A stretch of DNA of 64,000 nucleotides from contig OX597815.1 of assembly GCA_951406725.2 (NCBI GenBank), positions 77,810,001 through 77,874,000 on the forward strand. The letters are read 5' to 3'. The position numbers and the translations under genes were made by a program. Positions 1 through 64,000 of this stretch are shown here, one piece after another. The notes under the pieces were generated by a model, which did not search any database, had not been told where the DNA came from, and was given only the letters and a program-made list of their open reading frames with translations. How positions within the stretch are numbered: position 1 is the stretch's first letter; every line of letters begins with the position of its first letter. This DNA is from Octopus vulgaris (lineage: Eukaryota).

Positions 1-1559
1 TGTTGAGTCTAAGACAATTAGTATTTATGACAGCTGGTATTTAAGAGGCAATGAGAATTTAAGACAACTAACACTTAAGATACTAATGTCTAAGAAATGA
101 CATTTAGAAAATATAGTTTAGTAAAATTGTTTTATGAAAAATAAATAATATGAATAGCTTCTCTTGTATGTTTTATTAGCACAAGGTCAAAAAGTATATT
201 TATGGGTACTTTCCACTCTTCTTTGCTATTGTCATTCAGTGCAAGGCAGGGTTTACTAACCACTGCTATCATGCTGGAAAACCAGGTCATACCAGATGTT
301 ATATTTCAGAAACTTCTATACCCTTGCAGAAGACAAAAAAAACCCTCAACTATTAATTATTAGGAGAAGAACACAACATGAAATTGAGTACTTTAAAAAG
401 CTAATAGGGGGCAGAGATTTTTGGCATGTCATGGTGCAACACATCTTGGTTGCAGTGCCTTGAAAGTATTTTATCCTCTCAGTGTTTTCTGCTCTGTAAA
501 GTGGTTGGCATTAGGAAGGGCATCCAACTGTAGAAACCATGCTAAATCATACTGGAGTCAGGTGCAGCACCACTCCCCCTGCTTACTAGCTCTGGTCACA
601 CCGTCCAACCCATGCCAGCATGGACAATGGATGTTAAATGATGATGATAATGTTCTTATTTTTCCATACTGGCCAGTGTTAAATATTGTGTTTTCATGAG
701 TGAGTGTTCTAATATTATTTTGGCTGATGAGGTCATTAATGAGATTTAACCATATCTTGAGTTATTCCCCATACTTGTACTCACTGAAATGACATCAGTT
801 ATTGACTAGTATTGTGTTTTCCCTCACCACACAATCATTTCTTCTTAACTTTCTAATAAATACTTCCTGCATGAAATATGTTAATGCTAACTTAACTTTT
901 ACAAATCAGAGTTGACTAGATTCAGAAGGCAGTGGGTTATTTTAACAAATGAAATGAAATTAAAGAGCATTTTGAAAGTAAGAAGGTTGTGAAATTTAGG
1001 AAATTTTCTTCTTTTGTACTTGATTCATTTTTCCATGCCTTTAGGGATTGGCTGAGATAGAATAATTGTAAAGTTGCAATCCCTGAGCTAGAGACTGAGG
1101 AGGCTTTATTGCCAAAAAAACAGCTGACAAAATTCATGGCAAGATTTTTCTCCTAAAGGAAAAATGGTTTCTTTTATTCCTCTGACCTGTCAGATCCTGT
1201 CAAACCATCCATGGATTACAGATGCTAAATCATGATTATGATGATTATATATCAGTGCTTTCAGATGTTGTGATATACCACTGGTCACAAGATGCTATTT
1301 CATATTGTTGTAATTTTTGAATGATGCCACCTCATTGGCTAGGCATACAGGCAGGCCAACATTCCCTCTTAACAGGATAGCATTTTATAGTTGAGTGAAC
1401 TGAGTGACTGAAGTAACATGAAATGAAGTGTTCTGCTCAAGAACGCAATGTATCACCGGTCTGGGTTAGTGAGTGCAATGCTCTAACCAATAAAACCACA
1501 TGCCTTCACCCCCACTCCCCCTGCACACACACACACACACTATATATATATATAAAACT

Positions 1560-1872
1560 GGTACTCTGTCAGTTACGATGATGTGGGTTCTAACTGATCT
1601 GGTCAACACAACAGCCTGCTTGTGAAATTAATGAGCAAGTGGCTGAGCACTCCACAAACATGTGTATCCCTAACATAGTTCTCGAGGAGATTCAGCATGA
1701 CTCAGAGTGTGACAAGGCTGGCCCTTTGAAATACAGATACGGCTCATTTTCGCTAGTTGAGTGGGCTGGAGCAACATGACATGAAGTGTCTTGCTCAAGG
1801 ACACAATGCATCACCGAGAATTGAACTCATGACCTTATGACTGTAAGTCAAGTACCTTAACCACTACTAAGC

Positions 1873-1876
<4 letters not shown>
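1560..1876 (-). mobile_element. tRNA-derived SINE (family D); related copies at about 1270-1510, 8710-8990, 24390-24640 and 51355-51706
   Basis: Copies share the block gagtggactggagcaacgtgaaatgaagtgttttgctcaaggacacaa. A tRNA-like A/B-box head lies on the minus strand (gtggttaagg...gagttcaatt). Confidence 0.75.

Positions 1877-1877
<1 letters not shown>

Positions 1878-1923
<46 letters not shown>
1878..1923. repeat. (CA)n microsatellite; one of dozens of CA/TA/CT tracts (e.g. 3232-3270, 8367-8403, 46363-46507)
   Basis: Direct inspection of the sequence. Confidence 0.97.
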
Positions 1924-1925
<2 letters not shown>

Positions 1926-2255
1926 AGAGTTATGGTAAGTAATACAGCCTTTCTGTTGTGTTTCAGAGTGCAAAGATTTTGAGACAAATAAATTGAATGC
2001 AATCTCATTACTTCTGATGCCATGAATAAAGCATTCCGTACACATTGTAAAGTGGATGGCATTAGGAAGGGAAGCCATCCATAGAACCCATATCAAAACA
2101 GATGTTAGAGTGCAACACAGTTCTCTGACTCATTGAATCCTAGCAAATATCCAACCCATGATGATAAATAAATTATATAGACCTAATTTTGTTTACATTG
2201 TGCAGATGGTATAAATGTTAAAAGAATCTTGACCAATGTGTGCTATATTTTTCAG

Positions 2256-2412
2256 TTGACGACCTCCTCTGACAGTGAAAGTGAAGAAAATTCTGCAAGC
2301 CAAAATGATAAAGTATTAACAGATGATAGCCAATCTGACAAAAACTCTGCTTCTAGGATTTCTATACCTATAACATATGCTGAACCTTTTACAGACACAT
2401 TAACTGATGGAG
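2256..2412 (+). CDS. Internal coding exon (Ser/Asp/Glu-rich, low complexity) of an unidentified host gene
   Basis: Acceptor tatatttttcAG|TTG at 2255/2256 and donor GAG|GTAAGT at 2412/2413. The 157-nt frame is open: LTTSSDSESEENSASQNDKVLTDDSQSDKNSASRISIPITYAEPFTDTLTDG(G), phase 0 to phase 1. The sequence is non-repetitive. Confidence 0.7.
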
Positions 2413-3230
2413 GTAAGTACTATTTTACTTATGTTGTAGGTGTCTTTGCACTGATACTCTGACCTTTTCTTCTTTTATTTACTCTTTCATTTGTTCTTAT
2501 GTATCATGATGTCTGTTTCTGTGCCCATGACTCTTCTCTCTCTCACACACATTCTCTCATTACATATATTTACAAAGCACTGCAAAGCACTTACACAAAC
2601 ACTTCCTTCCATCAGGTTCATGTTACTCTACACTTTCTAAAGATTTTTTGATATGATTAATGATTTGTAGTTTAAAAAAAAAATCTTCTTCAAATATATA
2701 TGCATGTGTGTATGTGTAGAAATTTAAAATAAACTTACAAGTATGTGGTTTTAGCAAACAGTCTTGTTGTGTAAAGGCAGATATAATAAAAGCACAAGAA
2801 TTTTTTCTCTGTGATTAGAAAAGTGGTTGATCTAACTAGCTTCAGCATTTATTGATACCATATCAGAGATCACATACTTCTTCTTGTCCACAGAGAGAAT
2901 AGTACTTTATAGCTGTCTTTGGTGTATGTAAATTTGAACAGAGCTCATTTGCACAACAGTGCAAGTCTTGTCAGTGTTATTTACTTTCACATTTTTCTAT
3001 GCAAGTATAGATTGAGTGGAAACTTTTTTTAAGGCAAATTTTACAGCTGGATGCTCTTTCTGTCCTCAACCCTTACTGGTTTTTCAAGTGAGAGATTTTT
3101 TTTATTCCACAAGCCTTAGAAAGCAAAAAGCAAGCAGCCATAATTTCAACAAGGAATGTAAACAGCCTTTGGTTGTAAACATTCATGCATGCATGCATGC
3201 ACATGTACATGCATGCATCCACACACAGAT

Positions 3231-3275
<45 letters not shown>

Positions 3276-4417
3276 CTTCCTACAGTTTCTGCCTGCCAAA
3301 TTCATTTACAAAGCCTTTGTTGTCCCAAAACTATGCTAGGTGACACTTACCTTGGGTACCATACAGTGAAATCGAATCTGAAGTCATGTAGTTGCAAAGC
3401 AACCTCCTTATGTAGCCATTCATTTGCTTTGCTTAGACGGAGCTGACTTGGGTTTAAATTACATCATCATCATCATTATAATCATTAAAATCAGTTAGAT
3501 CCATTGTACTATTGCGTTCTTTTAGAACAAATCAATGAAAGATGGAATGCCAGGTCAACTGCTAGGTGTCACTTATTATTATGTACAATTAATAGTTGTT
3601 TGATTGCGTACATTTTCTGAATTTATAACTCTGTCAAAATCAACTTAACCTTTCGTATCTTAAAATAAGTATTTGAGATACATTCTAAATTTATTTTATA
3701 AGTCCTTGTCAAATGTTCAGTTATCTATCTCTGTACAATTGAGTTGCCTAACCCTTCTGTAACCCATACCCCTCATGAAATTACGCTCCATCATAATCAT
3801 CATCATTTTCAGTGTTTTAAAGTTTATGTTTCCAGACTAGTATGGATGAGATTAGACTTATTGAAATAATTTTCCTATGGCTGTATGACCTTTTTGTTGC
3901 TAACACCCACTAGTTTCCAATTTAGACACTATTTCCTCCTGTTCTTTTGAATGACAAACAAGTCAATGGCAGATATGTTTCCACAACAGATGTAAACAAT
4001 CACACCATGTATATGATGACATTAATTACACAGTGGACAGCCAATGTCAAGACTATGGACAAAAACCAGCCTATACATATACTAATACACGTGACTATCT
4101 ATTTATCCATCCATCCATCCATCTGTCTGTCAACTAAATCTTTCAAGCTGTTACTCAGGCATGGCTGCAGTCTGACGGTTGTAAAAGAGTGTTCTGGTAT
4201 ATCATAAGAGCAACAAATCATCTCTTTTAGTTTTAACATTTCTCTAATTAAGTAATTCTTCTTCATTCATGTTTTCTCAGCATACTTGATTCCATTCTTA
4301 AATTTCCTTCTGATATTCTGCTTACTGTTCATTATTCTTCTCTCTTCATATCTAGTCACCTTCTCTTTAATACCATATGTACTCTGTGCACTTGTGTTAA
4401 TAATGTTGGCTCTTACA

Positions 4418-4453
<36 letters not shown>

Positions 4454-4536
4454 TCTTTTATTAGCCACAAGAGCTCACATACAATAACATTAAAGGAGGT
4501 GCAACAACATTAAATAATGATAATAATAATAATGAT

Positions 4537-6447
4537 TGACAGAATATATGCTTTCCTTGAACAGAGATCTATCCTTCCACAAGCTCAAAAAGGCTGTAAA
4601 AGGAATTCTTATTGGTGCAATGATCAATTATTCATAAGTAAAATGAGTGTAGAGATTTGCTGGAGTAAAAAAAAAAGCACCTGAGTATGGCAGAGATAGA
4701 CTACAGGAAAGCATTTGATAGTGTCCCACATAATTGGCTACTCAAGGCCCTTGAGATAGATAAGATCTCTCCTGTCATCTCCAAATACTTACAAGGTAGC
4801 ATGGCCAAGTGGAACACATACCTCCTGAACCATAGTAATGGGATGAGCCAAACTAACAACATCAACATCAACAGAGACATCTTTCAATGTGACTCTCTCT
4901 CCCCCCTTATTCTTTTGCATGGCACTGATCTCTCTCTCAAATGAACTAAATAGTACCAGGTATGGGTTCAAAGCTTATAATACAATAATAAACCATCTGT
5001 TTTATATGGACGATTTGAAGCTGTTTGACAAAGAGCTAGCAGGGCTGCTAACAACTGTTGAAGAATTCAGTAATGACATCAGAATGGACTTTGACCTTGA
5101 TAAGTGTGCTAAAGCAACTTTTGTAAGATGCAAGCTCAGGCAAACAGCTCCCATTAGATTAGATACCGACACTACCACCAAGAAAATTACAAATACCTGG
5201 ATATAAACAAAGAAGATGGTATACAACATGCTACTATGAAGGAAAAAATAAGAAAGGAATATTGCAGGAGAATAAGACTCATATTAAAAACTGAACTCAA
5301 CTCTAAAAATCGCATCGAAGCCATTAACACACTGGTACTTCCAGTAATCCAATATAATTTTTACATCATTAACTGAAATCTTACAGAGCTCAATTGCCTG
5401 GACAGGAAGACAAGAAAATTACTTACTTCTAAGGACATTCACCACCCAAAAGCAGATGTTAATCATCTGTAACGATCTAGAAGTAATGGGGGAAGAGGAA
5501 TGATGCAGGTAGAACTGTGCTATAAGACCTCCACAATAGTAATGAACAGGTACTTATCCAATATAGAGGATTGGATGCTGTGACTTGCATGCAAACATGA
5601 AAGCAGCAAAAAATCACATTCCATTGTCAAGGAAGCTTGTAAATTTGCAAGGAAACTTGGCATTAATCCTGAAATATTTGAAGAACCTGAAACCACTGCC
5701 ACAAAACAAACAAAATGGATCAAGCAGACTGCAAAAAAAGAATTGGCAGAAACAAATTGAGGAGTGGTGGAGCCAGAAGCCTCTGCATGGACAGTATATA
5801 CTCCAAAGTCGAAATGCTGATGTAGATCAAACAACAACCCATCAGTGGCTGAGAAGTTCAGGATTGAAAGCAGAGACTGAAGGTTTCATATTGGTGGCAC
5901 AAGATCAAAGCTTGCTCATGAAAAACTACCAGGCTAATGTTCTTCAAAATGGTTCTGACCCTAAAGGCAGATTCTGTGACACGTTTGCTGAAGCAATAGA
6001 CCATCTTATCTCGGGATGTCCTGTGCTGACACCAAGCAAATACAAAACTAGCTACAATAGGGTAGGATAGTATTTATAGCAGAAAATATTTAAACACTAC
6101 AAAATCAGCAGTCTTGCTTATTTGTTTGAACATCATCCTGAGCCAGTTGTTGAAAGTAAAAGTGTCACTATCCTCTGGGATTTTCCAGTCAACACTGACA
6201 GAACAATCCAGGCTAATTGACCAGACATAATTATTAAAGACTGGGAAAAAAATATTTGTAGACTAATAGATGTAAGTGTTCCCATTGATAAAAATATATC
6301 TGTCAAGGAATTTGACAAACTAAGTAAATGTAAGGACCTGGAAATTGAAATACAAAAGATGTGGCATCTTAAAATAAGAACTGTACCTCTTATTGTAGGT
6401 GCTCTAGGTATGATAAAAAAAGGGATGTCAGAAACATCTGAACAGCA
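4537..6447 (+). mobile_element. 5'-truncated, frameshifted R4/Dong-like non-LTR retrotransposon (RT + CCHC + restriction-like endonuclease)
   Basis: RT motifs QKGCKR, IDYRKAFDSVPH, IFQCDSLSPL and HLFYMDDLKLF. Also KPLHGQY, LKAETEGFILVAQDQ, the zinc knuckle (C)RFC..AIDHLISGCP, the RLE-like PDIIIKD..IDVSVP, and VPLIVGALG. It starts immediately after a (TAA)n tract. Confidence 0.9.
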
Positions 6448-6454
6448 CTGTTCT

Positions 6455-6735
6455 TAGTTGGATGTATAACTAAAATAAAAGGAGAAAAAAAAAACAACAC
6501 AACATCCATGACTTTCAGAAGTATTGTTTCACTCTGAGAACTGTTGAAATATAGAATAAATTATCTGTGACACTCTCTCTACTTTTATTCACGTTCCTGT
6601 CATTTTTATGTTTTATCCTGAGTACCTTACATGTACTTATAGCTTTCATCAGTGTCTTTTTTTATTTAACTTGTTGCTGCTTTCTCTCCCTTCTACACTT
6701 TCCTGATAAGCTGTAGTGCACCTGAGCACTGGCCA
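6455..6735 (+). mobile_element. Degenerate CR1-type LINE 3' end
   Basis: KQHNIHDFQKYCFTLR and the 3' tail ctgtagtgcacctgagcactg are shared with the better copy at 40547-40850. Confidence 0.7.
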
Positions 6736-6796
6736 GCCTTTACAAACCTGGAAAAGTGGACATTAAGATGATGATGATTAGGATGATGATATCATA

Positions 6797-7203
6797 GGCA
6801 CAGTTGTGGCTATGTGGTAAGAAATTTGCTTCCCAACCACACAGTTTTGGGTTCAGTCCCACTGTATGACACCTTGGGCAAGCATCTTCTACTATAGCCT
6901 CAGGCTGACCAAAACCTTGTAAGTGGATTTGGTAGACAGGAATTGAAAAAGCCTGTCTTATGTATATGTGTGTGTGTGTGTGTGTGTGTTCATGTATGTC
7001 CCCCATCACCATTTGACAACCAGTGTTGGTGTGTTTATGTCCCCGCAACTTTGCCTTTTGGCAAAAGGGGGTAAAATAAGTACTGGGCTTCACAAAAAAA
7101 TAGGGCTGGGGGTCAATTAATTCAGCTAAAAATTCTTCAAGGTGGTGCCCCAGCATGGCCACAGCCTAATGACTGGAACGAGTAAAGGATAAGAGATAAA
7201 GAT
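6797..7203 (+). mobile_element. tRNA-derived SINE (family A, internal TG/TA tract); other copies at about 8232-8647(+), 11740-12090(-), 27750-28098(+), 30105-30535(+), 36170-36400(-), 39820-40222(-), 46915-47322(+) and 49110-49502(-)
   Basis: Head gtggctgtgtggtaag...ggttcagtcccactg (A/B box), core caccttgggcaagtgtcttctactatagcc, and tail gactgaaacaagtaaaaga recur across the window. Confidence 0.88.
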
Positions 7204-7829
7204 GTACATGAACTGCTAGAAGTAGCAATCAAATTCTCTTATGTCATACCCTACCATGACAAAACATAGAATATGTTGGACAAATTAACCTGGGCTAAAT
7301 AACAACAATGACAACAAAAGCAGCAGTATATAGCTCCATCAGTAACTTTATATCTCTGTAAACACTAGTGTCTTTACATAGAAGATCTCAACAGCTCTAT
7401 TTTCTCATCTATTGCTGCAAATATTTATGTTTACATATAAAGTAGATGTTATATATGTAATAATACACTTGGCATGCCAAAACTAAGTGGAGTAACTTGA
7501 CAGCCTGAAATGTCATCACACTTCTTGTACACTAACTATGTTGTTTACACCAGATTCAGTTTCTATATACTCTTACAGTTTGTCTGAACGAGTTTAATAT
7601 AAGGGTGGGATAATTATCAGCTCACATATAAAAGTATCCATTGCAACTGGTGGTGGTCTCCTTTGGTGAAAAGATATTTAAAAATATTTAGCAATTATTT
7701 AAACAAATCTTTTATTGGTTACAGTCACTGGGATGTGGCCATACTAGAGCACTACCTTTAAGGGTTTTTGGTCAATTATATACTCAAATACTTATACATA
7801 TATACATCAGCAGCAGCATCAGCATTGTC

Positions 7830-8190
7830 TATCTGAGAATCTAGTTTCTTCTTTGCTGAACGCTTCCTTTATGGTGATGGTATTGATGACTCTAGACCAA
7901 TCCTTGCATAGAAGAGTCAATGGCATTGACTGCATGGTAATGTAGGTGGAGAATGAGGTTGATTTTGTCAAGCCTTTCTCTTCTGTCATTTCATTTCTTC
8001 CTTTTCTTTTCTGGTGTCTTCAAAGTTTTTGGCTCTGATGGTGATGGAACACCGCCACTTGGTACAGTCTCAGGCTTGTGTTTCAAAGGATTTAGGCTCA
8101 AGTCCAGTGGCCTTCAGAGTTGCTTTGAGTTGGTTCTTGCATCTTCGAAGAGGGTAACCCTGTGATCTTTTCCCAGAAGCGAGCTCAATG
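7830..8190 (-). mobile_element. RTE-X/RTE LINE ORF2 3' end with terminal zinc-finger-like motif
   Basis: Minus-strand translation ELASGKRSQGYPLRRCKNQLKATLKATGLEPKSFETQA*DCTKWR...LPCSQCH*LFYARIGLES matches the RTE-X C-terminus. Confidence 0.8.
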
Positions 8191-8362
8191 AATAAAGCTT
8201 ATATGAATATATACATACATAAATACATATATGCTTCCCAACCATATGGTTCCAGGTTCAGTCCCACTGTGTGGCACATTGGGCAAATGTCTTCTACTAT
8301 AGCCTCAGGCCAACCAAAGCCTTGTGAGTGGATTTGGTAGATGGAAACTGAAAGAAGCCTGT

Positions 8363-8408
<46 letters not shown>

Positions 8409-9453
8409 CATACACACGTGTGTGTGTGTTTGTGTTTTGTGTCTGTTTGTCCCCATCACTGCTTGACAACTGATGTTGGTGTGTTTACGTTCCCATAACT
8501 TAGTGGTTCAGCAAAAGAGACTGATAAAATAAGTACTAGGCATTATAAATAAGTCCTGGTGTCGATTTGTTTGACTAAAACCTTTCAAGGTGGTGCTCCA
8601 GCATGGCCACAGTCAGATGATTGAAACAAGTAAAAGAATAAAAGAATATATACATACATGCATATCTTCCTCCCTCCATCTATCCATCCATCCCTCTCTC
8701 CTTGTATCAGCCGGACTATTAAGTGTTGTTATACACTGCTGGAAGCAATGTCTTACCTCTCATCGTAGCTTTCAAATGATGCCACCCTGCTGGCTAAGGT
8801 GGGCAGGCCAACATTTCCCCTGAATGGAATGCCAGTCCAGCACAGGATCACCCATTTACAGCTGAGTGGACTGAAGCTACATGCTATGAAGTGTTTTGCT
8901 TAAAAACGCAATACACTACCAATTTGGGATTTGAAACCATGATCTTCTGTTTGTGAGTGCAACAGTTCAACCACTCTGCCACAAGCCCTCACACATACAT
9001 ATATATGCACTCATGCAATGGATTTCTTTTTAAGTTTCCCTTAACCAAATTCATTCTCAAGGCTTTGGTCAGTCCAGAGCTTTAGTAGAAGACATTTGCC
9101 CAAGTTGCCATGCAGTAGGATTGAACCTAAATCCATGTGATTGCAAAATGAATTTGTTAACCACATAGTCATGCTTACTTATTTATGAATTAATTAGCTG
9201 CTGAAATATCAAATTTTGATATTAATTATTATATTTCTTTTGAAAATATATGCATTATTCATGTGACCTTGTAATTGTTTATATAATTCAAGAACAATCC
9301 AGAGAGAATTATATTTATCAATGTATTTGGTCTACATAAATGTAATCCCCATAATTTGAAACATGTTTGATAAGTGCCAGTGCATGAAATTGCCAGATCT
9401 TGAATCACTCTGTGACTTCTGCTGATTAATTTGTATATATATATATATATATA

Positions 9454-10582
9454 TACTAGCTGGTGTACCCGGTAATTCCCGGGGGTAAAGATGTTCTATT
9501 GAAATGTCTTATTACTCTGATATAAGAAAGCAATTTCATTATAACTGCAACAAAAGGTGTATTATCCATCACAAAAAAGTACAAAATCTGTCAGCTAGAG
9601 GAGGGGAGAAATTGTTGGAGGCTGGCGAGAGAGGTTTATGGAGGTTGGTAAAAAATATTCTCAGAGGTTGGCAAGAGAGGTTGTCAGATGTTGGCTAGAG
9701 AGGTTGTTATTCACAGAAAAACTATTGTTTTACAGTGAGAAAAGCGCTGTTGAAGTGTTAAGTGAAATTTGGCAATTGAGGATCGAATCCACACTATGCC
9801 TGCATGAAGCTACTACAAATACGTTGTGGAAAAAAAATTTATCTACTGTCATGGAGAGAGTGTAACTATAAAAATGCAGAATTATCAGAGTAATGGGCAT
9901 TCAAAAAAGTATGTATGTATAGAAATGTATGAATGAAGTCTTTAAGCTTTAAGATTCAAATTAAGGAAGTGCAATAATAATGTTTAGCAGTTCAAAATTC
10001 TGAGTAGTGAAATGCAGAATTAGGTCGAGTAATCGTGAGAATCAAATATTGATCGCTTTGCTAAAAACTGCAGGTGGTATGGGTTATTTCCCTTGGTTTG
10101 TTTAAATAAAATATTAGTAATATGTAGTAGATAGAAGGATACATTGGATGGGCCCTATTATAGATTTTTTCAACAATCTAAGTATGTCATGAGGTTTCAA
10201 GTCATGAGTTCTACTCACATGTCAAATAAAATAAAAAAGTGATATTGTCTGCAAAAATTAGAAATTGTACACAAAAAAATTAATATTCAAAGTAATCAAA
10301 CATAAGCAATGAAATGGGTTATTTCCCTTGAGTGTTTTATAAAAAAAATATTGTATATGTGGTATGGGTTATTTCCCTTGGGTGTTTAAAAAAAATTAGT
10401 TATATGAGGTAGATTTAAAGGTCCCTTCATGGGGCCATATTATTGACTTTTTTCAACAATATAAGTATGTCACGAGGTTTCCAGACATGAATTCTGCTCA
10501 CGTGTCAAGTTTCATCAAAATCAATAAAACAATGTAGGAGGAGTTAGATAACAATGCCACAAACAAACACTCAGCAATTTTC
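9454..10582 (-). mobile_element. Non-autonomous Helitron-like element inserted in (TA)n
   Basis: The minus-strand 3' end CTAGT is preceded by a CCCGG/CCGGG hairpin (9468-9483). ATGGGTTATTTCCCTTG occurs three times internally, with duplicated blocks at 10076-10230 and 10361-10510. The distal end has the typical aagtttcatcaaaatc...ggaggagttag...caaacaaac motif. Confidence 0.7.
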
Positions 10583-10584
10583 CA

Positions 10585-11300
10585 CATCATCATCATCATC
10601 GTTTAACGTCCATTTTCCATGCCAGCACAGGTTGGACGGTTCGACCAGGGTCTGGGAAGCCAGGAGGCTGCACCAGGCTCCAGTCTGAAGTGGCAGTGTT
10701 TCTACAGCTGGATGCCCTTCCTAACGCCAACCACTCCATGAGTTTAGTGGGGGCTTTTTATGTGCCACCGGCACAGGTGCCAGGGGAGGCTGGCAGCAGC
10801 CATGATCGGTTGGTGCTTTTTATGTGCCACATGCACAGAAGCCAGTCAAGGCAGCGCTGGCATCGGCCATGTTCGGATGGTGCTGTTTACGTGCCACCGG
10901 CACAGGTATCACAACTGCAATTTCCATTTGATTTTTTGATGTTGATGTACTTGACTCAATAGGTCTCTTCAAGCACAGCAGGTCATGTGCCACCGGCACA
11001 GAAGCCAGTCAAGGCGGCGCTGGCATCGGCCACATTCGGATGGTGCTTTTTACGTTCTGCCGGCACAGGTATCATAACTACAATTTCCATTTGATATTTA
11101 TTTTGATGCTGATGTACTTGACTCAATAGGTCTCCTCAAGTACAGCAGGTCACCCTACGATCTAAAGTAAGCACAGCAGGTCGTTCTGCAATCCAAGGTA
11201 CTTCGGATGGGCTGGGGCTATGCGAAACTGGTGCAGGAAGCAGCCATGAACTCACATTATTTGTCGGGTCTTTGCTGTTACAGCATATCTCCAGAGATCT
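10585..11300 (-). mobile_element. RTE-associated SINE/LINE tail element (family B, (TGA)n tail) with an internal ~165-bp tandem duplication; many shorter copies elsewhere (e.g. 490-650, 18115-18420, 33435-33779, 41590-41786, 49665-49890)
   Basis: Contains the recurrent ctacagctggatgcccttcctaacgccaaccac block and a (CAT)n end. Segment 10822-10984 is repeated at 10985-11151. Confidence 0.8.
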
Positions 11301-11319
11301 GTCTTTCATCATTGCCTCT

Positions 11320-11435
11320 GTGGATAAGGAGAGATGTGTGAAGAAGTGCCACTCCCAAATAGCTGAAGGTATCTGGGGGAGAGGTAGACCCAGGAAGACA
11401 TGGGATGAGGTAGTCAAGCATGACCTTCAAACATT
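11320..11435 (+). mobile_element. RTE LINE ORF2 3' fragment
   Basis: DKERCVKKCHSQIAEGIWGRGRPRKTWDEVVKHDLQT contains the GRGRPRKTW motif. Confidence 0.8.
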
Positions 11436-11446
11436 TCCACATGTAG

Positions 11447-11483
<37 letters not shown>

Positions 11484-13022
11484 ATATAAACAGACATAGA
11501 TATATACTTATATAATAGTTTCATGAATGTGTATGTGGTAAGAAGTAAAAAGTTCAGTTGCTGTCTGTCTACCTAATCTACTCACAAGGCTTTGGTTGGC
11601 CCAGGCTATAGTAGAAGTCATTTGCCCAAAGGGCCATGCATTAGGACTGAACTCAGAAACATGTGGTAGGGAAGCAAGCTTCTTACCAAACAGTCACTAT
11701 ATATTTATATATATATATATATCCTTAAATCCTTAAAAATGTTTTAGCCCGAAGGCTGCGGCCATGCTTATATACATATAAGTAAGCTAATTTTTTTAAA
11801 GCTTGGTACTTATTCTATTGGGCACTTTTGCTGAACTGCTAAGTTACAGGGATGTAAACACACCAACACTGATTGTCAAACGGTGGAAGGGGTGGGGAGG
11901 ACAAACAGCCACAAAGACACGCATGCACACACGCACACAAACACACAGAGTTTCTGTTTACCAAATCCACTGACAAGGCTTTGGTTGACTCAAGGCTCTA
12001 GTAGAAGACACTCAAGATGTCATGCATTGTGACTGAACCCTGAATCATGTGTTTGGGAAGCAAGCTTCTTACCACCCAGCCATGTCTGCACCTTGTGTGT
12101 TTACATTTTGTGTGCATGCGCGTCCGTGAGTGTGTGTAATTATGTTTTGAGTTCTATTTTCCTTTTTGTTTCACCAAACCTTTATTAATTATTGAGACAA
12201 CATAGGAAGTCTTAACTGTTAATAATTTGATTTATTATGTTGTTTATCATTATATACATGAAACAGGGATGTACCCCCCCCCCCACACTTATTGTGTTTG
12301 CTCATTAATAGTATGGCCTATCCTCTTAGCACTAAGTGACTAGTCAATTATCTTGTAGAGAACAACATATGACAGGAAAATAGATTTATAATATCTAATC
12401 TAAGAAGAAGGACTGGCAAGGACTCTCTGGTGTAATCAACAATATAGTCAGCTGGTAAGCAAAATATATAGGGTTCTAATCCTACATATTACATTGTTGT
12501 TCTTTTCTGTTTCAACTTGGTATAATATCATTTTAATTTTTAAATTGATTGATGTCAATTAAAGTTATTTAAAGCTTATATTTTAGCGATATTGTGGGTA
12601 GGATGTTTCAGCAATTTAAAATATGTATCTGTATCATTAGAATTACTTTATAATTATAATTAGTAATTTATTGTTTATCTGAAAAGTTACAAAATTGTTT
12701 TCTTACTTGAGTTGAAGTTATACAGTATTTCACCGAATATATGGAATATTCAAATCAGTTATAGGTACATTGGCTTACAGTTCTTTCTGAATGGCATACC
12801 AAAGGAAAAATTACCTTGAATTTTTGTAGTAGTGCTATTCACTTAATGGTGAGTCATGTCTCATGTAGTCCACATCTTGGAAAAGGTTGCTTATGTCTGA
12901 TCTAAATGGTATCTCCAAGAAGAACACAATAACAGCAGAAATAAAACAATGATGAGCCAATGAAGGTGCTTCAATATAGTCATTTGACCTGTTAGAGCCA
13001 GTAACCAAATCTCCCTCACATC

Positions 13023-13198
13023 CACTAGCATAGTTAGAGTGTGTGTCACCCAGAGTGGCCTTTCAGATTGCTGTCCTTGCCCCCCTCCCCGCCCCAAAAA
13101 ATACATGTTGCCTACAGCAGACCCAAAAGTGGTGCCACCCCCATAAAAGTACCACCCAGGGTGGATCACCCCTCCACTGCCCTCTAGCTACGCTAGTG
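13023..13198. mobile_element. hAT-like MITE (176 bp) inserted in an older repeat
   Basis: 17-bp TIRs CACTAGCATAGTTAGAG / CTCTAGCTACGCTAGTG (2 mismatches) and an 8-bp TSD CTCACATC / CTCATATC. Confidence 0.75.
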
Positions 13199-14196
13199 CT
13201 CATATCACATTCTGCCATCTTAAAAATTACACACAAGATGAGTTTGTTTGGAGTTCACTATTTCTTTAAAAAAAGGCCATGATTTGAGTATCTTTGATAA
13301 TGGGTCTACTTGATCAGGGTTGACTGAGGGTTAAACAATAAAAGTATAGCGATAACATTAAGAAATAACAATAAAAATAGTTTGTTAATGTTGGGAGAAG
13401 GCAGCATAATATTGATTTCAATTTTTTTCACAAGGCCAGCGATTTCAAGGGTTGCATAAATTGATTACATTGACCCCATTGTCAACTGGTACTTACTTTA
13501 TCAGCCCCAAAAGGATGAAAGGCAAAGTCAGCCTCAGCAGAATATGAACTAAGAATGTAAAAGCAGACAAAATACCACTAAGCACTTTGCCTGGCATAGT
13601 AATGATTCTGTCAGCTCACCATCTTTGAAGGCCACATAATATGGAGGGAAGTGTATAGTTGAAATCAACCTGAACCAACTCCGATAATATTTGTCTTACT
13701 TAAGACTTGTTGAGGGTTACCAACTGATTGTGCTTGAAGTTCTTTAGGGATGTAGTTTTTCAGAGCAGTATACATGAAGTTGCTGAGGGAGATCATCAAG
13801 CATTATAAGGTCTATTATTTGTAGCAATGTATTTGCATTGTGTTTGTGTTTTAGTTGTGGTTATGTGTAATGAGTGTGAGGTGTATGACTGTCTTCTTGA
13901 AAATATGTAGTGATCCAGTTAAATATTATTTGTCATACATATGACAATTGCTGTTAAAAAGAGACTAGTTTGTATTCATCATTTTCAGAACTTTAGATGC
14001 TTTGTTATATCCCTACTCTTCAGTTTTTAAATTTATATTTTTGAAAACTCTAATTAAATAAAAAAAAAAAAAGGAACTTAAAGCAATTATGTTTTTTTAA
14101 AGATTTTATATAGGTGCTGGCATGGCTGTGTGGTTAAGATGTTTTCTTCCCAACCACATGGTTCTGGGTTCAGTTCCACTGTATGGCACCTTGTAG

Positions 14197-14417
14197 AAGC
14201 AGCGAGTTGGCAGAAATGGTAGCACGGCAGGTGAAATGCTTAGCAGTATTTCATCAGAGTTCAAATTCTGCCGAGGTTGACTTTGCCTTTCATCCTTTCA
14301 AGGTCGATAAATTAAGTACCAGTTACACACTGGGGTCAATCTAATCGGCTTAATCCCTTTGTCTGTCCTTGTTTGTCCCCTCTATGTTTAGCCCCTTGTG
14401 GGCAATAAAGAAATAAG
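14197..14417 (+). mobile_element. tRNA-derived SINE (family C); other copies at about 13415-13625(-), 31710-31922(+), 45412-45800(-), 46029-46240(+), 58850-59030(-) and 63481-63720(+)
   Basis: Head gagttggcagaa...gagttcaaattc and core gactttgcctttcatcctttc...ataaattaagtaccagt. Confidence 0.82.
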
Positions 14418-14434
14418 AAGTGTCTTCTACTATA

Positions 14435-14853
14435 GGCGCAGGAGTGGCTGTGTGGTAAGTAGCTTGCTAACCAGCCACATGGTTCCGGGTTCAGTCCCAC
14501 TGCGTGGCACCTTGGGCAAGTGTCTTCTACTATAGCCCCGGGCCGACCAATGCCTTGTGAGTGGATTTGGTAGACGGAAACTGAAAGAAGCCTGTCGTAT
14601 ATATGTATATATATATATATATATATGTATGTGTATGTATGTGTGTGTGTTTGTGTGTCTGTCCCCCTAGCATTGCTTGACAACCGATGCTGGTGTGTTT
14701 ACGTCCCCGTCACTTAGCGGTTCGGCAAAAGAGACCGATAGAATAAGTACTGGGCTTACAAAGAATAAGTCCCGGGGTCGAGTTGCTCGATTAGAGGCGG
14801 TGCTCCAGCATGGCCGCAGTCAAATGACTGAAACAAGTAAAAGAGTAAAAGAG
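14435..14853 (+). mobile_element. Young full-length family A SINE with 7-bp TSD
   Basis: CpGs are retained, the head and tail are intact, and TSD TACTATA lies at 14428-14434 and 14854-14860. Confidence 0.9.
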
Positions 14854-15406
14854 TACTATAGCCATAGGCTATGAGTGGATTTGTAAGAAGTGGATTTTGT
14901 GTGTGTGTGTGTGTGTGTATGTGTCCCCCAACCTTGATTGACTATTGATGTTGATTTGTAGTGGTGGGATCAATTAAAAGTGATGTGGCAGCATGACTAC
15001 AGCCCAATGACTGGAACAAGTAAAAGGCAAAAGATAAAGAAGGAAAAAAGATAAAACAAATATTAATAAGCAAGACTAGTAAAAAAAATTCCATGAATGT
15101 CCACTTGGAGGAATGTTACACTTTGTTCTGATATAATAATCAAAGCATTTGAACAGTTTAATTTTAAGTGTTAAACCTTTGTACCTTACTTGAATATCTT
15201 GACAAGGTAAGCTGCTTTATACTGTGAAAAGTAACCCTGACAAGCAATTTGGTCTCTCAGAAAATTATCTATTTTTATTAAAGATACCCTGCTCCCTATC
15301 TGTCTGTCTCTGTGTATCCCCCCTCTCTCTCTTTCTGTCTGCCCATCACTCTGTTTCTGTCTGCCCCTCACTCTGTCTCTCTCATTCATTCATTTATATG
15401 TACATT

Positions 15407-15690
15407 GATCTGAACAAGCAACTGAAGTTCCCACAACATGTGGTAGCAATATCACGACAGTCAGTCCTGATCATCACCTTAGGCAACTAGGAATTGATCA
15501 TGCTGGAATCTATGGGTTTCTGGAAAGAGTATGTTGGTGAAATGACAGAGAAGAATCACATAAAGTACCAGGAAGTGGGGGATAAGTTCTAAGCCAGAGG
15601 CTGGAATGCACACTGCTAGCTCATAGAGGTTGGCTGTAGGGGCTTTGCAGATGCTCATTTTCTGAAGTCCTCAACCACTTGAATGGTGAA
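15407..15690 (+). mobile_element. HERO/R2-group LINE restriction-like endonuclease fragment
   Basis: DLNKQLKFPQHVV...ELIMLE...KYQE...ARGWNAHC*LIEVGCRGFA resembles the RLE C-terminus (EVGCRGF). Confidence 0.75.
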
Positions 15691-15955
15691 AATATCCTTC
15701 AAAATTCAGATTGGCAAATAAGTAAAGAAGTGAGATATAATCAGTGTATGTATAATATTTATTGACAGAATGACCCACACCCTACTGATGTACAATGAGG
15801 AGAATGAGATCTATATCATTATTTCTATGTGCATATCAAGGTGCATTTATGTGAGTATGTGTGTGTGCATATACATACATGCACACATACACACACACAC
15901 ACACACGCATGCACATATATATATATATATTATCCAAAATGTACAGTATTATATA

Positions 15956-16034
15956 TCCATCACAGCTGGTTTCATGCTAGGAATACAATGGGGTGTTAGG
16001 TAACAATACAACTACATAATCTTACACTCATCAG
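15956..16034 (-). ncRNA. Partial hammerhead-like motif beside (TA)n
   Basis: The minus strand reads CTGATGA gtgt...gcat GAAACCAGCTGT, with a CAGCTG palindrome at stem III. No stem I partner was found. Confidence 0.4.
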
Positions 16035-19000
16035 AGTTCGCCAATATGAAACGGAATATAGTGTTTGTATTTGGTTTGCAAGATTCTTGATGTGAACTTG
16101 TGTATTGAAACAGATTCTGTTGTATCTTGAGAGAGTAATTTTGCCAATAATAAACACATGCACTGATTGTATTTAACTTCTTTTATTATTATTATTATCA
16201 TCATCATCATTATTAGTTAATTTGTTAAGTATTAATCAAATAACTAATCGATTGTTTTTTTAATCAAAGACTCAGAAGTTAAATAGGACCAGTGCATATG
16301 TTTATTATTAGCATAATGACCATCCCCCTGAGTTATCTGGGATAGTTATATTCAGAGAATAGTCATTTATGTAGTAAATTTAATCCCAAATATTCCTTTG
16401 TTTCAGTTGAACATATTTGTAAATATGGATTGTTCTAGTGTCAGTGATTGTTATTTATACTCTTTGCATGATTGGAAATTTAGTTGACTAGGCATTTGGA
16501 GGGTTAGGCCTACCAGCACTATCATAAACCAGTTAAAGATCTTCTAGAAAGTCAGGTTGCTTAGACTACTAGAAATAGCAGCCAAATTGCCTTCAAATTA
16601 CACCTTACTGCCTTAAAAGAAAAAGAAATATATATTGGATAATGTAGTCAGCTACCTGGAAAGAAAAAAGTCTGATTGTGGAAGGGATGCCCTGCTCCAT
16701 CAGGCCTAACTTGAAGCTAAACGACAACAATACCTGGTCTTTACTACCAGACCATTGGTTCTCTCCCCTCCCAAGCTCTTCTGGTAGATATTGTTCTGCA
16801 GCTCTTCGGAGTGGGCACCACAAACATTAACAGTATAAAGTTGGAAAGCCTAAAATGTTTTGTGGTCAGCCCTTTTCTTCCAGACTCAGCAGCTAAAAGA
16901 AAATTAAATAAACTAAAAGCTGCATCATTCTCAGCAGCCTGGGAAAGCCTTCAAAGATTATGAATGTTGCCCCTGCCATACTCTACTTCTTTAAAAATGA
17001 TACACAAACAACTACAATAATATATTCAAATATGGGACTCTGTCTATACCTTAATGTATAACCATCATCGTCATCATCATCATCATCTTTGTTTTAATAT
17101 CTACTTTTCTATACTTGTATGGGTCAGACATATTTCTTGAAGTGGATTTTCTACAGCTGAATGCCCTCCCTTTTGCCAACCCTCCCCATTTCCAGGTGAG
17201 AAAGTATTTCCCTATATTTTCCTAGGAGACTGGAAATGAGGAACACAGCTTATATGTTAGTCATGCTCACTTATATCTATTGTGTGATGGCACAATAAAA
17301 GAGACACAAGCATACATACATGCCTGCACACATACATACATATTTATTTTTTTATTTATGGCTGTATGAGATTGTTGAAAATGAAAATAATTCAATTCCA
17401 TTATTCTGTCCAAACATACCTGGCCAAGGGGAAACATTGCCTTGCTTGGAAACAGATAAGGGTTGGTGACAGCTAGGGCATCGGACTGTAGAAAGTCTGC
17501 CTCAATAGATTTCACCCTACCCCAAGTAAGCATGGAAAAGTGGTCATTAAAATGATGATGATGGTGGTGATGATGATGACGATGACAATGATGACGACAA
17601 TGGACTTCTCTCAGTTTTTGTTTACCAAATTGACTCACAATGCTTTGAGTGACTTGTCCTTGGTGTCATACTGTGGAACTGAACCTGAAATCATGAGGTT
17701 GAAAAGCAAACTTTTCAATCACCCAGCCATGCTTTCACCTCAGTAATAGTTTCTTACAGTTGGTCTTTTGCTTATCAACATCAGTTAAACAGGTTTGTCC
17801 AACCATATGTTGGAATCACCCCAAGTTCAAATCGGTACCAACTTGAGATAGATAGACCTGTGATAGTTGTGTAGTAAGTTTGGTAACAATAGAAGAATAT
17901 ATGTAAATGGAAAAAAAAAATAACCATTTTGTTTGGAAATAAAATAAAAAAAAAAAAAAAAAACTGTTTAAAGATGTTCAGAGAAGAGTGAGTATTGCTT
18001 TTACCTTTTACTTGTTTCAATCGTTGAGTGCGCTAGAGCACCACTTTAAAGGGTTCAGCCAAACAAAATGACCCCAGTACTTATTCTTTTGGTCTCTTTT
18101 GCCAACCCACTAATCATCGTCATCATCATTATCATCATTGTTTAACATCCACTTTCCATACTGGGATAGGTTGGATGGTTTGACTGAGAACTGGCAAGCC
18201 AGGAGGCTGTACCAGGCTCCAATGTGATCTGGCAAGGATTTTACAGCTGGATGCCCCTCCTAGCACTAACAACTCTGAAAGTGTAGTGGATGCATTTTAC
18301 ATACCACTGGCACAGGAGCCAGTCAGGTGGAGCTGGCATCGACCCATGCTCATATGGTGCTCATATTGTGTGCCACCAGTATGGGTGCCAGTCAGGCAGC
18401 ACTGGCCAGGATTATGATTTCGATTATGATGATATAAACAAACCAACACCAGTTGTCAATCATCTGTGTGTATATGTGAATGTGTGGGGGGGAACAAAGT
18501 AGACACATGCACACACACACACACACATGTACATACGTACTAATATGTATATATAAACACACATATTCATCAAGCCAAGTGAAACTTAAGAAGACTCCTG
18601 AAGTCAAGTGAAACATAGTTGTGGTCAATAATGCCTTAAAAACTGGCACAAAAAGCACCCATTACACTCTTGGCATGGTTGGTGTTCGGAAGGACATCTA
18701 GCTGTAGAAACCATGTCAAATCAGTTTGGAAGCTGATACATATATATATATATATATCATCGGCATCATCATCATTATTTAACGTCCATGTCCCATGCTA
18801 GCATGGGTGGGATTGTACCACAAGAACCGGCCAGCCTGAAGCCTGCATCGGATTTCTGTGACTATTTTGGCAAGATTTTTACAGCTGGATGCCCTTCCTA
18901 ATAACAACCACTCAGCAGAGTGGACTTAGTGCTTTTTTTGTGGCACAAGGACACATGCATACATAGATACACACACACACACATATACACATACACACAC

Positions 19001-20296
19001 ACACATATCATCATCATCTTTTAATGTCCATTTTTCATGCTGGCATGGGCTGCACAATATGTCTATTTCTATATCTCTATTCATAGTCTAATCTCTCATC
19101 CAGTACAAAGCTACCTTCCTCAAACCTCCACTCCTCCACCATTGAGAGGTCTTGTTTTGTAAATTAGTTGGTGACTTCACTGCTGCTGGTGCCACATAAA
19201 AACCATTCAGTACACTCTGTAAAGTGACTGGTGTTAGGAAGGGTTTCCATCTGTAAAAACCATGTCAAAGCTGGCAACAGAGCTTGGTGCAGTCTTGTGA
19301 CTTGCCAGCTCCTATCAAACCATCCAATCCAGGATGACGACAATGACAGTGGGCTTCTACACAGTTTCCATCGACTGAATTCATTCACAAGGCATTGATC
19401 AACTTTGGGCTAGAATAGAAGACATTTGCCCAAGATGTTGAACATTGTGATTGAACTCAAAACCATGAGGTTGCAAAGCCAGCTTCCTAACCATACAGCC
19501 GTGCTTGTGCCTATTGATTCTATTTTTTGTTTTTTTAATTCTCCTGTACATTTTGCTTGAAATGTGAAAATGTAAAAAATTGAACTTCAATTATTTTATA
19601 GAAGTTTAATCATGTATAACATGAGAATATTCTTTAATACTTGTTCTCACAGTTTGGGTCTGAGCTAAATAAGCTGGTTTATCTTCTATGTATTATAATT
19701 AACACTAACCCCCCCGAAGACACAGCTTTGGCAGCAGGATTTTGTTCAGAACTGATGTGACATTAATCATTGTCACCACCAATGCCAACACCACCTCCAT
19801 CACTGTAATCATCATAGTCATCATCATCATTACCACCACCATCACCACCATCATTCTACTACCACTACTGCCGTTGCCACACCACCACCAGCAATGCCAT
19901 CATCATCATCACAACTGTCATCATCATTTTTTCTTCTCATTGCTTTCATGTAAATCTCCACACAAATTGTAACTTATCCTTGTAATGTTGTCCTCATCAA
20001 GCATCCATGTGGTAAATAAAAGAAATCATCATCATCACCATTGTCATCATCATCACCCATCGTCATCATCATCATCGCCATCATCCTCATTGTTGTCATC
20101 ATCACCATCATCATCATCACCACCACCACCTCCATCATCATCATCATAAAAATCATCATTATTGAAAGAATTGTCAGCATGTCAGACAAAATACTTTGTG
20201 GTATATCTTTCATACTTCTATGTTCTGATTTCAAATTCCACCAAGGTCATCTTTGCCTTTCAATCTTTCGCAGTCAATGGAATGAAGTACCAGTTA

Positions 20297-21900
20297 GAAA
20301 CAGCTGTATTTTATGGTCTTCTAAAAATACATAAAAAGTTTTTAAAAAACCTCTTCCATTGCATCCAATTTGCATTGGGTATTAATGTTCTACAACCAAA
20401 ATTTCAGAATGGCTAAATTGCTTTCTAGTCCCTGTAGCAAAAAGATCAAGTTCCTATATTCAGGATACTTTTGATTTATTGTCCAAAATTAACAATTATC
20501 CTGAGCACCGAAGTAACCATGATGTGGTGGGTGGGGGGTGGAAGCATGCATGAATGCCTTTGCAAAATGGTCAAGTAAATGTATTTCATCTAATTTTCTC
20601 TCAATGAAGTTTAGACAAAACTTTTACCATCAGATGAAGAGTTACACCATGGTTACCCCCCATGGCAATTAATTTCACTAATGTCTTTGTGACAAAATTC
20701 AAGACACAGTTGAGACATTCAAATTGCTGCATGACTATGAACTAATACTCTGGTTGTGGTTTATTTATGACATGTTCTTTTGTCTGGGAAGGATCGCAGA
20801 ATAGTTTAATTAATTTCTTGCATTTCTGTAACTGTTTCACAAAAACTATGGCTTTAAGTGCAATGTAAAATTCATTTCTAGTTTTTCAAAAATTAAGTGT
20901 TGAGTCTTTAGACACAAAAGTCGTTTTCAGAAGGCAGAATAGTGTCAGTTATTTTGCAAGCCTATATCACATTTACCTTCACCACCATTCCAATCGTCCA
21001 CATCATACAGTTAAGTCAAATCTGAAATCCCTGTTTTTGAGGATAAAATGGATTTGTACTGACACAGGAGATTACTGGAAGCATGCAAATGCTTTTGTAT
21101 GTCATTATGTCAAATGTGTTTACAGTGAATCATGATTAAAGGAAATTGCAAATGATATAGCTAAAATAGCAAAAAAAGTGAAACTTTCACACATAATTTT
21201 AGCAGCCAAAGTAAAATTTGTGATTGTATTCCTTCATTGATTAACTGGCACAAAAATTTCGCTGGCATTTCAAGTGTTGCATGAAGGTTACCAATATATT
21301 TCAGAAAAATACCCTCATTTAAAACAAATATTTCCTCATCTACTTATTGTACCCCTTTAGATGCAATAAAAATATTTTAGAGCTATTAAACACTAACTCT
21401 AACTCCAAGAAAACTACCATTGGAGTCTGAATGCTGTACCCCAAAAAACAGCTGCAAGAATGGTAAGCCCTGTTCATTGTGCAACAATATGAGTCAAGTC
21501 AATTCCATCACAAATTGTAACATATGTTCAGATTTATACAGAAGGTGGGACATATAAAGATTCTTATTTGCTGTATGCAGTGGAATGCATCAAACACAAC
21601 TTGATTTATTGGTTGCACAACAGAGCAATTAAATAAAAGATCCAGTGGGTGTAGGTTTGACGTTAGGCACAATAGCAGTAGTTCAATAGTACTTGCCAAA
21701 CATTCTACATCAAATAGCTGTAATTTTGAGGAACACTTGAAAGAGCACATTCTCAGAAAATATTCTGACACTACTGTACTTTCAGCCCTCAAAATGCATA
21801 AGGACAAATATATTTGTGAATTTCTAACATCACTCCCTGGAAGAATGAATAAAATGACAGGCAAATTTCATCACATTTACTCAAAACTGTTTGACTGAGT
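20297..21900 (+). mobile_element. Decayed Penelope-like retroelement (Neptune-type): RT, Cys-rich linker and GIY-YIG endonuclease
   Basis: Read across frameshifts: FYGLLKIHK (20309), PLPLHPICIG..TTKISEWL..SYIQDTFDLL, FYHQMKSYTMVTPMAINFTNVF (~20623), WFIYDMFF (YIDD site, ~20760) and YLHHHSNRPHHTVKS. These are followed by the linker CKNGKPCSLC, then LLYAVECIKHNLIY.GCTTEQLNKR..LAKH and LPGRMN. Confidence 0.85.
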
Positions 21901-22115
21901 TCCCTTTCTTGTTTTCTTTTTTTTCTTTTCCCTTGTAACCAGTTATGAAAAACTGATATTGTCATTTTGTCTAAAAAAAGAATGCAGGATATTCTCATTG
22001 ATATTTTAGATGTCTATATTTCTGCATTTTTTCTTTTTCCATTTTGAACCCAAGGAAGACAGACACTCTTATTGCTTATTTACCTTCTTGAAGAGTCACA
22101 TCAGTTTTCATAAAT

Positions 22116-22343
22116 TTCTTCTTCTTCTTCTTCTTCTTCTTCTTCTTCTTCTTCTTCTTCTTCTTCTTCTTCTTCTTCTTCTTCTTCTTCTTCTTCTTCT
22201 TCTTCTTCTTCTTCTTCTTCTTCTTCTTCTTCTTCTTCTTCTTCTTCTTCTTCTTCTTCTTCTTCTTCTTCTTCTTCTTCTTCTTCTTCTTCTTCTTCTT
22301 CTTCTTCTTCTTCTTCTTCTTCTTCTTCTTCTTCTTCTTCTTC
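22116..22343. repeat. Perfect (TTC)76 / (GAA)76 microsatellite
   Basis: 228 uninterrupted bases. Confidence 0.98.
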
Positions 22344-22984
22344 TGTGTGGTTGGATGCCCTTCCTAACATACATATATTTTGTTCTTAATTAGCAAAAGT
22401 TACAAAGTGATTTTGACTTCCATTTATCTTGTTTGTATTACGAATGCAAAGTAGTAGTGTCTGCGAATGCAAAGTAGCAGGAGACTGATTCGGCCAAATA
22501 AAAGTATTCTTACCTCTGATATAGTATTGGATACTCTTTCTACTGACAGTCAATACTATACACACGCACACACAAACACATGGTGTGTTTGATAGGTTCT
22601 CCTACAGTTGCCATTTGTCAGTTTGGTTCATAATGCATTGTTCAGTCTGAAGCTATTATAAAAAACACTCGTCCAAAATGCCACCTATTAGATTACTTGT
22701 TAAGTTTATCTCTGCAGATAGTCTATAGACATTATAGCCAGCACTAATTTTTGTTACGTTTCAGGTGTGATGAAATAATGAGATGGCAGATGAAAAATGG
22801 GTAATGGGTGCATATATGCCATGTTTCTGGGAGCGCGGGGGGGTGGGTGTCTTCATCAGCACTCATCTAATCCTTTAATCATTCTCGAACACATTGCTTA
22901 AATAGCCACTATGTATATCGGTGTAGTTATTGGATATACCAATTTTACATATTAAACACATTCCTGGAAGCTGGTATGTAAATA

Positions 22985-23164
22985 CTAATGACTATTAGGT
23001 ACACAGTGTTTCATTATACAACCACAGTATACTATAAAGTATATTAAACGTTTTTATAAGTCAATATTGCTTTCTACTGCGGTATTGACTTACAAAAGCA
23101 TTTAATATACTTTATAGTATATCATGGTTGCATAACGAAATACCGCGTACCTACAAATCATTAG
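22985..23164. repeat. Long inverted repeat / foldback hairpin (86-bp arms, 8-nt loop)
   Basis: ctaatga...taagtcaatattgc pairs with gcggtattgactta...tcattag. Confidence 0.9.
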
Positions 23165-25041
23165 CCACCTATTAGGTTTGAGCTTAAAACAATGTGGTTA
23201 CAAAGCGACTTTCATATCCACACAGCCATTCATACCCTTATAGCCGTCCCAGCACCTTATGCTTTTAATAATTGCTTTTAAAGTTTCATAATTGCTATTT
23301 TTCTCTTTGATCCATTTCCTGTGTATTATTGTTGTCACGTTTTTTTCCACCCCATAATCCACCCCACCATATTTATGTACTCCAGATTTATCTCACTTTC
23401 CACTACTTCCTTACTCATAAACACCTCAATGTTTTATTGTTTATTTTAAAAAGAAACGATAAAACTCTTGCAAAATATTTTTGACCCACTTGAAAAGAGC
23501 TACACACACATGCACACAAACACGTGCATATACATATACATACACACACACACACACACACAGATTTGTTGAAAGTGAATTTTTGAGTCAGTTTCTGAGT
23601 AAGTTACATAAATAAATGTATCACAGAATAAAACATAGTACTTCTGTCTACTTGACATGCCTCATTTCCTTTGTAATCATTTTATTTGTTTAGTCATGTG
23701 TACCATAGCTTGTGTTTAGATTTTAAGATTCCGTAATGGTCTAGCTGTTCATGTTTGAGTGTGTCATTCACTTTTCTCACTCTTAAAAAAATGAATAAAT
23801 AAATAAAAGTTCCTTTTCTTTACTTCTGCTGTGAAACTCCTAAATCACTCATTCTGAAGTAGACTTACAATTGACATAATAAAATTCAAGAATGTACCTA
23901 CAGCCACTATCATTTATTTTGTTACAGTCATTTCTATTCAACACAAAGTTTCTCCAGGTATAAAAACCAATGTATTATTTTAGAAATACTCCTCCCCCTC
24001 TTCCTCATCGTCATCGTTGTCACCGTCATCATTTAAGATCCGTTTTCTATAGGATGGACAGTTTGACAGGATCTGGTTAGCCACAGGGCTGCACTGAGCT
24101 CTAGTGGCATGGTTTCTACAACTGGATGCCCTTTCTAATGCCAACCACTTTATAGTGTGTATTGGGTGCTCTTTTTTGTGCCAACCAGAACTAGTAAGGC
24201 TGCCAACTTGCATGAGAGAAAAAGAGTGGGGGGGGGCACAAGCACACAACTAGGTGGAGGAAATGGCTTTATGCCAGAATTTGAAAGGCTAAAGTAAAGT
24301 ATAATAGAGAGACAAGCATAGATGTCTTGCTATAGAGGAGCTACATGGTTACCCAACATCATATAAGGATCAGAATAGTTTAGAAAAGCTAAGTTACCTT
24401 CTCAAATCATGCCAACTCACAAGAACCAGTTTCCCAGTTTCATGGCATATGTATTCCCCACCAGGATGAGATGCTGGTCTGTTGCAGGATGACTCTCTTT
24501 TGCCAGTTGAGCGGACTAGAATAATGTAAAACAAATTGTTTTGATCAAGAATACAATGCGTTACACGGTCTAGGAATCAAAACCACAATTTTACAATCAT
24601 GAGTCCAACACCCTAACCACTAAGCCATACATCTCCACATCAGAATAGTTGGGAAGAAAATACAGAGGGTAGTGATAGGGTGTCAAGAGTGTACTCTCAT
24701 GGCACAAGAAGGTGAACATATGAGAGGATATCAACAATGAATCAAGAGGAAGAGAGGGTGGATAGTTTTATATGCGTGTGAAGGGAGTAATGTTTAGAGA
24801 TGGGGTTTGAAGTGAGTGTAGTGGAATTCTTTGAGAATTACTTTTAGCACTTTTAGTGTTTCTCTTTCTTATGCCCCTACAAGTTTGAATGAGCAGTATT
24901 TCCATCTCTATCTGATTGCTTGATCTGCTCGAAATAACAACCAAATACCCTTCAAATCCTACTGTATTCCATACTATTTTTTAAAAAGTTAAAGAGTGGG
25001 TGCTTTGAGTCACATAATTCCATATCATAATCATCTGAATG

Positions 25042-25254
25042 TTAACCATTTAGCTTTCAGATTACACTGTTAAATGTAATGCTTATTTATTCACATTATT
25101 TTGAATTAATCATGTAGCTTTGAGATTTCAATAATGCAACTGTTTATTTTTAGAATGATATTGAAGGTAGATGTGAGAAGCCAGATCTGGCCATTTTGAG
25201 GACAAAACAGAATATTTGGGTTAGATATGGCCAGTTTAAATGCTTAAAGGTTAA
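25042..25254. mobile_element. piggyBac-like MITE family 1; other copies at 33396-33972 (split), 45875-46330 (split) and 53204-53425 (reverse)
   Basis: Ends of the form TTAA-CC(C/A)TTTAGC...GCTAAAGGG-TTAA, with a shared internal sequence across copies. Confidence 0.75.
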
Positions 25255-25593
25255 AATGGTTTGGTGAGAGGAAAGGCATCCAGTTGTAAAAAAGAAAAAA
25301 ATCTTTTTTTCTCAAGTGACATATATAGCAATAAAAACTGCCATTTTTCCATTACTGTTGCTGTGTATGACAAAAGGTGAGGTGCTGTGAAACCTGTACA
25401 ACTCATCTCTGCATAGAAAAATAGGTGTAAAACGATGACGACAATACTACTGAGGATGATGGTGGTGGTGGTGGTGGTAGTGGTGGTGGTGGTGGTGACA
25501 GTGATGATAACGATGTTGGTAGTGTTGATGATGATGATGACAACGATGATGATGATGATGGAGGTGGTGGTAATGATGATTGTTTCAATATAC

Positions 25594-25855
25594 CTCGTGT
25601 CTGTACCACTAAGATTCATTAATAAACCTGTTACTGTAAAAGTGCTGCTAACAATGACACTATTTCTAAACAAAGACAGTATGGTCATATATTTAACCTC
25701 TTTGACTATCAGTCTCTCCTGGATCAGCTCAAATTTGACACCGAACAACAGCATTGTATTATAATTCTTCTGCAAATTTTTGGTTTCACCTATTGAATGA
25801 AGAGCAGATATAGACTGCGTCATTTCATTCTTATTGCAGTGCATCACAATCTCTG
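25594..25855 (-). CDS. Candidate coding exon of a nested antisense gene
   Basis: Strong pyrimidine tract ttttcttcttttctttcttggttcCAG|CAG and donor GAG|GTATAT. Only one frame is open over the 262 nt (EIVMHCNKNEM...LLMNLSGTDTR), phase 1 to phase 2. The sequence is unique within the window. Confidence 0.5.
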
Positions 25856-26802
25856 CTGGAACCAAGAAAGAAAAGAAGAAAAATTATAGGAAAAAAAAAA
25901 CATGCATCATTCTTCTGTGGAAAGTAGTTGTTTTGCAGCAGTTTTGCAGCAGCCAGTTTTTAAAATAAAATATTCTATTGACATAACACTGTATATTGAA
26001 ATAATAGTTATCACCATTATCATCATTTAACCTCGACTTTTCCCTGCTTGTATGAGTTAAATGGAATTCATTGAGGCAAATTTTCTCTGACTGGATGCCC
26101 TTCATTTTGTCAGCCCTTACCAACTTCCAAGTTGATATTTCCCTATGGGAAATATGTTTTCATGAAAGAGTGTAAAACTTGCAACATTGCTTGTACTATG
26201 GTGAGGGTTGTTTATAACTCATGTGCTATGTCATGACAAAAACTCACAACCTCTCCCCATTGGAACTTGATGCTGTTCTCTGGCACATCGGTTCCTCTCA
26301 AAACGTTCAGTCCATGCCAGCATGGACATTAAATGATAATGATGATATATATATATGTTATGTATGTATAATTGGTGTCTTTCAGTTTCCATTTTTTAAA
26401 AACACTCACAAGGCTTTGGTTAATCTTGGCCTATAGTAGAAAACACTTGCCCAAGATTCCTCATTGTGGAACTGAACTCAAAACCATGAGATTGAGAAGT
26501 AAACATCTTAACCACACAACCATGTTCATGAGATAATCAACTGAATACACACCACTTATTTTATTAGTACTTTATTTGAGTGATCCTCAGATGGGTGAAA
26601 AGTAGAATTGGCTTTGATGGGATTGAACTCAGACCATGAAGAGTCCTAAATAAATGCCACAAAATCTTCTGTCCAATGATTTCACTAAGCCATTAAAATT
26701 ATCCATAATCTTTTCATTAGAAAGATTAATTCATTTAACTCATATATAGCAGGAATACATTTAGTCTAATGGCTAGCTATAAGATCTATCTTCAGTGTGT
26801 AA

Positions 26803-27423
26803 TAGGTATCAATCCTCATTTATTATGGGGATTTGGTTCCAAGGAAACAGTGATAAATGGATCAGTGATAAGTGAATCATCTCCACACACTTTGCAAATG
26901 GAATGGATGGTAGTCTCATTGACATTAAACTCAATGGCTCACAGCTGCAAAGCTTCCATCATTAAATATTTTCATGATTATCTCTACCTTTACCTGGAGA
27001 GAGTACACTCATCTGCATCACATGTTAAGATCAGGCCCCTTCATATTTTTTCTTTTCATTAGTTGTGTGTTGATGGATCCCAACTGTTTTTCTCTCTCTC
27101 TCTCCACTACCATACCTTGTTTGTTGTTCCCTCACCTGTCTCTTTTTCTTTTTTTTTTGTACATTAGAATCATTAAAAATACACAATCTTGCTGTAGTCA
27201 TGTAAACAAAACCAATAAGCTGTACATTCTGAGTAACTGAGCTTTGTGGATTGGATGGTTACTGGGGCATGTCTTTCACAGGTTAAGCAGAATCTTTGGC
27301 CAATTACCAACTTGTGTTACCACAGATCAGTCTGTGACGAGTGTATCTTGGTTCACTATTGAGTGTACTGTGTTATCCCAGTTCACTGATAAATGAACCA
27401 GTGATAAACGTATATAGATGTAT
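26803..27423 (-). mobile_element. Tigger/pogo-like DNA transposon remnant
   Basis: Minus-strand CENP-B-like HTH remnant KVEI..GSFAAVS..FNVNETTIHSICK, and a Tigger-like terminus cctcatttattatggggatttggttccaagg. Confidence 0.6.
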
Positions 27424-28699
27424 TAGGTTAGCAAGCAGAAAGTTTTCCAATTCATTTCTGTCTGAACAGTTAATGGTTATTTTAATCTTTTTGCTGTGTG
27501 TGAAACATCTAATGTTTCAGCTGAAATGGAAACGTTAATGCCTGTTGATGGATTATTTTTGTAAGTTATCAAAATTGACTGATTATCAAGTTTGTTATGA
27601 GGTTTGAAGCTCTATCAGTTATCTTCTGTTGTCACATTTTAACATCTGTATTTTAACATCTCAAAAGATTCAGACCATGAGATTGACCTTGTATCTGTTA
27701 GTTTGTAAGATTTCTACCATTAAAAAAAAATTTTTTTAATCAGATGCAACAATGGCTTTGTGGTCAGGAAGCTCGCTTTAAAACCACGTGGTTTCAGATT
27801 TAGTCCTGCTGCCCAGCACTTTAGATTATTGTCTTCTGCTATAGCCTCAGGCTAATCGATGCTTTGTGGGTAAATTTGGTAGACAAAATCAGTGTGGAGG
27901 CCTAATCATACATGTTGGTTTGTGTGTGTGTCTTTCTTCATCCACACTACTTGACAGCTGGTGTTAGTTTGATTATGTCCTTGCAACTTAGCAGTTCAGC
28001 AAAAGACACTGATAAAATAAATACAGGGTATTGATTTGTTAAAATAAATAAGGGGAAGATTTTGTCAACTAATCTCTTTAAGGTGGTGTCCCAACATGGC
28101 TGCAGGTCAGTGACTGAAACAAGTAAAAGATAAAAGATGTTATTATTGTTTCAGATTTTAAAAGATACTTAACTCCAAGAAATACGAACATATATATTCT
28201 TTACTCTCTTGGCATCAATCTTTCTGAGATCAACCCTTGGTTCTATTATAGAACCAGCATGGGTGCCAGTCAATTGGTATTGGCATTGGCCACGGCTATA
28301 ATTTCACTTGGCTTGACAGGTCTTCTCAAGCACAGCATATCACCCAATGTTTGAGAGGTGATTTTTATGTGCCAGTTACACAACACCGGCATCGGCCATG
28401 ACTATGATCTCACAGCATATCACCAAAGACCTCAATCACTAGTCATTGCCTCTGTGAGGCCCAACATTCAAAGATCATGCTTCACCACCTCATCCCGTGT
28501 CTTCCTGGGTCTACCGCTTCCACAGGTTCCCTCCACCATAAGGGTGAGGGACGGACGTCACACACACACACACATTTACAAACGTACACACAGGTATTCA
28601 TGAGTTTAAAATGGTGTATAATAGATATATGTATGTATGTATGTATGTATGCATATATGTATGTGTTTGTTTGTGTGTGTCTGTGTGAGTATTTCTTTG

Positions 28700-29160
28700 T
28701 GATGGACAGCAGAAAACCACCTATCCCCTCTCTCCTTAAAGCTACGTATTCCTCACATCCATGTTTCTTTCCCTTCCTTGGCATTTTAAAATTTAGTTGT
28801 GTGCATGTGTGTGCATGTATCTATGTATTTACGAAAGTATGTATACAGTGTATTAACATTACTATCCCACTACCACTTCATATTTATCACTTATACAATG
28901 CTGTTCTCCCCTTCCCTGTTATCAGCCACACTCACTGTGCCACTACATTTCCCTCACACTAACACTCTTTACACCCTTCTTATTTCATCAACTAATAACC
29001 CAACCATTATAGATTTTTATTGAACTCCAATTAGCCTATAATTGAACTGGATGTTAGTTTAATATGTATGCAAAGTTTCGTCAAAATTGGTTCACTGGTG
29101 TAAATAGCAAGATAGTAACAGACAGACTGACAGACAGAAATTGCTATTTATATATTAGAT
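28700..29160 (-). mobile_element. Non-autonomous Helitron-like 5' terminus
   Basis: aagtttcgtcaaaattgg...(gaca)n...ttatatattaga reads TCTAATATATAA on the minus strand, the typical 5' end of these elements. Confidence 0.55.
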
Positions 29161-29529
29161 GTGTGAGTTTGTGTATGCATCTTTGCAGTTGTACCTCCTT
29201 TGACTATCAGTATTGGTTTGCCTTTGTCCCTAGAACTTAGCAATATGGCAAAAAGCAACTTATAGTATAAAATAAGTACAGAGATCCATTGTTTGACTAA
29301 ACCCTCTAAGACAGTGCTGCAGCATGGCTGTAGTAAAATGACCAAAGCAAATAAAAGAATAAAAACAAAATACAGAATAAAAAAAAGTAACAACACTACT
29401 TCTATCAAGGATGCATATGTCATCTTATGAACAAGATTGTTAGTTTAAACATTGACAAAAATAGTCTGTTATAAATGTCTAGAGATTTCAGCATGCCAGA
29501 GCAAAGTTAAACTGTACAAAGCTCATTGT

Positions 29530-29571
<42 letters not shown>

Positions 29572-29638
29572 ATGTAAATATCTAGCTAGCTGGGTAGCTG
29601 TCTGTGTGTGTGTATATATATGTGTATATATATATATA

Positions 29639-29669
<31 letters not shown>

Positions 29670-29726
29670 TGTTTTGGGATTTAGTTTGCAAGATTCTTTA
29701 TATGAGTTCATGTGTTGAAGCATATT

Positions 29727-29933
29727 CTGTTGTCTGGGGAGAGCCATTTTCTTTTTGTGCCTTATTATGTAACACACTCACTGGTAAAATTTCCACTTAT
29801 TTCTTATTGAAAAGGTTGCAAGATGCAACGAAAATTTTAGGAAAATAAAAATATGAAATAAGTGGAAATTTTACTGGTGAGTGTGTTACATTATAAGGCA
29901 CAAAAAGAAAATGACTCTCCCCAGACACAACAG
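29727..29933. repeat. Foldback (inverted ~80-bp arms, ~41-nt spacer) of a (TA)n-flanked repeat; related foldback at 16146-16309
   Basis: ctgttgtctggggagagcc...ttccacttatttcttatt is the reverse complement of aatatgaaataagtgg...ctctccccagacacaacag. Confidence 0.9.
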
Positions 29934-32021
29934 TATATATATATATATATATATATAAATAAAGGCTATCAAGCTGAAACTTCAAAGTCATTGTCACCCC
30001 TGTTCTTGTACAAAGTATAATAAACTTTTACTCCACAAAATGCATTATGTAACTATTCAGTTTAGTATTAGATTGTTTTTATCATAAACTCACCATGAAA
30101 GCACACAAGGCATCGCTGTGTGGTAAGAAGCTTGCTTCCCAACTTCATAGTTCTGGGTTCAGCCCCACTATGTGGCACTTTAGGCAAGTGGCTTCTGCTG
30201 TAGCCTCAGGCCAACCAAAGCCTTGTGAATAGATTTGATAGATGGAAACTGAAAGAAACCTGCCATGCATGTGTGTGTGTGTGTGCATATGTATGTACGT
30301 TTGTGTGTGTATGTATTTATGAGTTTGTGTCTGTATTTGTCCACCACCGCCATTGCTTGACAACCGATGCTTGTGTGTTTATGTCCCTGTAACTTATTGG
30401 GTCAGCAAAAATGTCTGATAGAATAAGAACTAGGCTTATGAAGAATAAGTCCTGGGGGTTGATTTCTTTCACTAAAATCCTTTAAGGTGGTGCTCCAACA
30501 TAGCTACAGTCAAATGACTGAAACAAGTAAAAGAATGTGTGTGTGTGTGAGTGTGTGTGTGTGTTCACATGTATACACATGTGTATGTGCCTGTGGGAAT
30601 GTTAACATTTGATGCCTCTCTGCAAAAATCTCTGAGAAATGGGTAGTGACTAATTCCTGGTTAGCATAGTGTTGGGTAGCTTTACACTTTCGAAGACAAT
30701 TAAAATGAAGCATCTCTTACTTGAAAAACATACATGAAGGGCATCAGGCTGAAAGAACAATACCTTGATAACATGTATTCATCTAACCCATGCTTACGTG
30801 AAAAAAAAAGATCTTCAAAATCGATGTAAAATGAATGAATTCTTTGTAATCTTATTAGAAAATGTTGGAAACCATTTTTATGGAAAGATAAGAGAAATAT
30901 ACAATTGTAGTGAACCATGAACCACCATAAAGGATTAAACAGAACTATGATATATTTATGGCATGATATATATATAAAATTTAGCATGAAGAACAGAGAA
31001 AAAGATAGGATGTATTTTATAACTAACTGATATATTTGGAGCTGAAGTTTGTTGCTGTGCTGTCATTTTAATATCAATGCTTAATCCCTTGGTTGCTAGA
31101 GGCACTGTAGAAGTTATCTAAAAATATCTTTAATGATATTTAGATAGGGTTTTGATAAATAATGTAAGTTTGTGCTGAATAGATTCCAAATAACCTCCTA
31201 AGTCTATTAGCTGCTTAATATTGATTACAGAATCAAAGAGAATACTAATAAAAATACTTCATGTTGTTTATTGTTTGTGACACCCTAGGGATGACAAGTT
31301 TGATGGATAGTATTTTGTATTGACTTCGAATAAGCAGTGTTATTCTGTTTCAGTATATAATCAAGGTAGTATTGTAGCTACCATGTGTTGACATTACTTA
31401 GTGTGTGCAGACAAAGTCTGTGGTTTTCTACTGGCATATTTATTCTATCTTATTAAGTAAAGCACATTATTTTATACATGTCAGTTTAACCAGCTAACAA
31501 ATAAGAAGTACAAGTTTCAGGTGTTGGCTAAGTAAGAACATCCATTTGCAAAATACTTTCTCCAAAACTTCATCCATGCCAGGTGTAAAACATTCAGTAG
31601 GAATAATATACTACTGAATTAAATCACCTTTGTTTTTGTTTTTTGTTTTTACTAAAAGAGTGGGTGGGAATGAAAGTTATTCCTTGCACTAATTAATAGT
31701 ACCATATTAAGCTGGCAGAATCGTTGCCACATTGGAAAAAATGCTTAGCAGTATTTCTTCCAATTTAGTGTTCTGAGTTCAAATTCCACTGAGGTCAACT
31801 TTGCCTTTCATCCTTTTGGGGTTGATAGAATAAGTACCAGTTGAATCTTGGGGGTTGATGTGATTGACTTAACCCCCCCCCCCTGCACAAGTTGCTGACC
31901 TTGTGCCAAAATTTGAAACCAATATTACTATATTTAATTAATATACAGTAAATGAAAACCAGAGCCCAGAAAAATTAGTGGTGATCTGTCCATTTTTTCA
32001 CATCCGTAAAGCACTCAGATT

Positions 32022-32137
32022 TAAACAATAGAAAATAACGAAGGAAAAGAAATAGCAGTTACATCAATATGGTATTATGAGAGCCAATGGTTCTAAAAAT
32101 ACATAACACAGTTAGTAACATGAACAGTTAGTAGACA
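32022..32137 (-). repeat. Inverted duplicate of 36035-36169
   Basis: About 4 substitutions over 116 bp plus one 19-bp indel, counted by eye. Confidence 0.93.
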
Positions 32138-32481
32138 CTTCAAATGTCTTGTGGAAGCAAGAATTTCGAACAAAGCTTTCCATTGAAGGGGGAAAAGTGT
32201 GTGTGTGTGTGTGTGCATGTGTGTGATTTGTTCAAAACATTAGGTTTATTGCCAGCCCATGGCATGTAAATTATCATCATTGTTTTATCTTCCATTTTGT
32301 CATGCTCACATGGGACAGGCAGAATTCATTAAGACAACCTTCACCTGTTTCCAAATAAGGTAACAGATCTCCATGCTCAGACGTATTTTCACAGAAGATT
32401 GGTAATGAAGGACACCATTTTCTTGGTGGTGACACTTACCTATAACTATCACATGATTTCAAGACAAAGAAACACTAAAGT

Positions 32482-32517
<36 letters not shown>

Positions 32518-34442
32518 TGTCTACTAAATACATTCACAAGGCTTTGGTCAGACTGGGGCTGTTGGAGAAGATACTTGCCCAATGTGCTATGCAATGAGAC
32601 TGAACCTGCAACCATGTGGTTGATGAGCAAACTTTTTGACCACACAGCCATGACTTGATGAATGTATAGCTCTACTTTGATTCCCTAACTCCACCTATAA
32701 CTTCTATACTCTATTCTGTTGTTATCCTATTCTTGGAACACTTTCATCATACTCAACAGAAATCAACTTTGGTGTCAAATTAGACAATATGTGCAATGTT
32801 TGTCAATAGATTTGTCATGTTTTTAGCAGGTCAAAACTGATAAGGCTTGAATATATATAGTATTGTTTTTATCATTGTATACATAACAACTTTCAGGACA
32901 CTGAATTAAAAGAGAGCCATTAATTATAGAGTGCAACTGCCAAATGGTCTTAATCAGTGTATGTAGCTGTAACGTGCACTCAATTATATAAATGTTACTG
33001 AAGCTGATATACCACAATGACTGCGATAAGATAGTAATATAAATTAAATCCTTGCAAGATATATTACATTATTACAGTTTCTTCTCAGCTAGACAGACAG
33101 ACATAAATATGTTGACTACTTCACTGTTATTAAGTTGTGAAATTCTCAGGGAAAAACGTATCATTATGTAACAGATCAATCACTGTAGAAACTCTGTTGG
33201 CTTCATCAAATGCACAGTTTAATAACAAACACTGTCATGTCCATTATCATACATTACAACATTATTTCAATGTATGTGTGCCCATGTTGGATAGATCAGT
33301 TATATAAGCATAGAAGCACTCTTCTTGTTACAGTGTCATCTCATCTGTGAGACTCAACATTTTGTAGCTATGCATACCACATCTTCCTGTAACATCTTTA
33401 ACTCTTTAGTATTCAGATTTACTTCAGCAAATGTATCATCATCATCATCATTTAACATCTGTCTTCCATGCTGGTATGGGTTGGACAGTTTGACAGGAGC
33501 TGGCCAGGTAGAAGACTACCCCAGACTACTGTGTCTCTTTTGACATAGTTTTTATGGCTGGATGCCCTTCCTAACACCAACCATCCTGTAGAGTGGACCG
33601 AGTGCTTTTTACGTGGCACCAGCACAAGTGAGGTCTGTTTGGCATGGTTTTAACAGCTGGATGCCCTTCCAAATGCTAACCACTTTACAGTGTGGACTGG
33701 ATGCTGTTTACATGGCACTAGCATTGGCAGGGTTACCGAATAACTTGCAAAACAAGGAATTTTGAAAGGAGAGGGGCATGTAATGCTTATTTATTCACAT
33801 TGTTTTGAGTTAATCATAAATCATCTTGTAGCTTCAAGATTTCGATGACATGATTGTTCATTTTTTAGACTGACATTGCAGAATAGGTGTGAGAGGTCAG
33901 ATCTGACCCATTTGAATATTAAGCTGGCAGAATATTTTGGCTGGATATGGCTGGTTTAAATGTTAAAGAGTTATTTCTGCCCACATCACAACTTCACATA
34001 ATATCTTTGTACTTGATCTTAATTATGTTTTCCCATATCATTATATCAATTTGCACCACATCTTCCCAAGACTTCATTGGTTAGATACTGCTAAGGTATG
34101 TATCTTCAGTTGTTACATTGTTGCACATTTCTACCAAACAGGTTCTGTCCCTTCACATTACATCTACTAATCTAACCACCTCTCCTACACCATACAACTG
34201 ATCAAACCACTGTGGGAAGCACCTATGTACTTGCCAAACTTACTAGAAATACCAGCCAAATGTACCTCAGATCGCACCCTATCATGATGAAAAGAGAAAG
34301 GACACAGTGAATACAATAGTCCTGGATATAGAAATGGATGGAATGGACAAGACTCAGCCTCATCCCTCTATCCCTCCAGTTCTCACAACTTGGATGCTCT
34401 GCTGGATCTAGAGTGTGAGGCTGAGAAGGTGTTTGTACTTAC

Positions 34443-34542
34443 TTGTGACTACATGAACACTTGAATCAATAAGTAAAAGGATCGTACATGTTACCATGTC
34501 ATACTTCCTTGCGAATGATGGCTGTAGTTTAGGCATTCTTAC
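34443..34542 (-). CDS. Candidate start-codon exon of the nested antisense gene
   Basis: Acceptor ctttccaCAG| and donor CAA|GTAAGT bound 100 open nt, VRMPKLQPSFARKYDMVTCTILLLIDSSVHVVT. The exon ends in phase 1, compatible with exon 25855-25594. Confidence 0.45.
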
Positions 34543-36034
34543 CTGTGGAAAGTTTATTTAAAATTTTCAGATTCCAATATATTAGACATCCTTCTACTCT
34601 TTCATATCTCCACCATATTTAGATATAAAATTTCTCTCTGTATTTTAGATTACCTTCATTACAGTACTTCCTTAGATATTTTAATATATCCACATGCTTC
34701 AGTATAGAATTTCTGTCTATATTTTAGAATTACCATATGTTTAGATATAATATTTAATTATATCATTTTATAGTTATCATTTCATTTCAAGCATTTTCGC
34801 ATCCATGCTGTTGTTGTTGTTTAACCCTGATTATCTCATTGCTAAAAGGCTAGGTCATGGTCATCAGTTCAATGCTAATTTTTCCATGCTTGTGTGAGTC
34901 TGATGAAATTTATTGAGGCAAATTTTCTACAGTCAGATTTTCTACCATTCTTGTCACCAACCATCACTTGTTTCCAAGCAAAGTAATATTTCCCCAATAC
35001 CAGATACATTTGCACTGAATATTGAAGATGAATGACACTATGTATGACATTGACACTCATTTACACCTGTCACTCAATGACAAGGTAAGGAAGCAAATCC
35101 ACTTATAAGACTTTGGTTGACCCAGGACTGAAGTAGAAGACTCTTGTTGAAGGTACCACACAGTGGGACTGAACCTGAAACCATGTGTTTGGGAAGCAAA
35201 CTTCCTCACCACACCTACAAGCCACATCTGCATCTAAGAACTCATTAGTCAATGTATTCTTCTTTATTTAAAAAAAAATGCATTGTGTGATTTGAGAGAA
35301 GTTTAGCTGCTACTTCTAGCAACTTGAGCAACTCTGTCGAGACTCTCACATTGACTCACTTATAGCTATATTTCATTTTGAAATATACTGAAAGAATCAA
35401 ACTGAAATTCTCACATGTTTAGAAATAAATAGATCTGCCTATATACTTCAACACTTTTACTATCTATTTTGGAAAAGATCTCATTCATTTACCTCTTAAT
35501 ATATCAGTGTCTAAAATGAAATTACCCGTTCCACTTGGACATATTCTTGCAGACATTGAATCATTACTCTTGTGAATTTGTGCATATCATCTCTTACAAT
35601 CTGTCTGCTGATTCCCTCTCATTTTCTACTTCTTACTGTCCTTTTCTCTTGTTCTCATTCCCTCCCTTCTTGCCTCTCTCTCTCTCTCTCTCTTTATCTA
35701 TCTATCTTGGTGTGTGTGTTTGTATTATTTATATATACATACATACATACATACATACATACACATATATACATACATATACACACATACATATAAATAT
35801 GTATCTATACATACATACGTACATACATATATACATAGTATGCATACACACACACACACAAACATACACTCACACATATCCTCACATTATTTCTTGTCAT
35901 TCTAAGAAATGTTTCCACTGAACTTTCCACAGAACAAAGCATCATAGTTTGTTATGTAATTGCCTCTAAGCAATATTCAGTTTGGTGTAGTTAAATGTAT
36001 GAATATGAACCTTCTTTTTTATCTTCAACACAAC

Positions 36035-36169
36035 TGTCTACTCACTGTTCATGTTACTAACTGTGTTATGTATTTTTAGAACCAATGGCTCTCATAATAC
36101 CATATTGATGTAACTGCCATTTCTTTTCCTGGCTTCTTTTTCTTTTCCTTCATTATTTTCTATTGTTTA
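36035..36169 (+). repeat. Inverted duplicate of 32022-32137
   Basis: The reverse complement aligns almost perfectly with 32022-32137. Confidence 0.93.
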
Positions 36170-36668
36170 TCTTTTACTTGCTTCAGTGATTGGATTGTGG
36201 CCATCCTGGGGCACCACAATGAAAGTTTTAGTTGAAGAAAAATTGACCTCAGTACTTTTTTTTTTATTGCTATTATGTCTAGTATTTATTTTATCAGTCT
36301 GCTTTGCCAAACTGCATGGTTAATGTTATGGAGATGTAAACAAACCAATACTGGTTCTAAAACACTGGAAGGGAGACAAACACAAAAACATACACCCATA
36401 CACATAATAAATACACACACACACACACACACACATACACATAATAAATACACACACACACACATGTATGCAAATATTATTAGTAAATTATAAATCCAAA
36501 AGAGATGTACACTCAAAGTTATAGAACAGTAGCGTATTTAGATAAAGATTGTTATGGCTGGTTTAAGAGGTTATCCAGAGTTTCACATCTGTGCATTTAA
36601 CCCTTCTCCTTTGTCTGTGTGTTGAACAACTAACCACAAAGCCTTTTCTCCCTCCACTTTGAAGAGAG

Positions 36669-36765
36669 GTTATAGGCCACTGGCCATTAGGGCCTGATGA
36701 GAAGCTGTAAAGCTGAGTGCTTTACAGACATGAAACCCTGGCTAACCCCATAGACCAGTCATAAC
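36669..36765 (+). ncRNA. Degenerate type-I hammerhead ribozyme motif (Penelope pLTR-like)
   Basis: CTGATGA (36694-36700), a 9-bp stem II ctgtaaagc/gctttacag, and GAAAC (36732). The flanks gttat..actgg..ggg and ccc..ccagtcataac can pair as stem I. Confidence 0.55.
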
Positions 36766-36894
36766 TTTTTTTTTTTAAATTTTCATTTCCAGATTTCCAA
36801 TTCTGATATTGAGGGTTAAGCTAAAATTTTTCTATATTTATGGAGAAATTTGTCTGCAATTTAATTAAAATTTGGGCTGTTTGTTTAGAAGTTG

Positions 36895-38260
36895 CTCTAC
36901 TATATTTAATAATGATATCAAAGTTACTATATTTATTGCTCATATCAATCTTTCTATGTTGAAGTGCTGATATCAAAATTGTAATATTTGATGTGGATAT
37001 CGAAATTTCTGTTTAATGATGATATAAAAATTGTTATATTTTATGCTGATAATAAAAAAAAAAATGCTGCAGCCAACAAAGACGTCAAAAATAAAGCATG
37101 ATGTATAGAATTTTGTGTCTTATAGATTCTTAATTAACCAAAATTTCCCTATTTGTTGGAGAAAGAAAATAAACACCTAGTGGAAGTTGTTAGTAACTCA
37201 AAGAAAAGGGGAGATAATTTAAAGTATTTCAAATTTAATTTCTAAGCTTACTCTATGTTTACAAAAATGACAGTCTGATCTTTGTATGCAGACGAAAGAC
37301 ATATGTTTCAACCTATTTTGACTTTATAAGTATAGAATACTTACATGATGGGATAAATTTGTGAATATAGAATAAAAGGATAACAAATATTTTTAACAAG
37401 AATAATTTGTAAAGTTTTAAAAAAAATGATTTAAGGGAGAAAACTCATAAAAGCCAAATTCATGAATTTGAATAGTTAAGTTAAAAGATGGTGAACTTAG
37501 CTTTTAATTGGAGAAAGAAAAGAAACACATAGTGGCAGTTGTCACCAATTCAAAGAAAAGGGGAAATAATTTGAAGAAATTAGGAATTAATTTCTAAATT
37601 TACATGCTTAGGGTAACATGAATGTCATCTTTATTTAGAGTGAAAGCTTATTTATAAAAAAGTTCTTTAGCTCAGTCATGAGCAAACTTCAGCCCGTGAG
37701 ACTTTCTAAATGGCACACCTAATGAAAAATTACCTTGTATTTTTAGTAGTGTAGCCTGCTTTATGATGAGCCATGTTTCATTCAACCTCTATCAAAAATA
37801 AAATTAAAAAATGGAAGTTGACTATACCTGCTTTAGCTCATTTTATTTTTATTCTCTTTCATCCTTTTAGAGTTGACAAAATAAGTACCAACTGGGTTGA
37901 TGTAACTGACTAGCCTCTCCTCTGCCACCAAAATTCAGGCCTTGTACCTATAGTAGAAGGGATTTTCATGCTATCTGATGTTGATATCAAAGTTACTATA
38001 TCTAATTTTGATATCAAAATTATGATATGGAATGTTGATATTAAAGTTGCTGTTGCTAATTGTGATACCAAAGTTACTATATCTAATGTTGTTATCAAAG
38101 AAGCTATATCTTATGGTGATATCAAAGCTATTGTATTTAATGCTTATACTAGAGTTAGTATATTTAATGGTGATATAAAAGTTGCTTTGTTTTAATGGTA
38201 GTACCAAACTTTTATATCTGCTAAATTCTGATATCAAAGTTGATATATTTTATAATGATA
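36895..38260. repeat. 27-bp minisatellite (consensus ~GATATCAAAGTTACTATATCTAATGTT) in two blocks, 36895-37050 and 37971-38260, split by an insertion
   Basis: Successive units gatatcaaagttactatatctaatttt / gatatcaaaattatgatatggaatgtt / gatattaaagttgctgttgctaattgt and so on. Confidence 0.85.
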
Positions 38261-38912
38261 TAGATAGCCATGGACACATTTGCTTTAGAACCATATGTGT
38301 TAATTTTCAGTCCCACTGTTTGGGCAATGCCAGTTGATGTTGTCTGCTATAGCCAAAGATTGACCAGTGCCTTGTGAGTGAATGACAGAGACTTGTAAAA
38401 GGCCATCATACATGTCTCTTTATATGTTTGTGTGTATGTTTGGGTTCAGTCCCACTGTGTGGCACCTTGGGCAAGTGTCTTCTATAGCTCAAGGCCAACT
38501 GAAACAGTGTGAGTGGATTTGGAATATGGAAACTAAAAAGAGCCTGTCATGTATGTATTTGTGTTTGCTTGTTTGTGCTCTTGTTTTGACATCATGTGAA
38601 GATTGTAAATGAATATCACTGCCTTACAAGTGATATCGTTCACTTCCAGTCTTGCATGAAAAATATGTTTTGCCATGGGTAAGTATAGCCTTGTATGGAA
38701 ACTGGTAAAAGTTGGCAACAGGGAAGGTATTTGCGATAGAAAATGTGCCTCAACAAATTCCATCTGATCCATGCAAGCATGGAAAAGTGGATGTTGAACA
38801 ATGATGAAGATGATGATAAACATTACCTGTGATATATACTTAGTTTTACCTCTCTCTTACTTGTCTTAACTATCCTCTCTTTTATTTCTTCAATATCAGG
38901 AATATTCTCAAA

Positions 38913-39170
38913 GACAGCTAGGGTTAAGAAGAAAGAACTAAGGCTAAGAACATATAGCTTAAGCTAGAAACAGTTATGGCTTAATAAAAACAAAGAGTAA
39001 TGGTAAAATCTTAGTTATGACCAAAAACAGACAGTTAAGATTAAGAACAGATCACAAAGATTAAGAGCAGATAGTTAAGGTTAAGACGAACACATAGCTG
39101 AGATTAAAAACAATCAGCTTAAGTTACAAAAATGGATAGCTAAGGCTAAAAACATAAATTGAGGCTTATA
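38913..39170. repeat. Degenerate ~20-bp tandem repeat (GACAGTTAAGGCTAAGAACA-like); continues at ~39580-39692 and ~40852-40932
   Basis: Periodic taaggctaagaaca / taagattaagaaca motifs. Confidence 0.7.
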
Positions 39171-40546
39171 AGTCAACTTCAGGATTTTTAACTCAAAAGT
39201 CCGAGTCATGCCTTTACATGTTATGTAGGTCAAACTTCAAACTTACATCAGGTAAGCCCAAAACTGAGGCCTAAATGAGAATAGGCTATAAATATGTCAA
39301 AACCATATAATATGGCTACCCACTTACATCAAGATGTTAATTTCTTTGTTAATATGTTAAATATGTTCATCAAACACAAGTTTTAATTGGAAATATTTGT
39401 GGCAGCTTGTTTGTGATATGTTAAATGGTGTACAGCAATTATTAGAAGTGCAGTTTCAGTAATTGATCATTTGGTGGTAATTGTTTGCATTTTTATCTTT
39501 GTCGTATAAGTCAAGGCCTAGTTTGGAAGTAATTTGTTCAGCCTTAAAACATTGATTTGCACACTGCAGTTTATGATAATGCTAAGAAGAAACAATTAAC
39601 TTTAAGAACAGATTGCTAAAGCTAATCAACAATGACCAGTTAAGGCTAAGAACAGACAGCTAATACAAAAGCAGGTAGACAAAGTTAGAACAAGTGCTTC
39701 TCAAACTGTTTTAACCATTACCTCTTTTCTTTTGCTAACATATATTCAACACCCTCTTGCTCCAGTTCAGGCAAAGTAAATACACCACAAGAAAAATTTT
39801 GCAGATATCTATTTATCTTATGTCTTTTAATTGTTTGTCACTGGATTGTGGCCATGTTGGGGTTCTGCCGTGAAGGGTTTTAGTCGAGCAAATCAGCCCC
39901 AGTACTTATTTTTTATTTCTATTTTTTCCAAGCCTGGTATTTATTCAGTCAGTTTTTTTTTTTGCTAAACTGCTAAGTTACAGAGATTAAAACAAACTTA
40001 CATGCACTTTCTCTCTCTCCCTCTCTTTCACACACACACACACACATACACACACACACATGATGAGCTTCCACAGATTCCGCCTACCATATTTACTCAC
40101 AAGGTATTGATTAACCCGAGGTTATGGTAGAAGACACTTACCCAAGATGCCACGCAGTGGAACTGAACCGGAAACTACATGGCTGCAAAGCAAGCTTTTC
40201 AACCACACAGCCATATCTGTGCAATTAAAGATTACTTGTACATAAGCCATTTCCTGAATATGATATGTAGTGTCAAAAGAACATTTTGAACTCTAATATT
40301 AATTTCAAATTTTGGCACAAGGCCAGCAATTTCAGGAGAGGGATTTAGTTGATTACATTGACCCCAGTGCTCAACTGGTACTTATTTTATTGACCCCAAA
40401 AAGAAAATATTTTGAAAATAAGGACAATTAAAAGATATATCTATCATCCCACAAATATCTTTCTCTCCAGTACCTGTATAATTCTCAAGATAATAGTAAT
40501 TCCATCCACTTTGAAAAGCATTGGCAAAGACAAATGGCTAAGGCTT

Positions 40547-40850
40547 TGTCAACCACCTCACCAATAACAACACTGAACACCTTTTTGATCTCCATGTGTC
40601 TAACACACGTGGACATGCCCACAAAGTCAGAAAACAACACAGCTCCCATGACTTTCGGAAACATTTCTTCACACTCAGAGTTGCTGAAGCATGGAATAAA
40701 CTGCCTGCGTCAGTTGTTGACTGCCATGACACTGCATCCTTTAAGGCCCTCATGCTTTCCGAAATCCGTCGAAACTACACCTGATTATATATACACTTTC
40801 GATGAGTTGTAGTGCACCTGAGCACTGTACACAATGTTTATTATTATTAT
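40547..40850 (+). mobile_element. CR1-type LINE 3' end with (TTA)n tail
   Basis: HVSNTRGHAHKVRKQHSSHDFRKHFFTLRVAEAWNKLPASVV matches the CR1 TRGH...FF..RV...WN.LP pattern. Confidence 0.88.
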
Positions 40851-40932
40851 AAGAAAAGAGAATTAAGGATAGGGTCAGATATTTGAGGCCAAGAAAGACA
40901 GGAAAGATTAAAAGCGGACAGCTAAAGCTAAG

Positions 40933-41145
40933 TCAAATCTCTCTCAAATCATATCTTATTGTCTAAAATACAAAGGAAGAACATATTGGATAATGTCTTA
41001 AAGTTTTTTTTTTTTGTTTTTTTTTTTAGGAATTAGGGTGCCTCTACATTTTCTTTGCTCTGTTATAAATAGCAATCAAATCTCTCTCAAATCATATCTT
41101 ATTGTCTAAAATACAAAGGAAGAACATATTGGATAATGTCTTAAA
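40933..41145. repeat. Exact 70-bp direct duplication (40933-41002 = 41076-41145) around a poly-T-containing spacer
   Basis: tcaaatctctctcaaatc...ggataatgtcttaaa occurs twice. Confidence 0.95.
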
Positions 41146-43780
41146 TGCTTTGTGTATAAATAAAAAGATGGGTTATTCATAGTTGGAATGTCTTTGATCA
41201 CAGGCCTGCTCAAGGACTTACCTGGAGCTAAACAGGTGGCAAATATTGTAGAGTTGTTAATGCATTGAATAGAATTCCTCACAGTATTTGGTATGAGTCT
41301 CTGTGCTCTGAATTCAAATCATGCTGAGATCACTTTTACCTTTTATCCATTCAGCTCTTCTTGTGGCTTGTAGGGCCATCAAGGCATCTCATTGCCATTA
41401 TTTCTTGTAGCTCCCACCATTCATTTATTCTTTCTCTCCCCTTCTACTAGATGTGAGTAGCCATGCAGATCTTCGACAAGAACCTTCCTTACCTGCCACC
41501 TCTCATAGTTCAATCACTTATCCACCAGCACAAAACTGAACCCCTCCCGCATCCCTGGGTTTGTAGTTCTGCAGGCTACATAATGACCTTAATAGTGCAG
41601 GTGGCATAAAAAAAAATCACCCATCCACACTGTTGTAAAGTAGTTATCTTTAGGAAAGCAGCCAGTCATAGAAACCATGCCTGAATGGACATTGGAGTTT
41701 GATGCAGTCCTTGGGCATATTGCATCCTGTCAAACCATCCAACCCATGCCAGCACAGAACACAGACATTAAATGATGATGATGATGAAGGTCAGTGAAAA
41801 AGTACCAATCCAAGATGATGGATTAGTTGAACTGTCAGAAAATCATCTGGATGCTTTGTGGTATTTGTCTTGGATCTGTATATTCAGAGTTCAAATCCTG
41901 CTGTCACCTACTTGGGTAGAAGACTTAATCCTTTACTCAGCTTAACATCACCACCACCATTACCATTACCACCATCACCACCACCACCACCACCACCACC
42001 TGGCACTTAGGATACCTTTAGAGGGCCCCACTTTGTTGTAAATATTTAGGCCAGATTTTTTAGGATACTTTCTTCCCTTCCCCCTTCCCTCCCATCATTC
42101 TTGGTGGTCCTGTAAAGGGTCATTGGCACTACATTCTCTCCTGATTGAACAAAAATAATTAAAAAAGCTACTACAACAACAATCTAGTCTGGCATCCATT
42201 ATCACCACAACTAATATTTAATTACTAACGAACAATTAACATTTTAAACTGCATCAGACTTACTCAAAAAAAAATCAACAAATGAACCCTTTTTTCCCCT
42301 CTCTATACTCTCCCCAACAGTCTGTTTATCCTAATCTTATCATCTTTCTGGTGGTTAATGCCCAGGGTCACATTTTCTAATTAGACATTTGTGAAGTCAC
42401 AAAACACACACACACACACTTCCAAAGTCCTAATCATACTGACTAATAATAGATACACTTGCTAATTTAATTTGAAAGTGCATCTCTTTTTTTCTTTTCA
42501 TGTCTCTTGACTAAAACCTTTAACAACAACTCTTATGAAAATATGTTTCTTCCGTAACAAATCCCCTCCTCCCCTCTCTCTGCCACTTCCTCCACCCCAA
42601 CTGCTTTATCCTTTTTCTGCCAGAATTTCAATTAGTTTTCTCAGTCTTTCCACTTTATCAGTTTATCTAAACAGTAATTTTCTCTAATAGTTTTCTTCTT
42701 AATCTCTGCACACTTCCTCCACACCACTCTGTTTCCATGTTTTTTTGAAGGTTTTTTTTCCTACTAATTTTCATAATAAGCTTTAGGTCTTTGTGAATGA
42801 ATTGCAGATGTTTCATGATATATTTTTTAATAACTTTCTTGTTATTGCAGTCTTTATTATTATAGTTGTTGTTCTTTAATGTATATGAGTGTGCATGTGT
42901 GTAATTAATCATATAGGAAGAAAAAATGATATTGTTATTATGGTTGTCATTATTATTGATTTCAAAGCCTCAGAGCATGGTGCTCTGCTACTAAGATACA
43001 GTGTTATGCCATCTTAATTGTATAGCTGCAAAACTGAATATTGGACAGCAGCATTCTAAGACTTGTATCTCTTCCTTTTCTTTTTCTGTTTATTTGAAAG
43101 AAAAGTAAAATTCCTAATATTTTCTATGAAATAATGTCAGGAATCTTGTAGTAATGAAACCATTCCTATTGCACTGTGTTATTATCACCGACATCAATAT
43201 CATCTTTTTTTTTTTTCTTTAGAACAATAAGTAGTCTAGTCACTTGCTCTAGCTTTTATTGTGTGCGTGTATATCTGTCCAACCTATGCCAGAATGCAAA
43301 GAGGCCATTAAACAATGATGATGATATGTATGTATTTGTGGGTCTGTGTTAGTCCCCCTACCATCGCTTGACAGCTGATGTTGGTGTGCTTACATCACTG
43401 TAACTTAGCTGTTTGACAAAAGAGACTGATAGAATAAGTACTAGGCTTACAAAAAATAAGTCCTGGGGTTGATTTGCTCAACTAAAAGGTGGTGCTCCAG
43501 CATGGCCACAGTCAAATGACTGAAACAAGTAAAAAAAATATATATATATATATATATCTTTTATCTGTTTCAGTCATTAGACTGCAGTCATGCTGAGGCA
43601 CCGCCTTGAAGGGCTTTTAATCGAATGAATCAACCCAAGTACTTATTTTCCTGTTTAAGCCTGGGACTTATCATATTGGTCTCTTTTTGCTGAACCACTA
43701 AGTTATGGAGATGTAAACAAACAGTGGTTGCCAAGCAGTGGTGGGGGACAAACACAGATACAAAGATACACACACACACA

Positions 43781-43857
<77 letters not shown>

Positions 43858-44645
43858 ATACAACAAGCTTCTTTCAGTTTTCATCTAACAATCCACTCAC
43901 AAGGGTTTGGTTGGCCCAAAGCTATAGTAGATGGCAGTTGGCCAAAGTGCTACACAGTTGGACTGAACCTGGCACCATGTAATTGGGTAGCAAACTTCTA
44001 ACCACACAGCCACACCATCACCATCGTTGTCATCGTCATCATCAACATCATAACACCCACTTTTACATGCTTGCATGGGTCAGGCAGGATTTGTTGAGCC
44101 AGTTTTCTATGACTGGATTCCTTTCCTGTTACCAACCCTCACCTGTTTTCAAACAAGGTAATATAACCAGACATATTTTTCATGGAAGACTGGAAATGAA
44201 CAACATGCTCATTTACAACTATCACAAGGCTACATACAAACACACACACACACACACTCACTCATTCACGCATATATATATGCCTGTATATGTATGTAAC
44301 TATGTGCATGCATCTATATATTTTGATGTATATATGTATATTATAGATGGTCTAGTATGGATATATACTGTTGTAAAATATTTATGTAATACAGCGTGAA
44401 AATTTTAATTTTAATGTATTAATTGACTTATATTTCGTATATAACTATTTATAATATGTGTTTCGAATCTGCTCTTCGATTTAAGGTTTTCTTCGATTTT
44501 ACAATAGGATGAATTTATATTGAATTCACTTATTTTGTTCATTGCATGCTTAAGATCGTTAATTGAAAGGACCAATGAAATAAATCCCTTTTTAAAGGTG
44601 TATCCTTTAACTAGTTTTGATTATATTGTTATTTCTGTTCCATTT

Positions 44646-44700
44646 TAACAAAACTGTCCGACAAACGGGAATGTGAAACTCTGAGTAACAGCTTTTGTTA
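44646..44700 (+). ncRNA. Degenerate minimal type-I hammerhead ribozyme in a (TA)n-flanked element (~44300-44810)
   Basis: Stem I taacaaaactgt/acag(c)ttttgtta, core CCGACAA (vs CTGANGA), short stem II ac..gt, then GAAACTCTGAGTA with the palindromic stem III ACTC-n-GAGT and a GUA triplet. Confidence 0.65.
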
Positions 44701-46362
44701 TATTTCTGCTGCTTTTAAATAAAGCATATTATTCTACCTCTGGTATTTGAGTACTCTTTTTTCTACCTTGTTTCACATTTATGTGCTTAACTTCAGTATA
44801 TATATATATATAAGATGGGAGTCTTCCAGTTTCCATCTACCAGATCCACTCACTGGGGTTTGATCAACTCAGAGCTATAACAGAAGACCCTTTTCCAAGG
44901 TGCCATACAATAGGACTGAACCCAGAGGCATGTGGTTGGGAAGCAAACTTCATTTGTTATTGTTATTTGGACAGCTGCTTCCTCTGATCAGGACAACTTC
45001 TAATCAAAACATTCCATCCAATAACAACAAACCAATTTTATTTTCAGACATTGTTTCTACAACTACACTATCCAATAAATCTTTCCTTTTTCAATTTGAT
45101 AAGGTGTTACTTGAGAGAAACTAAGCTGATATTTCTATCAGGTTAAATGAGCACACATAGGCTCCCTTATTGACCCATGGTTTGGCAATAATGATTGTGC
45201 TGGTGGTGACAGTAGTATTTATTGCTAAAAGACTACTTGTGGTTGCTTGGCCATGACTATTCCATCTTATTTTCAAACATTGTATCCATGAAAACATTAT
45301 CCAGTGTGCCCTTCCTTTTCTGAAATGGTAAGGTGTAATTAGAAGAGAATTCCACTGCTATTTTTAGCGAATCAAGTAACTACCACATTTGTTAATTATA
45401 TAGCTTATATATTGGTTTCAAATTTAGGCACAAGGCCAGCAATTCAACTGGTACTTATTTTGTCAATCCTAAAAGAATGAAAGGCAAAGTTGACCTCTGT
45501 GGAATTTGAACTCAGAGCGTAAAGTGGACAAAATGCCACTAAGCATTTTACTTGGCATGCTAACAATTCTGTCAGCTTGCCACCTTATATGGCTTGTGTA
45601 TACTGATTTCAAATTTTGGCACAAGGCCAGCAGTTTGGAGGAGGGTGAGTTGATTACATTGTCTCCAGTGTTCAACTGATACTTATTCTATCAAACCTGA
45701 AAAGATGAAAGACAAAGTTGACCTTGGCAGAATTTGAATTTAGAACTTAAGGACAGAGGAAATGCTAGTAAGCATTTTGCCTGGCTTGCTAATAATTCTG
45801 CCTAATATAGCTTATATATTGATGGCAAGTGGTCAGTTGAAGATGTTAATATCAAAATGAAAACAAACAAGGGCATTTTAGCATTCAGATTATTTTGTTA
45901 AATGTAATGCTTATTTACTCACATTGTTTTGAATTAATCATGCATTGTCTTGTAGCATTGAGATTTCAGCAAAATGATTCCTTATTTTTGGAATAACATT
46001 GTAGGGTAGGTATAAGAGGCTACATCTAAGGCAGTGAGCTTGGCAGAATTGTTAGCACGGTGGGCAAAAAGCTTAGCAGTATTTCGTCTGCCACTATATT
46101 CTGAGTTCAAATTCTGCCATGGTCGACTTTGCTTTTCATCCTTTCAGGGTTGATAAATTAAGTACCAGTTAAGTACTGGGGTCAGTGTAATTGTCTTACC
46201 CCTTCCTCCAAAATTTCAGGCCTTATACCTTTAGTAGAAATTTTTTTTTTTAAATAAGAGGCCAGATCTAGTTGGGTTGAACATAGAACAGCTGGGTCAG
46301 ATATGGCAAGGTAAAATGCTAAAGGGGTAAACTTTTCCATATCATACCTACAGTCTGTGTAT

Positions 46363-46484
<122 letters not shown>

Positions 46485-48055
46485 ACACACACACACACAC
46501 ACACACACGACATATGTCTTTACAGTTTGTATATTCTAAATTTCATTCTCAAGACATTTGTGAATTAGAGGCTTTGGTACAAGGCACTTATCTTAAGTGC
46601 TGCCAGGCAAAATTCTCCACCTTGTAACTATGTCTACATTGCTATCAGAAATCTTCTGCTCCACAGTATTAATACAAATATCTGAATTTGTGCAGCTATG
46701 AATCTCATTAAGAATATTTTAAAAGATTGTAATCAATTAATTTTAGATCTTACAGATTACTTTCTAAAACAACCTCTTCCTCTACTTTCTTTATATCTAA
46801 TTCCCCTCTGCTCATCAGGATTGATAAATTATATATTTTAGCTGTCATTGCAAATAACTGACATCATTATATGTTTTTCTTCAATTTGTTTTTAAGTAAA
46901 GTTATAATAGAAATATGGCTATGTAGTTAAGGAGCTCAGTTTGCAACCATGTGGTTTTGGGTTCAGTCCCACTGCATGACACCTTGGGCAAGTGTCTTCT
47001 ACAACCCCAGATTGACCAGTACTCTATGAATGAATTTGGTAGATGGACACTGTAGAAGACCATCATGTGTGCATATGTGTGTGTTTATGTGTGTGTATGT
47101 TTGTGTGCGTGTGTGTATTTGTGTACGTGTCTTTTTGTGTGCGCATGTTTGTGTGTGTGTGTTAGTCCCTCCACTGTTTGACAACTGATGCTGGTTTGTT
47201 TACATTTCTGTAACTTAGCAGTTGAGCAAAAGAGACTGATAAAATTGGTTCAACTAAACTCTTCAATGTGCTGTTCCAGTATGGTTGCAATCCAATGACT
47301 GAAATAAGAGAAAATTAAAAGAATATTTTGTTAACAAAATGTTTGAAGCCAATAGTCCTGCACAATTGCATATGAGGCATATCCCAATCTTTCATGCTTG
47401 AAATTCATAATGGAGGGTTTGACTAGAGGAGATGTCAAGTTGCGTGAATTATTTCACAGAACTTAATAAGATCAGGGGGGAATATATTAACTAACTGTGG
47501 TTTTTCTCTGTGATGGATATTGCCTCCAAATCATCTAAAAGCCATTACATGGATGAGATAATTTGACACATATTAGCAATATTTGTGTTTTCCATCCACC
47601 ACTGAAATTTCAGTGTGGGAACTATTTCCAAAATATTTAAGACCAATACTGCTAATGTTTTTGTTGTTGTTGTGGCTGTTTAACCCTTGGCCAGCCCCTA
47701 TGTGATCAAAGTTTCCCCTGCTATAACCATTGTCTTTTTTCTACTTCTTTTCTACTTCTACACTGTCATTGGGTATGATTGTAGGGAGATTTGGTTGCTA
47801 TTTCTAGGCAGTCAATACATTTTGTAGAGGCTGCATTCTGCACTATATTTTTTTGTATCTATAAATGAAATGCATGCACGCACGCGCATGCACACACACA
47901 CACACTAACCTATTCATGTAGGATTTATAAAAATAAATAAATTTCCTGAATCATCGTCATATTATATTTATACATCTAATTTGTAGGGATTTTTTTATTC
48001 TGTTTTTTGATTAATTTCCCTTCATCTAGATAGCAGCAGTTTGTTTCTTACTCAC

Positions 48056-48119
48056 TGATCATATAACATGCATAAGAAACAGGAAAAGCAAAATATAGCA
48101 CCATTTCCGTGATAATTCA
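48056..48119 (-). other. Candidate 5'UTR exon of the nested antisense transcript
   Basis: Acceptor ttcttttctccttcaaacttcCAG| and donor TCA|GTGAGT bound 64 nt of unique sequence. Confidence 0.4.
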
Positions 48120-49661
48120 CTGGAAGTTTGAAGGAGAAAAGAATATTCTTTGAATTCCATTACATATATGTTTTATGCTTCCATTTTACATTTGTCACCC
48201 CCACCACCACCACTGTTTGTAGATATTTATCACCCATCTCAAATAACTTGTTATCCTTGAAGGAATATAACATTGATATTTCTTGTAATATTTCCATGTT
48301 TAAATCATGTTTTATTGTGGAGCAACCTTAAATTATTTTGATTATAAGAACTGCTATGAAATGTTGTTGTTGTTGAGCCCTGGGTCAACTCTGGTCATGC
48401 CGACCAATAATCTAAGGCATTTATGTCAGGACCACCCCAGTCTTTAAGGGATGTGTTATTTAAGACAACACTATCTAATGTGCCCTGTCAAAAATATATG
48501 GAATATTGGAAGAAGCCACTCTGTGATTAGTCTACCTGCTAAAAATTGCAGCCAGATGTCCCTTAAATTACAGACAAGTACCTTAAAGCTTAAAGTAGAA
48601 GGGTATGATTTGAAGGGAGATTTAATTGCTATTGCTAGCAGCTTGAGCACCTCTGAGAAGCTCCCTTGTTGGCATGTATGAACGAAACAATGTAATGAAG
48701 TAGGATGCAAATGTATTTTGAAATTTAGGATATGATGTCAATTCCAGTCACATAGTGGTTCTCAACATTTTGCAGTTGAGGGTCCCCTTTCACTGAATGG
48801 TGTTTTACAAATATCTCTGCCCGTGTTTTGCACCCCCACAAAAACCCTTGCAGAAGGTAATTTTGCACACCAGTTTACTGTCCCTTTTCTTCTCCTCCAT
48901 CCCTGTTCTTTTCTGTTATTGAGTTCAGTATAACTTCATCAACAATCATGGTTCTTAACCTGGTTTGTTGCATCCCCTAGGGAGTGTTTTGAGCTCACAA
49001 GGAGAAGGTGAATGATATAAGCATATTATTAGGGTGAGGGCACTGGATATTTAGAAAAGTTGTAGCTTTTCTTAGAAATAAAATATTTAAACAAGATGCA
49101 AATATTTTAGTCTTTTACCTTTTACGGTCACAGGACTGTGACCATGTTGGGGCATCACCTTAAATAGACTGCTCCCACTACTTATTTCTTAAAGCCTGGA
49201 ACTTATTCTATCTGTCTCTTTTGTTCAATTGAGAAGTTGTGGAGACATGAGCAAACCAACACCATTTGTTTGGTGCATGCGTGTATGGGGGAAGAAACAA
49301 CCCCATGCACACACATACACATGCACAAATATACACACAATGGGCTTCCACATAGTTTCTCTCTACCAAATTCATTCACAAGACATTGGTTGGTCTGGGG
49401 CTGTAGTAGAAAGCACTTGCTCATGGTATCTCACAGTGGGGTTGAACCTGAAACCACATGATTGCAAAGCAAGCTTCTTAACCACATCATCATGACTGTG
49501 CCTTTAAGCATATTTTTAAACAATTTTTTGCCTGGATTGAGTTGTGAATAGACCTCTGTGTTGTCAGCTGTGCTGAGGTCCATTATATTTTCATTATATA
49601 AGTCCTCACATTCAAGTGTCTAAGAAGATAGAATAGCATTATAGAACATCATCCCCACCAC

Positions 49662-49700
<39 letters not shown>

Positions 49701-52206
49701 TTAACGTCTGCTTTCCATGCTGGCATGAGTGGGATGGTTTATAACAATGAACCAGTGAGCTGCTGGGCTGCATCGAGCACCAGTGTTATCTTTGGCATGG
49801 TTTTTATAGTTAGATGCCTTTCCTAGTGCCAACCACTTTACAGAGTGTAGTGAGTGCTTTCTTCATGCCACCTGAACTAGTGAGGTTTGTTATTTATCTA
49901 TCACCCCTTTCTTTCTCGTTCATACAACAGTCTCTTTGAGGTTTATATATATATATAAATAGAGAGAGAGAGAGTTGAATTTGAAAACTCCACCAGAATG
50001 GATGAAAGCGCTAATATATGATATAAGTTATATGATGTATAAAAACATGTAATATACAAATAAATATCTGTAAATATAAAACCATTTGAATTTCTGAGTC
50101 CCTCATTTCTTCTAATATATATATACACACACAAATATACATATATATATACAAATATATAAAAAGACTACGCTCATTATTATATTAGGAGATTATACAT
50201 ACATTTAAACACTTTGCAGTATACTTACATATATACACATAATTCTACACATCGATCTAAAACGACAGGATTACTAAAGGAAGACCAGAATTTAAGACCA
50301 TGATACAGTATGCGTTTCATTACAATTATAATTTTTATGTTCAGTTATGTTACTCTACCAAAGTTCCTGTTGCATTCCAGCCAGTGTTTCCAAAACTTTT
50401 ACATAGTGACTCCCAAAGACTTATCAACATGTGCGCACTCAAGCAAATATTTTCATTACCCAGACAACACACACACACAGCCTTACAAACACAGCCTGCA
50501 CATCAGCTTGCACATTCTATGATTCCCATTAGGATCGATTAGGTACTGCTCAAGGTATATGGATTATTTTTCCATTTGAGAGCAATCGGGTTCACTTTTG
50601 TATTCTCATTTGTGAGAGCAGTCGATTTTATTTAAGATATTCTCATTTTAAAAATCGTCTCCAGTTGATTGTTGAGAGGACGTTGGTGTTGCATTGGTAG
50701 AGGTTTGCGCTCTCTGAGTGCTCTTGTTATTATTGTTATTATTATTTTGTTTATTTACCACCAACAAGAGAGCATCGAGGAGATTGGTCTAGGGTTAAAT
50801 AACAGCTATGTTTATTTAGGAAATGAGAGTGTAATACAAAAACAAATGCAAAAATAAACAATGAAAATTTCCATTCATGTTTCTCTGTAGACATAGATTA
50901 GGTTTGTGTTCTTAGAATGTATGATGACTTCAACAACCTGATGCCTGTCTTCCTTCCTTTGTCTTCTCTCTTTTCTCACCCTCTCTTTGTCTGTTTGTGT
51001 GTCTGTTTGTCTCTCTCTCTCTCTCTCCTTACCTCTCCTCCCACCATCTCTGTTTTACACCAGACACTCTACTATAAACTTCTGAGACAAGCATTGGAAA
51101 ACATTATGCCAAGATACAATTAAGTGTCTTTACAGATGTTTGAACTGATTACTTTCAGGTTATGAATCCAGCGCTTTTAAACATTTAACAGTCACAAAAG
51201 AGAGAGAGAGAGAGAGGTGGTGGTGGAAATGGATGATGGGGGTGCTGGAATGATGAAACAAACTTATAAATAAAACAATAGAGACAAGAAGTGTATTGAA
51301 TAATAATGATATAGTTTGAAGTTCAATTCAGCTACAAATAATAATAATAGTATGACTCTGTTGGTCATGAATGACCATGGGTGCACCTGAGAGGTTCCCC
51401 TCTGGGGTCCAAGTCTGGATGAAAAGTTGCCTCACCAGTGAATGTACAACCTAAGGTTGTTTTTATGGAAGACCAGCACTTACCCATGCATACCAGCCTC
51501 TCCTCTCCATGCCAAGGGAAGGACAAAAACCGATACAGCTTGGCACCAGTTACGTCACCCTCTCATTTTTATAGCTGAGTGAACTGGAGCAATGTGAAAT
51601 AAAGTGTTTTGCTCAAGAACACAACACGCAGCCTGGTCTGGGAATTGAACTCACAACCTTACTATCGTAAGCTTGACGCTCTAACCACTGAGTCATGCAC
51701 CTTCACAATAATAATGATAGTAATAATAGTAATGTAAAAATTTATTAAATAGATGACAGACATCAAATAAATTAGTTGCTAGAAGTAAAATCAAACTGAG
51801 GAGGGAAATATACAGAGAATTTAGAAATGATACTTAACTAAACTCTTTAATTCTGAAATAAATCTATAATTTACAGCATTCCTCTTCATTCTTTACTCTT
51901 TTTTAATTATTTCTGTTTTTTATCTTTATTTTTTTAAATTTTTTGTTTTTGTAACTGAGTTTGGCTAAACAGTTTCTCCAACTAAACTAACTGTTTTGTT
52001 GAACCAAAATAGATCTCTGATGTTTCTAGTAGTTGTGGTAGTAGCAATAGTAGTAGTTGTAGTCATCATCGTGGTAGTTCTTTTTTTTTTTTTGTGTGAA
52101 GTTGTTGATTGTTCTCTTTTAGGTAATAACAAATGGTTCTTGCTTTTTGCTCAACAATAAAGTGAGTCTATTATAGTTATGATCTATGATAACATCTATT
52201 TGCAGA

Positions 52207-52248
<42 letters not shown>

Positions 52249-53446
52249 TTCCTTTCATTTTATTTTATCATTTTTTTTTTGTTTTTCTTTTTGCAGAGAA
52301 AAATAGCGAGTGATTATATTACATACATATTTATTACTGTCTTCTGTTTCACTTTTGTTTAATGGAAATGTTGTATAAAGAGTCAGGTGTGTGTGTGTGT
52401 GTGTCGTAGTTTTATTTCTAATTTTTTTTCTTTTAGGTATTTTGTGGTATTTTACGTATTTTGTGTAACATCATGATAGATGGGATAAATTCATATCTGT
52501 ATGGATCTAAGTGGAGATAAAATGACTCAGGAGATAAATTAAAATGATGTTTCTTGATTTTCTTTTTCTCTTCACTTTTGTTTTAACACCCCGAATATAA
52601 ATTTTTATGTATTTCATAAATGATGTTTCAGACTAAAGCTGTTTCATTTAATTACAGAGAATGGAAGGAAGAAAGAAAGTGTGTGTGTGTGTGTGTGAGA
52701 GGAGGGGGGAGGAAGAGAGAATGGGAAAGAGAAAGAGGAACAGAAAGAGTTTGTGGGGTAGGGTTCTTTATGATTGTGTCTGTGACTATTTCTTCAACCT
52801 TTTCTCTTTCATCTCTTAAATTATTTATCAGAACATTTTTACCAGATCTTTGCTGGAAAACTTCTAACTTAATTCCTTTCTGCCAAAACTACATTATTGT
52901 ATGTCAATATTGTGCTTCTCCTACCACAGATTTGGCAAGTATGGAGAAGGTTATACTTCACTGAGGTTGTCTAATAATGCATGGTGTTTGCCATATTCCA
53001 TGTACATTTTGTACTAGTTCAGATGTGTTATCAATCTGCCATTTTTATTTTTATTGGTTTGGTGTAGATTAATGGTTGCTTCACTATTATACCCTTGGGG
53101 TTGTTCTGTGCTCACAAAGAAGAAGCTAATGTCAAGAACGTGCTCTCAAGGGTATTGGGTGTTTAGAGGTAGGGGTGGGTGTGACTGTTTTAGGAAAAAA
53201 TATTTAACCCTTAAGCATTTAAAGTGGCCACATCCAGCCAAAATATTCTACTTGTTTTATGTTCAAACTGGCTGGATCTGGTCTCTCACACCTACCCTAC
53301 AATGTTATTCTAAAAATATACAGTCATATCATTGAAATCTCAAAGCTGTGAGATAATGTAATTCAAAACAATGTGAATAGATAAGCATTACATTTGAAAG
53401 AATAATTTGAATGCTAAAGGGTTAAACCAGGTACAATACATATATT

Positions 53447-53667
53447 TTAACCCTTTTGATACCAACCTGCCCAAAACCACACTGGTTCTACAATACAAGC
53501 TTCTTGTTTTAAAGAAATCTAAATGAAAACTTCCCACCATGTTAATTTATATTCCAAGCACAAACTTAATGAGGACACAGTTATTTTATTAGATTTTTCA
53601 TTATTTTAAAAATTAATTGAAACAAAGGAAGTGTATTTCAACTGTAATATGCTAACAAAAAGGGTTA
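53447..53667. mobile_element. piggyBac-like MITE family 2; second copy at ~58159-58376
   Basis: TTAACCCTTTTG...CAAAAAGGGTTA termini, with internal sequence shared with the second copy. Confidence 0.7.
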
Positions 53668-54061
53668 TTGCATTTCTTTCAAAAAATCTTTGTCATGATT
53701 AGAATATAAGACATTGTGTTATCACTGAACTGAATCAGGACTAATGATGTTCCAAGTTCTAATATAATTTTGTCATGTAAATCCCAATTTTCCTAAGTAA
53801 TTTCCATAAACATTTAATATAGCGGTACTATTTTGCACAAATGGCGAAAGTGGAGAGCCTATTGGATAGGATACTATTACAAAATATGATTAGTAAACCA
53901 CTGTACAAAATACGCTTCTTTTGATTAAAATAATCTGCTATCTTTTTTGTATTTAGACACGAGGTGAAAATGTTTGCAAAATACTATTTTGTGAAAAAGA
54001 GCACTGAACTATAAAAATCTGAGAAGCACAAATTTAGTAAAAGACTTTAAGCCCGTGGTTT

Positions 54062-54365
54062 TCACAGGTGCTCTGAGATCTGCCAAATTGACAAATTTAT
54101 GACTGCAGGAAAAACATGATCAGGGAAAAAAATTTCTGAGAGTTGATATTCTGAAGATGAGGGACGAGATGGAAGTGGTTCATGCTGGGCTTTCATGGAA
54201 GGAGATTGACACAATATGGGAAATAAGAGAAGGAATAACAATTGGGTCAAGAAGGCTTGAGGTGACACAAAGTTATCCACTTCTGAGGAGTAGTGACCAC
54301 CATAGTTGCAGTAGAAAAGGCAGAGTGAGGAGGCAGCATGTTTGTAGGGTTGGAATGTGTTGGCA
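54062..54365 (-). mobile_element. CR1/Jockey-group LINE ORF2 3' fragment
   Basis: FQPYKHAASSLCLFYCNYGG.YSSEV...PDHVFPAVINL resembles the conserved C-terminal SL..FYRYY...WN.LP..VFP region. Confidence 0.65.
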
Positions 54366-55579
54366 AATATAATTATTTTCATGAACAATAAAATTATAAT
54401 TCTCAAACAACAATACTGTTGACATGAAATTCATCATCATCATCATCACCACCACCATCACCATTTTTCATCTGCCTTCTATACTGACATAGGTCAGATG
54501 GGTTCTTATGGTCTGAGTCTGCTCAGATTCACTGTTTTTCTAGATGGGTCGGGGACCATATCTCATTTTTGCTTTCCATTTTTCACATGGTTTCTATAGC
54601 TGGCCACTTTTCCTCTCACTAACCACTTTTCAGAGTGTACTGAGTTTATTTTATCATGCTACCAGCACAAAAAAGGCTCAACAAGCCTTGTCCTCAACAA
54701 GACTAAAGAGCCTTTTCTACCTTATGCTGTCTTCATTCATTTGCTAACCACTTTATGAAGTGTGCTGGATATTTTATTGTGGCACCAGCACTAGAGAGGT
54801 TGCTTTGTTGTTTTAAAACCAAAGAGTTCTTTCTACTGTAAGTTGTCACCATTCTTTCAAAATAATGTTATCAAGAGGGCAACTAGAAGAAACAAGACTA
54901 TGTTGAGAAGGTGGTAGAGGGAATAGCAGTAGTAGAGATATAGTGGTAGGCAGCTACATGTTGGTTGTTGGTAAGGAAATTGTATCAGAAAGTAGCATGA
55001 GTGACATGACAGGAGAAGAGGGAGTAATGGAAACAAATAAATGTGATGTTTGCCAACAATAAGTGATAAAAGGATTAATAAGTGTTTGTGAGAGAGGGAG
55101 AGAGAAATGAATGGTTATAAAGTGATGGGCAATGGTAAGAGCAAAACACTTGTAATGAATAGCAGTAAAAATAATTGACAATATCATACAGTGAGAGAGT
55201 GTGGGGGGTAATGGATGTGAATGATAAATGTTGAATTAATGAGAGAAAAAGATTGATGGCTGGTTATAAAGAAGGATGATGGCAGGAGGATTGAGTACAG
55301 ACAGATTTGCCATGCATCACTAAACAGGCAGTATGGTGGGGAAAAGGTAGTGATACTGAGTAATGGTAGGAGGGGATTACATATGACAGGTATGACATTC
55401 ATCTTTTATTTCATAGGGGTAGTGATTGAACAAAGGGAGAAAGATAATGTGGTGGTGGTAGGGGGGTTGAATATAGACAGATCATATCTCAATCTCCATA
55501 CTCCCATCATTTTAACTTTCATTTTTGCCATGCTTAAAAATAGGAGAGCAGGTCTCTTCCAGCATTGCAGATCATAACA

Positions 55580-56640
55580 TATATTCCTTTGTCATCACCT
55601 TCATGAGATTCAACTTCATGTGATTAATCTTCACTACCCAGTCTCATTTCTTTTTGGATTTCCCTTTTTCATATGACTGGTACTGTTATACAACTGACGT
55701 TCTCATTATGCATCATGTCTGTACTGTAGAGCAGTCTAATTCCCCTTAAATCCAGCTTTTCTCTCTACTCATTTCTGTCCCATCATTTATGTACACTAAC
55801 ATTACACATCTAGTGTAGCATGTTCACTTTGTTACTTTCTAACCATCAAAAATCTGTCACATTCAAGGCCCAGTTCTTACTACCATGTAGTATCATACTT
55901 CATACATAAAGATTATTTAATCTTGTCCTTCATTGTGAGAGAGAAACCCTTTGTTACCAGCAGGGGTAATAGCTTCCTAAGTTGTTTCCAACCTGTTCCT
56001 TCTTCAGCTACCATGCTTTCAATATACTCATTTCCTGTGCTAATCTAGTCATCTAAGCAACAAAAGCTATCAGCTGCCACTGTAAAGACTTCTGGACATT
56101 TGAAAGAATCTATTCCATGTGTATTATCCGCTCCTGTGCATCTTCCACATACATCCTTCATGCATCCCTAGTTTGCTCTAGGTATACTACACAGAATTTC
56201 TAGCTCTGATGGCAACAATATCATGACTCCTCTCCTCACTAAAACTTTAAAATTTATTTTAAGGCTTTTAAATTCCAAGTTTTGCTCTCATAGAGAAGAA
56301 ATTCTGTGCTTCCATGGAATTCCATAGTTTCAGCTATAAGAAATAACCTGTCAGTACTCAAGCATTCCCATGGAAAGCTGATTTTAAACATCTATAGCTT
56401 GGAGGACTGTAATAAACAATGGAAAGCTGAAAACTGAGCTGTGGTTGATTGATCCTCATCTGCATACTAAGTTCCTTGTTATATACTTTGCTAATCCACC
56501 TTGTTGACTTCACCCCTGTACATAGCTTGCATGGTTGCTATAACCCATTTATCTCCCTCCTGTTTCTTCAGCAACCACCTGACTACATAACATGGAACCC
56601 TGTCAAAGGTGTTCCCCAGGTCAACAAATGCTAGCTGAAG
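55580..56640 (-). mobile_element. RTE-clade RT fragments (55580-56215 and 56440-56640)
   Basis: Minus-strand LAFVDLGNTFDRVP and degenerate downstream FCCLDD / WKQLRKLLPLLVTKGFSL segments. Confidence 0.7.
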
Positions 56641-59600
56641 TGGCTTACTTCGATTAACCACTATCAATAATTTCTTTCACTTTTTATATTGGCAATTCCA
56701 GAAAGTGTTTTTTTTTTATTTTGCTTTGTTTGGTTTCTGTTTTTGTTAATCTTCATTTGAAAGAGTAGACAGAATTTGTGTAAGTAATACTTGGCATATT
56801 ATACTACATAGTGTATGATTATATAGTCTTCTAGTCAAGAGTTACCTTGCCTGAGTAGATAAAGTATCAGCAACTCAGTTCATTGATTAGTTTCTGTTCT
56901 ACAACAGGGTGGCACCTATGCCTTTAGCTAAACCTCTGACCATTACTTGTTTTGGTCGATCTAGCTGCTGATTAAATATTTAAGAAGACAATATCAGATG
57001 TTGGAGTAACTGGAAACTGATATGTAATTTGATGATTTACAATTCTGAAATCAAATCTTGCCAAGTTTATTTGTGTATTTATTCAGTCTGTAGAGAAGGT
57101 GCTGCTAGGTGATAAAAATCTTAACTAAATCAGTTGTGAAACAGAACAGAAGATAATTTATTGATCTTGTATTCTGCTATTGTAAGTTACTATTAAATCT
57201 GACACATTGGATACCGTAGTCTTAAGAGGCACCATTCCTGAAACTGGTCATGACTGGAGCATATTTAATCATAGGTCTGTTCACTCAGGGTTAACTTGGT
57301 ACTAAGCAACTATAATAACAAATACTAAATCTAAAAATTGTGCAACTTTTATAAATATTCACAAGATCCAAGCCAGAGAAACCTCACACCTCAGCAACTT
57401 AATACCATAGCAGTTAACAGAATCTTATGCTGTGTGTTCTAATGAGGAATATTGTTACATCATTTGAAGAGAAACATGTAAATCATCTTGCAGGCAGAAA
57501 GGAGAGATAACACAAGGCCTAAACCACATTTAATTAATTGGGATTTTGAAGTTGCCATCCCTACCAACCTTGAGCTAATACTTTCTTATCATCACTGCAG
57601 AGATAGTCTTGATTGATTTGCTATTTTTTGCTCATGGTAATATGATTGCAATGACTTAACTACTTGTTAAATATAGTTTCATGTTCTTTTAGTCCTGTCC
57701 CTAGTTGTGCACTCTGATACTCTAACTAACCAAGAAGCAGGTGGTGGCATTAAGTCAAATGTTTTGGGTCAACCATCTATAGCTAAAATATCCAAGGATC
57801 AGATGGTGTTAGTGTGGTGTTAGTCTTTAGCTCTGGGTCAGCTCTGATCAAGCAGAAGAAATACGATAAAAAATCTTCCAACCAAGGCCATTGCATCTTA
57901 TTTTCAGTTGTTGTGCATCACAAGCCACAATATCTAATATGCCTTTCTATTTTTAACATGGTAGGGTGAGATTGGAAGGATATTTGCTTGCTATGTGTTA
58001 TAGGTCAAACAACTGTATAGAGGTTCTCTCACTACTTTTGGTGTTGAATTGGGTAGCATATTATTTCTACTCCTCACTCATATTTTATACCAAAAGCATC
58101 TAATTGTAAAACCCATGAATTAACAAACTTATTCAAATGATATTAGCATGACAAGAATTTAACCATTTTGATGCCAACCTATTTGAGACTGTCCATGATT
58201 CTATGATACATACTTTATATTTTAAAATAATCTAAATTGAAACCTTTCATGGCAAATTATGTTCCAAACACCAGTTTAATTATGGCAAAGTTATTTTACT
58301 AAATTCTTTGTTATTTTTATATTAATTGCAACAATGGCAGTGTATTTCAACAGAAATGTAGTCACAAAATGTTTAGACTATAACTTTAACTTAAGATAGA
58401 GGTAGTAGCAGTTGTTGTTATTCTGTAGCCCTTAGTCAGACCATCTCAAGTAGATGGACATTAGGGCACATTGATAGTTAGTCAATTGCCTGGGCAGAAC
58501 CTATCCTAACCTAGTCAGATCTACTGATGATGAATAATGATTTTATGGTTATAAAAAACTCATTATTTTGCAGAGATGCTAAAATTTTAATGTCTTCTTC
58601 TCCTTTCTCTTCATCAATCTCAAATGATTTTGAGTTTTTTTTCTTTTCAATTAAAATTATATAAATTAACATTCTTTTTCTATCAGCCATTAATAATCTG
58701 ATGAACTCTTGTTTATATAAGACACCAATTATTTATGATTTTGATACACTCCATGGAATTACTGTTCATTTTAACTTTAATGGTTCATAAACAAACATCA
58801 TTTATTTCTATAAAATAATGAGGAGGAGGAGGAGAAGAAGAAGAAGAATGGTTTCAAATTTTGGCTTGTGGCCAGCAAGTTTAGGGAGGGGTAATATGAT
58901 TACATTGACGCCACTGCTTGACTGGTGCTTATTTTATCAACTCCGAAAGGATGTGAAGCAAAATCAACTTTAGTGGAGTTTGAACTCAGAACTAAAAAGA
59001 TGGATGATTCTGCCAGCCTTGCTGCCTTAATGATAACAATAATAGTTGTCATCATTGCTGTTCCTGCCATTGTCACTGTTTTGCTGTTTGTGCTATATTG
59101 ATGCTTTAACCTGTTTAATTATACTTCCTGTCAAGACACATCCCATAATCTAGGGTGAAAAGCATTTTTGTCCCTTTTCCTATAAAAGTCCTTTTATGTT
59201 GTACATATCTCTATTTTGTATTCAGCATTTTCAGGGATATTTCAGGTTCAATCAAGTAAATTGATTAAGATTTCCCAGATTAAAATCCACTTTCTGACAT
59301 TTGCTCTCAAATTCTTTGTTCAGTTCCTAAAACCCTAGTGATGATTAGCAGGATTATGACCATGTTAGCTTCGTTTTTTGCAACATTTCAGAATTTCATG
59401 CTTCAAATTGGTATAATATTCTACTTCACCATTTTCTTGATTTTAGTATCAAATAGGCATTCCAAGAAAGGTACACATTCTTCTTAACAATAGTTATAAT
59501 ACCACACTTGCAAATTTATTCTCCCTTTAGTTTATGTAGGAAAATGTCGTAATCACCTTGCTTTGACATATTTGAGGATTTCCATTTCTATTTCCTCAAA

Positions 59601-59796
59601 ATGGCCATAGATCTTTTCTGTGTACACAATGCAGAACCTCTGGCAAAAAAAAAGCAAATTCCAATCAACCAAGTACTGAGTCAAGGATTTTGACCAATTC
59701 TCTCCCTTTAAGAAAATGCTGCTCTTGTGTCTTAATGAAACCATTATTATTATTTCCGATTTGACTCAGATTCATTCTTATTCCTGGTAGAATTTA

Positions 59797-60840
59797 TGTA
59801 GGTAGCAGGTCACTACCTGTATCCTTAGGTATCTGTGGTATTGAGCTGAAGCTGTGGTGAATGTAGAAGTGGGAGAGTGGGTAGGTCCTGTCGGGAGTCC
59901 CTGAGGACAGAAGTGCTGAAGAGAGCATGCACAGCAGTCACAGGAAGAGGTCAGAGGGCAACTGGACACTGTGAAGGCAAGACATGTGTGCACAACCAAG
60001 AGAAGAGAACGTCCACGTGGGTAGTGAGAGAATGCTCCCTCCAGATCGACAAGTAAGAAAGTCTCAATTCTTTTCTTAATTTCCCCTTCACACCACAAGC
60101 TATTTCGGCTCATTGCGTAGTGCTGAAAAACAAAAATCTGTCCATGGTAAAATATGCCATCAACAATTAGACTAGGCAACGACATGTAGAGACCATTCTC
60201 TGGCCGAGGTGATGTGGTGGCCTGAAAAAGAAGGTGGAGCTAGTATCTTAATTACAGGGGATACAGGACGTAGCCAGCCTGCTACCATTGTATTTAGAAG
60301 GTAGCATGCTGAGCCTGTATCTAGAGATGTCAGAAGACAATCATCAAAAGGTTGAAAAGCTCGAGGAACAGCTGAAAGTTGCTTATACAGAGGGAGCCTT
60401 TAAGGCATATAGTAAGCTCAGAAGCATGAGGTGGACCAGAGAACTGGTCGACAACTATATGAGTGAGATTAGGAGATTGGTGGCTTTAGCAGGGACTTCT
60501 GGCGAGGCAATGGAGAGTGTTGTGAGGTTGACTTTTGTGACTGGATTTCCTGATCATATCTCAATAAGTTTGCAGCAGCTACCAGGTATCCACACCATGC
60601 GGGTGAGTGAGTTGATTGAGCGAACTCGCATCGTGACTCAGAACAATACACGCGATGTAGTTTGTATGATGATGGAGACGAAAACAATGAAGAGGTAAAT
60701 GGAAACTAATGGGAAGAAGAATGAAGCGAGAGAAGCTTGGCAAACAATGATGGGACCATGTTTCAGGTGTTGGGGTCCTCATATAGTCAGAGACTACACA
60801 GCACCGAGACTGAAAGTGGTGTGCTACTGGTGTAGATGTA
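59797..60840 (+). mobile_element. Ty3/gypsy-like LTR retrotransposon 5' remnant: possible LTR (~59797-60144) and gag pseudogene (ATG at 60154)
   Basis: RPFSGRGDVVA*.KKVELV...LLPLYLEG..LYLEM...IRRLVALAG...FVTGFPDHIS, followed by zinc knuckles CFRCWGPH and CYWC. The TG...CA|TGG LTR/PBS boundary is tentative. Confidence 0.75.
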
Positions 60841-61089
60841 GATGGTCAGTATTCTACAGTGAAGCAAGGACAAGTACAGGTAGCCAGAGTAAGGTCACTA
60901 GAGACCCCCTACACAATGATAGCAAAGACTTGAAAATGACCGAAGGAGAGCTGCTGAACACAGGGCTAATGAGTCACAAGAAGCATGGGTAAAACGGTTT
61001 GAACAATTACGTCAACAAAATGTAATCTGCAGGAGCCAAGAGTCAAAGAAGGAAAAAGAAAAACGTTTAAAGGATGCAAGACAAAGACA

Positions 61090-62436
61090 AGCTGCCAATG
61101 GGACAATAGGTCAAGGAGAGATGAGACAAAGAAAAAGCCAGGAGAAAACAGTTGCTGCAAGACTTTGCCAATCCTCAGAGGAAAGATGTAAGCATCTTGA
61201 TCAAGATAGGCTAAATATGTTAAACAAAAGAGTTGCACCTTTTAAGGGGACTTGGAAAAGATCAGCTTTCAACTATAATCCAAAACATGATTATTCTACA
61301 GAGAAATTGATACTGGAGCAATGTCAAAAGAGCACAGTTTTTTAAAAGAAAGAAATGGGAAAGAGAAACCACCACTATATGCTGTGGTGGAGGAATGGTT
61401 GTTTGGTACACCCCCAGATACTTTGAAGGCATTGCTTTTGGGAAACACACTAAGGAGCATGCACTTTTATAATTCTGCTTTCCAAATGACCTCCTTTGGT
61501 AGCAATATTATAAGAGAAGGACATAAGGGGCAACAACAAATCTATGGGATGAGTTACATTAGTTTTATCAGGAGACTTCAGACAGACATTACCAGTCATT
61601 CCAAGAGGAACAAGATCTGATGAAATAAAAGCATGTATTAATTCTTCACACCTATGGAATAAAGTACAGAAATTCTCTTTCAATACTAACATGCAAGCTT
61701 TATTAAGTGGGGACCAATGTTTTCAACCTGGCTCCTCCAATTAGGAAATGGGAAAGAACCATTTGATGGGAATGATGATATCAGTTTGACTCATATTGCT
61801 ATCATGGGGAATTTCCCTGCTGAATTGAAGAACAGGGTATTTCCAGACTTAAGTAATAATTATAATTCACATAAATAGTTGCGTGAAAGGGCAATTCTTG
61901 CTCCAGAAAATGAGACAGTAGCAAGGATTAACCATGAATTAATGAATAAGATTACAACAGTCATTAAGGAATACAAATCAGTTGATTCAGTCCTTGATGA
62001 AAATCAAGCTGTCCATTACCCAACAGAGTTCCTTAATTCCCTTGAGCCACTTGGAACTCCTCCACATAAACTTTTACTGAAGGTAGGAGTCCTAATATTG
62101 CTTCTAAGAAATTTAGATCCACCTAAATTATGCAATGGGACAAGGTTGATTGTGAAGACATTATCACCTAATGTGATAGAAGCTACCATCATCACTGGAT
62201 GAGCCTCCAATCAAACCAACAAACATGCCATTTGAGTTAAAAAAAACACAATTCCCAGAGTGACTTTGCTTTGCAATGGCTATTGATAAAGCTCAAGGTT
62301 AGTCTTTGAAATCTACCGGCTTGCACTTAATTAAACCTTGCTTTTCTCATGGTCAATTGTATGTTGGCTGCTCCAAGGTTGGTCGCTTGCAAACCAGAAA
62401 ACAATGTATGTTGTTTACCCAGCAGCTCTTACATAA
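61090..62436 (+). mobile_element. Internally deleted Helitron (N-terminal region fused to Pif1-like helicase; Rep domain absent)
   Basis: N-terminal AFNYNPKHDYS, ICCGGG and YNSAFQMTSFG. Helicase motifs GDFRQTLPVIPRG, RAILAPEN, YPTEFLNSL, LLRNLDPPKLCNGTRL, FAMAIDKAQG*SL and FSHGQLYVGCS. Confidence 0.92.
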
Positions 62437-62501
62437 TTTCCTTCAACATATGTGATAGAATTTATCTCCCTTCATAAAAGTGATAAGCTTTGTATTTTCG
62501 T

Positions 62502-62530
<29 letters not shown>

Positions 62531-62532
<2 letters not shown>

Positions 62533-62940
62533 CTTTCCGAAGTTTTCATTTTCCTCCAATCAATTCAGTAATCCACTGTTTCACACTTTCATTAGCTATT
62601 TTCTCCATATTTTCTGTCACTCCAAACATGCTCATTGTTTTACTTATCCAGCTGTGTGTTACCATGTCACATGCTTTTTTGTAATCTACATTCAATCCTA
62701 TCAATTTGCAACTACAATTTCTAATTATCATTTTATTAACTAATAAGTGGTCCTTTGTTGCTCTACTTTGTTTCCTGCATCCTTTCTGCCCTTTTGGAAA
62801 TAGTTTGTTACTTTCCAAATGATTATATAACTTTTCTGCCAAGACACTGGTCATAAGCTTCCACATACGTGGTAAACAGGTTATATGTCAAAAATTTGAT
62901 ACCAAGTTACCTTTTAAGGAGTCCTTGAGACATATCAACG
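62531..62940 (-). mobile_element. R4/Dong-like RT fragment flanked on both sides by (TTA)n
   Basis: ITCLPRMWKLMT..QKGCRKQSRATKDHLLVNK..VDYKKACDMVTHSWI; homologous to the element at 4537. Confidence 0.85.
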
Positions 62941-63010
62941 TTTTTCTTGTTGTTGTTATCAGTATTATTATTATTATTATTATTATTATCATTATTATTA
63001 TTATTATTAT

Positions 63011-63455
63011 CGAGTGAGAGAGCAGTGCACGCAATCAAAGTGACACTGGGGTAAAATATATGAAGCCCAGTATACCCATCATGACTACCCATCTGGTAAG
63101 GGTACAATAGGTACATGCATCACAACCATATGTACGCGACATGGTGATCACATATCAAGATAAACAGTGCATGACTTTGCAGGTGGGGGCCCAGTTAGAA
63201 TTTTCTTCAGATCGGGTAACTCATCCCACTCAAAAGGTCCCTGAATAAGGGTTGTTTAAGGACATTGAATGAAACATGTTTCGAAAGGTGAATTATCCAA
63301 ACCCCAAAGAATTCTTTTCAACACATGGCTTTGATGCTCCCACACTTCTTCTGCTCATGATCAGAGATGCACATATTGTCAGCCACTAAAGGACATGCTC
63401 AACTAGTTATGGTCAAACAACTGAGAAACAAATCTGTGGTATTGAGAAGAATATT
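63011..63455. mobile_element. ~445-bp non-coding interspersed element bounded by (TTA)n on both sides (putative SINE; strand not determined)
   Basis: A discrete, GC-richer block sits exactly between two TTA arrays and shows no convincing coding frame. Confidence 0.55.
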
Positions 63456-63757
63456 ATTATTATTATTATTATTATTATTAAGGTAGCAAGCTGGCAGAAT
63501 CGATACCATGCCAGGAAAAATGCTTAGCAGCATTTCTTCTGATTTTATGATCTGAGTCCAAATTCTGCCAGGGTTGACTTTGCTTTTTGTCCTTTCAGGA
63601 TCGCTAAATTAGGATCCCTTTTATAGGAAAAGGGACAAATTGCTAAAATGGTACTAGGGTTGATGGAATTGATTTATCCCACTCCCTCCAAAATTACTAG
63701 ACTTCTGCCAACATTTTAAATCATCATCATCATTAATTATTATTATTATTATTATTA

Positions 63758-63797
<40 letters not shown>

Positions 63798-63798
<1 letters not shown>

Positions 63799-64000
63799 GT
63801 TATCGCACAGTATACAATATCATAAGGTTGTTGATTGAAGATATTGTATCTACCGTGAGTTTGTACTGTTTGTCAAGTCATAACAAGGACCTCAGGCAGA
63901 CAGTACTTTATGCAATATGCGTGCAGTTCCAAGTAATGCCAACTTTTGCAATACATCTAGATTGTAGGGTATCTCTAAGGTTTTCAGATGGTTTTTAAGA
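63798..64000 (-). mobile_element. R4/Dong-like LINE 3' end and 3'UTR ending in (TAA)n
   Basis: Minus strand LKNHLKTLEIPYNLDVLQKLALLGTARILHKVLSA*, then a short UTR running into a TAA array. Confidence 0.85.

What the first reader, a model, noticed from the sequence alone, without database searches (positions are those of the whole stretch)
36669..36765. Hammerhead ribozyme relic in an unannotated Penelope-like terminal repeat
Seen: an intact CTGATGA box, a perfect 9-bp stem II, GAAAC, and flanks able to form a long stem I. A second partial copy (31995-32018, minus strand, ctgagtgctttacggatgtgaaa) suggests an ancestral ...ACGGACGC-GAAA eroded by CpG decay. Known: Penelope-like elements and retrozymes carry minimal type-I hammerheads in their terminal repeats. 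Inference: a non-autonomous HHR-bearing retroelement family with no ORF here, possibly producing small self-cleaved or circular RNAs from intact copies elsewhere.
Basis: partly seen in the sequence, partly recalled or inferred. Interest (0 to 1): 0.72.

Follow-up and report, generated by a model that had tools for sequence, protein, structure and literature searches.

The report
Decayed hammerhead of old Penelope retrotransposon
This is a real but decayed hammerhead-ribozyme motif at the cut-short end of an old, once protein-coding Penelope-like jumping gene of the already described Hydra group, one of many such copies in this likely octopus genome; it is ordinary, and this copy is predicted not to cut RNA.

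Summary
The motif is real: CTGATGA at 36694, a 9-bp stem II and GAAA at 36732 (1 descriptor hit in the window, 0 in 200 shuffles). It is the 3' end of a dispersed family (at least 150 covariance-model hits). Longer copies carry broken reverse transcriptase and GIY-YIG coding sequence directly upstream, with the DKT, CxCX5C and CxxC/CxH motifs of Hydra-clade Penelope-like elements. The published Hydra-1_Obim has the same hammerhead layout. So the family was autonomous, not ORF-less; this copy is just 5'-truncated (36590-36777) and joined to an inverted, tailed 3' end (about 36474-36589), the textbook layout. The family majority has a full core, a palindromic stem III and a GUA site. This copy has lost one stem I and one stem III pair. 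Core positions decay at about the neutral rate, and covariation among copies is not above shuffles. The 'second copy' is part of a local inverted duplication. The scan has found this kind of element on other DNA before. Side find: a young sister family with intact ORFs, full-length tandem arrays and 2,650 hammerheads with a U4C core. Verdict: new member of a known kind, low interest.

The parts
36474..36589 (-). Inverted 3' end of the element: starts in the 3' arm of stem II, includes GAAA, stem III, the 3' arm of stem I and the ~60-nt 'tail'; abuts a (CA)n/(TA)n tract
   Evidence: alignment to natural copies L017 and L037; family hits from 36474; tail probe hit in L001
36590..36777 (+). 5'-truncated forward copy (3' UTR/pLTR of a Hydra-clade PLE); last ~10 bases eroded to a T run; no coding sequence
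   Evidence: alignment to L037 starts at 36590; no tblastn hit of the sister-family protein in the window below E 1.9
36669..36693 (+). Stem I 5' arm (distal part 36669-36688; core-proximal GGGC 36690-36693, last base mismatched)
36694..36701 (+). Core box CTGATGA plus the extra unpaired nucleotide typical of metazoan PLE hammerheads
   Evidence: extra nucleotide G/A/T by subfamily; PMC4209133
36702..36731 (+). Stem II: 9 perfect pairs here; 12 pairs with one bulge in the family majority
36732..36744 (+). GAAA, stem III (family majority palindrome ACCC-W-GGGT, broken here at 36742) and predicted cut site after 36744
   Evidence: self-duplex energy -3.5 here against -11.6 and -12.1 kcal/mol in L030 and L003
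36745..36765 (+). Stem I 3' arm
31996..32140 (-). Local inverted duplicate: copy of 36032-36167 joined to a copy of 36708-36735; not an independent hammerhead
   Evidence: (I11); shares the rare TGAG loop (3 of 78 rows) with the forward copy

Best explanation
The motif is the hammerhead of a 5'-truncated, partly inverted, mutation-eroded copy of a once protein-coding Hydra-clade Penelope-like retrotransposon, and this copy is predicted to be inactive. Shown: family membership, coding remnants in longer copies, the inverted-plus-forward layout, two fixed 3' ends about 60 nt apart, and near-neutral decay. Inferred mechanism: the element's protein nicked a TA/CA microsatellite and copied the element RNA from two internal start sites downstream of the uncut hammerhead, giving one long (tailed) and one short end; both products stopped early and were joined back to back. 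In active ancestors the hammerhead likely cut slowly, as a dimer through its palindromic stem III or with help from the element's protein, to process tandem transcripts. After insertion it decayed.
For: 43 DNA matches among 40 scored of 421 candidates; 150 of 150 scored hits with model R1; 57 exact matches of a 24-base stem III/stem I motif, control 0. Overlap walk window to L019 to L043 to L064 reaches RT motifs; L062 and L073 hold RT, endonuclease and hammerhead in order. Motifs match Hydra diagnostics and, by eye, the Hydra-1_Obim protein and 5' end. Hydra hammerheads in the supplement mostly have a 4+1+4 palindromic stem III and an extra base after the core. 48 long and 71 short ends among 119 copies; the tail is also the 5' end of full-length copy L067, fitting the two internal RT starts in PMC11167929. 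Core changes 62 observed against 70 expected in 65 rows.
Against: Pfam gave no match for any of three proteins tried, so domain names rest on motifs and by-eye comparison. No tree with reference PLEs was built. All 11 invariant core positions are intact in this copy (true for 29 of 78 rows), so weak activity is not excluded. The model and alignments were built from top-scoring copies, which biases divergence low. No cleavage or expression data.
Confidence: 0.92

Rival explanations
1. A non-autonomous retrozyme or mini-element family that makes small circular RNAs.
For: Most copies are short: in the first 30 loci shared sequence covers only a few hundred bases. A few loci hold two direct copies close together (L100, 248 bases apart; L025). 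Animal retrozymes are proposed PLE derivatives (passages).
Against: 5' ends are ragged and run into the endonuclease and RT remnants; no fixed short unit or array of short units was seen in the fetched loci; no young copies.
Confidence: 0.04
2. This copy has been kept by the host as a working ribozyme or RNA hairpin.
For: Core intact, perfect 9-bp stem II, z = -3.89.
Against: Two core-adjacent pairs are broken and the hammerhead fold is not populated; the copy is 12.5% from the majority, within the family range; the perfect stem is explained by CpG decay on both arms of a minor variant (inference).
Confidence: 0.03
3. Chance match to a short motif.
For: Eight loose CTGANGA...GAAA matches occur in the window; Rfam finds nothing; RNAalifold finds no consensus fold.
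Against: 0 hits in 200 shuffles; family majority pairs in all three stems, 82% of cells paired against 26-41% for slid controls; same layout and position as published Hydra hammerheads.
Confidence: 0.01

Closest known systems
Hydra clade of C-terminal-endonuclease Penelope-like elements, nearest Hydra-1_Obim of Octopus bimaculoides (Craig et al. 2021, PMC8557442; seen: passages, section 11, supplement parts 2, 52, 53 and search hits)
   Same: Domain order, DKT, RWK, CxCX5C, CxxC/CxH, TA targets, inverted 5'-truncated copy, tail, hammerhead with extra base, A-U first pair of stem II and 4+1+4 palindromic stem III; similar RT and 5' end (by eye).
   Different: Hammerhead and 3' UTR sequence differ; stem II is 12 bp with a bulge (7 bp in Hydra-1_Obim); stem I is extended; an Asn/Ser-rich stretch in the endonuclease is about 200-360 nt longer than in the young sister family (from block spacing); the family is old and no intact ORF was seen.
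Minimal hammerheads of metazoan PLEs (Cervera and de la Pena 2014, PMC4209133; parts 1-2 of 4 read)
   Same: Long helix II, short helix I, unpaired base 5' of stem II, palindromic stem III predicted to need a dimer; mostly single motifs in truncated copies, some on opposite strands 100-700 bp apart.
   Different: First stem II pair is A-U, not the usual G-C; this copy has two broken pairs.
PAc Poseidon element of Anolis (Frangieh et al. 2024, PMC11167929; parts 1-2 of 4 read)
   Same: Two fixed 3' ends defining a tail, downstream of an uncut hammerhead; AT-rich targets.
   Different: Different clade; there the hammerhead overlaps the ORF start and was tested (protein-assisted, not needed for insertion in vitro); nothing was tested here.
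Animal non-LTR retrozymes (PMC7229834, listing only; bioRxiv 10.64898/2026.07.22.740005, passages)
   Same: Type I hammerhead, link to PLE terminal repeats.
   Different: No short tandem ORF-less unit here; copies are truncations of a coding element.

Membership tests
Type I hammerhead ribozyme | Core CUGANGA, GAAA and UH | tested here: met
   11 of 11 positions and H = A in the window copy
Type I hammerhead ribozyme | Three stems closed around the core in this copy | tested here: not met
   stem I 3 of 4, stem III 3 of 4 pairs; fold not populated. Met by the family majority and by 12 of 78 rows
Type I hammerhead ribozyme | Covariation in stems | tested here: inconclusive
   score 0.170 against 0.163 shuffled, 31 of 500 shuffles as high; one stem I pair is G-C in 56 and A-U in 8 rows, partly one subfamily event; RNAalifold empty
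Type I hammerhead ribozyme | Match to an Rfam hammerhead model | tested here: not met
   none at E up to 10
Type I hammerhead ribozyme | Self-cleavage | not testable with these tools
   needs a bench assay
Hydra-clade PLE | Single ORF, RT then C-terminal GIY-YIG | tested here: met
   collinear remnants in L062, L063, L068, L073; absent from the window copy; Pfam silent
Hydra-clade PLE | DKT in place of DKG; RWK motif | tested here: met
   DKT in L062 and L095; RWK in L095 (older subfamily), broken in L067
Hydra-clade PLE | CxCX5C linker; CxxC and CxH around E and N in place of CCHH | tested here: met
   translations of natural copies
Hydra-clade PLE | (TA)n targets, tail, inverted 5'-truncated copy | tested here: met
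   34 of 71 short ends followed at once by TA/CA runs, 48 of 119 tailed; inverted pairs
Hydra-clade PLE | Placement in an RT phylogeny | not tested
   reference sequences were seen only in the supplement and could not be loaded
Hydra-1_Obim (same family) | Same 3' UTR and hammerhead sequence | tested here: not met
   by-eye comparison: same layout, different sequence
Non-LTR retrozyme | Short ORF-less unit of fixed length, often tandem | tested here: not met
   ragged 5' ends continuous with coding remnants

The most novel reading that the evidence does not exclude
Octopus Hydra elements keep a deliberately weak, dimer- or protein-gated hammerhead that cuts tandem transcripts into unit RNAs which are circularised and copied round. 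The young sister family found here (intact 708-aa ORF, arrays of four or more near-identical 2,589-bp units, 2,650 hammerheads with a U4C core against 42 canonical) would be the live system that shows it, and the window motif its fossil cousin.
Probability: 0.2. Interest if true: 0.55.

Novelty: new member of a known kind. Interest (0 to 1): 0.14.

Why it matters
The finding itself matters little: hammerheads at the ends of Hydra-clade Penelope elements are published, including for an octopus, and this copy is a decayed fragment. What the hammerhead does in Penelope elements is still open (PMC8557442, PMC11167929). An old family with no intact copy is a poor tool for that. The young sister family seen in passing, with intact ORFs and a variant core, would be a better one.

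Tried and rejected
Rfam scans of the window and of 36600-36800: no hammerhead. Pfam on three proteins: no family. RNAalifold on 78 copies: no consensus structure. Idea that the A/T split at the centre of stem III (39 A, 34 T) is hypermutation or favours heterodimers: rejected, it is linked to the extra base after the core (p = 9e-6), so it marks subfamilies. 36032-36460 as part of the repeat: rejected; 36032-36140 has no family hits and the rest is another common repeat (a SINE, by recall) and microsatellite. Sequencing-run search with the young family: no RNA holder listed; no evidence on expression either way. Laying four contig sets on 36470-36895: paralogous copies only, no contig spans the locus, so no orthologue test was possible. 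No earlier finding matched this sequence. Five paper searches listed no paper on this particular family; Repbase and Dfam were not available, and the supplements of PMC13282606 and of the bioRxiv preprint were not seen and may already hold it.

Full report
Observation. The core boxes, the 9-bp stem II and the distal stem I arms are at the stated place. A post-hoc descriptor hits once in the window and never in 200 shuffles. The best fold is stable (z = -3.89) but is not the hammerhead fold, and Rfam reports no hammerhead. The window is G000:C2:77810001-77874000 of a 2.8-Gb genome; the host is likely an octopus (inference from likeness to Hydra-1_Obim).

Family. The 131-base query gave 43 matches among 40 scored of 421 candidates, at 81-89% identity apart from the self match. 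A covariance model gave 150 of 150 scored hits, and a 24-base motif occurs 57 times exactly, control 0. At about 12% divergence per base that suggests around a thousand copies (my arithmetic). Of 118 profile hits in the loci then held, 88 were near-full-length and distinct; I left out 10 with large gaps or poor alignment and aligned 78. They differ from the majority by 16% on average and 6% at least; these are top-scoring copies, so the true figure is higher. The majority has the full core, an extra base after it, a 12-bp bulged stem II, the palindrome ACCC-W-GGGT, a GUA site and a 4-bp proximal stem I. 29 of 78 rows keep the whole core; 12 of 78 also keep stems I and III.

Autonomy. Walking upstream reached broken endonuclease and RT coding sequence. 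L062 and L073 hold RT, endonuclease and hammerhead in order. DKT, RWK, CxCX5C and CxxC/CxH are the Hydra-clade diagnostics of PMC8557442 (section 11). Its supplement lists Hydra-1_Obim and its hammerhead; by eye the RT and 5' end are close, the 3' UTR is different. Against this: Pfam matched nothing and no tree was built. No intact ORF of this family appeared: among the 150 scored hits, those of 50% identity or more had open frames of at most 326 aa, except one of 634 aa (L102, which belongs to the young sister family).

Anatomy of the window copy. 36590-36777 is a forward 3' end; about 36474-36589 is an inverted 3' end with the tail. Across 119 distinct copies, 48 end with the ~60-nt tail and 71 before it; 34 of the 71 run straight into TA/CA repeats. 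The tail is also the first sequence of full-length copy L067. PMC11167929 shows for another PLE that the tail lies between two internal RT start sites, that uncut RNA is the main template, and that its hammerhead cuts only with protein. Both ends here lie downstream of the predicted cut site, which fits copying of uncut or rejoined RNA (inference).

Decay. The window copy differs from the majority at 13 positions within the motif, among them 36693 and 36742, which break the pairs next to the core in stems I and III; its stem III self-duplex is -3.5 against about -12 kcal/mol in two intact copies. In 65 main-subfamily rows (13 older-subfamily rows left out) core positions changed 62 times against 70 expected; in the 32 rows found by longer queries 34 against 41. 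CpG cells changed at 35%, others at 11%. The structure is 82% paired against 26-41% for slid controls, but covariation is not above shuffles and RNAalifold finds no fold, as expected for copies that decay after insertion. The A/T at the centre of stem III tracks subfamilies.

Second copy. 32140-31996 is an inverted duplicate of 36032-36167 joined to 36708-36735.

Known and new. It works like the minimal PLE hammerheads of PMC4209133, which cut weakly and only as dimers in vitro. It files under the Hydra clade as a sister of Hydra-1_Obim, not under retrozymes. Earlier notes of this scan reached the same reading on other DNA; I treat them as leads only.

Side find. The RT search exposed a young sister family: a 708-aa ORF, head-to-tail units of 2,588-2,590 bases at over 99% identity in L096 and L097, and a hammerhead-shaped motif with CCGA(A/T)GA in 12 of 12 motifs seen, 2,650 exact matches against 42 with the canonical T. 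PMC3088659 (passages) says a U4C variant lowers activity in vitro yet supports viroid infectivity. No RNA holder was listed for it.

Verdict. Observation confirmed, interpretation partly supported, new member of a known kind, interest 0.14.

Noticed in passing
L096 1-9901, L097, L102-L104 (G000:C3:37228000-37237900 and others): Young Hydra-clade family with an intact 708-aa ORF, full-length head-to-tail arrays (period 2,588-2,590) and a hammerhead with a U4C core: 2,650 exact matches against 42 canonical. A canonical CUGANGA search misses it.
   Followed up: partly
window 31996-32140 and 36032-36735: Inverted duplicate 3.9 kb away that joins non-family DNA to a piece of the hammerhead with about 540 bases missing; may mark a local inversion or templated insertion.
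   Followed up: partly
L062, L063, L068, L073, L099, L069: An Asn/Ser-rich low-complexity stretch inside the GIY-YIG domain, about 200-360 nt longer than in the young family.
   Followed up: no
L084, L090, L093, L095, L099, L101: Older subfamily with T as the extra base after the core and, in several rows, an A-U for G-C change in stem I.
   Followed up: partly
L012 856-1371 (-), L025 1129-1554 (+): A reading frame runs into the hammerhead and stops at the TGA of the core box; may be chance in decayed copies.
   Followed up: no
window 36898-37051 and 37972-38183: Two degenerate arrays of a 27-bp unit just downstream of the element.
   Followed up: no
window, many places (e.g. 36166-36400, 32495-32661, 33418-33760): Several dispersed short repeat families next to microsatellites, likely octopus SINEs (label recalled).
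   Followed up: no
window 25460-25630: Weak, below-threshold C/D snoRNA matches on a TGG repeat; likely chance.
   Followed up: no
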